Shown one piece after another: positions 1 through 64,000 of a stretch of DNA of 64,000 nt. Each line of letters begins with the position of its first letter. The stretch's first letter is position 1. The translations under genes were made by a program, and so were the position numbers. Below the pieces are notes generated by a model. That model saw nothing but the letters and a program-made list of their open reading frames with translations, had not been told where the DNA came from and did not search any database. This stretch comes from Octopus sinensis. Taxonomy: Eukaryota. Location: positions 392,460 through 456,459 of the forward strand of contig NW_021832227.1 in assembly GCF_006345805.1 (NCBI RefSeq), written 5' to 3'.

Positions 1-934
1 CCTGAGGCATTTTTTTCGGCATCAATGCAATGTGTGGCAAGAAATGAAAATTTACCGATCGAAAAACTAGTTTTGGAAGTCACAATAAATGAAGAAAAAG
101 CTGGAAATGACTCGTTTAGAGTATCCGGTAACACAACATATTTTAATTTAAAGATATGATATTATTCGGTGCTACTATAAAATCTGATCGTCTTCTTTTG
201 ACTGATGAAGTTTCTTCATTGATTCCAAATATGTTTCTCAGGTGGAAAGTCAACGAACCTGGGCTATGTAGTCAGAATATAGTCAGGCTGCCGTTATATC
301 TTAACAAGACACGAGAGCAATGCATTATGTCGGTCCTTTTCTCGGTAGAACAAGATCAAATCATTGAGGATTTTTATACACGTGGAGTCTGTTTGTTGTG
401 TTCTCAGCTCGACTAACATATTCTCTTTTATCATTAATCGCATTTATTTGTTTTTGAATATTATTATTAGGGTAAAGTTAATGATTTTAATTCATTTCAT
501 AAGCTAAAACCCTTCTATTTGTCTCATTATAACAGAATATTTTAAATTCTTTTATTTTTGATAAAGATCCAGTTTTTGAACAGGTCAATGTGATTATTCC
601 TTCTATTATTAAACGTTTATTCATTTTCTCTCCCTTTGCAGACCTCCAAGAAGGTGCAGTCTACCGCCTATTAGAAAAGTGTTGGATCGGCGAGCATGAA
701 AGCTTTCAATAATGATTAATGTGACCATTTTTTGTCAACCAAAAAACTTTTAAAGCTTTTTAAGTTTTTGATTTTTTCTTTCTTTTCATACTATTGTATA
801 TTTTTTTAGTTTGCATGTATACCGTGAGTCGAACAAAGAACAATTTTGCAAGTTTTTCTTTTATCGAAAAAGTCTATTAATCAAGAAATTTACGTAATTT
901 TATAGAATTTTAATTTGAAAAACATTTGTTAACT

Positions 935-1240
935 TGCTTCACATTTAACTTCGAGTGCTCTGGAGGCTAAATCTGCTGCTAAGAAGGCTGAAGATTTATT
1001 CTCCCTGTCGAAGGAGTTTTTCGTGGTGCCGATAGCGGTGGAGACGTCGGGTGCTCTTGGTCCAAAGACGGAAAAGTTCCTTAGCAAGCTCGGAGCCAAA
1101 ATCTCAATGGGCACTCACGATCCTCGGGAGGTCTACTGGCTATTGCAGCGGTTCTCGATCGCTATTATCCGGGGAAACAGTTTGGCAATCCGCCAGGCTG
1201 TATATCGTAAACATAATAATGAATATTTTTGATTAATTAA
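935..1240 (+). mobile_element. 5'-truncated CRE-like (RLE-type) non-LTR retrotransposon, 3' fragment
   Basis: ORF 1023..1232 VPIAVETSGALGPK...EVYWLLQRFSIAIIRGN matches the C-terminus of the intact element at 37735..40632 (PLAFETSGIIGPK...SWLFQRISFAILRGN). Confidence 0.8.
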
Positions 1241-1369
1241 ATTATTTGTTAACTTTGAAAATACAATAATTTTTCTATTAATCTGTAAAATTGTTAATTT
1301 ATTGTTGAATTAATTTATTTATCAACTTTTTATAAAATAGGTTTATGTTTACTCAAAACACTACAAAAT

Positions 1370-2140
1370 ATGCTTGTTGATGTTACAGAATATTTACTTC
1401 CACTTGGAATCTTTATTGTATCCTTATTTTTCTATCTAATTCCTTTCGTCACTAAAATAATTCATTCAAAATCAAAATTTTGTTCAAATTTATCTAATGA
1501 GTGCTTTGTAGATGGAATTTTATGCACATTAACACTAACTATATTCATTCCGGCTTCTAATATGTCATATAAAAACGCATTGAACTGCTTTTCATTTAAA
1601 GATAAATTTTCTTTGGATGCTTCAGTATTCATTGTGCTCATATTTTTTATTATTCTTCTTATTGAATCCATATTTTTGAAAAGCCGTAAGAAAAATAATG
1701 GAAATTCAAACGACTTTTTTGTCTCCTTTTTAGCTATCACTATCCACTCTTTCTTTGATGGAATTACTATGGGCCTTCAAAAACATACTGAAAATTTGAT
1801 TCCTGTTTTTTTCGGTATCATTTTTCACCGAATTTTTGTTTCAATGGCAACCGGAGCCAGAGCATCTGCTAATTGTTTTACCATTAAAATCCAGGCAATT
1901 TTGGCTTTAATTTTTTCTACTTCTTTTTTGGCGGGAGTTATGTTGGGATTTTGTAATTTTCAGAGACAGTATGTATGCTACGGAAGAATTTTTGAAACTG
2001 TTGTTAATTCCTTAGGTTCTGGTTTTCTTTTATACGCCATCTTTGTACAGAAAATGGGACAATATGCTGGAACTCCAAAATATTGCTTTTGGGCTTTCAT
2101 GGGAGCCTTGTCAATGATTTTTATTCAATGCTTATTTTAA
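1370..2140 (+). CDS. ZIP (SLC39) family zinc/divalent metal transporter, 256 aa
   Basis: Multiple hydrophobic segments; TM4 signature LAITIHSFFDGITMG and TM5 GIIFHR; C-terminal GSGFLLYAIFV. Confidence 0.85.
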   Translation: MLVDVTEYLLPLGIFIVSLFFYLIPFVTKIIHSKSKFCSNLSNECFVDGILCTLTLTIFIPASNMSYKNALNCFSFKDKFSLDASVFIVLIFFIILLIESIFLKSRKKNNGNSNDFFVSFLAITIHSFFDGITMGLQKHTENLIPVFFGIIFHRIFVSMATGARASANCFTIKIQAILALIFSTSFLAGVMLGFCNFQRQYVCYGRIFETVVNSLGSGFLLYAIFVQKMGQYAGTPKYCFWAFMGALSMIFIQCLF

Positions 2141-2818
2141 TTTTTTAATTGGTATACAACCTATATTTAGTATATATTGAGTACATTAGAAAGTAACATC
2201 TGTCATATAATTAAATTTCCTGTCTATTACAATAATAAGGGTCTGCATCACTTAAATAATATTAATACAGACAAATACTTATAATTTATGAAAGTAACTC
2301 CTTAGAAGATCTGGTCGAGACTATGTTTTGGTATTATTTATTTAGAAATTAGTTATAGTTTGTAGATATATCAAGATCATAGTGACCTTGAAATTATTTT
2401 CGTTAGAAATTATTTTTGGCAAGGTCTGCGATGTTGAATAATAAATATCTTTTTAAAGATTAATTTTGAAAATATTGATTAATAAATTTGTGACTAGACA
2501 ATCTTATAATCTATAAGCTCGAACTTTTGAAATCTGTATATTAAAAACAATTGATTCTGTATATCTTAGGTTTCTTTAATTGAATGTGATCTAAAATATC
2601 ATGTTTAGAAAATTAATTTTATATTTCATTAATCATATTAAATTGATTTCTATAATTCATTCACTTTTGATCTGGTGTAAATTTAATGTCAAAAAGACAT
2701 AAAATTGGAACTAATTAAGACACGCAGGAGAACGGATTGACAGATAATTGCTCCGGGGAATGGAAAAAAGAATCTTTTCAAAAAGCCAGCTCGTCTCGTT
2801 GCGGTTAAATGTTCTATA

Positions 2819-3666
2819 CCCTTCCAAGTTCAATATGGGAATTTCCAAATTCAATATGGGATTTTCAAGTTCAAGGATTTTCAAGTCGGTTATTGAATTC
2901 ATTTATTAATTTAAAATCGCCTTACATTATAAAATGTACGTTAATAAAAAGAAAGAATTAGCTGAAAAAAGAAAAAATTTGTTGACTGTTTACGAAAATG
3001 ATGGGGATTGGAATCAAGTTGCATGTTCTCTCGGAATAAAAAAAACAACTGCATACAGGTGGATAAAAGAAGGCTTTAAGGATGATTCAAGAGGTGGTTT
3101 TCGATATTCAAAAATTTCAAATACCGTACTTGAAGAAAATGAATTCACAGAAAACAAAATACTTCGACTTGCACCTTACAGTCCAATGTTAAATCCAATC
3201 GAACAAATATGGTCTAAAATGAAAGCTTTTGTAAAAAGAAAAATGGCTGAAAATCTTGGGAATATCTTAGATAGAAATGAACCTGACTTGTCAAAAACAG
3301 AATTTCGGAAACAGAGATTCGAGGATTTAATTAAACAATCTATGGACGAAGTTACTCCAAAGATTTGTGCTAAGTTAATAGCCAGAATCCAAGGACTATT
3401 GCCTTCTTTATTAAATTACAAGGACGTAACATTTTAATTTTTCCGTTTGATATAAATGAGTCATGATTTTTTTTCAAATATTTTAAAATTAACTTGGAAA
3501 TCCCATATTGAATTTGGAAAATCCCACTTTGAACATGGAAATCCCATATTGAATTTGGAAAATCCCACTTTGAACATGGAAATCCCATATTGAATTTGGA
3601 AAATCCCACTTTGAACTTGGAAATCTCATATTGAATTTGGAAATTCCCATATTGAACTTGGAAAGG
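2819..3666 (+). mobile_element. IS630/Tc1-mariner element, internally deleted
   Basis: TIR CC(C/T)TTCCAAGTTCAATATGGGAATTT at both ends flanked by TATA; ORF 2934..3437 has an HTH (SLGIKKTTAYRW) fused to the last catalytic block LRLAPYSPMLNPIEQIW; ~41-bp subterminal tandem repeats at ~3495-3660. Confidence 0.85.
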
Positions 3667-4702
3667 TATAGAGCAGATAGTGTTAATTAATATCTTAGAC
3701 ATTATAAGGCGTTTTAGTCATTTCAGAGTATCATGATTGGATATAAAAATAATTAAATATCACTTGACAATTTAAGATATCTTTTAATATGAAGTAGGCC
3801 AAGTTATATTTACCATACTTGGCCATCTTATTAGACAGGAAAAAAATAGTGTACGTCATGTTTATGAAAATCACAGTTTTTGCATTTCAAAGTTCCATTC
3901 TAAATCACGTTTGAAGAATTAAGTTGGTAGCACATGGTTGACGCCACATGATAATTAAGGTTCATGAACAGATAAAATTCGCAGGCTTAAGTTTTGTAAC
4001 TTTACAGTTGTGATTTACAAAAATTACTATATTTAAAAGAAATGTTAGAGGATTGACTTACAGTTGTCCTGGTAATCCTTTGGAACGGTCAGTTCATCTT
4101 GCAACGGACAAAAGTTTAGGAAGAGATAAAGACTCAGAGAGGAAAGCATATTTTTGAAGCCAGAAGTTTATTTAAAATAAATAAAATGTTTACTATCAAG
4201 GAATGAATAATTAAAAAACTAACATTAATACAATCATTTATTAGCATGATAATTGAAAGTATTTTAGGGAATGAATAATTAAAAAGTAACTATTTAGAAA
4301 TAAAACGTCAGAGCTAAGTTTAGACAATCATGTAACATCATTAAGTATTTTCATCATACAGAAAATAGTTTTATAGATTATCTTATGATCAAAAAAGAGA
4401 AATTATAAATTATTTTATTGATAACTCTTCTCTGAGTTTAAGTCGTGTTTGAAAAATTTTTTCGTCGCGTTTTAACAAATCAATTTCTAGACGTGCAACT
4501 AACGATCTTAAATTATGTAGTTCCTGAAATTGGTGCAGGAGTCATGTCGTTGCTCTATAAACCATGTTGTGTATGAAGCTGGATTTATTTCCGTTTATTA
4601 GCCATCCTGCCAATCTGGCGACGTCCACATCAGTGCTTTTCAGGCACATTGAATCTCCTTCAGTTCCTTGTATGTCAATCTCATCGCTTTAGCAATTTTG
4701 TA

Positions 4703-6139
4703 CAGTAAAACCTCTGGTGCTCGCCACCTCTGTTACTCGTCACTTCTATTGCTCGCCACATATTTTCCAAAAAATTAAAAATTTCTAGTAAATTTTGATA
4801 AATATTCTATTGCTCGCCATTTTCTAAATCTCGCCATTAATTTTTTAAAATATTTTTTTTGGTTAAACTATTTTTTATATAAAATATTTCAACCATGCTA
4901 AATTCAACATGCGTAAGAGCACAAGATTCTCTTTTAATGAAAAACGTCGGATTATTGCGTACATGGAGGAGAACAAAAATCTCACGATGGACCGTATAGC
5001 TTACATTTTTTCTTCTGTTTTGAAGAAAAAAATATCTCGAAGGGCTGTAAACGATTTTAGACTTGGAAAAGAGAAAATAATGTCTACTGATCCTATTTTC
5101 TCCAATAAGAAGGGATTATCTAACTTAACTTATTCTGTTATTGACACCGAACTATTAACTTGGATGGAATACATTGAGCTGCATTTGATCAGAAACAAGA
5201 AATTGATCTCTGCAAAGATTCAACAATATAATGCTGAAAACATTTATAACGCTGATGAACTGGGATTTTTTTACAAATCTATCCAGTCAAAAATTGTTTG
5301 TCAGAAGGTTCGATATGGACATAAAATCCTTAAAGAACGGTTTAATTTTTATTTATTTTTTAGATTTTCTTTGTTGCTATGCTCAAATATGACTGGGACA
5401 GACAAAAATTCCACTTATGATTGGAAAGTTCCAGAAACCTCGCTGCTTTAAAAAATTTTAAAGTCGAAAATTTTGTCGATTACTGTCATTCATCAAAAGC
5501 ATGGACGACAAGTAAAATTTTTAACGAATGGCTTTTAACATGGGATAGGCATCTAAAAAAACGAAAAATTCTTTTAGTTGTGAATCGATGCCAATCCCAT
5601 AAACTTTACGCTGATTTAGAGTCAATTGAAGTTCTTTACCTACCTTCGAAGACTACAACAATTCTACAACCAATGGATCAAGGAATCATTAGATCCTTCA
5701 AAGGACATTTTAATAAATTTAAATTGAGTTTATGTTAGAAAAAATTGAAAATGGAGAAAATCCACTGGAAGCTCATACATAATTAATTTTAAAAGACGGT
5801 CTTCTTTTTGCATATTTTGCCTGGAAAAAAGTAACGACCAAAACAAGTACAAATTGTTTCGGACATTCAAAATAGATCGAATGTGAAAATCAACTCGAAA
5901 GACCAACTGTTGAAATTGATAATTTTTAGTTAATTATTTCTTTTTAATTTCTTTTGATTCTCTTTGTTTCTTTGCTTAAATATGACTTGGAAGGGTCACT
6001 TAGGAAAGTATCGAAAACCGAGATGTTTTTAAAATTTCAAAGTCAAAAAATTTATTGATTATTTCCATTGCTCGCCAAATTCTATTGCTCGCCATTTTTT
6101 CTTCGGTCCCGAAAATGGCGAGCACCAGAGGTTTTACTG
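4703..6139 (+). mobile_element. pogo/Tigger (CENP-B-like) DNA transposon, frameshifted
   Basis: TIR CAGTAAAACCTCTGGTGCTCGCCA with TA TSD; ORFs 4909..5451 and 5421..5738 with HTH, IYNADELG, AWTTSKIF, SHK and LQPMDQGIIRSFK motifs; 24-nt GT-AG intron at 5340..5363. Confidence 0.9.
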
Positions 6140-7020
6140 TACTTTAAAGAAACAAAATTAACGAAGATAAAAAATAGTTGATTTTATATTTATAAAAAAA
6201 ATTTCGAACCTACAAAAAATTGACGCTACGACATTAGACAAAAATAATCATTGAAATCTAAAAAAATCGCAAGTAAAATTAAATGGGTCTCATGAGGGTT
6301 CTTCGTGCACATAAAAATCAACGAACGAACCTGTCTAACAAAAGAGCGAGTAGATGGTTGACAATTACGAAAATTTTCATGACTATGGGCTGGAGGATAA
6401 AGTCTTCGCTGAGATTTAGAAGAACAAATCGTGGGTAAAGCAACATCCGCAGGTGAACGTAAACCGATTCTTCTAAATCGGACCTACAAAATTGCTTGCT
6501 TCCAGGATATATCGTGAAGTGAATGTTGCATAGCGTAGAACATACAAAAGTCTAAACAGAAATCTGTAATCAGGCATTTTGAAATGACAAGAAATTATAA
6601 GCACGTTTAGAAATTTATTTAATTTAAAAAAAACTTCAACTCGCAAAAAATCTGGAACACAAAGTGGTCACCTGTTGCTTAAAAAAGATACAAATAACAG
6701 AACATGGACTCTCTTAGATGGCAGATTACACGCTTGTTATTCTTCCAATGATCTGTCGTCACTACGAGATTTAATAATCAACCGAAATTTAGACAAAAAC
6801 GTATCCAGGGTGTGTCAGTCTCGAAAAAGATGCATTGCTTCAAATTAAAGAGGGAACAAGACACAAAGATGTAATATGTACGCGGAAATAACAGGGGGCA
6901 TTAAACGCCTATGTAAAAGGATACTAAATCTACCACTAGGAAAATTTGATTACCTAATGATTTTGCGTTACTGCAATAAAAAAATAACAAACTTCGTAAC
7001 ATCAATATATCGCATTAAAC

Positions 7021-9400
7021 TTAGTTAGTTAATTAGTTAGTTAGTTATGTTACCCCGGCTTCACTAACACGTAGGAAGCCGGCTGCAATCAGGTAGCGAG
7101 ACGCGAAGATCGGGCGCTCTCCAGAGATCCCGAATCCCAATAGGCGGAGACAAGTGAGGCGGTCCAGGACAGGGGAAGAGGTCTTCGGGGGTGAAGGAAC
7201 GGTATGTTTCGAAAATCAGTGGATGATGACCTGAGCGAATCTGAGCAAGCTGGACACGGAGATATCTGCCGAGTGATTGCTATGAGGAGTGGACCGGCGG
7301 GGGGGGGAGGAGTTGAGAAGTTTGTTGTTTTTGAGCATCCTGATAGCACGAGTGGAGATGTGGTCATGGATTAGTTTATTCGCAGTTTTCCCATTGTTGG
7401 TTGAGAGTATTTTTGATAGACATCTACATTGATCGGCCAGAGTAGAGATGATGATGTGTCTTTTGTTTTCTGGAATAGAAATTTTGTGACTTGGATGTGA
7501 AGAGTCTGTATTTCCTGTAGGAATTGGAGTCCTCTCATCGTCAAATGGTCATCGACCGGAAAGATACAGGACTCCCAATGGAGATGATCGATGGGAGTGG
7601 ATGCAAGGCAGCCAGTTATTGTGCGTAGCCCTGAGTTTTGGATTCTTTGGAGTTTTTGGAGGTTTGAATGAGACAAGTTCCATGACCATGCTGGACTAGC
7701 ATAGTTCATTGATGTTCTAACAAATTGTTTGTAAACCAAAGTGAGGCATTCTTTGGCTTGGCCGTAAGTTTGTCCAGATAAGGCACGTAGTGTATTCAGT
7801 TTTCGTTTGGCTTTTGTGGAAATGAGCTCCACGTGTTGCGTGAAAGATAGGCATTGATCGAATACAACTCCAAGAATTTTCGGGTTTTTTATGACAGGAA
7901 TTATTTCGCCGGCCACATCGAGGACTGGGTTTAGGTTGAATTGTCTTTTATCAGATGTAAAAACAGTGATGGACGATTTGGACGCAGAAGGAGTCATATG
8001 GTTAGATCCTAGCCATTTGGTCAGAGAGTCTAGATGAGTTTGAAGTGAGTTTGTTGCAGCTTCGATGGAATTGTTTCTTGAAGCAATCACTATGTCGTCT
8101 GCGTACGAGAGGAGTAGTGTTTCCGAATTAGTAGGCATATCACTGAGGTGTAGATTGAAGAGGGCTGGAGAGAGACAGGAGCCCTGAGGGACCCCATTAG
8201 GTAAGTACCGGAATCGGGAGTTTTTTGACCCGAATTTTGTCTGAGCCAGTCTACCAGATAAGAAGCTACACAGCCAGATTTTCAGATGATGGGGAATAGG
8301 AGAAGAGTGAATTTTTGAGCTCAGGACATGTCGTGAAGTTCGGTCAAAAGCCTTACTGATATCAATTGAGGCCAGGATAGTTCGATGGGGAGGGGAGTAG
8401 TTATTAAATCCGTCTGCGATGCATCTTGTTAGATAAGATAGGTGTGTAGTTGTTGAGTGCTGCGGACGGAAGCCATGCTGTGACTTTGATAGAGTGAGGA
8501 AAGGGTAGATTGAATTCAGGACAAATTTTTCGAGGATTTTTGATAGGACAGAGATGAGTGAGATTGGCCTGAACGAGGCGGGGTCGCAGGGGTCTTTGTT
8601 GGGCTTCAGAATTGGAATGATAACAGATTTTTTCCAGACCATGGGTATTAGTCCTGAGTTTAGCGAAGTTTTGAAGATATCTGTCAGAGCATTTAACCCA
8701 TTTTGGCCAAGGTTTTTCAAATGGTATATGGAAAGACCATCCGGTCCACAGGCGTGAGAATTCTTAGCGTTCTCGATAAGTTGACTTATTTCAGAAGTTG
8801 ATATTGTGATTTCTGGAGAGGGGAAGTTTTTGTTAAGTTTGAGTTTTCGGCATCGGTTATCTTTGTCCATCCCCATGTGACTGATTTTTGCATAGTGATT
8901 CATGATGGTGTTTGCCTGTTCTCTGAACGATTTCGTTTGTCTTTTATTGTTTAGACCAGAGGCGTGTGAATCTGTATTGGCTGATTGTGATTGATGGATT
9001 CCTTTAAGAACTCTCCAGAAATGCGAGAGCTTGGTTCTGTGATCAAGAGACGAGATGAATTCGGACCATTTATTTTTCTTATGCTTTGAGATCATCTGGT
9101 TGATTTTCTCGTTGAGGACTGACAGTTCATGCATGTTAGTGTGGTTGGTCTTTTTCAATAAGCTTCTTTTTTGAATGAGTTCTACTATTTCTCGGTTAAA
9201 CAATGGTTTTGCATGTTTGTGGAATCCTTTAGGCACGTGTCTCTTGTCGGCCGCCAATAGTTTCGAAGTGAAGAATTGGATAGCGGAGTCCAGTGAGCTA
9301 TGGGCTGCTGTTGAGTTTTTCTGAAACTTGATTCAATTATGCTAAAGAATGTAGCTAAATATAAAAAATACAAGTAATGTAAATTTTTCTATAGTTTTGT
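7021..9400 (-). mobile_element. I/Jockey-group LINE, 5'-truncated, RT ORF 7371..9257
   Basis: FRPISL, QHGFRP, DISKAFD, GVPQGSCLSPALFN, YADD, PKILGVVFD; frameshifted C-terminus; (TAAC)n tail at 7021-7047; no endonuclease domain visible. Confidence 0.85.
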
Positions 9401-9523
9401 AAGATAGATAAAATTAATAAGTATCATATTTAAATTTATAGGAATTATTACTGCGCATAAAAATAAACAACCATGTTTTTAATTGTTAGAATAATTCTTG
9501 CCCACCGAAAATCATGTCGCATT

Positions 9524-9712
9524 GTCGCTTCTCGGCCTTTTGGCTAAGATCAAAGTGTAGTATCTGTTCTTTCCAGCTTTATATCTGGGACGCCCTTACA
9601 CGGGGCAAGATATAATGCTTATTTTTGTGCCTTGGTATGTGTTGCGAAGCTTGCTTCCTCCATACCACGCGTCCTCCCGGTATTGCAGTACTTCTGGGTT
9701 GGGCGCATTCCC
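9524..9712 (+). ncRNA. RNU2: U2 spliceosomal snRNA
   Basis: TCGCTTCTCGGCCTTTTGGCTAAGATCAAAGTGTAGTATCTGTTCTT 5' region with branch-site pairing GTAGTA; Sm site ATTTTTG; 3' GTATTGCAGTAC; ~189 nt. Confidence 0.95.
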
Positions 9713-9966
9713 TCTTGGGAGTTTTTATTCTATCAACGTGGTTAGCAAATCTCTAGTTTTTATTTATCATTTCTTTACTTTCTAAGCACTAAGACACACG
9801 TTATATGATGCCATTGACGTCTACGTTCTAGGGATCTTAGCGGGTGTAACTTAAAAATCACGACAGTCCTTCGCGAGGTCTCTGTGCTGAGTCCCACACT
9901 TTTTAATGTCTTTATGGCTTCCGCGCCCATACCAGTCAATACTCGTACTGAAATGGTGATCTATGC

Positions 9967-11879
9967 CAGGGGTCGGCAAAAGCAGGCTCGCGAGCCTTTG
10001 AAGGCTCTTTAACTCTTACGGTAGGCTCTTTCAATTTTTAACTATTTTTTATGTTGTTAATAACAAAAAATCTTTGCACGTTTAACATTAATTTTTTGTG
10101 GTACATCGATATATGCCTAGCACGGGGGTGTCAAAGATACGGCCCCCGGGCCAGAGCTGGCCCGCGGACGATCTCAAATGGCCCGCGGTAAAAGTTTAAA
10201 AGTGTATTTAAAATCTAAAATTATTATTTAACACCAAATAAAAATACAAGAATCTAGATTCTAGAATATAAATAAAAATAAAAAAATTATTGCTCATGAA
10301 TACAATAATTTGATGGGAAAAATTAGAAAAGAGAAGTACGATGCACTACTTGCATGTTTGCGGAATCAGCAATCTTCTTTTTCCAAATTTCGAGATGATA
10401 GTGAGCCAGCTGTTAAAGCTAGCTACGTTATTTCTCGGGAAATAGCGTTAGCATCAAAACCTTATACTGATGGTGATTTTATAAAAACATGTATTATGAA
10501 AGCTACTGAAATCATATGTCTATTAATCGGCCTGATTTCACAAGCATTAGCCTTACAAGAAATACTGTAGAAAATAGGATTTCAGATCTTTCCACTGATT
10601 TGCACAATCAACTCAAGACGAAAATTAGTTCATTCATTACTTTTTCCATTGCTATTGACGAGAGCACTGACATTATGGATGTGGTTCAGTTAGCTATATT
10701 CATTCGTGGTGTGGACGAGAATTTGGCGTTGTGGCTCAATTCAGAGAGAAGGTACAGGCTGTAAAGGGCGCGGAAGAAATGAGTTTGACACCCCTGGCCT
10801 AGCAAGAAAAAAATTAATAAAAAATCGATAATGCGCGATAGCAATAGATGAATCATGTGATATAAATGACATTGCACAAGTATCATTGTTCATGTCATAC
10901 TTAGGTGTCTCTGTTTGTTCGTTATGTGTCTCGAGGTTTCCTGAGGCAAGAACTTTTGGCATTATTGCCTCTAAAGGGTCAAACCCGTGGTGAAGATCTT
11001 GTTGGCGCAGTCGTAGAATATTTTGAAACGAATTATATTCCCCTTAATAAAATCGTTTCAATTTCAACTGACGGTGCTGAAAGCATGCTGGGATCGAGAA
11101 AGGGATTTATAACTTTAATTAAAAGAAGAATTGATCATGAAGTGATTACTCTACATTGTATTATCCACCAAGAGGCACTATCTGCGCAAACGTTTAAGGA
11201 TTTTAGAAAAGAAAAAGCAACACTATCGTTCGTTATAAATCCTCTACGTGCTAAAGTCAGCAATTTAAATTTATTGCCATTTGAAATCAACGCAGCTGAG
11301 TTCGAAATGCAGCTATTGGACTTGACATGTAAGGAATTATGGGCATCAAAATTTATTCGCCTTTCAGAATTACTTGAAACCTTGGAACAGAAACATTGTC
11401 TGGTAAAATTAAGAATGATATTAATGTTATACAAAAGAAACTGGAAGATGTGATTCTCGAAACTTGGAATTCTCTTCCAGATTCTTATTATGAATTAAAA
11501 AAATTTGCATACGGAATTTTGACAATATTCGGGTCCACTTATATGTGTGAACAAAGTTTTCTCATATGAATTATATAAAATTGAAATTAAGGAACAAAAT
11601 TACAGATTCGAATTTGGAATCTAACCTCAGATTAAAATTAACGACTTACGACCCAGACATTAACCAACTCTCCAAAGAAATGAGGAATCACATTTCTCAT
11701 TAATGCGTCTAATTAATTTAATTTTTTAAAATGAATTTTTAATTATTTTTTAAATTAATGTTTATTTAATTTTATGAATTTAAATTTTTGACAAGTGGTA
11801 AAAGGTGGCTCTTCAATTTTTCGAAATTTCCAAAAATGTTCAAAATTGGCTCTTCTCCAAAAGTATTTGCCGACCCCTG
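9967..11879 (+). mobile_element. hAT transposon (SPIN/GTF2IRD2-like), internally deleted
   Basis: TIR CAGGGGTCGGCAAA; 8-bp TSD ATCTATGC (9959..9966 and 11880..11887); AIDESCD, SISTDGA, LHCIIHQEALSAQ, FGSTYMCEQ motifs. Confidence 0.92.
10123..10796 (+). mobile_element. Second SPIN-like hAT deletion derivative nested in the previous hAT
   Basis: TIR C(G/A)GGGGTGTCAAA; 8-bp TSD GCCTAGCA (10115..10122 and 10797..10804); KPYTDGDFIK and FSIAIDESTDI motifs. Confidence 0.9.
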
Positions 11880-12469
11880 ATCTATGCAGACGACATCATC
11901 CTCTGGGATCTCTCAATGAAACCTGAGTGTGCGTGTCGTAGACTACGTGTCGTGTCGCTGTGGATGGACTCGTAAACTAGTGTGAGAGTAGGGGTCTAAA
12001 GATGCGTGCGGACAAGTGAAGTGTCCTCGAAGTCTGTAAAAGGACGAGAAGTTATACAAATTACGTCCCTAGGTTATTGCTGAACGGGTCAGCAATTGCT
12101 GCAGTTGACCGGATTATTTATTTAGGCGTGCTCTTAAAGCCGTCCGGTAAGTTGGATCATCACATTCCACGTACAAAAATGCGTGCAATGCAGCGACTAG
12201 GCGTGTTGCGTGCTTTCCGCCTGCGGAGAGGTGCCTGGCTACGCGTGTTTAACGCCATGGTGTGACCCGTGTTGACCTATAGCGTACATGCCTGGCACTT
12301 CTGCGAGGACAGGGAAAAGAACGTTGACACGCTCAAGAAAGTCAGAAGCCCATCGTTTAGGATTGGCGAGAGGAGCTCTCGTACGCCTAGGAATTATCTC
12401 TCAAAGGCTTCCCTGAGATCCTAGAGAAGATAATGACTGGGTGGTAGGTAAGGTGGCAAGTCTTAACTT

Positions 12470-12960
12470 GTAACTAGAAGAGCCAGCTCGCCTCGCTAAG
12501 CGCCAGAAACGAGTACATATTTCGACCTCTTCCTCTCCTCCGCAAGCGTATCCTGAAGAACATGCTGTCCAAGGCAATAGCCTCTCGGAAAAAAAAATCC
12601 ACACAGGTCACGTTCCAAACGAATGACCCACCTCCCATGAAAGGGAACGTAATCATCCGTCGAGACGTTTCCCGTCGTTCCGAAGGAGTCCAACATATTC
12701 CAGTGTATACAGGAATCCAGCGGAATCCAAAACCCTCTTCATGACATTATTGAGAAATGCATGTCGCGGGAAACGGTCAGCACTCTTCTTGCATGACAAC
12801 GCGTGTAACCCGCTTTTTGAGATTATCGATCCACACCGACAACGGTGGGGTTGGCATATATCCAATCCCAGTCGTAAACACACGCCGATACGAACGGCTT
12901 CGTCCTCCAGGAGCAGACCATTAGACGCCAGTGGGAGAGCATTTTACGTTCCACTAAATG
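12470..12960 (-). mobile_element. Degenerate CRE-like retrotransposon 3' fragment
   Basis: CLRLGLDICQPHRCRCG...HALSC...RHAFLNNVMKR...DGKRLDG, homologous to the RLE region of the intact CRE element. Confidence 0.8.
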
Positions 12961-12979
12961 AGAACATCTGATGGCATCC

Positions 12980-13760
12980 CAACTCTTCTGTATGGAAGAA
13001 ATCTCTGGGAGTTCAAGTCCGAGCATCCTGGACAACCCGCACATTGACGTATCGTCGTCATCAAAGTGGCTGAAATTATAAGAATAACTCTCCAATCAGG
13101 AAGGTTATTTTCATATTTGCAAAATAGAAACTTTTAATGGTCAAAGGAAACAATGTAACCACTGTAAAAGTAAGGCAATGACCGTTAACCATTTATCCAC
13201 AAAGTATAGGAGTATGCTTTACCATGATTACACATGGAGGCATAACGAAATGGTGAGGTCTCTCCATTCTCTGCTCTGCAATAAGTATGGCTTGAGGCGG
13301 TCCAGAAAGTTGCGAACTTATCAAGTTTAATCGGTTTATGAGAACTCGAAGGTTTACTTCAAGATGGATACTCTTATACGCACCTTGAGTTTTGTCCAGC
13401 ACAACAAACCCCATATTGTGTCCCAGGACAAAAACATCGGAAGGATTGTTATCGTAGACGTGTGCATCACGTGCCTAGCCCGTTTGCAGACACTAAAAGT
13501 GAAGAAAAAGAGAAAGTATAACCTCCTTGCAAACGAGCTATGGCTGATGCACCGTAGCAAAATCCATATTATTCTGTGTGATGACATGGGATGAACGGGT
13601 CACCAAATACCATAAGCGGTACTTAAGACAGATGGGTGTAGATAAGGTTTATATGCAGTCAACTGTTCTTAAGAGGACTCTGCAGAGTGTCTCGTTTGAT
13701 GCTCGCCGATCCAGCCCTTTCCTGATACTGGAATTAGTTAAAAAATTACTTAGTTAATTA
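12980..13760 (+). mobile_element. R4/Dong-like (RLE) non-LTR 3' fragment, degenerate
   Basis: High DNA similarity to the inverted element at 15580..16450 (HDYTWRHNEMVRSLH, HNKP, KKRKYNLLANEL). Confidence 0.85.
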
Positions 13761-13879
13761 GTTCCTTAAATTAATTTGGAGTAGCTGCCATTTTAAGCTA
13801 TTATTACGTCTCTTTAAATTGCATTTTGATTTTACCTTGCCTGGAATTTCAATGTGAATATGCTTAAAAGTTTAAGAAT

Positions 13880-15560
13880 GTTAGTATTAGAATTTATTCA
13901 AAAGTTATTCTAAGTTTTGTTGGAAAATGTCTTCATAATCACGTTAGCTCAATGATCCTCGTCTCCTGGAATTTTTTTCCTCTTGGGAGAGCTTTCCACC
14001 AACGCACCATCAGCACTTTCATTCTCCGAACACAAGATTTTCCCGTTTGCTTCATCCGAGGGGTCCTCGCAAGATTGATTTGCCACTTCAGCCAACTGAC
14101 TGGTTGCCGTAATGAATTCCTCTTGAGACGTATGGATTCCATGCCTATGTTCCACCACAATTGCCTCCAATGTCTTCTTCATGACAAGTCCCTGAATGTA
14201 CGTTCTTGTCGGGCCTTCAACGGATAACTTCTCCATATAGGCTTTGTAACACGTTGAAACCACCCCGTCCCACGTCAGCACAATCGGAATAATTCGGACT
14301 GGTGCCCCTTAAAGCATCTTTAGTTCTCCAGCCAGCAAATCGTACTTATGCAGTTTCTCAACTTTGGTTTGTTTGAGTCTCTCCTGCGATGTAATCCCCA
14401 CCTCAATTATGGTGATCTCATTCTTCAATCTGTCATAGATAAAGATATCTGGCTTATTGAACTGAACTTGCGTATCAGTCAATATTGGCGTATCTACTCT
14501 TATCTCAACATTTCGAGTCGATAAACTAGATTGTACTGAGTGAGACTTTAGTTTCCCAGTTTTCTTTATTCCAAACTGTCTGCATACGTGCAAATGGATG
14601 CATCTCACAACCTCATTGTGCCTTCTCACATAGTCACTGTTTAGCATTCTGTTGCACCGTGTAGCCTTGTGGTCTACTGTCTTCTTAGCTTTTTTGCAAT
14701 GATCACACAGCGCACCACGCGCAGAAGAAAAAAACAAATTTCTATCTTGCAAGAGGCAATACAAAGCTTCACTTCTTGGTGTATTGTTCCCTTTGTACAG
14801 CCACTCGCTAGACATTTTGAGGTCGGAGTTAGAGTCTTCTTTAAACCTGAACAGGACTGAATGGAGTAACTTGTTCTTTATTTTGTTGGACAAATATTGT
14901 ACATGAGCCTCTCTCAGGGATTTGTCAGTGATAGATTGTTTATCAGTCAATCCGTATTTAGAGGAAAGAAATCCTGCGATTGTCGCCATATGCGGTTTTT
15001 CTTTTTAATAACCCGCAGGATCCCCGACCTCCTGAGACAGATAGCCGACTTCTTCTCAAAGGTTTCCAGAAAATGAAGCAGCATTAGTTCACTTTTAAAA
15101 GCAATTGATGTCAACCCCCTTCCCATGCACTTTCTTGAGAGGTATAGCCGCTCTTTATTGGCTGGCTTCAGGTGTATTTTCAGTGTTGTAAGTAATCTTC
15201 GTATTTGGAGATCAATATCGTCAAATTCGAAAGGTTCAGTATTGATTAGCCCAATGTAGTAAATTACTACATTCGTAACAAAACTCTTTGTTGTGCAAAT
15301 AAATCTGTTAACCAATGTCCGGTTATACAAAGAAAAGGTTTATTTGCTGTGGTAGCCGTCCAAATATCAATTGTCAGGGACAAAAATTTGATAGAATCGA
15401 TATCATTTGTAATCGTTGCTTTAACATTTTTGAAAATTTCAGGAATAATATTTTCCGAAAAATATTTTCTGGAGGGAATACAATAATTTGGAATAATATG
15501 ATTTAGTAATCGAATGAAACCAATATCACCAACAATTCAATTATTATTAAAAAAGAAACT
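13880..15560 (-). mobile_element. R4/Dong-like non-LTR retrotransposon, 5'-truncated, frameshifted
   Basis: ORFs 14947..15330, 14309..14989 and 13949..14281: NKERLYLSRK, CDHC..TVDH, YVRRHNEVVRCIH, NKPDIFIYD, IEVGIT, KLHKYDLLA. Confidence 0.85.
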
Positions 15561-17315
15561 AATTAACTAAGTAATTTTGCTAACTAAGTCCAGAGCCTTC
15601 AAAGTGAGCAGAAGGTGGCACTCCACGCACCTCCTCCCCTTCTTCCTCCTCTTCTCTGGCACTGTAGACCTTCGAGAAGGTGCAGTCCAGCGCCTCTTGC
15701 TGACTAAACGTCAGGAAAGGGCTGGATCGGCGAGCATCAAACGAGACACTTTCCAGAGTCCTCTTAAGAACAGTTGACTGTATATAAGCCTGTAGAGACT
15801 TATCTACATCCAACTGTCTTAAGTACCGCTTGTGGTATTTGGTGACCAGTCCATCCCATGTCATCACACACGGGATGACATGGACTTTGCACTGGTGCAT
15901 CAGTCCTAGCTCGTTTGCAAGGAGGTCATACTTCCTCCTTTTCTCCACTTCCACTATCTGCAAACGGTCTAGGCACGTGATGCCCACCTCCACGATAACA
16001 ATCTCCCCGGTGTCCTTATCGTGGACCACAATGTCGGGTCTGTTGTGCTGGACAACAATCGAGGTGCGTATGGGGGTATCCACCTTAATGCACACCCGCG
16101 AGTTCTTACACACCGATTGAACTCGATGGGTTCGCAACTTTCTGGACCGCCTCAAGCCATACTTATTGCAGAGCAGAAGATGGAGGGACCTCACCACCTC
16201 GTTATGCCTCCATGTGTAATCATGGTAAAGCATACTCCCGCACTTCGTGGCTAAATGGTCAACGGTCATTGCCTTACTCTTACAGTGGTTACACTGTTTC
16301 CGTTGACCATTAAAAAAGTTTCTATCCTGCAAATATGAGAACAACCCTTCTGATCGGGGAGAGTTATTCCCATATTTCAGCCACGTAGATGACGACGATA
16401 CGTCAATGTGCGGGTTGTCCAGGCTGCTAAAGAGAGTCTTGTGAAGGACTTTTAAGTTGATCTTTTTAATTAAAGACTCCTTTTGAAGTTTAATCAACTC
16501 CTTCACATTAACTTGGGTAGCACCTAGACCATACTTAGCCGACACATAGCCTTTTATGGTCCCTAGGTGTGTACCACGCGCTTTTTCAGCAGCAAGGATG
16601 GCAGCCTTCCTTTGGGATATACTCGACCCACTCCACAAGGTGTCGTGCATCTTAGTAAGAATTCGCTCACTTAAGTGTACGATGTTACTCAGTCCACGTC
16701 CTAGCTGCCCGCGAGACAAGTACAATCTCTCCTTATTGCTTGCCAACACGTGGACATGATTCTCTCGGAGTACTCTTCGGACAATAAGGTCCATTTCATC
16801 GTACTCACTCGGCTCGAATTCGATCAGGCCAACGTAGTAGTTTAGCAATGAGATGGCGTACTCGTTCAAGGCATAAAATAAGTTCCGTGCATTAAGCCGA
16901 GTCTTACATAACATTGCCGCCCTACTACGCACACCCTCCACTACACACTTTCTCGTTTCGGGTGTGATTAATGAGGCTGGACTCTCAACCACACCAAGAT
17001 ACTTATATCCTTGGTGTTCCTCCAAGACTTTGACTAGGTCACCGCACACAGGGGTGTTAGTCGCCGACTTGTCGTAGTTGAGCTCCAACCCCACGGCCTT
17101 CATGAAACCTTTCAGGACTTTGCCCATCAAGTGGAGGATCTCTGAAGACCGAGCGAACAGCTTAATGTCGTCTATGAACATGAGATGGTTGGTGCTAAAA
17201 CACCCTCCTTCATGTTCGATCGACATTTGTTCGAATTGGGCAGTGAGGACTCTACTCCGGTTCTAGGCAGAGGACGAACAGCAGCGGAGACATGCTGTCG
17301 CCCTGTAATATGCCC
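15560..17315 (-). mobile_element. R4/Dong-like non-LTR retrotransposon, RT plus RLE (ORF 15580..17226), 5'-truncated
   Basis: GILQGDSMSPLLF (frameshifted), HLMFIDDIKLF, YKYLGV, CNHC zinc motif, RHNEVV, HNRPDIVV, EVGIT, EKRRKYDLLA. Confidence 0.9.
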
Positions 17316-18814
17316 CACCAATATCACCAACAAATGAATAGGGTAATAAATTAACTGCAATCATTTCTCCAATTAATTTATGAATTATTTTTGATTTATG
17401 ATCGTCAATATTCCACATATTTTTCTTTTCTATAACTTGAGTAAGTGTTAACTGCTTCAATTGAGCAAAAGGTCGTTTTTTCTGTAACACATTTGTTCTT
17501 CAGCTAATTGTTCACTATGATAAACCCTAAGATGATTTATCATATTAGATGTTGTAAATGTCTTTCGCGTTCGTCCTCCTCTTGATATTAAAATATCGCA
17601 TAATTTACATACGCAAAAAAACGAATTATCGTCTAAGACAGAGGTTTCCAAGCTTTTTTTTACGCGCCTCCTTAGAGAAAAAGTACAATCTTGCGCCTCC
17701 CTTTATATTCCATAATATAATACAATTATTATTTTATCAAAAACAATTTTTTAAAACAAAAAGTTAATGAGATAATTTTTTTTCCATCTTGGCGCAAAGT
17801 TTTTCAAATCTTGGTGTCATCGCAGAGAGTGCTACTCTTAGCTCATTAGTCACTACTAAACGAGTTCGATATTTAGATTTAATTGCAGCTAGTGCAGAAA
17901 ATCCAGTTTCGCATAAATATGAAGTAGCAAATGGCAACAAAACTTTCATTGCTTTATTCGACAAAATTTCATATTCCGTTCTTACATTCAACCAAAAAGA
18001 AATTAGCGGTTCTCTCTCAAATTTTTGTTTCAATAATGTATCGCATGACAATTCTATCAATTTTTCTTTTTCAAAAGTTGTCAATGCAAATTGATTATCT
18101 TCTTCATCAATAAATGGATTCTGTATCCATTCGAACATTTTACAGTCGAGATCTTTAAAATAGTGAGCAAAATGCTTCAACAAACAATCCAAATGTTCAG
18201 CAAATATGTCTTTGTTTGCTTCAATGTTCACTATGGCGCAAAAGGTGTTTAAAAGTGGAAACATGTCATAGATATTTTTTTGTATATTTGATTTCCATAA
18301 TACCAATTTTTTCATAAATGCTTTTATTTTGTCCTTTTGAGAGAATAAATGTAGTTGTGGTCCCTGCATTGATTTATTCAATATACTCAATTTCCCAAAA
18401 ATGTCAACTAAATAGGCAAATTTGACAATAAAGTCATCATCCCTGAACAACTTTGCATCTTCAATATCATTTTCATCAAGAGATCCCTGAACAACTCATC
18501 CCTGAACAACTTTTACATAGATATAATTTTCTAAAAAATGTTTCTGAAATACTTTTCGCGCCTCCCTTGACACGAGTCAACGCCTCCCTAGGGAGGCGCG
18601 CCTCCCCATTTGGAAACCTCTGGTCTAAGACATCAAAAAATTTCCATACAACGCTCGACATGTTAAAAAAAATATTTAATTACATTTTTAATAAAATAAA
18701 TTACATATAAATATATTTTTATGTATAATATAATGGCCGATTAATCGGTATCGGTGAAATTGGCCGATAATCGGTAATCGGCAAAATCCAAAAATGGTTA
18801 TCGGTGCATCACTA
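17316..18814 (-). mobile_element. Ac-like hAT 5' portion with BED finger, interrupted by another hAT
   Basis: End TAGTGATGCACCGATA at 18814 with CCGATA/ATCGG subterminal repeats; removing the nested element restores MSSVVWKFFDVLDDNSFFCVCKLC...TTSNMINHLRVYH. Confidence 0.8.
17639..18622 (-). mobile_element. Buster/Charlie-type hAT deletion derivative (ZBED5/SCAND3-like C-terminus)
   Basis: TIR CAGAGGTTTCCAA; 8-bp TSD GTCTAAGA (17631..17638 and 18623..18630); ORF 17764..18450 KFAYLVDIFGKL...WIQNPF...LPFATSYLCETGFS. Confidence 0.92.
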
Positions 18815-20140
18815 CTAGTAATTATATAAAGACAGGGCATACTCGTTGATTGCTTTGAAGAGGTTCGCTGAGTTTAGTTTTGTCTTTGCTAATCCAATAA
18901 CTCTTTTTTTAACATTCTCGAAGATTGTCTCCAACACTTTTTGTTTTTGTACATTGCTTCCCCGGTCTTCAAGCACTCCTAGGTATCGATAGCCTTCGAT
19001 TCCATCCAGAGTTCTGCAGCTCTCCAATGATTCTAGATTAGTCGCAGACTTCTGAGAGTTCATTTCAAGCCCCGCAACTTCAAAGTACTCAACAATAGTA
19101 TCCATCATTTTAATGACAGTTTCTTCTTTGTGTGCAAGAATCTTTAAGTCGTCAACAAAAAATAGGTGGTTCGTAGAGTATGCCAGCATACTGGGGTCTT
19201 GCTGATCTATCCACAGCTTGGGAAATTTGGAATTAAGTATTCTGCTCAGTGGATCCATTACCAGTACGAACAATTGCGGGGATAAGGCGTCTCCTTGTAG
19301 AATTCCACAATTCAATTTAACAGCCCCAATTCTCTTTTTCCCGAAATGAAGGCAAACTGTCCACCTCTCCACCAGACTTTTTATAAAGTTGGTTATCCAT
19401 AAAGGAATTCCCGAGCAGTCCAACACATGAAACAGGAATTCGTGATCCACCGAATCGAAGGCTTTCTTAACATCCACCCATGATGCACAGAGATTATTGC
19501 CATATTCTCGATTTATGCACTGATTGATAAGGGTTTGTTCCTTAGCACCCTGACATGTCTCCTCGTCCCCAATTGATTTTCAGAGACCAAGCCGAACGCA
19601 TCCACATAGTCAGAGAGTTTGATGTTTACACATTTTGTCACAAGTTTATAGAGAGCAGGCATGCACGTTATTGGGCGCAAATCACGGGGATTTTCACAAA
19701 CTTCTTTCTTCGGAATCATGTAAGTGACGCCCGTATAGAACCAGTCTTCAGGGATGTGTTCCTTATTAACTATTCTGTTCACTTCCCGACACAGGTATCC
19801 ATGTAGTGAGTCAAATCTTTTGATGAAGAAATTATACACTCCATCGCATCCACATGTCTTCCAGTCGTTGGACCACTTAATGGTCTGTTTAATGAATTCC
19901 TCAGTTAACTCCGAGGGTGCACTCTCGATACCGGTGACCCTCCTGTCACGAACCCAGCTGGCTTAGGAGGGTTCTTCTTGGACCAGACCTGCTTCCAGAA
20001 GGACAAGCAATCATTGTCACTGAACTCAAACTCAGCGAGCATCTTATCTCCTGATACTTGCCTATAAAATCTTTTCCGATTCAACTCGAAGCACCAGTCT
20101 ATCCTTTCGAAATTCGGTCCTGGATTTATGCATCAATATC
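18815..20140 (-). mobile_element. R4/Dong-like RT N-terminal part, frameshifted and 3'-truncated
   Basis: LRPITCMPALYK, ENQLG, DVKKAFDSV, GILQGDALSPQLF, HLFFVDDLK, YRYLGV. Confidence 0.85.
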
Positions 20141-20374
20141 TTCTTTTCTTTTATTCGAATCATATCTTGTAAAAATGCAAAAAAATATAGAGAAAAGATT
20201 ATCAAAAAACAATGATTAATTACTATATTTAAAGTCTTGTTTTTTTAAATAAATGTTTCAGATGTTTATTTAAATGTTCAGAATCATTCAAATAAGTAGT
20301 TAAAAATTATAGAAAATTTTTTACAAGATAGGATATTGATTATTTCTCTTACTCGCCAATTTTGGCTTGACTGT

Positions 20375-21595
20375 ATTTAAAAATAAAACGTCAGAGCTGA
20401 GTTTAGACAATCAAGTAACATCATAAAGAATTCTCATCATTCGAAAAATAGCTTAAGCCATTCGAAATAATCAAAAGTATGTTAGGTAAAAGAATAATTA
20501 CAAGTAACTATTTAGAAATAAAACGTCAGAGCTGAGTTTAGACAATCAAGTAACATCATTGAGCATTCTCATCATTCGAAAAATAGCTTAAGCCATTCGA
20601 AATAATCAAAAGTATGTTAGGTAAAAGAATAATTACAAGTAACTATTTAAAAATAAAACGTCAGAGCTGAGTTTAGACAATCAGTAACATCATTAAGCAT
20701 TCTCATCATTCGAAAAATAGCTTAAGCCATTCGAAATAATCAAAAGTATGTTAGGTAAAAGAATAATTACAAGTAACTATTTAAAAATAAAGCGTCAGAG
20801 CTGAGTTTAGACAATCAAGTAACATCATTAAGCATTCTCATCATTCGAAAAATAGCTTAAGCCATTCGAAATAATCAAAAGTATGTTAGGTAAAAGAATA
20901 ATTACAAGTAACTATTTAAAAATAAAACGTCAGAGCTGAGTTTAGACAATCAAGTAACATCATTAAGCATTCTCATCATTCGAAAAATAGCTTAAGCCAT
21001 TCGAAATAATCAAAACTATGTTAGGTAAAAGAATAATTACAAGTAACTATTTAAAAATAAAGCGTCAGAGCTGAGTTTAGACAATCAAGTAACATCATTA
21101 AGCATTCTCATCATTCGAAAAATAGCTTAAGCCATTCGAAATAATCAAAAGTATGTTAGGTAAAAGAATAATTACAAGTAACTATTTAAAAATAAAACGT
21201 CAGAGCTGAGTTTAGACAATCAAGTAACATCATTGAGCATTCTCATCATTCGAAAAATAGCTTAAGCCATTCGAAATAATCAAAAGTATGTTAGGTAAAA
21301 GAATAATACAAGTAACTATTTAAAAATAAAACGTCAGAGCTGAGTTTAGACAATCAAGTAACATCATTAAGAATTCTCATCATCGAAAAACAGTTTAAGC
21401 CATTTAAGATAATTTAAAGTATGTTAGGGAAATGAATGATTAAAAATAACGTCAGAGCTGAGTTTAGACAATCAAGTCACATCATTAAGAATTCTCATCA
21501 TCGAAAAACAGTTTAAGCCATTTAAGATAATTAAAAGTATGCTAGGGAAATGAATGATTAAAAATAACGTCAGAGCTGAGTTTAGACAATCATTT
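20375..21595. repeat. Tandem satellite, ~135-bp unit (about 10 copies; the last units are 118 bp)
   Basis: TCAGAGCTGAGTTTAGAC recurs at 20391, 20526, 20661, 20795, 20930, 21065, 21200, 21334, 21452 and 21570; a single diverged monomer lies near 4300. Confidence 0.95.
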
Positions 21596-22029
21596 CATAT
21601 CATGACATATCACTCATCTTTCGTTAAACTAAAATATGCAGGTGAAATGTATTTCATTTAATTAGTAATATCAAATTAAATAACGCACACAACAAAGAGA
21701 ACAACAAGATAACGCGTGATTTATGCTTTTTATTTATAGATATATTGTAATTTATTATTTTACATTAATTTATATAAAATTTTAACAAACTAATTAATGC
21801 AAGTCAAAAAATTACCCCTGCCTATTCCAGTTGATAATCTCTCAATGTTTTCACTTGTTTATCGTTATTTTCTGCATTTTTTTCAAATGGAAAAGTAGTT
21901 ATTTCAAGCGATCTCCTTCGTCATCTGTCAGGATCCTAATAAGTCATAAGTTGCAGTGGAGATTTTCTGTTTTTAAAGACCAGCTGATTTTACCCGATAT
22001 TCTTATTTGCTCGTTTGTAATTTTAATAC

Positions 22030-22410
22030 TTTATTAATAAAAAGAAGATGCAGTCCAGCGCCTCTCGGTGACTAAACGTCAGGAAAAGACTGGATCGGCG
22101 AGCATCAAATGAGATACTCTCCAGAGTCTTCTTAACTACAGTTGACTGTATATAAGCCTGTAAAGACTTATCTACACCCAGCTGTCTTAAGTACCCCTTG
22201 TGGTATTTAGTGACTAGTCCATGTCATCACACGCGGAATGACATGAACCTAACACTGGTGCATCAGCCCTAACTCGTTTGCAAGGAGGTCATACTTTATC
22301 TTTTTCTCCACTTCCACTGTCTGCAAACGATCTAAAAACGTGATGCCCACTTCAGCGATAACTATCTCCCCGGTGACCTTATAGTGGACCACAACATCAG
22401 GTCTTTGCTC
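22030..22410 (-). mobile_element. R4/Dong-like 3' fragment, degenerate
   Basis: RPDVVVHYKVTGEIVIAEVGIT...EKKIKYDLLANELG, similar to the 15580 element. Confidence 0.8.
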
Positions 22411-22579
22411 GTTTATAATGTATGCGATAGTAGTAATCCAGATTAAGATCGAATTGTGGTTGAATGATAGATCGTAGATGATCTGCCCAAATAATTTTAG
22501 CGACAAATGGATCTGAAGAGGTTTTTAAGTTTTATCGACGATGGGCACTTTCTATTTTGTTAATATCGATCGTTTAGAA

Positions 22580-23101
22580 CAGCGGTTCTCAAATGCGGCC
22601 CCCGGGGCCCACGATTTTTTTTGCGGCCCCTCTAGAGTAACTAACTTTTTTAATTTTTTAATAATGTTTAAATTTAATTATTCATTCTTAAGGTTAAACA
22701 TATCCATAATTGGTGATTTCATTAATCAATTTGAAGCACGTTTTGGGGTACATTTATATAAATTTAATTTTTAGAATTTTAAAGAATTCCTTCCTTTAAT
22801 GAAAATATTCACAACTCCATTCAGCGTGGAAATTAAGGATGCGCCTGCAAAGTTTCAACTAGAACTCATTAATTTACAACATGATATAGAACTGGCGGCC
22901 ATTATTAATTTTTACGAATTAATTCCTCAAGACAAATTCAAAAATATAACACACAATGCATATATGAATCTACATATTTATGCGAATCAATATTTAGTAA
23001 AATGGAAAATATAAAAATATATAAAATATTTTTTGTGCGGCCCGCGAAGCTAATCTTAATTATCGATTTGGCCCTTGAGCTAAAAAGGTTGAGAACCCCT
23101 G
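22580..23101 (+). mobile_element. Non-autonomous hAT (Charlie/SPIN-like) element
   Basis: TIR CAG(C/G)GGTTCTCAA; 8-bp TSD GTTTAGAA (22572..22579 and 23102..23109); remnant FQLELINLQHD. Confidence 0.88.
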
Positions 23102-24597
23102 GTTTAGAATAACAAGATCCTCCTTATTTTGATTGGCCCTTGAATCAGATTGCTGATAGTCAGACAACTACTTTTTTCCCTGACGTGTGATTTGAGCCAA
23201 CTAAAAAACATTTATAGGTCGACGAATCGGAGAAGAAGACCAAGTGATTAACAAGATTTTCAACCTTCAGATTGTACAAATTTGGCAAAAAATCGCTGCT
23301 TTCGTTCCATCCGTAATTAAAAAATATACATTCTTAATAATTATTGATTAAATATAAATAATAGTTAAAATAATTGATATATTAAGTTGAAAATGCTTTT
23401 TTCTATGTGATACATGATAAATATTTCAAATAAACAGATATCTGTATAATTTTTAACTCAAATAAATAAATAGAACAAAAAGTTATGTCTACCTCCTAAC
23501 CAAACGATTCCCATACTTCAATCAATGATACAAGATAAAATTCAAGGAGTTATGTACTGTGTAAACTGGAGACATTTTATAGCATTATCGATAAGAATAG
23601 AAGTCTATTGTGCCATGCTGGAGATGAAAAATTCAACAATTCTTTTTTTGTTTATACTGTTTTGGATATATGGAATATTGAATGTAAAATGGAATGGATT
23701 GTAAATAATGAATCGCCAGATATGATTATCGCTAACTGCTCTGTAAAAAATTAATTAGATTTATCACAGGAAACAAATTTTTCAATGACGAGTCTTTGGG
23801 ATGTTTTTATTGTTATCTGCGGAAAAAAGTCGCCTCCTGGTTTATTAATGTTAAAAGTAAATATATTTGAATTAATTAAAGCTGACCAACTTAAAAAATC
23901 GTCTATCGAAATTTGGATATTTTGAAGATTAAATTGATTATTTGTTTAAAACAGCAAATAATTCTATAAAGTTTTTATTTTCACTTTTTCTCGCGTACTT
24001 AGCTTAATATTTGTATAATTTTGTTACACGAATTAGTAAGTCTTTTATTACATTTAAATCAAGAATAATATTCTGAGCTAAACTTTTTTAAGGATAAAAT
24101 AGTAAAAAATTGTTCTAGGTTTTATAATTTTGCTGTGTTTTGTATCTTGGTTCATCCTCATTCATTGTCGTCTACTTGTAGTTTAATGAACCTTCAAAAA
24201 AGGCAAGCGTGTACGCAATTTGTGAGTTTTGTTACATCCTGTCTCCTAAGTATCCTGTGCGCCTTGATCGGCATAATTTTTAAAAAAAAACACATCTTAC
24301 CCTTTTATTGCATTTGCCAGAAAGTGGAACCTGCACAATTTTAGATCCCTCTATTACAGAACCAAGGCAAAGTTACCCTAGAAAACTTCATATTTGATCT
24401 CTAAGAATTATATCACTTGTTCAATTTCTCGCTCTGAAATTGTCAAAAATGTGTCAATTGCCAGCCAAGTGGCTTTTGAATATAAATAATTGATCGGTTT
24501 ATTGCCGATCTTGTGGATTTAAGCGCGTATAAATTGAAAAACAATGGATTTTGGTCATTGTTGACTCTCACCAAATTTGGTGTGGTCAGGCTACGTA

Positions 24598-25832
24598 CAG
24601 TGACTCCTCTGAAATTGGCCATTTTTGGTTCCACGTGTTTTTGTGGTCAATTCGAGAAATGGCCAATTTGAGAAATAAAATCAATCTTTTGTGTAAATTA
24701 AATTTTGAATAAGAACAACTTTTATCCAGAAAATTTTAAGTAATTAAGCATTATTAATGTTCTTAAAGTAGAATTGGATGCCCATCTGCTTTTTTTGAGT
24801 TTTAATGACATTTTCCTTATAGCACCTTATGGATGTAATCAATTGAACTTCATGTTCGTTCTCAATGTTTTTTAGGAGGTCGTTTTCAATTTTAGTTAAC
24901 TTAACCACAATGTCTTCTTTGTCAATTGAATCATTGGATTCTACTTCATTGAATTCTACTTCAGCTTCTACTTCTTCTTCATTTTTTATATTTTCAATAT
25001 TCTCAACGTCTTGAAATGTATCATTTTCAGAATATTCAAAATTAAGAAATTCTTCGACTTCTAAGGGATCAAAAATGTCAGTTTTTCTACTGCAATATCT
25101 TGAACTTCAACTACATGATTCTTTTTGAATGGGTTGCTTGATATTTCTATGAATTTTTCGATAAATAAGTCGACATCTACTGGATCATTAGTTCTCATTT
25201 CTCCATGTAACTTGGTCATTCGAAAACCATGCCTCTTTTTGAATTTATGAAGGTATCCATTTGAGTTTTTAAAATTATCCAGTTTTAATTCAGCTGCGAA
25301 TAAATTAGCCTTATTTGAAATTAAAGCATCATTAAGAAAGCCACCTTAATCATAAATTAGTACAAATTACCTTTAGACTCAATCGAATCCATCCATTCAA
25401 CTAACATAGCATCAAGGTGTGGGAACTTAAGTCTATGCGCATTTTTTGAAGATAGATTTTGTTTTTTACACACTTTGAGAAAAAAATCTTTTTTTCAAAA
25501 TAATATTATTAATTGTTTTTCTGGAAATCTTCTTTTTAAACAAATGGGAAAATCTATCAGCCAAATACTGACATGAAACATCTTCATTTTGATTTTTATA
25601 AGTTAAAATCTGTATTTTTTGATAAAAAGTGAAACGAGTATAATTACCACGAGAATTGTTCGAAGACATAAAATAACAGGAATTTTATTAATTTGCAAAT
25701 TATATAAAATATATTTTAAAATTTATGGTCAATTTGAGAATTGGCCACTTTCAATGGAAATTCGAATTTTTCTTAAGATAATTTTATAAGTGTGGTCAAT
25801 TTCAGAGGTGGCCAATTTCAGAGGAGTCACTG
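24598..25832 (-). mobile_element. pogo-type element lacking the DDE domain (CENP-B-like DNA-binding region plus acidic tail)
   Basis: TIR CAGTGACTCCTCTGAAATTGGCCA with TA TSD; HTH ORF 25466..25669; 26-nt intron 25345..25370 restoring KGGFLND...SNGYLHKFKKRHG. Confidence 0.85.
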
Positions 25833-26959
25833 TATTATTGTCAGGGAGCGTGGAATTTTCAATGTTTCTTTAACTGAGCCCAATTCTCTGCCAATTTTGT
25901 TTAAAAGAATTTGAATTTTTTGCTAAGTAAGTGGATAAACTACGCGTTTGTTGCTTCAGTGACTCCTTTCCACTGCTAAAATCAAAGAATATTCTAGAAA
26001 GCAGGAACAAAACCTGCTATTGATTGGTCACAAACCTCGTTTTGATTGAATGGTCGGATTTCCGTTGTTTTTGAACTCGACATAGTTTCCTTTTTGACAG
26101 ATTTTTTGTTAAATGTGAAGATATCTTTTTTATCCCGAATCCGGTCCGACGCAGTCGTGAATATCGAGTGCATTCCCAGGTTTTCTAAATCTGGGGTTCA
26201 AGCGAACAAGCATGCTTATTCTCTAATTTGAGTTGCCCAAATATGTCTGCCTCATAAAATTCCGACCTCACGGATTGTTGTTCTGCATGTTAAATTAGTG
26301 GTTTCTGCTTGTCCTACTCCGACAATCAAATGGAGTAGTACTTTTCACCACCTTTTGGTGAAACCTCTGAACTTTTCGGTGCTATTTTTAGTCCTCGACT
26401 CCATAATCAGTCAGCCATTATAAAATATAATTAGAGTTTTTAATTTCGCTTCACAATTTTAAAATGACTCGTCACTTGACGCCAATTCATCCTGTAGTTT
26501 GGATTCCTGTCCTACTCAGGTTTTATTTTAGTTCAAATCTTGATAAAATTAAAAATGGCATTCGACAAATAACACATAACTGCACCGCAGAACTAACGCT
26601 GTCCTGGAGTACACACTCGCTAAGAAGGGAGTGCAATGGCATTTCCACGTATGGAGGACGCTTTTTCCCCAGGTTTTGCTGGACGGTACCACCTGTAGCC
26701 CACTCGGAAGACATTCCACGCTTCGGCCAAGCTGACTCGGATGCTATTAGCAGCTTAGCGGACTTTGTCGGTGAAGACGGTAACTCGGATGTTATGTTTG
26801 ATTTTAACTGGAGCTCTTTTTTGTGCTTTTTACGCTAAGTTTAAGTGGAATTTTGAAATCACAATAATGAAAAAACCTTTGAAAAAACCTTTTTTTAAAG
26901 TCTTAAAGTAAGTAATCTATTTTATTTTAAAAACAGAGACAGTGACATAAATTTTTGAC

Positions 26960-27160
26960 GTCCGATACAACGAGACGGCTGCTCTAGGCTCTCGAACTCT
27001 CCTGAGGGAACGTCTATTTGCTGTCTGGAGACAAGCTAGGCGGTTACCGGTCCCGATTGATAATTAGGTCGGTCACTTGAGATCGTCTCCGGTAAGACCG
27101 GATAGATTTCTCAATGTGAAGAAGTTCAGGGATGTACTATAAATTATTTTGAATAAATTT
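26960..27160 (+). mobile_element. Probable 3' end of an unidentified non-LTR element with a structured 3' UTR
   Basis: GC-richer island with a short frame ending (VRYNETAALGSRTLLRERLFAVWRQARRLPVPIDN*), hairpin TCCGGT-AAG-ACCGGA and an AATAAA-containing end. Confidence 0.35.
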
Positions 27161-27292
27161 ATATTGTATTAATACAACAGCTTATTAAAAAACTGACATT
27201 CTGGACCATATTCCCTGTTAAAATACTACACACTCTGTGATAAAAAAACATTTCAAAACAAATTTAACGAAAAGTTAAGAAAAGTAGGAAAA

Positions 27293-28240
27293 CTAGAGTA
27301 CTAATCCGCCATCGAGAAAGTCATCAATCATAATGTCCCAATCTTCAACCCACTCATCTCCCTCCAAGACTTCATAACACTTAAGTATATGGTCTTCAGT
27401 ATAACCCCCAATGGCATACAACCGTTCCTTTACATTCAACAACGTAAGCTAAAACTATTACAACTTGGCATCAACATTTGATCTCGGATTCTGTAATGAT
27501 GGACCACTTCGCCACGAATCGGTCTCAATAGTGTATATATAAACGTCACTGACGTCCCCAGGATAATATTCCACAATTCCGTGTCCCCCCACCATGTAAA
27601 TCTCGCCAGACAGGACTGCACAGGCGGTGCTACTCAGAGGTTTAGGGGAATCTGCGATTGGAATCCACAGGTTGGTCTCAATCTCATATTTGGCACAGCC
27701 TTTGGATACAAAGGAAGGGGTAAACTTGATACAAATCCGCGGGCAGTCATTCCCCCAAAAATGTAGATAAATTTATCATAAAGTACGGATGAAAAGTCTG
27801 ACCGACCTTCTGGAATGGGAGATAAACTTTCCCAAATCCACTGCCCGTCGTCAAAACACCTTAAAAATGTCCAGAAAACTTCAAACTTGTATAGGTTTGA
27901 AATTGGGGGAGCATTTTCGTGTGTTCTTCCCCCCATGACGTACAGATTTGTTTCGGTTGAACACATTTGGAACTTTGCCAGTGGCTGAGGGAGCACTCCA
28001 CAATCATAGCGAACTGTGTTTGTATCACAATCAAATCTACAGATGACCAGAGTGGCAAAAACAAATGAATCAAATCTTTACTTTGTTCAGAAATACAGCA
28101 AGTATTTGTAGTGGGAAGGACACCACCGGCAATTACAACTCGGTTTCCAAGACGGGCAACTTTAAAAAAACGAACAGCTTCTGTCAGTTCGCACACAAGC
28201 TTGCTTTCTTTTGTCTCAAGGTCGTAAATAATAATCTGCT
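27293..28240 (-). CDS. Kelch-repeat protein gene, 3' exons; 5' exons may extend to ~29160
   Basis: Spliced frames give RVVIAGG, LYVMGG...LYKF, W..LSPIPEGRSDFSSVLYDKFIYIFGG, CAKYEIETNLWIPI...EIYMVGG...DSWRSGPSL, RLYAIGGY. Confidence 0.8.
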
Positions 28241-29534
28241 TATCATCATTCCCGACTGGAGAGTGATAATAAACTTAAACTTAAGAGTAGTTTCGAGTTT
28301 GTGGAGAAGGAAGAATTCATTCTGTTAACTATTTTATTGAAAATCTATAATTGTTAATATTAATAATAATTTGTGGGAAATGATACAATAAGTTGTATTG
28401 ACCGCATTTAATTTGATTTATTTTCAAAATTAAAGATTATAGTAAAGTATCCTGGGTTGTGCCGTAGTTAACATAGACCGCGTAGGACTCTTTCCCATAT
28501 GAAAACAATTGGAACAATTTTCATTTTTGCGTGATTAAAAATATTCAGTTCTTTCGAAATTTGATTATGTTTTCTCAATTTTTTTCAATTTCACTTGTAA
28601 ATTATCTGCAGGGGTTACTATAACTTCTAGAAGAAATATATTCCTCTTTTTTTGAACAAAAATAGATCCCTCTTATTTTAACACATTTGTAACCACTGAT
28701 TAAACAGAATGAGTCTTAAGTCTTTTTTTACTCCAAATTTGTGACAAAAATGAAAATGAAGGCACTTTCCAATCTCATTATATCTCCTGACATATTCTTT
28801 GTAGAGCATCTTTCCACATTTTGCCATACAATGTTCGTCATTTTTCCTCCATTTTTTGCAAAAACTACATATTGCATTTGCCTCTGAAAAGAACAGATTT
28901 GACTGAGTTCAGTTGGAATTGGTTAACTTCTAAATTCTCGAAATCAATTCGGTAGAGATTCTGTTCAACATTTGTATCATTTTGACAATAACCTTTTTCA
29001 TCCTCGAGATGAGGATATTTGCTAGAGACCAAACACAACAGATGATATCACATATATGCATTGTTGTGTTTAACTCCCACTTTCTACTAAGTAATCTGAT
29101 GTCCTCAACACTTTGTTCCGGAATTACAGAGTTTTCAAAAAGTCGTATTAAGAAGTGATGCACATAGTCCTGACCCGTGTTTGTTCTTTAACGCCATGAT
29201 ATCTTTTTCTCTTCTCTATTTGATTCCTGGACTGTTAATTAGTCATTCTCGGACAGCAAATTTTAATCCTGAACAGCATGGAGTTGTATATTACAGTCCC
29301 GTCCAAATGTTAGAGGCACCCTATTTTTTCCCTAAAAAAGGCACTTATTTGTCATTTTTCGAAAGATTTTAAAGAATAAATTAAGTTTTTAAAGGAAATT
29401 AAACATTTCCAAAGTTTTTATAAATATTCGACCGATAGTATTCTCAAACTTGAAAACAAAAAATAATTGGTCGCTCATATGTTAGAGGCACTTATGTAAA
29501 AAGCAATAATTCTATAATTTATTATTATTAATTC

Positions 29535-29970
29535 TAATGGCTGAAGAGTATGCTCTGGATACTGGAATTCAGCCGTCGTGGGTTCGAATCCAGAAGAGGC
29601 TACTTTGGAGTCGGGGTTAATCTCGTCGAAGTTCCTTTGCCCGTGAGGTGACGAGTACATCTGGCACGACACAGTATGTCAAAAGGGATCTCCTTCCTAT
29701 CCGGCCTTAGAAAGGCGTTACGTGTTCCACCAAATTCACTTGGAGATTTCGACTGGATTTGGAAACGCCGAGGGGGCACCTAATGCTCACCGAAAAAGGA
29801 CCAATAGCTCTCCTACCCCCTGGGACATCGTCGTCGCAGGACGATGCACTTTGCATAGGATTGAACCTTTCCGGAGGATCTCCGTCGAAGTGCGTCGGGA
29901 TCACACGCTAATTAGTTCGGTCTTAACTGTGGTCTGGTGTTTAATAAATAAATAAATAAATAAAATAAAA
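29535..29970 (+). mobile_element. tRNA-derived SINE (family 1)
   Basis: A-box-like TGGCTGAAGAG and B box GGTTCGAATCC, ~330-bp GC-richer body, (TAAA)n tail, possible TSD AATTC; sits just upstream of the Tc1 ATG. Confidence 0.8.
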
Positions 29971-31102
29971 AATTCAAATGCCTCGTGTATCAGCTTATAA
30001 CAGGTTTCTCGTCATCGAAAAATTAAAATGTGGCGAATCTCAGGTGAAAATATCCAAAGATTTGGGAATCTCTCGTTGGCCATTCAAAAAATTAAAAAGC
30101 GATTTTTACACGGATATTTATATAACGATATGCCAAAAAAGGGAAGGAACAAAAAATTAACCAAAAATGATGAACGCTATCTTATCAGAATGTCAAAATT
30201 ACACCCAAAAATGACCGCCAACGATCTTCTTATATGCTGTAACTTTTCCGGAAAAGTGAGTCTTTCGACAATTAAACGAATTTTGAGACGCAACAATTTA
30301 TTCGGACGCATTCCAGTGAAAAAACCAAAATTGACTGCATCTCAGGTTGATAAAAGATATACATGGTGTCTTACTAAAATTCCGTGGAATCAAGACGACT
30401 GGAATTTAGTGATATTTTCTGATGAATGCCGGATTCAGTTAAATCAGATGTCTAGGCAATACATAAGAAGACCCCCTGGATCAAAATTACAGAAAGAATA
30501 TTCAATTGAAACTGTGAAATTCCCTTTATCAATTACGATCTGGGGAGCAATTAAAAGCAATGGGCAAAGATCAATTGTCCTTTGCCGAAAAACAGTCGAC
30601 TCCGCCGAATATCAACGCGTTATAAAAGAAGGATTTGAAAATTTTTATGAAGAAAATTATTTTCTTCAGCAAGATGGAGCAACATGTCATACATCAAAAT
30701 CCACTAGAGCGTTTATGGCCGAAAACAACATAAAACTCATGGAAAAATGGCCAAGTCAATCTCCTGACTTAAATATAATTGAAAATCTATGGGCAATTTT
30801 AAAAAAAGAAGTTAAAAAATGTGGAGCATCAACGATTCAAGAATTATGGAATGAAACAAGGAAGGCCTGGGAAAACATTGATACAGGTGTGGTTATTATG
30901 TCGCGTCCCATGGTGGTTACGCATCCCATGCTGGCTACATGTCACCTGTCAATCGATCATTTTTACGAGGTCATTGGCTGTCAGATGTCATAATTAATGT
31001 GGTTTAATCATTCGTTACTTGTGTGGGCATATTTAATATTTTTAGCGTTATTATTCAATTTTCAACATGTCCTCTTTAAAATGTATTCCCCTGTATATGT
31101 AA

Positions 31103-32093
31103 TGTGACCGGTTGAATACGAGCCCAGGTTGAATACGAGCCGTTAAACGAGCCGTTAAACGAGCCGTTAAAGTGGCGTAAGTGGCGTTATACGAGCCGTG
31201 AATGCCGTTAATTCATATTAGGGTTAGGGTCAGGGTTAGGGTCAGGTTTAGGGTTAAAGTCAGGGTTAGGGTCAGGTTTAGGGTCAGGTTTAGGGTCAGG
31301 TTTAGGGTCAGGTTTAGGGTCAGGGTTAGGGTCAGGTTTAGGGTCAGGGTTAGGGTCAGGGTTAGGGTCAGGTTTAGGGTTAGGGTCAGGTTTAGGGTTA
31401 GGGTCAGGTTTAGGGTCAGGTTTAGGGTCAGGTTTAGGGTCAGGTTTAGGGTTAGGGTCAGGTTTAGGGTTAGGGTCAGGTTTAGGGTTAGGGTCAGGTT
31501 TAGGGTTAGGGTCAGGTTAGGGTCAGGTTTAGGGTCAGGGTTAGGGTCAGGGTTAGGGTCAGGTTTAGGGTCAGGGTTAGGGTCAGGTTTAGGGTTAGGG
31601 TCAGGTTTAGGGTTAGGGTCAGGTTTAGGGTTAGGGTCAGGTTTAGGGTTAGGGTCAGGTTTAGGGTTAGGGTCAGGTTTAGGGTTAGGTACGTTATTAA
31701 TGCCGTTAAATCATAATTTTTTAATGGAAAAAAACTATTTTGAATATAATTTATGTTGTCACTTGCCAACGTTAGGGTTTGTGTTAAGGTAAGAGTTAAG
31801 GTTGTTACAAAGTTGCCAAAAAATTAGATGTAAATTATAATTTGCTAATGTTGCAATTTTTATTATCGAAAATAAAAATAATTCACATTATAATTTGCTA
31901 TTGTTGTAAATAATTTTACTATTTTACAGCAAGCATGGTTCAAATATAAAACATCATTTTTTCAAAAATTTAAAGTTCGTTCATTAGTTCGGAACGTTTG
32001 TCTTTATATTAATTGGCCTCTTGAATCGGTCTATTAATTATCGATTTTTTTAGCGGCTCGTATTCAACCCTATCTCATTATGAACCGGTCACA
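31103..32093. mobile_element. Non-autonomous TGT...ACA element carrying a telomere-like array
   Basis: TIR TGTGACCGGTT-N14-GTTGAATACGAGCCG at both ends; 5-bp TSD TGTAA (31098..31102 and 32094..32098); removing it restores MYSPVYVIIGFVKN. Confidence 0.9.
31218..31690 (+). repeat. Interstitial telomere-like hexamer array (TTAGGG/TCAGGG/TCAGGT)
   Basis: ~79 in-phase hexamers T(T/C)AGG(G/T) with 12- and 18-bp higher-order units. Confidence 0.97.
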
Positions 32094-32675
32094 TGTAATA
32101 ATAGGTTTTGTAAAAAATATCTCAGAATATCATACTATAGTCAATATTTTAAATGGCCAACCTGTACAGACATCTTCAAGACAAATAAAATATAAATTAA
32201 CTAAAAAATCCACTAAATTTATTGTCATTGATGACTGCTTATACCTCAAAGACGAAAGATTTCAAAAGCACAAACTAGTTATTTGCATGGATAATGAGAG
32301 TGAGATGCAAACTATTGCAGATTCTATTCACCGGAATAGCCATTCTGGAATTCGTAAACTGCAACAGGAATGTTTACACTCCTATTTTACAATAAAGCGT
32401 AAAATTATCGAAAGAGTCGTCAAAGAGTGCTCAATATGCAAGTTTTCCATTCCACTTAAAGTATAAAATAAAAAACTTATATAGCAGGTTTCAGATTCTA
32501 AGTACCATGTGATTGCCAAAAGACCAAATGAACGATTCCAAGCAGACCTTATAGACGTTAAAAAATTTAACGATTCGAACGATGGCTACAAATGGATATT
32601 TACCGTCATTGATCTTTACAGTAAGTATGCCATTGTAAAGGAGTTAAAAATAAATCTGCAATAAGTATATTTATG

Positions 32676-33262
32676 GGTACTTTTGTCGAAGTGGTCGCAG
32701 TTTTTTAGAAGATAATTAAAATTAATTAATTTTTTTAGTGAAAAATAGATTATTTAATTTATAACCCTCTATCAATAATTTAAATGGTTATTAAAATTAT
32801 TTAAAAATTTATTTAACCAATTTAGTCATTTTTAGTACGCGACATCCAAATTCCAGGACTGTAGAAGGAATTTATGTCTTTTACAATCTGTGCAAACATT
32901 CCTTATAGTTCTGTATTTGTTTTCGCCACATAAATTCTGAAAAAATAACTAACTAAAAAACCTGCGAAATAAGATCCCAGATGATGTCTTACAGCTCCTC
33001 TTTGAGCTTTATTCTTGCATTTTGCACTTCCCCACATTCGTTCTACTGTCTGGGTGTGCACTCCCGTCGTTGGATCCATGCACTGCATCCTCCTTACTTA
33101 TTGGGAGCTTAGAAAAAAATTAGAAAATAAATTAGTAAAAAATTTAATATATTTTAAATTATTGATAGAGCGACTTAAATAAAATATAATATATTCCACC
33201 TCAAAAATTATTAGATTTTTTAAAAGGCCTAAAAAAACTGCGACCACTTCGACAAAAGTACC
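32676..33262 (-). mobile_element. Merlin (IS1016/ISXO2-like) deletion derivative
   Basis: TIR GGTACTTTTGTCGAAGTGGTCGCAGTTTTT; 8-bp TSD TATTTATG (32668..32675 and 33263..33270); DPTTGVHTQTVERMWGSAK motif. Confidence 0.88.
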
Positions 33263-34134
33263 TATTTATGTTTTATATTGGAATTTAAATATTTGTGAGG
33301 CTTTCGAAGAAATTTGTTCAGAAATCGGCTTTTGCGAGATTCTACAAACAGATAATGGAACTGAGTTTAGGAATAAATATCTCGATTCTTTTTGCACGAA
33401 AAACAAAATCCAACATATTTACGGAAGACCAAATCATCCTCAATCACAAGTAATGACACAATATTTATCTGTTTCATGGTATCGTGGAAAGATTTAATCA
33501 AACTTTAACACGAAATCTTTCAAAGCTGATGAGTGAAGAATCAACTAAAAACTGGATCCAAATTATTAAACGAAGCACTTTTACATATAACACGACTATT
33601 CATTCTTCTATAAATGAAACACCATTTAAAAAACTAAGAGGAGTTTCTGGTATAAACACCGTCATTCATAAAAGTTTTTTTAATTTTTTTAATTTCAAAG
33701 AAAGTGAGTGTTCGGATGATTTTTATCATATATATCATCAGAGGATATGAATGTAGAAAATATTTTAGATGTTTCAGGTAAATTTTGAATAACATATGCT
33801 AGACAACTTGGATGCTAGTGATTTTATATTGAATTTTTCTCCACCTAATTTAAATTCACCATATTTTAAACGCATGAATAAAAAAATGAATGTTCATCAA
33901 TCGAAATACGATTTTTCAATTGGGAGCGGAGTATTTTTAGTGAATAATTTTTAGGTTAGAGTTCTAAAGGATTTTGGGACAAATAATTCCCTAAGGCTAA
34001 ACCGATTTTAAATCCCCATATGGAGAAACTGCTGAAGTTGTTCAAATTTTGTCAAACAATCGACTAGAGGTCTATTTTATTATTATTTTATTTAACAGAT
34101 TAAAACAAGTTCAGGGAAGTCTAAATAGTTAATA

Positions 34135-34739
34135 TGTCGCGAGCGCAGCGCGCGACCGAGCGCTAGACGCGACTTTAACACCTAACAAGCCTATCATCAA
34201 CAAATATTTATTAAATTATTTAAAATTTTAACATGATTTAAAATTAAAATTGAAATAACTTAAGTTTTCCATTGAATCCCATAAAATAATTTATAAGTAG
34301 ACCTTAATAGAAAAAGTTAAAATCAATGAATACTGAACGCTAATTTGGTTTAGATTGTGAGGGGGGTAATAATTTGACAGATCTCATTGCTATTTTTTCG
34401 TTTTAATCTCTAAAATTAGGTCTTCTAATCAAAAATGAACTGTGCAGACGGCTTGCTCCTTCAGAAGATTCTTGTTTTGACATTTTTATAAATTATGAAG
34501 CATTTAGATTTTTTCTCATTATTCTAAAATATCAATTATAAATTTTAAAATATTATTTTTATTTATGAATCGGTTTTAAAGCTCATTCTTCTTTGGCATC
34601 GATTTTAATTTTTGTTATCGAATATATTTAATCCCAAATACAAGCCTGGGTATTTGTCAATTTATAGATTTTTTGATTGATCGGATCTAGAAATTGAGTG
34701 GTCGCTCGCTGCGCTCGGTCGCGCGCTGCGCTCGCGACA
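34135..34739. mobile_element. 605-bp TGT-tipped MITE, copy 1
   Basis: GC-rich TIR TGTCGCGAGCGCAGCGCGCGACCGAGCGC; flanked by TAATA on both sides; AT-rich interior. Confidence 0.88.
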
Positions 34740-34834
34740 TAATATGAATCAAGTTAAAAAAACGTAGACGCTTTATTTTAATAAATTTTTATTGTTGAAA
34801 CGATTATTGATTAGAAATCATTGCAATTAAATTT

Positions 34835-35207
34835 TTTTTTTGATCAAATTAAGTATATGTTAAAAAAATCGATTGAATAATTAGTATGACCCTAGGATAG
34901 CGTGTGAATTTCCGCGGACAATTGCACACGAAATCCTCTGGAAGAGCCACGACGTCTCCCGCGGATCACCTGTTTTTTTGGTGATTAGACCACCCAATCT
35001 TCGAATGAACGAAAAACTCTCTGTTCCAAAGACTCCGGAAGTCTCCACAGCGATCGGCTGGAAAAGATATTTGTCTGCCAGGAAAGAGTATTTCTTTTTC
35101 TTCAACTCTTCAGAACGTTTTGCAGCAGAGCCAGGAGAGGATGCCGAACTTCCGAATGAAGAAGGTCCAAACGTGTCAGGGCAGGTAAAATCCCAAACAA
35201 CAGGCAT
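34835..35207 (-). mobile_element. CRE-like 3' fragment with A-tract tail
   Basis: WDFTCPDTF...EELKKKKYSFL...PIAVETSGVFG...SWLFQRISCAIVRGN. Confidence 0.85.
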
Positions 35208-36714
35208 TATTATTTATTGACAGGTGACATGTAACCACCATGGGATGGGTAGCTCGTGTGTGACGCGACATATTAAGCTTTTTAAGTCAATTCTAAGAAG
35301 AATATCTTCGGTAGTCATAAATAATGGAGGATGACTAAATATTAAATTTTTGGATAATTTGTCTTTCGTTATTGAAGTGTGCTTCTAACATATGAACGAT
35401 GTATTATTTTGAGTTTCTTAGTAAATACACATTATAAACTAAATGTGCTCAAAAATTTTAGGTTAAGATTTTTTATTCAATAGTTTGTTATTAACAAAAA
35501 ACTTTTTTCAAAAAATGACAAATAAGTGCCTTTTTTAGGGAAAAAATAGGGTGCCTCTTACATTTGGACGGGACTGTAGTTTTCTAAAAATTTTTGAATG
35601 AAATCTGATATATTTATTACCTACTTGAACATTGTCAACAAAGAAATGATTTAAAAAACCATAAAATTGTCCTCTTGCTTGACAGCGCAAGTTGTTACAA
35701 GAATAATAATTTTTTTCTAACATTGAGCTATTTTTTCTTCAAAAAGTGCAACATCATTAATTCATCCCTTAGACATGAGATTTATTAAATCGTTCAAATC
35801 CTTGAAAAGAACATTTTCAATTTTTTCTTGAAGCTTTGAAAGATTATTATAATTTTAGAATAATATTAGGAATGTAAATGAAAAAATTTGCAACCGGAAA
35901 AAAATTAACAGACTATCGTCAAATAAATTTGTTTTTAACATGATTCTGAAAAATCTAAAACAAATTATTTATATATAAATTTAATAAAAAGCAAATTTAA
36001 ATTTTCAAACTGTGGATAAATCTAAAAAAATGTCAAACTTCTATTTTTAGGGAAACCTTCGTTTTGGGGGCATTTTTTAAATTTTGTATTAATCTTTTCA
36101 ATCTAAAGAAAATTGAATTTCTTTGTCACCAGCATTACTTCATAATGAAAAGTATGGTCATAAAAGAGTCATTTCCAGCAAAATAAGTTTAAAAGTTTAT
36201 TTAAAATCTTATTCATTTATTATTTATCAAAAATTAAAATACATATAATTCCGTATAATTTTCAACAGATATCTGTGATAGATCAAGAGTTTTCAACTTT
36301 TTTAGTTCAAGGGCCAAATCGATAATTAAGAGTATCTTTCGAGCCACATAAAAAATATTTTATTTAATTAAAGAAAAGTGGCTTTATTACGTAATAAGAA
36401 AATTAATGTGAGACTTGATTTGGCTTGGCATCTACTATTTTATCAAAACGAAAAGTACAGTTCAAAGACGATGTACGTAGAAGTTGAATTAGGTATTCAT
36501 TAGTCAATCGATTTCGATACTTACTTTTACATCAACATTCTGATCTTTCAGACATTTGAATTTTATGGTATGCAAAAGTTTGTATTCAATCGTATCATCA
36601 ACCAACTCGTCTGAGCAGTTTTGATAATTCCGCACAAATACTTTCTTTGTTTTCAATATTATATTTAAAAACTAGAAATTCTGCGACGAGGAAAAAAATA
36701 AAATTCTAATAATA

Positions 36715-37321
36715 TGTCGCGAGCGCAGCGAGCGACCGAGCGCAGCGAGCGACCACTCAATTTCTAGATCCGATCAATCAAAAAATCTATAAATTGACAA
36801 ATACCTAGGCTTGTATTTGGGATTAAATATATTCGATAACAAAAATTAAAATCGATGCCAAAGCAGAATGAGCTTTAAAACCGATTTCATAAATAAAAAT
36901 AATATTTTAAAATTTATAATTGATATTTTAGAATAATGAGAAAAAATCTAAATGCTTCATAATTTATTAAAATGTCAAAACAAGAATCTTCTGAAGGAGC
37001 ACGCCTGTCAGCACAGTTCATTTTTGATTAGAAGACCTAATTTTAGAGATTAAAACGAAAAAATAACAATGAGATCTGTCAAATTATTACCCCCCCTCAC
37101 AACCTAAACCAAATTAGCGTTCAGTATTCATTGATTTTACTTTTTCTATTAAGGTCTACTTATAAATTATTTTATGGGATTCAATGGAAAACTTAAGTTA
37201 TTTCAATTTTAATTTTAAATCATGTTAAAATTTTAAGTAATTTAATAAATATATTGTTGATGATAGGTTGTTAGCTGTCAAAGTCGCGTCTAGCGCTCGG
37301 TCGCGCGCTGCGCTCGCGACA
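36715..37321. mobile_element. TGT-tipped MITE, copy 2 (inverted relative to copy 1)
   Basis: Reverse complement of 34135..34739 at high identity; again flanked by TAATA. Confidence 0.88.
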
Positions 37322-37384
37322 TAATATAACAAAAATAATGAATTTCGATGATCATTTCATTTCGCCTTCGGATTATTCTTTATT

Positions 37385-37580
37385 GATTGGATCCAAAGCC
37401 CTCAAACTTCTCTCAAAGATTAGTTTAATCATCTCGAGAAGAAGCTACGACAGTCGTGAAACAAGCTGACTTTTTCAGCGGATATCGTTCGCGATATTAC
37501 GTGGAAATTGCCTGTCCATCCGCTCGGTGACTCATCTAATTTAGTTAGCTTCTCTAATAAATAATCAATAACTAAAAAAA
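37385..37580 (+). mobile_element. Degenerate 3' end of the same CRE family directly upstream of the intact copy
   Basis: Aligns with ~40473..40640; contains an in-frame TGA; ends AATAAA...A7. Confidence 0.85.
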
Positions 37581-37734
37581 TTCTTTATTGATATTGTATT
37601 AATACAACAGTGGCCTCAATTTTTGCACGTTGTTGGTGTGGTGCACTTTTTCTTTTCATTTGTTATTCAATAATCCATGGTTGTAATTGTCATCTATCTA
37701 ATAATTATTCTCTGTCTATTCTTTTTCTGATCCT

Positions 37735-40632
37735 ATGTCTCCCTGCAGCAAGTGCGAACTTACGTGCCCTCGGAAAAAGGGAAGGTATTGTTCTTCGTGC
37801 CAATTCTACTTCCACCTCTCCTGTGTCGGCTTATCGAAGATCAGCTCGGCAAGCATCGCAAACTGGAAATGTTTTCGCTGTTCTTCTACTCCTCTGTACA
37901 TCGAGGCCCCGACTCTTCCCAAAATACCTAAGGACCGGTCTTGTTCCAAAGCTCGCGAATTCCTCGTACTTTTGTCTCGTTTCCGGAAATCGAAGTCTAT
38001 CCCGTCACACATTCCTAAATCGGCCAGGATCCAAGTGGCTAACTCCTTAGCTCTGGCTATTGAGCGGGCTCTGGCTTCGAATTCTTGGAGCGATTGGCTC
38101 AAGTTTCTCTCATTTGTCCCTGTCTGTCTGGGCAGCCCTTTAAACGCCACTTTTCGTGGTGACCGCTTGTCCGTCTCGCAGCAAATTAAAACAAACTGCG
38201 AGTTTTTCAACAATTCAGAATTTGATATGAGCTATTTTTCCCTTGATGCTGCTGAAAGGCTCCCTCGTCCAATTCGGAGCACTCAGGACATTTCTCGAAT
38301 GGTTCGCAGCAAGCTTATGCAAGGCGACGTTCGGAGTGCAGTACGTGTTATTTCCTCGAACACCACAATTGCCCCCCCTTCTGACAAAATCCTCGACCAA
38401 TTGCGCTCTAAACACCCCGGCGCCCCGGATGATCTATCTGAAATCCCAGATCTGGTGACTGATTCTATATATCCCGTCTCTTCGACGGAAGTAACTGCCG
38501 CCCTCAGCTCTTTCCCATTCGGTAGCAGTGGGGGTATCGATGGCTTGAAACCGATTCATATAAAAGATCTGATTTCCCCTGTGACTGCAGAGGGTGGAAG
38601 ACGCTTATTGTTGGCCATCACTTCCCTCTGCTCAAGAATCATCTCTGGTACGATCCCTCCTTTCGCTAGGGACGTACTCTTTTCCGCAAATCTGACTGCT
38701 CTTAACAAAAGTGATGGTGGTGTACGGCCTATCGCTGTGGGCAACATCTTCAGACGCCTTGCTGCTAAAATTATTTGTCAATCAGTGGTTCCGGAAGCAA
38801 GTGCTAAGCTTATGCCAATTCAAGTGGGCGTGAAAGGAGCCTGCGAAGCAGCCGCCCATGGCATACGGCAGCTGTCTTCTGCAAAATGTACTGAAATCCC
38901 ATTCCTCCTTAAAATTGATGTCAAAAACGCGTTCAACTCGATTCGGCGCGATCATATCCTTGAAACTGTCCGATGTCGTTTCCCTGCCTTATATCCGATC
39001 GTCCATCTGTCTTACGCCTCCCCCAGCTGTCTCTTGTTTGCCGACAATGTTATTATGTCCGAAACTGGTATTCAACAAGGCGATCCTCTTGGGCCCCTTT
39101 TATTCTCACTCCGTGTTGATCACATTGCCCGCCAATTGTCCTCCGAGGTAAACATTTGGTACCTCGATGATGTTACTCTCGGCGGGACTTTGGAGACCGT
39201 CAGGAATGATATAGGAAAAATTATTTCTGGTTTTGCCTCCATTGGGCTCGCTTTGAATAGATCCAAATCCGAGCTGATATGCTTGTCTGCGAGCCCTTCG
39301 GAATTCAAACTTATTTTTTCCACCTTATCTCACCATATTGAAGGCCTGGGCATCACCCAGCTTGATGACCTCATCATTCTGGGTTCCCCAATCAATAGCA
39401 AGGCTACTAAGAAGGCTTTATGTGACACGCTCGAAGAATTGGAAACTCTAATCTCCCGCATTTCCAAACTTGAATCCCATTTGGGTCTTTTCTTGCTCAA
39501 GAACTATCTCTTTATACCGAAGCTAACTTATCTCATGCGCTCATCGTCCTGCTTTCTCGAACAAAATCACTTGTCTTGTCTCGACAACATGGTCTCCAAA
39601 GCTCTTGAGCTTCTCGTAAATATCAAATTCAAACCTTCAGACATGCGACGGGTTAATTTACCTATTCGTTACGTGGGCATCGGCATTCGCTCTTGTGTTG
39701 ATTTATCCCTCCCATGTTACCTTTCCTCGTTGTCTGCCTCTGCTAGTTCCTTCAACTCTGTTCTCTTCCCCTCCCCTGAACAGCCCGAGTTGTTGGAATA
39801 TACGGCGGGTGTCAACATGTGGATTTCTTGTGGGCTTAAAATCCCGGACGCCCCCTCAGTTCAAAAGAACTGGGATGATATATATTGCTCCCATGTACTC
39901 GAAGACATCCGCCTACGTGCTGACCAATTTCAGTTGGCAAGCATCAATTGTGCCTGTCAACCCCACTCGGGCGATTGGCTTGACGCTTTGCCGATTTCCT
40001 CGACTGGAATGTTGCTGGACGACGAATCTGTCCGCATCGGAATCTGTTTACGGCTTGGCATAGAGATTTGCCAGCCGCACCATTGCAGATGTGGACAACT
40101 CATTGACAGGAGAGGTTTACACCCTCTCTCTTGTCGCCTCAGTGCCGGCAGGATCCCCAGGCACGCCTCATTGAATGACGTCGTGAAGCGCGCGCTTGAC
40201 GCCGCTGGATTTCCCTCGATGCTGGAACCGATAGGACTAGACCGTGGAGATGGAAAACGCCCTGACGGGTCGACCTTATTCCTGTTCAGGAAGGGAATGG
40301 CACTCGTGTGGGATGTTACCTGCGTAGACTCATTTTCTCCATCATCGCTGGTTGACTCCGCTTCTCGTCCTGGATCTGCATCTGCCCTTGCCGAATCTAG
40401 GAAAACTGCAAAATATGCCTCTTTGACCGATTCCTGCTGCTTCATTCCCCTGGCTTTTGAGACCAGTGGGATAATTGGACCCAAAGCCCTCAAACTCCTC
40501 TCAGAGATTGGTTCAATCATCTCGAGGAGGAGTCATGACAGTCGCGAAACGAGCTGGCTTTTTCAGCGGATATCGTTCGCGATATTACGTGGAAATTGCC
40601 TGTCCATCCGCTCGGCGACTCATCTAAATTAG
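37735..40632 (+). CDS. Intact CRE-like non-LTR retrotransposon ORF (PHD finger, RT, restriction-like endonuclease), 965 aa
   Basis: N-terminal C4HC3 pattern; SSGGIDG, VRPIAVG, KIDVKNAFNSI, QQGDPLGPLLF, WYLDD; CRC..H.LSC, RHASLND, RPDG, WDVTC, ESRKTAKY. Confidence 0.92.
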   Translation: MSPCSKCELTCPRKKGRYCSSCQFYFHLSCVGLSKISSASIANWKCFRCSSTPLYIEAPTLPKIPKDRSCSKAREFLVLLSRFRKSKSIPSHIPKSARIQVANSLALAIERALASNSWSDWLKFLSFVPVCLGSPLNATFRGDRLSVSQQIKTNCEFFNNSEFDMSYFSLDAAERLPRPIRSTQDISRMVRSKLMQGDVRSAVRVISSNTTIAPPSDKILDQLRSKHPGAPDDLSEIPDLVTDSIYPVSSTEVTAALSSFPFGSSGGIDGLKPIHIKDLISPVTAEGGRRLLLAITSLCSRIISGTIPPFARDVLFSANLTALNKSDGGVRPIAVGNIFRRLAAKIICQSVVPEASAKLMPIQVGVKGACEAAAHGIRQLSSAKCTEIPFLLKIDVKNAFNSIRRDHILETVRCRFPALYPIVHLSYASPSCLLFADNVIMSETGIQQGDPLGPLLFSLRVDHIARQLSSEVNIWYLDDVTLGGTLETVRNDIGKIISGFASIGLALNRSKSELICLSASPSEFKLIFSTLSHHIEGLGITQLDDLIILGSPINSKATKKALCDTLEELETLISRISKLESHLGLFLLKNYLFIPKLTYLMRSSSCFLEQNHLSCLDNMVSKALELLVNIKFKPSDMRRVNLPIRYVGIGIRSCVDLSLPCYLSSLSASASSFNSVLFPSPEQPELLEYTAGVNMWISCGLKIPDAPSVQKNWDDIYCSHVLEDIRLRADQFQLASINCACQPHSGDWLDALPISSTGMLLDDESVRIGICLRLGIEICQPHHCRCGQLIDRRGLHPLSCRLSAGRIPRHASLNDVVKRALDAAGFPSMLEPIGLDRGDGKRPDGSTLFLFRKGMALVWDVTCVDSFSPSSLVDSASRPGSASALAESRKTAKYASLTDSCCFIPLAFETSGIIGPKALKLLSEIGSIISRRSHDSRETSWLFQRISFAILRGNCLSIRSATHLN

Positions 40633-41059
40633 TTAATTTCTCTTCTCTATTTTTCTTGTATTTTTCTTTATTGATTGAATGTCAGGTTACATTTTGCACT
40701 GTGGAACGATAAACGATGTAAAAAATTATTTTAAATTTTCATAAGAGTAGTTTATGTATAAAAATAAAGTTGTAAATAATATTACTTAGGTCAAATTTTT
40801 AGTCAATTTTTAAAATTTTAAGGTCAATTAAATTGACGTTTAAAGGGCAATTTTTATTTCAAGTCAATAAAAATGTCGCCCTAATTATTATATCTAAAAT
40901 GATTTTTTGCTAGATACCTCCACGCTCTTCTTGAGGTTTCGAATTTTCTGAGGTTTCAGCATTTTCTAATTGTATTCCAGCATTTTTTAGGTCATCGTGT
41001 ATAAATAGTGGCTGGGTTGTGCGTAGTTTGGTTTGAGAGCGGCCGCCGTTTAAGAAGTA

Positions 41060-41730
41060 CAACTTCATTATTTTCTTTGCAAAAAAAGGAGTAGAATCTA
41101 TTTTCAGAATATTTCCCAGTAGTTCCCATCAAGCGTTCTTTGTAGTAGTCCTCAAGCATTCAGATTTACAGTTACAGTATAGGTTCTTGTTGATCACCTT
41201 CGGATAGCGTAGTAGAGATTTTAGTTGTCATCTGTGAAATATATTCAGGTCTTTAGTGCATTTATCATTCGAGCCCCACGTTCCGAGTTTTATTGCAGTA
41301 TAGGTAGAACAAATACAGTGTATAGAATACTTTCACAAGTGTTGAAAGTGTGTATATTTGAACATCTTGCTAATTGTCAAATAATGATTCAAATTTATTA
41401 TTCTTCATTTCTCATCTGCCATTTGGAATTCTCTTTTAGCAGCTATTTTCCAAATACACAATGAGCATGATTGAGCATTTTCCTGATCTCTTCAATGTTT
41501 TCTAAAACAAAGTCCTCATCATCCGCAAAGATCAGTTCAGGTATTCGACTCAGCCCAGGTAGATAACAAATAGTATTTGCGATAAGGAATTGCCTTGTTG
41601 AATTTGCAGGAGCTGCCTGAATCAGCCCAGACTTCTATTTTGGTGTTTGCAAATAGGACACGTATCATCATCAGACAGCTCTTGCACCAAGTAAACTTAG
41701 TATCTTTATTCTGCCATTAAAAAACGGTAA
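41060..41730 (-). pseudogene. Degenerate RTE-like RT fragment
   Basis: QQGNSLSQILFVIYL and LIFADDEDF resemble the 53769 element; many stops. Confidence 0.55.
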
Positions 41731-41891
41731 TTTAATAGAAAAATAAAATATTTACCTACAAAACAATAAATGTGGTATTGGTGAAGTTATGCTAGATATC
41801 ATGATATGACAGGCCACGAAGGCACTTGAACAAGTTAGTGGTTATCTGTCATAGTAGACGGATTATCGACTTTAAAAATCAAGACAAAAAG

Positions 41892-42785
41892 TTAAATAGT
41901 TCTATTTTTGACGGCTTTTCTCTGTCGCAATCTGAACAAAAAGGACAACGCAAAAGAGGCAGTGAAGGAAATCAACTACAAATAGTTTGCACTTTGAGAA
42001 CTGTTATGAAGACAGAAATTATGACAGTACTCACAATATTGTGATTTTTAAATTTCTGCATCAATTTGGTATAGCAGCCCTAAAAATGAGTGGGGTACAG
42101 CATGTGCCTCCTTGTAAATGGCAGACATAACCCGACAATTCGCCTTCTCCGAACAACACGTGTTAGGGTAGCGTCGATTTTTCACAAAAAATGGGCTATG
42201 ACTCCAATCCAGGAAAGAGTCGACTCCGCAGCAATCAAACTAAGGTTTGGCTTATTAATATACCTTGGCGGTTGTTTTCACAAACTCTAGTGATCCATAA
42301 ATGTTTTCCCCAAAATTATAGACTTGGTCGATAAAGTGATGTTTGACAAGAAGTGCAATCTGCAGTCTATAAAAATAGGGGACACCTTGACTTTCCAAGT
42401 TATCACATAAATGTAAAGACTTATTTCAGTCAAAAGAGAAAACAGAAGGCATCCGAACCCCTAAAATATTGATTTCAGATTAAAATACAATAAATAGTTC
42501 AATGTAACCTTTTCTGAATGATATTTTGACAAAAATAAGTGCCCGGCTGCTTTAAAGACGCTTTCCAGTATTATGAAGTAGGGAATTAAAAATATTCGAT
42601 GTCTCCGGTTAGTCAAGACCCCTTCAAGAATTTTGATGACGGAGGCTGCAAAAAACACTTCCAGAATGCCGAGGATCTGGCAAATGTGATGAAAACCATA
42701 CGATTAGTATTAAACTCAGGACAAGAATGAGATATCGGATTGTCGACATTTGAGTCATTGTTAAATATTTCGTCAAGGAAGCCAT
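41892..42785 (-). CDS. Tetraspanin, ~238 aa, 7 exons (manual gene model)
   Basis: Introns of 25, 48, 26, 24, 28 and 26 nt give an open 717-nt CDS with 4 TM segments, FDCCGVDSFLDW, PNTCC and IYKEGCYTKL. Confidence 0.85.
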
Positions 42786-43079
42786 TGCTTGACAAGTCAC
42801 TCGATTCTAATAAATCACGAATTTATAAATTAATTCCCCTTGATTAAATTCGAGTGGCCCGTATAGAATAATTAATCATTCGAAAAGTCTTATATAGCAG
42901 AATGGTCAGAAATATCAATTAAATATTTACCTTTTTATTGGTATTAAAAAATGAAAAAGTAAGTCCAAACTAACATTTCTATCCCGAATCATCGTCAACT
43001 TGATCATTTTTTATAGAGCCAAAGTTGCCACAACGTATTCATCAATGCCAGCTTAGTTTATAGTCCTGCATGCGCAACA

Positions 43080-43300
43080 CTCAAAGAAACAATACCTACA
43101 GTTAGTTTTTTCCATTTTCCTCAATCGAATGCGAGTGATCTCAATTCTTCCAGGTCGTTCCCCGTCTTTAGATTTTTTCTCCCGCTATTTAGGTCTTTGT
43201 TTAAGTCAGTCGGAGTGTTGATCTAGGTCGTCCGCGGAAGGGTTAGTCGCAATTGTAGTTTTGGCATGTTTTATTTTAACAGAATTCAAATGCTATAAGA
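43080..43300 (-). pseudogene. Possible degenerate RTE-like C-terminal fragment
   Basis: PRTT*INTPTDLNKDL...NDLEELRSLAFD*GKW resembles the RPRSTLPAVLERDF...DDLESLRDLARNRKGW tail of the 53769 ORF. Confidence 0.4.
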
Positions 43301-44419
43301 AACAAATGAACAGCAGACAAACGTGGTGAGCACATACAAAACATCTGTAGGGTTTCATTTGGACAAACATTGAGTTGGGTTATATAGGGTCTCTCAACAT
43401 TGTTAAGACTTCCTCCTTTTCTAAACACGGCATAACCGGACATTTCACCCACCTTTTCACCTTGCTGGCATCAATTACCTAACCATAAGTTACGCGACGT
43501 CGATTAGTCGCACAGGGTCGGCATAATGGGCTACTTGGTTAAAGTAATCAGCCATATTTGACATTGAATTGATCAAAAACATCCCCAATGAAGAAAATCA
43601 TTCCCTTTCTGTATGTTTTCCACCTGACCATTAATTTGGACAATTCTAGTTTCGAGAACATACCCATCCAACAGGGCGCCCAGGAACTCTGTTCCATTAT
43701 TACATCAAAGAATGAGGTATTTTCTCAGATCACCAGACTGTGGAATTATAAATGAGCGTACTCCCATTTATCATTCGCCAATGATGCGTGGAACAATTCC
43801 TAAATACCGAGGACGAGTGTAATGACTAATTGTGGTCAATTTACAGCTGATGCATGAAAGGGAACTGCTCTAGACTCTATGGAAGACCACAAGTCGGAGG
43901 AGACTAAACTCAATGGGGGTGTGAAGGCGTTGATGGTTGAGGCAAAGGTCAAGGGTGGACAACTCGAACAAGTCAGACATAAACTAAGAACGAAGGATAA
44001 GAGAATAAGTCCACTAAGGATTTCCCAGCATTTTTTTAGTGAGAGAACTAAGTGACTTTGAGACTTCCAATCTTACGTGAATTGCCATATCATCGACCGA
44101 AAGTTCAATTAAGCTTCAGAATGCTTTACATGGAGTTCACATATTTTGATATATGGTCCTACCGAATCATCGTACGAAACCACCTGAACGGAATATTTTG
44201 AACCAGGTTAGTTTTAATGACTATAGCAATTCCTATGAATGTGTTTTTAGTAAATCGAGCAACCTTTGGTTGGAACTAGAGCAACCTTAAATAAAAGTGT
44301 GAATAAAAAATTGAGGTACAATGATTTTTATTTTCTAAGCGAAAAACTGACATTCAGGGTAATCAAAAGTTAAACCACTGGCACTTAGAGTAAGCATTTC
44401 TAAAAACTATTATTTGCTT

Positions 44420-46473
44420 ATTATTAGACGCACTTTCGCGATGCCATGGATCATGACTAGGGCAATTTTTTTTTAACCTAAAAACTTCGATTTTTTAACC
44501 TAAAAATTTTAACTTTTTAACCTAAAAATAACCAAATTTTAACCTATAAAACAAAAATTTTAACCTAACAAATTTTAACTTAAGAATCATTTATTATACA
44601 AACATATAACATAATTCTCTATATTTTCAATATTAAAATTTCTGTTATCCCTCATAAAGTTTTTAATTTGAGAGAAGCATCGTTCTATGGAAGAGGATGA
44701 AGGCTGACACTTTAAAAGCATACAATATTCTTCAGGAGAAATTGATGAATTTGTCATTCTTATAATTTGACATAAATCATTTTTTTGTAATCGTTCATTC
44801 AAATATTTTTCAATTATATCTGATTCGTCGTCAAATTTTAAATTCTTTAGCTCATTGTAAGCTAACTCTATTGAGGAGTGAGAACTTTCAAATTTGCACA
44901 ATAATTCTGCTATTATTAAACTAGTTTTACCTGGAATTGTCGAATAATTTCTAACAATAGAACTTAAGCTTTTTACTAGAGATTCATCTCTTAGGCTATT
45001 TTTTGCAGCCTGAACAATGATTCCATCATCAGGAATTGTTTTGAAAATGTTTATCACATGTATTAAATTTTTTGCATAATAAAATGCAGCAGTTAGCCAA
45101 GTACCCCATCTAGTTAAAACTACATGAGGTGGAATTCCAATTTCATTAAATAGTCGTTTTCTCTTGTTATTTTTTGTTATTGCCGCTTGAATTGATGCAA
45201 TAAGAGAATCAATTTCAGGATAAATAGTCCTGATTTTCATTGAACAATTATGCATCAGATGAGCAACACAAGTTACGTGAAATAACCTTGGATATAAAAG
45301 CTTAAGAACTTTTCCAGCTATAATTATATGTTAAATTAAAACCTGCTAGCATATATTTAGCGGAATCTGTTATTAGGAGAAGGAAATTTTGTCTTTCAAT
45401 TAAAACGCATTTAATCGTATCGTCAACAATTTGAATAATTGTTTCTTTGGTAGAAGTTTTATCAATTTTTACGAAAGAAATCAAATAAGTTTTATCGGGA
45501 TTTTTAAGTATCCCCATTAAAACTGCAACAAATTTTTGACTACGAATAGTGACCTCGTCACTTATGGCGAATACAAGTTGATTTCTAAAAAATTATATAT
45601 TCATAAACCTAAACTTTTCTTGAAATAATACAATATATTCAGTTTTCAATTGTTTAACGCACATTCTTGCTTTGTATTGGGAAGGAAGAGGCAAAGAAGT
45701 ATTCTTGAATAAATTCTTTAGAGGAGGCATAGTCAATTTATGCAAGGGTATATCGCATTGAATAAATGCTTTAGTGACTTGCATTGACCAGTCATCATTG
45801 GGTAACTCGTCCAAACAAGGCTGATAGAAATTATTCTCTAAAAATTATACTAATTTGTAAAAACTTAATAAATTTGAGTGCTTCTTCGATTCTCGGTGAG
45901 AATTCACAAAATGCTTTTTCTCACACCTGACTGTGCATAAGCAAAGTTGACATTGCAACTCGCCATTCTCTCGTAATAAAAACTCCAGCGGATATTCAAT
46001 AACAATTTTTTTTGCCTTAAAATACATTGTTTTTGCAGTTCTTGGCATACTAAACACCCACGCGCTATTTTAAATAAAGTTAAAATTTTTAACTTTATAA
46101 AAAAATTTTTTTTAACTTTTTAACTTTATTTTTTTCTTTAATAAGTAACTATTTCATTTAAAAAATACTTTATTTTTACTTTTAAGCCAAAATACACATT
46201 TTCATATATTTTAACTTTTTTAACTTAAATTGCCCTAATCATGACAAAGCTTGTGCGGCCACATAAGATCAAGACAGAAAGAGAACATGTTATTAGAAAA
46301 CTAGCTAATCCAAACGAAGACTTGTGTCTCTGCTCCATCTATTTTCTTTTGTGCCGTGGTGAGATAGACATCCGATTCCGCAGTGGAATCACTGATGACG
46401 GCGTCACTCGTCAATCCGGGGTGCACGTAACCTTCGGCCGGAATGATGACAGTGAGATTCGAACCCGGGAGCT
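44420..46473 (-). mobile_element. 5'-truncated tRNA-derived SINE (family 2), ~270 bp net, split by a hAT
   Basis: B box GGTTCGAATC at ~46456-46465; (TAA)n tail near 44420; 12-bp TSD TATTATTTGCTT (44408..44419 and 46474..46485). Confidence 0.72.
44458..46237 (-). mobile_element. hAT-type transposon with CGGBP1-like zinc finger, frameshifted
   Basis: TIR TAGGGCAATTT; 8-bp TSD ATCATGAC (44450..44457 and 46238..46245); CQLC..H..SKKH finger, ITDSAKYM, VTCVAH, TRWGTW, SSSIERCFS; 30-nt intron 45821..45850. Confidence 0.88.
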
Positions 46474-46649
46474 TATTATTTGCTTTTTGCTCTGTTTAGT
46501 TTACGAATAAAAATCAAGTTAAATAGCTATAAAAAACAATCATTAATCTAAACTTTTAGAGACTTGACTAAGAGAAAAATTCATTCAAATTATCCACAAA
46601 AAACGATAATTTAAAATCAAAAAATTAAACAAGAGTAAAACAATAATAT

Positions 46650-47428
46650 CTAAGCACCTGATTTACCCAAAGGGGCAGAAGGATCACAGTGCTGATCAAA
46701 TGGCGTAAGAGGCAAAGGTTTGTTTACCCAATGCTCAGGAGTCCTATATTTCATAGTATTCTCCAAAGCCATCATTATGGCCTTAGCAAAATTTGCTAGA
46801 GTAGCCGTAGATCCTCTTGTACACGTATAGCAATCTTCAAGACCACACATCCTCAATAACTTTTGCGGAACTGTTGCTGCAACCAGTCCAGTTCCCCGAG
46901 GGGCAGGAATAAGCCTCACAAGCACTGAACCACAAGTTCCAGTAACTTTACAAGGCACAGTGTGCATTTGACCAATCTTGTTCCCCCAGTAACCCTTTCG
47001 GACTGGGATAAGGTTTAGTTTGGCAAGATTAACTCCTTCCCTCATTGAGTTTACGGCCTCTTTAGAGCATTTAATCCCCAGTCCTACATGTCCCTTCCCA
47101 TCGCCAACAGCAACAATGGCCTTGTGTCGAGTCCTCTGTCCAGCTCTGGTCTGTTTTTGAACTGATTGGACTTTGAGAACTTCGTCAGTTAACTCGGGGA
47201 TAAGTAGGTCGACAATCTCGACTTCCTGTCGATTATTAATAGATAAATGACCATGATAGGCAGAGAAGCCATGAATATTTCGTCGATATTAGTTATGAGC
47301 CCTTCATTTACCAATCTGCCCAGACGAGTTATTGGGACCCATTCCTTTTTTGGAGGAGGGGCTCCTCTTCCTCGTTGTGACTTTCCTCTATTTCCAAAGC
47401 CTCCTCTAAATCCACTTCTATCGCCCAT
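46650..47428 (-). CDS. RPS2: 40S ribosomal protein S2 (uS5), 250 aa, one 26-nt intron (47226..47251)
   Basis: RGG N-terminus, [58 protein letters not shown]. Confidence 0.97.
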
Positions 47429-49123
47429 TCTTTAAATTTAGTACTTAGAATACTAACCAAAAAACTAACGTGCTGCAAATTAAATTTTATATATTACTGA
47501 ACAATATTAAAAAAAATTATAATTAATACAGTCTTTTGTTAACAAACATTAAAAACTTGGTCAGCCTGAAAAATTTCTCTGTTATATGTTGAAATCGGTT
47601 TGAGGTCTTTACCGAACTGGTTCCTCCTGTTTTTCTATTTTTACATATAAGCTTTATAAGTCTTGCAGAAAGAAATTAAAAAAGAAAAGTATCGAGGATT
47701 TTTAGATTGTTGAATTTTCGCCATGGTTTTTTAGAGATTGTTAATCAAGTACAACTTTTTAGATTTTTCAGATGATTGTGCTGGCAATCCTGAAGAAAAA
47801 TATAAATAAAATTTTCTTTAGAAATTCTATTGATATCTAAAATGAACGAATGTCAATTACTTGAATTTAATCTCTTTAGACTTCTTAGATATTTCAAATC
47901 CAAAATATTAAACATTTGATCTTGATCTTCTATCTTTGAAGAAGAGAATGATTTAAAAAAGCTTAATTTTAATGGGATTTAGGACTTTTTGTTTTTTGGA
48001 ATATTGACAAAACTTGATTTTTGAATTAGCACCTTTTCCATTTGACTTTTCTTTATGAAAAATTATTTTAGTCCAGTATCACTGGGTTAAAACAACAAGA
48101 AAGAATAGTTTACAGAGTGATCACAGACTTGTAGTCTATCTCCTGTTGTGTCGAGCGTCCAATATGCCTTTCTCATGGAAAATGGTGTATGTTCATATTT
48201 TCGACGGTCTTTTAGATAGTCTTTGAGAATAAAACTGCTAGTAGAGCAGGAACCTGTTTACACGATTCTTATAATTTTTCTTCAAGAAATCCCAGATAGT
48301 TTCAGGTAGTTCGCTATTGCCTCTAGGTTTCAGAGTCAGTAAAAAAAATTTTGTACACGTAACATACAAAAATATCATCCATTAGACTTGGAAAGGAATA
48401 TGTGCATGGCATTGCTGCCAAAACATTTGTGAAATGTTTGTTTTTCTCCAAAACAGTAAATTTGTCCTCTTTCTGTTCCATGGTAGAACATGATGGGGAG
48501 CTTTCCTACTAGCATTTTATATTGCCAATATAAACTTGATTGCTCAGCCTTCATAAACCTATTCTCAATTGTTACTACTTTACTACTTTTAGTACTGTCA
48601 TGAAGGAGACCGGAGTAGATATCAAATACGACTACTAAAGCGGACTTGATTTTTTATACATCTGAACAAGCAAAATGTCTTGAGTATCAATTGAAACAAC
48701 TGTGACATGAGGAAAGAAATATCGCATCCTTTTCGTCCTTATGAGACTAGATATTTTGTGCCAAATTATTGCAAAGTTCAGAAAAGAAAGGTGAAGAAAC
48801 TTCGGCCTGCAAACACGACCGCAAAAATAAAATTATATGTTAATTTTCATAAATTTTTAACCAACTGATATGGAGCTGACACATCTGTCGAATTTTTAAT
48901 GAAATGGAACCGATTTTTCAGTCAAAAAAAGTCGACTATTTTGGCCCGGAAGAATATTAACATACACAGAATGTTAGCCTGAAGCTTCCTAGACCAATGT
49001 GAAGTAAAAACTCAAAAATCAAAAACATAAAGAGAAAAAGGAAGTCGTTCTGACTCAGGAGTCAGTTTGAAAATGCAAAATTAGTAAATTAAGAACAATA
49101 TTCCAAAAAAAATATTTAAAAAA

Positions 49124-49582
49124 TCAAATGTCAGTAGTAATGAGTTGATCGCACGGCCAATCCTCATAGCTTCCATCAGGAAGATATCGTCGTATTATAA
49201 TTGGAATCTTCTTTTCCCTAAAAAATATTTTTAAATTTGACTTAAGTTCCTTTATTGCAATTTTAAGAGGATCAGTTTCATTTCCAATTTCAGTGAGAAT
49301 AGGAGCGCACATCCTACAGGATAAACACTGGAGAATAATCACGCTATTTGCTGAGCCCGTGTTCCAATTATTCTTGCCCTCTCATATTTAGTCATGAAAG
49401 GAGTTGTTGTCCGTTCATCGCTCCGCACAGGTCGTCCAGCATTATCTGGCAATATATCGATGTTTTGAGCATCATCCATATTTACAGTATCTTCTATATC
49501 CATGTCATCATCTTCAAAATTGTCGTTGTCGTCAAAACTAAGAATATTCAATAAAAAAGTATCACTCATCCTCGTCGTACAT
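49124..49582 (-). CDS. POLR2F: RNA polymerase I/II/III shared subunit RPB6 (RPABC2), ~125 aa, introns 28, 29 and 24 nt
   Basis: Acidic N-terminus, [58 protein letters not shown]. Confidence 0.97.
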
Positions 49583-49845
49583 GAGCTGACAACAGTAAAA
49601 CTAAATATGCACTAATAAATTGTTTTTATTAAAATATTTTTAATATATAATACACGTTTATTATAATAATACTATGATTCTAATTTGAATGCTAAACAAT
49701 ATAATTTTTAAAAAATTTTATATCGAATAAACTTATTATATATTAATTGCAACACTAATATTAATTAAATTTACTTTTTATTGAATAATAACAAATAATT
49801 GATTTGTTGTAAAAAAAATTAATAAAAAAAGTTGTTGTGCTTTAT
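49583..49845. promoter_or_regulatory. Putative bidirectional promoter between RPB6 and DCC1
   Basis: 263-bp extremely AT-rich spacer between head-to-head start codons. Confidence 0.55.
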
Positions 49846-51267
49846 ATGTCAAATGCTGACAATTTTCAGGAATTATTTAATGAAGTTTTAAGCACTCTGA
49901 ATATTTCTGAACAGGACATTTCCTCTCCGATATACACTTTAGAACTTTCTAATGAGCACGATAAAGAGTCATTTATAATAAATATGGATAGCCAGGCCTC
50001 TTTATTATTATCTTACGATGCGTAAAAAACACTTTAACATGAATAGTTTCACCATAAAAGGAGAAATTGACGATAACGCTGTTCTATGCAGTGATGAAAA
50101 ATGTTATGAGATGATTCAAGTAGACCTCACCTCTACGCTTATTTGTCTGCCAGAGTTAGAAAATGCAAATTATGATTTTTTGAAGGTTTGAATACTTTTT
50201 ATTATTTATTAGTCACGTGCTATTTTATCCGAATATGTTGAACTCAAGGAATATAAACCATCATTAAAATTATTTTACGACACATTAGGCCACGTTCCTT
50301 ACGCGGGGGAATACAACGAACAGAATTACCATTCTGATCAAGTTTTTTTATTCTCAATTAACACTAGTTATATACATATGACGACTTGGTTGATATCATG
50401 CGGTGTACTTCGAGTCAACTTCATGAAATGCTAAAATTATTTGATGCCTTTATTTATTCTTGTTAGTTTGGTGTTGATTATAATTTAAAGATAATGTGAG
50501 ATTATTCGACTCAGAATATCTAGAAGAAGCGGTCATGCACATTTCTAGAATCATTGATTCGAGGAATCTCTGTCTTACTGCAGTTCCGATAAATACTGTC
50601 ATAGAGGATCTCGGCGACCTTTATCCAAAGTCAATTTGTATTTATTTTATATTTTAGGGATATTGTTAAGACTATGTTTCCAATTTTATCCATTAGTTGT
50701 TATTATGGTTTTAAGTTTGTAAAATAATTTTTAAGATCCTAAGGACATCAATCAATGTTACTATAAAATAAATATTGATAAGATGTGCAAATACGGTGCA
50801 CTGTCAATCCTCAGAAAAGCGGATCAAGTTGATTAAATTTTAATATTTACATTTCAGCTTTATCTCGACGAATTTCAGCTAATTTGGAGCCGTTCAATGC
50901 CGTTTCCCACTAATTTAGAACAGCTTAAGGTTTCAAATTGGACAAAATTTTGTAGGGCGTTGCCATTGTCAATGAGGAAGCCAAACCAAAAACAATTTCA
51001 TATTTTAACGTTTTCGACCTCAGTGAGAACGAGGAAGATAGGTCTGCATACTTGTTTATTTTCAGATTTCGACAGATCTTTCAAAAAATGAGAGTTTGGT
51101 CTTACACACAACTCAAACCATATATAAGGCAATTCCATCTTCGTATTATCGGTAGTTATTTTATCGAGCGTTTTTGTACTGATGAAAATGATATGCTACG
51201 CAGATATACTCGGTCTTTCACCAGAAATGGCAGAACCCTATATTCGTCGCGAGTGAGATATAATTAA
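49846..51267 (+). CDS. DSCC1: Sister chromatid cohesion protein DCC1, multi-exon
   Basis: Spliced blocks IKGEIDDNAVLCSDEKCYEM, RFRQIFQKMRVWSYTQLKPYI and MLRRYTRSFTRNGRTLYSSR resemble conserved DCC1 blocks; many ~25-29-nt introns; exact model not fully resolved. Confidence 0.8.
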
Positions 51268-52586
51268 TTTCTTATTTGTATTGAATAAAAATCTTTTATT
51301 ATATAAATTATGCCTCCGTTACCTTTTCTTTTTATACCGGCATTCAGAATAACTTAGAGAAGGTGCATTCCGGGTTTCATGTGAGCAGGAAATGACTGGA
51401 TCGGCGAGCATTAAAGTATATACTCTCCGGAGTTTTCTTAAAAAAACTTTACGGCACATAAGGTTGGAGGAACTTAATGTAAATGCGGTTGCCTTTTGTG
51501 ACCTCTGGGTATTGTGATTTAATTTATATAATTTTTTTTATCTTGCAGATTGTGCGAATAACCTTTTGGTAAGAGATAGTAATTTTGTTTTTTACAAAAG
51601 TTGATGTAGAAAATTCGTCAAAATGTGGGTTGTTCAGAATACTGAAGAGAGTTTTAAGGAAGACACTTACGTTGATTTTTTTAATTATGGTGACATATAA
51701 ACCAGGTTTTAAGAATTTTTTGTAGAAAAAACAAGTTCAAAAACTATAACTTAACTTGAAGCCTGGAAAAATTTTAAATCGTGAACTTATATGTGTAAGA
51801 TAATGGATTTGGAGTAGATAAATTGAGTTGGATTTTGCCCATGGGCGTGTTGAGAAATAGAACATCTTCGAAGGGTGTGGCTGTCACACCCAACAGGCAA
51901 AGTTGCAGCTCGTTTAATGCGAAACCAAATTTTTCGGGCAAACAAAAGTTATTCTTCAGATTAAACCTTATTTATAAGCTCACAATTAATACTATGTTTC
52001 TGCGGGAATGGCTTAAAAATACCTTAAGTATCAATTGAATACTTTTTCGCCTTCGGATGTTTATTTTAAATTTTGGAACGTTCTCTGCTGGTCAAAATAA
52101 CTCCACTTTATATTGAAATTGTTTTAAATAATTTATAAAAGCGTTAATTCAAGTATAATTGACCTTGAATAGTGGATTATTTATGGGCTTGAAAACAATT
52201 TTGCTAATCAGCTACGAAGCTGAAGTTTTCATAAAGACGACTACTGACCTATTAACCTTTCAATCGATAATTTATTCAAAATTCTTTGATTGAAATTTTT
52301 TTGATTTTCAACATTAATACTAGAAGCGTAAACACTAATGCTTTTTGCGTCAAAACTATGCTTCCGCTTTTGACGTTAAAACTCTGAAACCCTATATCAA
52401 TAAATTGTACTTTATAATTTGAATAAACTTTTAATCAATTATGTTTATCATTATATTATTCAATGACTAATATGCCCTGTATAATTGAACTAATAGTACG
52501 TCAATGAACTTTTATTTATAAGATACTAGAAAATAAGTGCCAAAATCAAATATGCCAAAAAAATCAACCAAATAAATTTTTTAATT

Positions 52587-53197
52587 CTAAAAGGTAGTGA
52601 ACCTCCAGCGTGCATTTATTATCGAGGCTGGCTTTCCAGATACTTCGTCATAATCTCCCCATTCCTAAAATCCTCAAAACCATAAAACACCCCATTCTTG
52701 AAAACAACACTATCAAATATAGAATTAGATTCACACATCGCACTGACACGACCCTTTTATTATAAATCAATTTATACCTCAAATCGAAATTCAATCAAAT
52801 CGGCCCCTTTCGGCTGAAATTGGGCCACTGTTTGAAAATTTCCACCATTTTGAGAATCATAGGGAGCAATTGATCCCGGAACAATATCTAATAGGCTCAT
52901 AAAATTGTACAAACCAATAACAATCCTATTTCGACAAAACTTGCACGACATTGCAAAATTGCAAGACCAATTCCTATCCTCGACAAATTTAAGGACATTC
53001 TGATTTTAAATCTTAAAAATGGGACTGTTTGGTTGACTATATGAAAGTGATCTGTATCTGATTCCTCGCCGCAATTATTACATTTGAGGCGAATAGGCCA
53101 GTCGTAGTCTTCGGGAACTATTACTTGTGTAATATTTTCCAATTCAAAAGAAAATTGTAGTCCGAGTTTCTAAAAGTCACAAAACAAGCCCAACCAT
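52587..53197 (-). CDS. CZIB: CXXC motif-containing zinc-binding protein (C1orf123/DUF866), 160 aa, 5 introns of 24-27 nt
   Basis: MKLGLQFSFELENIT...LKCNNCGE...CKFCRN...EWGDYDE; spliced CDS of 483 nt is open. Confidence 0.9.
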
Positions 53198-53369
53198 AAA
53201 ACAAACAACGTTTATAATTTTAAACGTAAGCAATAATTCATTTACCTTATAATGATTTGTTTTTTCGAAAATAAAACAAAAATAGTTTAAAGTTTCTGAT
53301 TATATTTTAATAATAGGAATCAAATATTTTATATATGCAAATGAAATTTTCGATCTTTATACAAATAAC

Positions 53370-54795
53370 AAAAACTGACGACCTCGTTCAATGAGATGTT
53401 CGCAACCAATGACCTACTCCCACTGGGCTCAGGCACACTCATCCCGATACAAAAGGCCAACAAAACCTCCGGTCCGGTGGAAAACCTCCGTCCCGTAATA
53501 CTACTAAACACTCTGAGAAAACTTTTCTCACTTGTTACACTCGGTCGCATAATCCGAACTGTTAATGATTATATCTTTCCCCCAGTCACAGCGGATTCAG
53601 GGCTGGAAGATCTACAGCTGATATAGTCTGGAGTCACAGATGGCGCTGCGCTGTCCAGCAGAAATTCAAAAAAGCTACGGCTATCCTTGGTATCAATATG
53701 TCAAAGGCTTTTGACTGCGTCCGTCGTGACCTACTTAACTTATCGGGGTTCTGGAAAGCTTCCTAGAGGTGAATGAAGTGAGAATGATACGGTTACTACT
53801 TGCTAAGACAGAACTTTCTGTTCGTATCGGGTCAGTCTCCTCCAGGCGGTTCAAAACGAATGTCGGCACGCCTCAGGGAGATTCTCTCTCCCCCCTGCTA
53901 TTTGTAATCTATCTGGAAGCCGTCTTGAGAGATTTGAGAACTTTCTATAATGATTCTATCACCGAAATTGTATATGCCGACTATGTGGACTTTGCCTCGG
54001 ACAACATAGATGATCTAATTCATCTACTAAACAATTCCCCACGGGTGCTTAACAAATGGTTCCTGATAATTAACACCTCCAAAACTGAATTGACGGAGAT
54101 AAAACGAATGGACACCAGAATTGGTGAAACATGGAGGAACGTCAACAAACTCGGCTCCCTACTTGGAGATAGTGAAGACATTTCTCGCAAAAAGATGCTT
54201 GCTACCGCGGCTCTGAGCAGAATACGTAAAAAATGGCTCCAAGCTTGGCCGATAAATCGGGCCCTCAGATCAAGGCTTTATAATGCATTCGTAAAGCCTG
54301 TTCTACTATACAACTCGTCAACATGGGGGATCTCGGACACTGAACTGAAGACTATAGACTCTTTTCACCGTAAACAACTACGTCTCTTACACGGAATACA
54401 CTGGCCATCAAAAATTAACAATCTATCTCTGTATAGACATTACGACGCTACGCCGTTGTCTCAAGAAATCGTTGGAGGCCGGTGGAAATTATTTGGCCAT
54501 ATTTTGCAAATGGACCCCAGAGCTCCAGCCAATCTGGCAATGGACAATTATTTCTCCGAATATGGAGACAAATATCGTGAAAGACCTAGATCTACTCTTC
54601 CGGCAGTCCTGGAAAGGGATTTCAGACTTCATGGCAAAAGTTTCAAAAACTGGGACGACCTAGAATCTTTGCGGGATCTCGCCCGCAACAGAAAGGGATG
54701 GACAAGGATGGTCCAGAAGATTGTTTCGCTTGTGACACATGTGGGATTATAACTTTGTTTATGTTCCTACGGAATGTGTTAATAATAATAAAAAA
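53370..54795 (+). mobile_element. RTE-like LINE, 5'-truncated, frameshifted
   Basis: NLRPVILLN, SKAFD, GTPQGDSLSPLLF, YADYVDF, RLYNAFVKPVLLY, WKLFGHILQM; (TAA)n tail at ~54779-54790. Confidence 0.8.
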
Positions 54796-54844
54796 CAACA
54801 TCACATCCACGTTTCCATAAGCACGTAAGTAAGTGTCTAAGTGT

Positions 54845-55640
54845 CAACTCTTCTGTATGGAAGAAATCTCTGGGAGTTCAAGTCCGAGCATCCTGGACAA
54901 CCCGCACATTGACGTATCGTCGTCATCAAAGTGGCTGAAATTCTAAGAATAACTCTCCAATCAGGAAGGTTATTTTCATATTTGCAAAATAGAAACTTTT
55001 TAATGGTCAAAGGAAACAATGTAACCACTGTAAAAGTAAGGCAATGACCGTTAACCATTTATCCACAAAGTATAGGAGTATGCTTTACCATGATTACACA
55101 TGGAGGCATAACGAAATGGTGAGGTCTCTCCATTCTCTGCTCTGCAATAAGTATGGCTTGAGGCGGTCCAGAAAGTTGCGAACTTATCAAGTTCAATCGG
55201 TTTATGAGAACTCGAAGGTTAACTTCAAGATTGATACTCTTATACGCACCTTGATTTTTGTCCAGCACAACAAACCCGATATTGTGTCCCAGGACCAAAA
55301 CATCGGAAAGATTGTTATCGTGGACGTGCGCATCACGTGCCTAGCCCGTTTGCAGACACTAAAAGTGAAGAAAAAGAGGAAGTATAACCTCCTTGCATAC
55401 GAGCTATGGCTGATGCACCGGAGCAAAATCCATATTATTCTGTGTGTGATGACATGGGATGAACGGGTCACCAAATACCATAAGCGGTACTTAAGACAGA
55501 TGGGTGTAGATAAGTCTCTACAGGTTTATATGCAGTCAACTGTTCTTAAGAGGACTCTGGAGAGTGTCTCGTTTGATGCTCGCCAATCCAGCCCTTTCCT
55601 GACACTGGACTTAGTTAAAAAATTACTTAGTTAATTAGTT
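54845..55640 (+). mobile_element. R4/Dong-like 3' fragment (duplicate of 12980..13760)
   Basis: ORF 55044..55634 is less disrupted than the first copy. Confidence 0.85.
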
Positions 55641-56049
55641 CCTTAAATTAATTTGGAGTAGCTGCCATTTTAAGCTATTATTACGTCTCTTTAAATTGCA
55701 TTTTGATTTTACCTTGTTCTAAATTAATTGAAAATGACATATGTCAACATGCGAACTGTACGAAAGAGAGTCATATTTAGTGAATATTTACTGAGGTACA
55801 TCTTTATATAAATAGGAGCGGTCCCAGATGATTCTCCTGTTAGACACCGGTAGCCCACTTTGTGCATTTCTTGATTAAAATTCAACACATTTTTGACAAG
55901 GTGCTCAAGCTCTTTGAAAAAATTCTGGTAAAAAATTGCATCATACATTTCTCATAATCCCTCCCTGGAATTTCAATGTGAATATGCTTAAAAGTTTAAT
56001 AAAAATGCAAAAAAATATAGAGAAAAGATTATCAAAAAACAATTAATGA

Positions 56050-56421
56050 CCGCTGGGAAATCTCGCGCTGTCCGCCGCCAATCCTGGCACGCTTCCAGGC
56101 AGGCCGAGGAGCGAAAGATTCTCAAGTACGGCCACCTGTCCAACTCGCTGCTCTTTACTCCAATTGCCTTGGAGTCCTCCGGGATCTTCGGTCCCAAGAC
56201 ACTCCGCTTCCTTCGCTCGCTCGGTCGACGGATTTCAAGGACTAGTCACGATCCAAGAGAGTTTTCTTGGCTCCTGGAACGTCTGTCGATTGCTGTGATC
56301 CGAGGGAACGTCTTCGCCATTCGCGCGGCTGGTCGGGTGTCTCGTGAGGCCTTTAACTAACTTAGCTATCTGTAATTTTTGTCTTGTTTTATTTCTTAAT
56401 AAAACTATGAATAAAAAAAAA
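56050..56421 (+). mobile_element. 5'-truncated CRE-like insertion with poly(A) and TSD
   Basis: TPIALESSGIFGP...SWLLERLSIAVIRGN; poly(A) at ~56413-56421; TSD AATTAATGA (56041..56049 and 56422..56430); absent at the paralogous site ~20211. Confidence 0.9.
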
Positions 56422-56589
56422 AATTAATGATTAATTACTATATTTAAAATCTTGTTTTTTTAAATAAATGTTTCAGATGTTTATTTAAATGTTCAGAATC
56501 ACTCAAACAAGTAGTTAAAAATTATAGAAAATTTTTTAAAAAATAGAATATTGATTATTTCTCTTACTCGCCAATTTTGGCTTGACTGT

Positions 56590-57160
56590 ATTTAAAAATA
56601 AAACGTCAGAGCTGAGTTTAGACAATCAAGTAACATCATTAAACATTCTCATCATTCGAAAAATAGCTTAAGCCATTCGAAATAATCAAAAGTATGTTAG
56701 GTAAATGAATAATTACAAAGTAACTATTTAAAAATAAAACGTCAGAGCTGAGTTTAGAAAATCAAGTAACATCATTAAGCATTCTCATCATTCGAAAAAT
56801 AGCTTAAGCCATTCGAAATAATCAAAAGTATGTTAGGTAAATGAATAATTACAAAGTAACTATTTAAAAATAAAACGTCAGAGCTGAGTTTAGAAAATCA
56901 AGTAACATCATTAAGCATTCTCATCATTCGAAAAATAGCTTAAGCCATTCGAAATAATCAAAAGTATGTTAGGTAAATGAATAATTACAAAGTAACTATT
57001 TGAAAATAAAACGTCAGAGCTGAGTTTAGACAATCAAGTAACATCATTAAGAATTCTCATCATACGAAAAACAGTTTAAGCCATTTAAGATAATTTAAAG
57101 TATGTTAGGGAAATAAATGATTAAAAATAACGTCAGAGCTGAGTTTAGACAATCATTTCA
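56590..57160. repeat. Tandem satellite, ~136-bp unit (about 5 copies)
   Basis: TCAGAGCTGAG at 56606, 56742, 56878, 57014 and 57133. Confidence 0.95.
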
Positions 57161-58143
57161 TATCATGACATATCACTCATCTTTCGTTAAACTAAAATAT
57201 GCAGGTGAAATTTATTTCATTTAATTAGTAATATCGAATTAAATAACGCACACAACAAAGAGAACAACAAGATAACGCGTGATTTATGCTTTTTATTTAT
57301 AGATATATTTTAATTTATTATTTTACATTAATTTATATAATATTTTAACAAACTAATTAATGCAAGTCAAAAAATTACCCCTGCCTATTTTAGTCGATAA
57401 TCTCTCAATGTTTTCACTTGTTTATCGTTATTTTCTGCATTTTTTTCCAAATGGAAAAGTAGTTATTTCAAGCGATCTCCTTCGTCATCTGTCAGGATCC
57501 TAATAAGTCATAAGTTGCAGTGGAGATTTTCTGTTTTTAAAGACCAGCTGATTTTACCCGATATTCTTATTTGCGCGTTTATAATTTTAATACTTTATTA
57601 ATAAAAAGAAGATGCAGTCCAGCGCCTCTTGTTGACTAAACGTCAGGAAAGGGCTGGATCGGCGAGCATCAAATGAGATACTCTCCAGAGTCTTCTTAAC
57701 TACAGTTGACTGTATATAAGCCTGTAAAGACTTATCTACACCCAGCTGTCTTAAGTACCCCTTGTGGTATTTAGTGACTAGTCAATGTCATTACACGCGG
57801 AATGACATGAACCTAACACTGGTGCATCAGCCCTAACTCGTTTGCAAGGAGGTCATACTTTATCTTTTTCTCCACTTCCATTGTCTGCAAACGATCTAAA
57901 AACGTGATGCCCACTTCAGCGATAACTATCTCCCCGGTGACCTTATAGTGGACCACAACATCGGGTCTTTGCTCGTTTATAATGTATGCGATAGTAGTAA
58001 TCCAGATTAAGATTAAATTGTGGTTGAATGATAGATCGTAGATGATCTGCCCAAATAATTTTAGCGACAAATGGATCTGAAGAGGTTTTTAAGTTTTATC
58101 GACGATGGGCACTTTCTATTTTGTTAATATCGATCGTTTAGAA

Positions 58144-58665
58144 CAGCGGTTCTCAAATGCGGCCCCCGGGGCCCACGATTTTTTTTGCGGCCCCTCTAGA
58201 GTAACTAACTTTTTTAATTTTTTAATAATGTTTAAATTTAATTATTCATTCTTAAGGTTAAACATATCCATAATTGGTGATTTCATTAATCAATTTGAAG
58301 CACGTTTTGGGGTACATTTATATAAATTTAATTTTTAGAATTTTAAAGAATTCCTTCCTTTAATGAAAATATTCACAACTCCATTCAGCGTGGAAATTAA
58401 GGATGCGCCTGCAAAGTTTCAACTAGAACTCATTAATTTACAACATGATATAGAACTGGCGGCCATTATTAATTTTTACGAATTAATTCCTCAAGACAAA
58501 TTCAAAAATATAACACACAATGCATATATGAATCTACATATTTATGCGAATCAATATTTAGTAAAATGGAAAATATAAAAATATATAAAATATTTTTTGT
58601 GCGGCCCGCGAAGCTAATCTTAATTATCGATTTGGCCCTTGAGCTAAAAAGGTTGAGAACCCCTG
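58144..58665 (+). mobile_element. Non-autonomous hAT (duplicate of 22580..23101)
   Basis: Same TIRs and TSD GTTTAGAA. Confidence 0.88.
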
Positions 58666-60161
58666 GTTTAGAATAACAAGATCCTCCTTATTTTGATTGG
58701 CCCTTGAATCAGATTGCTGATAGTCAGACAACTACTTTTTTCCCTGACGTGTGATTTGAGCCAACTAAAAAACATTTATAGGTCGACGAATCGGAGAAGA
58801 AGACCAAGTGATTAACAAGATTTTCAACCTTCAGATTGTACAAATTTGGCAAAAAATCGCTGCTTTCGTTCCATCCGTAATTAAAAAATATACATTCTTA
58901 ATAATTATTGATTAAATATAAATAATAGTTAAAATAATTGATATATTAAGTTGAAAATGCTTTTTTCTATGTGATACATGATAAATATTTCAAATAAACA
59001 GATATCTGTATAATTTTTAACTCAAATAAATAAATAGAACAAAAAGTTATGTCTACCTCCTAACCAAACGATTCCCATACTTCAATCAATGATACAAGAT
59101 AAAATTCAAGGAGTTATGTACTGTGTAAACTGGAGACATTTTATAGCATTATCGATAAGAATAGAAGTCTATTGTGCCATGCTGGAGATGAAAAATTCAA
59201 CAATTCTTTTTTTGTTTATACTGTTTTGGATATATGGAATATTGAATGTAAAATGGAATGGATTGTAAATAATGAATCGCCAGATATGATTATCGCTAAC
59301 TGCTCTGTAAAAAATTAATTAGATTTATCACAGGAAACAAATTTTTCAATGACGAGTCTTTGGGATGTTTTTATTGTTATCTGCGGAAAAAAGTCGCCTC
59401 CTGGTTTATTAATGTTAAAAGTAAATATATTTGAATTAATTAAAGCTGACCAACTTAAAAAATCGTCTATCGAAATTTGGATATTTTGAAGATTAAATTG
59501 ATTATTTGTTTAAAACAGCAAATAATTCTATAAAGTTTTTATTTTCACTTTTTCTCGCGTACTTAGCTTAATATTTGTATAATTTTGTTACACGAATTAG
59601 TAAGTCTTTTATTACATTTAAATCAAGAATAATATTCTGAGCTAAACTTTTTTAAGGATAAAATAGTAAAAAATTGTTCTAGGTTTTATAATTTTGCTGT
59701 GTTTTGTATCTTGGTTCATCCTCATTCATTGTCGTCTACTTGTAGTTTAATGAACCTTCAAAAAAGGCAAGCGTGTACGCAATTTGTGAGTTTTGTTACA
59801 TCCTGTCTCCTAAGTATCCTGTGCGCCTTGATCGGCATAATTTTTAAAAAAAAACACATCTTACCCTTTTATTGCATTTGCCAGAAAGTGGAACCTGCAC
59901 AATTTTAGATCCCTCTATTACAGAACCAAGGCAAAGTTACCCTAGAAAACTTCATATTTGATCTCTAAGAATTATATCACTTGTTCAATTTCTCGCTCTG
60001 AAATTGTCAAAAATGTGTCAATTGCCAGCCAAGTGGCTTTTGAATATAAATAATTGATCGGTTTATTGCCGATCTTGTGGATTTAAGCGCGTATAAATTG
60101 AAAAACAATGGATTTTGGTCATTGTTGACTCTCACCAAATTTGGTGTGGTCAGGCTACGTA

Positions 60162-61395
60162 CAGTGACTCCTCTGAAATTGGCCATTTTTGGTTCCACGT
60201 GTTTTTGTGGTCAATTCGAGAAATGGCCAATTTGAGAAATAAAATCAATCTTTTGTGTAAATTAAATTTTGAATAAGAACAACTTTTATCCAGAAAATTT
60301 TAAGTAATTAAGCATTATTAATGTTCTTAAAGTAGAATTGGATGCCCATCTGCTTTTTTTGAGTTTTAATGACATTTTCCTTATAGCACCTTATGGATGT
60401 AATCAATTGAACTTCATGTTCGTTCTCAATGTTTTTTAGGAGGTCGTTTTCAATTTTAGTTAACTTAACCACAATGTCTTCTTTGTCAATTGAATCATTG
60501 GATTCTACTTCATTGAATTCTACTTCAGCTTCTACTTCTTCTTCATTTTTTATATTTTCAATATTCTCAACGTCTTGAAATGTATCATTTTCAGAATATT
60601 CAAAATTAAGAAATTCTTCGACTTCTAAGGGATCAAAAATGTCAGTTTTTCTACTGCAATATCTTGAACTTCAACTACATGATTCTTTTTGAATGGGTTG
60701 CTTGATATTTCTATGAATTTTTCGATAAATAAGTCGACATCTACTGGATCATTAGTTCTCATTTCTCCATGTAACTTGGTCATTCGAAAACCATGCCTCT
60801 TTTTGAATTTATGAAGGTATCCATTTGAGTTTTTAAAATTATCCAGTTTTAATTCAGCTGCGAATAAATTAGCCTTATTTGAAATTAAAGCATCATTAAG
60901 AAAGCCACCTTAATCATAAATTAGTACAAATTACCTTTAGACTCAATCGAATCCATCCATTCAACTAACATAGCATCAAGGTGTGGGAACTTAAGTCTAT
61001 GCGCATTTTTTGAAGATAGATTTTGTTTTTTACACACTTTGAGAAAAAAATCTTTTTTCAAAATAATATTATTAATTGTTTTTCTGGAAATCTTCTTTTT
61101 AAACAAATGGGAAAATCTATCAGCCAAATACTGACATGAAACATCTTCATTTTGATTTTTATAAGTTAAAATCTGTATTTTTTGATAAAAAGTGAGACGA
61201 GTATAATTACCACGAGAATTGTTCGAAGACATAAAATAACAGGAATTTTATTAATTTGCAAATTATATAAAATATATTTTAAAATTTATGGTCAATTTGA
61301 GAATTGGCCACTTTCAATGGAAATTCGAATTTTTCTTAAGATAATTTTATAAGTGTGGTCAATTTCAGAGGTGGCCAATTTCAGAGGAGTCACTG
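60162..61395 (-). mobile_element. pogo DDE-less derivative (duplicate of 24598..25832)
   Basis: Same TIRs; N-terminal frame is open up to the intron in this copy (ORF 60921..61232). Confidence 0.85.
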
Positions 61396-62866
61396 TATTA
61401 TTGTCAGGGAGCGTGGAATTTTCAATGTTTCTTTAACTGAGCCCAATTCTCTGTCAATTTTGTTTAAAAGAATTTGAATTTTTTGCTAAGTAAGTGGATA
61501 AACTACGCGTTTGTTGCTTCAGTGACTCCTTTCCACTGCTAAAATCAAAGAATATTCTAGAAAGCAGGAACAAAACCTGCTATTGATTGGTCACAAACCT
61601 CGTTTTGATTGAATGGTCGGATTTCCGTTGTTTTTGAACTCGACATAGTTTCCTTTTTGACAGATTTTTTGCTAAATGTGAAGATATCTTTTTTATCCCG
61701 AATCCGGTCCGACGCAGTCGTGAATATCGAGTGCATGCCCAGGTTTTCTAAATCTGGGATTCAAGCAAACAAGCATGCTTATCCTCTAATTTGAGTTGCC
61801 TAAATATGTCTGCCTCATAAAATTCCGACCTCACGGATTGTTGTTCTGCATGTTAAATTAGTGGTTTCTGCTTGTCCTACTCCAACAATCAAATGGAGTA
61901 GTACTTTTCTGGTGCAACAGGTCACTTTTTGGTGAAACCTCTGAACTTTTCGGTGCTATTTTTAGTCCTCGACTCCATAATCAGTCAGCCATTATAAAAT
62001 ATAATTAGAGTTTTTAATTTCGCTTCACAATTTTAAAATGACTCGTCACTTGACGCCAATTCATCCTGTAGTTTGGATTCCTGTCCTACTCAGGTTTTAT
62101 TTTAGTTCAAATCTTGATAAAATTAAAAATGGCATTCGACAAATAACACATAACTGCACCGCAGAACTAACGCTGTCCTGGAGTACACACTCGCTAAGAA
62201 GGGAGTGCAATGGCATTTCCACGTATGGAGGACGCTTTTTCCCCAGGTTTTGCTGGACGGTACCACCTGTAGCCCACTCGGAAGACATTCCACGCTTCGG
62301 CCAAGCTGACTCGGATGCTATTAGCAGCTTAGCGGACTTTGTCGGTGAAGACGGTAACTCGGATGTTATGTTTGATTTTAACTGGAGCTCTTTTTTGTGC
62401 TTTTTACGCTAAGTTTAAGTGGAATTTTGAAATCACAATAATGAAAAAACCTTTGAAAAAACCTTTTTTTAAAGTCTTAAAGTAAGTAATCTATTTTATT
62501 TTAAAAACAGAGACAGTGACATAAATTTTTGACGTCCGATACAACGAGACGGCTGCTCTAGGCTCTCGAACTCTCCTGAGGGAACGTCTATTTGCTGTCT
62601 GGAGACAAGCTAGGCGGTTACCGGTCCCGATTGATAATTAGGTCGGTCACTTGAGATCGTCTCCGGTAAGACCGGATAGATTTCTCAATGTGAAGAAGTT
62701 CAGGGATGTACTATAAATTATTTTGAATAAATTTATATTGTATTAATACAACAGCTTATTAAAAAACTGACATTCTGGACCATATTCCCTGTTAAAATAC
62801 TACACACTCTGTGATAAAAAAACATTTCAAAACAAATTTAACGAAAAGTTAAGAAAAGTAGGAAAA

Positions 62867-63815
62867 CTAGAGTACTAATCCGCCATCGAGAAAGTCATCA
62901 ATCATAATGTCCCAATCTTCAACCCACTCATCTCCCTCCAAGACTTCATAACACTTAAGTATATGGTCTTCAGTATAACCCCCAATGGCATACAACCGTT
63001 CCTTTACATTCAACAACGTAAGCTAAAACTATTACAACTTGGCATCAACATTTGATCTCGGATTCTGTAATGATGGACCACTTCGCCACGAATCGGTCTC
63101 AATAGTGTATATATAAACGTCACTGACGTCCCCAGGATAATATTCCACAATTCCGTGTCCCCCCACCATGTAAATCTCGCCAGACAGGACTGCACAGGCG
63201 GTGCTACTCAGAGGTTTAGGGGAATCTGCGATTGGAATCCACAGGTTGGTCTCAATCTCATATTTGGCACAGCCTTTGGATACAAAGGAAGGGGTAAACT
63301 TGATACAAATCCGCGGGCAGTCATTCCCCCAAAAATGTAGATAAATTTATCATAAAGTAGGGATGAAAAGTCCGACCGACCTTCTGGAATGGGAGATAAA
63401 CTTTCCCAAATCCACTGCCCGTCGTCAAAACACCTTAAAAATGTCCAGAAAACTTCAAACTTGTATAGGTTTGAAATTGGGGGAGCATTTTCGTGTGTTC
63501 TTCCCCCCATGACGTACAGATTTGTTTCGGTTGAACACATTTGGAACTTTGCCAGTGGCTGAGGGAGCACTCCACAATCATAGCGAACTGTGTTTGTATC
63601 ACAATCAAATCTACAGATGACCAGAGTGGCAAAAACAGATGAATCGAATCTTTACTTTGTTCAGAAATACAGCAAGTATCTGTAGTGGTAAGGACACCAC
63701 CGGCAATTACAACTCGGTTTCCAAGACGGGCAACTTTAAAAAAACGAACAGCTTCTGTCAGTTCGCACACAAGCTTGCTTTCTTTTGTCTCAAGGTCGTA
63801 AATAATAATCTGCTT
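62867..63815 (-). CDS. Kelch-repeat gene, duplicate 3' exons
   Basis: Near-identical to 27293..28240 with a few substitutions. Confidence 0.78.
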
Positions 63816-64000
63816 ATCATCATTCCCGACTGGAGAGTGATAATAAACTTAAACTTAAGAGTAGTTTCGAGTTTGTGGAGAAGGAAGAATTCATTCTGTT
63901 AACTATTTTATTGAAAATCTATAATTGTTAATATTAATAATAATTTGTGGGAAATGATACAATAAGTTGTATTGACCGCATTTAATTTGATTTATTTTCA

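Follow-up and report, generated by a model that had tools for sequence, protein, structure and literature searches.

Ginger elements end in TGTNR...YNACA, a pattern that they have in common with Gypsy LTRs; TDD-4 and TDD-5 give a 5-bp TSD, metazoan Ginger2 has been reported with 4 bp, and Ginger2 MITEs and other non-autonomous derivatives are already known (Bao et al., 2010; PMC2836005). The 991-bp insertion considered here, found in a 64-kb stretch of DNA that was analyzed as a whole (hereafter, the window), resembles Ginger2/TDD elements in its TGTNR...YNACA ends, TIRs of tens of base pairs, short TSD, AT-rich target, and status as a non-autonomous derivative. It differs from them in that nothing beyond TGT matches a known or local autonomous element, and in the length of the TSD, which is reported as 4 bp in metazoan Ginger2 (PMC2836005). 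No description of an internal telomere-like array in a Ginger2/TDD element was found in the searchable literature.

Non-autonomous carriers of tandem repeats are documented as well, e.g., DTC84 (Donax trunculus), the oyster element pearl, and the Helentron-derived satellite carriers. The inverted repeats of DTC84 are short and its duplication, AA, is putative; a number of the tandem-repeat carriers have since been placed among Helentrons (PMC3879986; PMC7492417). Like them, the element described here is a short non-coding mobile cassette with a central array of variable length, microsatellite-like sequence, and local changes in copy number, but their repeats are approximately 100–170 bp long, whereas here we see a telomere-type hexamer, integrase-type ends, and no homology to these carriers. 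The element fits the architecture of tandem-repeat MITEs (non-coding, with inverted ends, a TSD, and an internal array), which is an architectural class and not a homology family.

In ciliates, the TBE1, Tec, and Tel-1 elements have their telomeric repeats at the very ends, either beyond the TIRs or at them. These are cut-and-paste elements physically tied to telomeric repeats, as is the present one, but here the array is internal, and a TBE/Tec-type telomere-bearing element was rejected for this reason. Interstitial telomeric sequences (ITSs) attributed to break repair are internal like our array, but they are short, consist of essentially pure (TTAGGG)n, and lack TIRs (PMC7215372; PMC8537989). 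Arabidopsis ATREP18 contains internal telomere-like repeats and is annotated as a transposable element, but, unlike the element considered here, it has no transposable-element features; its describers state that it "is not stricto sensu a TE" (bioRxiv 10.1101/2020.11.28.402172), and we do not regard it as a precedent. A transposition route to ITS formation appears in reviews only as a hypothesis, with no worked case (PMC6410037), and the literature searched yielded no cut-and-paste element that contains a telomere-like array in its interior.

We interpret the 991 bp as a non-autonomous Ginger2/TDD-type cut-and-paste transposon with an internal minisatellite that has grown in place. The rough probability that we give to this interpretation is 0.6; it comes from a single copy, which counts against it.

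Anatomy of the Element

The features of the insertion are listed in Table 1.

Table 1. Features of the telomere-array element and of the resident element that it interrupts (positions in the window).
Feature	Positions	Strand	Remarks
Left TSD copy, TGTAA	31098–31102	.	Same as 32094–32098; flush with the terminus
Left terminal 11 bp, TGTGACCGGTT	31103–31113	+	Starts with TGTGA; exact inverted partner at 32083–32093
Left subterminal 16-bp module, GGTTGAATACGAGCCG	31127–31142	+	13 bp inside the terminus
Subterminal direct repeats, ACGAGCCGTTAA (three copies, 31135–31171) and AAGTGGCGT (two copies, 31170–31187)	31135–31187	+	
17-bp direct repeat, AATGCCGTTAATTCATA	31201–31217	+	Directly left of the array
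Telomere-like minisatellite	31218–31689	+	79 hexamers, 472 bp; G-rich strand on +
17-bp direct repeat, second copy	31699–31715	+	16 of 17 positions identical; 9 bp right of the array
Decayed telomere-like tract, TTAGGG TTTGTG TTAAGG TAAGAG TTAAGG ...	31768–31803	+	78 bp downstream of the array
Non-coding interior, AT-rich right arm	31804–32053	+	No tblastn similarity to integrases
Right subterminal 16-bp module, inverted GGTTGAATACGAGCCG	32054–32069	–	13 bp inside the terminus
Right terminal 11 bp, ending in AACCGGTCACA	32083–32093	–	Inverted TGTGACCGGTT
Right TSD copy, TGTAA	32094–32098	.	Abuts the right terminus
Resident decayed 4.4-kb Ginger2/TDD-like element	30899–35270	+	TIRs start with TGTCGCGTC; TSD TATTA at 30894–30898 and 35271–35275

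The insertion (31103–32093) is non-coding, as neither the ORFs nor tblastn comparison with integrases revealed a coding remnant within the 991 bp, and approximately 519 bp, that is, the size of a MITE, are left if the array is subtracted. The bipartite TIR is formed by 11 and 16 perfectly matching base pairs separated by a 13-bp spacer, 40 bp in total; a search for inverted repeats stretches it to 57 nt at 75%. The terminal 11-mer has exactly two exact occurrences in the 64 kb, at 31103 (+) and 32083 (–). Such a pair alone could arise by chance in a sequence of this length, but its combination with the 16-mer at identical spacing and the abutting 5-bp TSD could not, and none of 100 shuffles yielded four or more matches to GGTTGAATACGAGCCG. 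One additional copy of the module, overlapping at 31110–31125, is found at the left end only.

The left arm (31103–31217, 115 bp, 49% GC) is dense in short direct repeats, and the right arm (31690–32093, 404 bp) has a GC content of 27%. The motif ACGAGCC occurs in five direct copies in the left arm vs. one inverted copy, at 32055, in the right arm; this strong asymmetry of the subterminal repeats speaks against our interpretation. The predicted secondary structure of the left arm is no different from that of shuffled sequences. Another motif, GCCGTTAA, is present in five copies, four of them in the left arm (31139–31211) and the fifth one at 31702, just right of the array. This motif contains CCGTTA, the complement of TAACGG, which is the recognition core of Myb; telomere repeats are likewise bound by Myb-type domains. 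Whether one type of DNA-binding domain could serve both GCCGTTAA and telomere repeats, or the resemblance is a coincidence, is a matter of pure speculation.

Only one array is detected by Tandem Repeats Finder, which gives it period sizes of 12 and 18 bp, 85% matches, and scores of 601 and 671. Parsed into hexamers (n = 79), it consists of 45 TTAGGG (57%), 23 TCAGGT (29%), and 8 TCAGGG (10%) units, with three aberrant ones (TTAAAG, the 5-mer TCAGG, and the terminal unit). If these three main units are denoted A (TTAGGG), B (TCAGGG), and C (TCAGGT), the array is composed of (AC)n, (AAC)n, and (AB)n blocks. Variants make up 43% of the units, and no run of canonical TTAGGG is longer than two units; hence, we consider the array a telomere-like minisatellite and not a telomere tract. 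It is separated from the two ends of the element by 115 and 404 bp, respectively. The decayed tract downstream of it agrees with (TTAGGG)6 at 28 out of 36 positions, i.e., it is 22% diverged, and when both strands of the 64 kb were scanned in 36-bp windows, no second window with at least 22 matches out of 36 was found outside the array. All these features, namely, the TIRs, the TSD, the nested position, the anatomy of the array, and the decayed tract, are read directly from the DNA.

The initial annotation had described a discrete insertion with inverted termini, a 40-bp bipartite TIR, and a perfect 5-bp TSD that encloses a T(T/C)AGG(G/T) array of approximately 470 bp in 12- and 18-bp units, followed by degenerate hexamers, with the telomere-like repeats lying inside and not at the tips. 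Our measurements agree with this description throughout, the length of the array being 472 bp. The same annotation had overlooked that TGTGA...TCACA with a 5-bp TSD is the Ginger2/TDD signature in the window, and that the insertion also fits a solo LTR.

Insertion Site and Resident Element

The resident element (Table 1) has imperfect TIRs of approximately 57 bp and codes for an integrase-like transposase with H2C2 and rve domains, the ATG of which is at 31081. When the telomere-array element and one TGTAA are deleted in silico, the joined flanks restore the start of this ORF (MYSPVYV-IIGFVKNISEY..., where the hyphen marks the junction), so that the statement of the initial annotation that the insertion "cleanly splits" the Ginger ORF is right, the split being at the extreme 5′ end. 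The best relatives of the integrase are integrase-only proteins of approximately 450 aa with 36–48% identity. Their initiator methionines lie 3–4 residues ahead of FVKN, and in the window FVKN begins 8 bp right of the insertion; given these N-termini of the homologues, the element is inserted after the first base of codon 8, counted from the ATG at 31081. The resident Ginger2/TDD-like element is long dead: it has two in-frame stops, and no fewer than three insertions are nested in it.

The right TIR of the telomere-array element contains an ATG that is in frame with the split transposase (32080–32466), giving MNRSHV-IIGFVKN vs. the original MYSPVYV-IIGFVKN. Hence, translation of the transposase was not necessarily abolished by the insertion, although this in-frame ATG is probably a coincidence.

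The nest as a whole is four deep and spans 30028–35400. Its outer layer is a Tc1/mariner gene (30028–30898, resuming at 35276) split by the 4.4-kb element, in silico excision of which regains the Tc1 ORF down to its natural stop (directly after ...VVINNGG). Besides the telomere-array element, the 4.4-kb element contains a TIR element of 587 bp and a 605-bp MITE. The 587-bp element (32676–33262), with TIRs of 30 bp (GGTACTTTTGTCGAAGTGGTCGCAG...), is flanked by an 8-bp duplication, TATTTATG. It interrupts the integrase core at a point past the second D and ahead of the E region, and the 61-aa ORF that it contains gave no match in Pfam. A LINE 3′ fragment identified by eye within the 4.4-kb element (34881–35207, –), which would be the fourth nested insertion, resembles the C-terminus of the 965-aa ORF at 37735–40632.

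Origin of the Array

The block-wise higher-order structure of the array, together with the low number of aberrant units (three out of 79), points to recent growth in place. At the same time, decay has gone much further in the tract at 31768–31803 than in the array, the TSD, or the TIR modules, and thus some telomere-like sequence was probably present in the element before this insertion. This bears on the claim of the initial annotation that the array "arrived by transposition": the decayed tract favors an older telomere-like seed that would have traveled with the element, but the block structure means that arrival at the full 472-bp size is not established.

Another reading, which we place somewhat below even odds, is a one-off expansion, in which a short seed expanded after insertion in this copy alone, the family having no long array and nothing telomere-like having been spread. 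The array is highly homogeneous and block-structured, as in recent local amplification, and no other copy among the searched sequences shows otherwise; the decayed tract on the same strand suggests earlier telomere-like sequence and so argues, weakly, against a one-off event, as it would attest to a seed and not to a long array.

The search for further copies covered several collections, the source genome not being among them. The TIR-plus-module pattern had no matches in metagenome contigs, bacterial and archaeal genomes, or viral contigs. Elsewhere in the 64 kb, relatives of the element were limited to chance 13–18-mers and one 43-bp AT-rich match with 81% identity. The higher-order unit of the array was found at 18 metagenome loci, none of which had the flanks of the element. 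The initial annotation saw in the element a mobile distributor of interstitial telomeric sequence, and the sequences searched give no support to such a family. We consider it unlikely that the element represents a multi-copy Ginger2/TDD non-autonomous family whose consensus contains a telomere-variant array that was acquired from a subtelomere or the proximal part of a telomere, and whose transposition would seed interstitial telomere-like tracts across an animal genome.

As for the source of the units, four JGI metagenome contigs from environmental eukaryotes have long terminal (TTAGGG)n tracts, in the innermost part of which TCAGGT, TCAGGG, and TTAGGT are mixed with TTAGGG. In the light of these proximal-zone variants, the unit mix of the array could go back to the capture of proximal telomere DNA; one-step mutations of TTAGGG that were then amplified would explain it just as well. 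That TTAGGG is the telomere repeat of the source animal itself is our assumption. If this animal were an arthropod, at which the marginally best RPS2 matches and the relationship to an element from a microsporidian of amphipods (see below) hint, its canonical motif would be TTAGG.

Proposed Assignment to the Ginger2/TDD Type

The ends of the element, TGTGA...TCACA, conform to TGTNR...YNACA, and its TSD has the same length, 5 bp, as those of the resident element, of both copies of the 605-bp MITE, and of a Dictyocoela relative. The two copies of the MITE (34135–34739 and 36715–37321) are in opposite orientation, 98% identical, and both flanked by TAATA; their 29-bp, GC-rich TIRs (TGTCGCGAGCGCAGCGCGCGACC...) start with the same TGTCGCG terminus as those of the resident element. 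The high identity and the shared TAATA suggest recent activity of a Ginger2/TDD-like system with a T-A-W-T-A target preference. When the whole window was scanned for inverted 10-mers starting with TGT and accompanied by a 5-bp TSD, only the telomere-array element and the 605-bp MITEs were retrieved.

The closest named relative of the resident element is a 1.8-kb element of Dictyocoela muelleri, a microsporidian parasite of amphipods (GCA_016256075.1, SDVU01000034.1, 3793–5588). It has 213-bp TIRs with the terminus TGTCGCGCGCGC, the heptamer TGTCGCG, the TSD TATTA, and approximately 44% protein identity; its gene is annotated as "Gag-Pol polyprotein," yet the element is a TIR DNA transposon. 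TGT...ACA ends with a 5-bp TSD are thus found in four independent insertions, namely, the resident element, the two MITEs, and the Dictyocoela element. Judging from these sequences, the resident element and its Dictyocoela relative define a putative 5-bp-TSD clade, and their similarity hints that such an element may have moved horizontally between an animal lineage and a microsporidian.

Two observations count against assigning the telomere-array element to the Ginger2/TDD type. Firstly, it shares TGT alone with the termini of the resident element (TGTCGCGTC..., TGTCGCG), and its mobilizing family thus would differ from the resident one; no autonomous element with matching termini was found in the window or in the searched collections, and a partner may exist elsewhere. 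Secondly, the TSD reported for metazoan Ginger2 is 4 bp and not 5 bp (PMC2836005).

Other classes fare worse. Solo LTRs of Gypsy, BEL, or Copia retrotransposons, like the present element, have TG...CA ends, a 5-bp TSD, a typical length of approximately 1 kb, and frequent internal tandem repeats, and if the insertion were one of them, a retroviral-type integrase would have integrated it and its array would correspond to a tandem repeat in U3. Since Ginger and Gypsy termini follow one TGTNR pattern, termini and TSD cannot discriminate between the two possibilities. What sets the element apart is its 40-bp two-part inverted symmetry, as a perfect 16-bp module at an equal 13-bp spacing would be atypical for the tips of an LTR, though conceivable there. 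Besides, the 64 kb contain no cognate interior, no second LTR or other copy, and, among the ORFs examined, none similar to gag-pol of LTR retrotransposons, whereas Ginger2/TDD-type insertions with a 5-bp TSD are present three times nearby. A solo LTR, although the main rival of our interpretation, is therefore, in our opinion, a rather doubtful identification.

The termini of Transib are of the CACWATG type and are accompanied by a 5-bp duplication. The length of the TSD would fit, but at both ends the termini of the element begin with TGTGACC and not with a CACWATG-type sequence, and Transib was rejected. The hAT and other superfamilies are ruled out by termini or TSD length.

Returning to the Ginger2/TDD interpretation, we suggest that an integrase-like DDE transposase acting in trans would bind the two-part site formed by the TGTGACCGGTT terminus and the 16-bp module located 13 bp further in, cleave at the conserved TGT and ACA, and link the resulting ends to the target with a stagger of 5 bp, the element being thereby pasted into codon 8 of the resident Ginger2/TDD-type transposase gene. 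Since the termini and the TSD length are those of the superfamily, the mobilizing enzyme would most likely be of the Ginger2/TDD type and come from a family other than that of the resident element. The seed of the array was probably an older telomere-like tract, the decayed remnant of which may be the one at 31768–31803; the array could then have grown and been homogenized in place via replication slippage or unequal exchange, which would account for the 12- and 18-bp higher-order blocks. In this scheme, we infer the mobilizing superfamily, the repeat preceding the insertion, the growth in place, and the lack of function from the directly observed anatomy.

Possible Break Repair and Possible Functions of the Array

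The array and the 9 bp next to it are bracketed by a 17-bp direct repeat, AATGCCGTTAAwTCATA (16 out of 17 positions identical). This repeat could be a repair scar or, equally, two arm motifs containing GCCGTTAA that flank the birthplace of the array. In the former case, the array would have been produced at a double-strand break by telomerase addition or capture of a proximal telomere. Insertion of telomeric repeats during break repair is documented, and short interstitial telomeric sequences in mammals arise in this way (PMC7215372; PMC8537989); moreover, TCAGGT and TCAGGG amid TTAGGG resemble the proximal telomere zone of the four environmental contigs. However, telomerase would be expected to write uniform repeats, and canonical runs in the array do not exceed two units; the 17-bp repeat contains a motif that occurs five times and may merely be subterminal; and the flanks showed no RNA family and no similarity to telomerase RNA, the single miRNA match being below threshold (E = 0.34). 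Taken together, this makes break repair an improbable origin of the array.

The initial annotation considered a functional cargo, with the array recruiting telomere proteins or forming G-quadruplexes and thereby serving silencing, shielding, or the healing of breaks. This is very improbable: 12 perfect TTAGGGTTAGGG dimers, three canonical G4 motifs (loops of up to 7 nt), and 13 motifs with loops of up to 12 nt are permissive only, 43% of the units are non-canonical, the element is lodged in a dead, multiply interrupted transposon, and no second copy was found. The array is most likely passive cargo of the putative Ginger2/TDD-type element that plays no part either in transposition or at telomeres.

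Implications

Repeat-carrying mini-transposons are a known kind, and on present evidence the element is an anatomically clean but ordinary repeat-carrying MITE. If the array proved to be a family feature, the element would be a notable variant, and other copies carrying the array would make it a concrete sequence-level case of a cut-and-paste element moving telomere-like DNA internally. Interstitial telomere-like tracts are known as fragile, recombinogenic sites and confound scans of assemblies for telomere motifs. The proposed assignment, if true, would also add a 5-bp-TSD clade with MITEs to the animal Ginger2/TDD elements.

Other Features of the Window

Only two ORFs in the window are host-like. 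One of them (1370–2140, +) resembles ZIP-type transporters, with at most 29% identity to anything among 1.8 billion protein representatives. The other one (46650–47045, –) corresponds to the C-terminal part of RPS2/uS5 and is approximately 60–66% identical to many metazoan proteins; it points to a metazoan source, and its marginally best matches among solved structures are Drosophila entries. Both may be either decaying pseudogenes or genes of a fast-evolving lineage missing from the searched protein collections. The intact 965-aa reverse-transcriptase ORF (37735–40632) has no match above 58% identity. Exact look-ups with 10 ORFs of the window were likewise negative, and Hydra, which had been considered in view of the AT-richness and the Ginger elements, is not supported, no matches to Hydra having turned up. 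Finally, the window contains a full-length U2 snRNA gene (9524–9713, +; Rfam RF00004, 153.9 bits), located just past the coordinates of a 628-aa reverse-transcriptase ORF (7371–9257, –).
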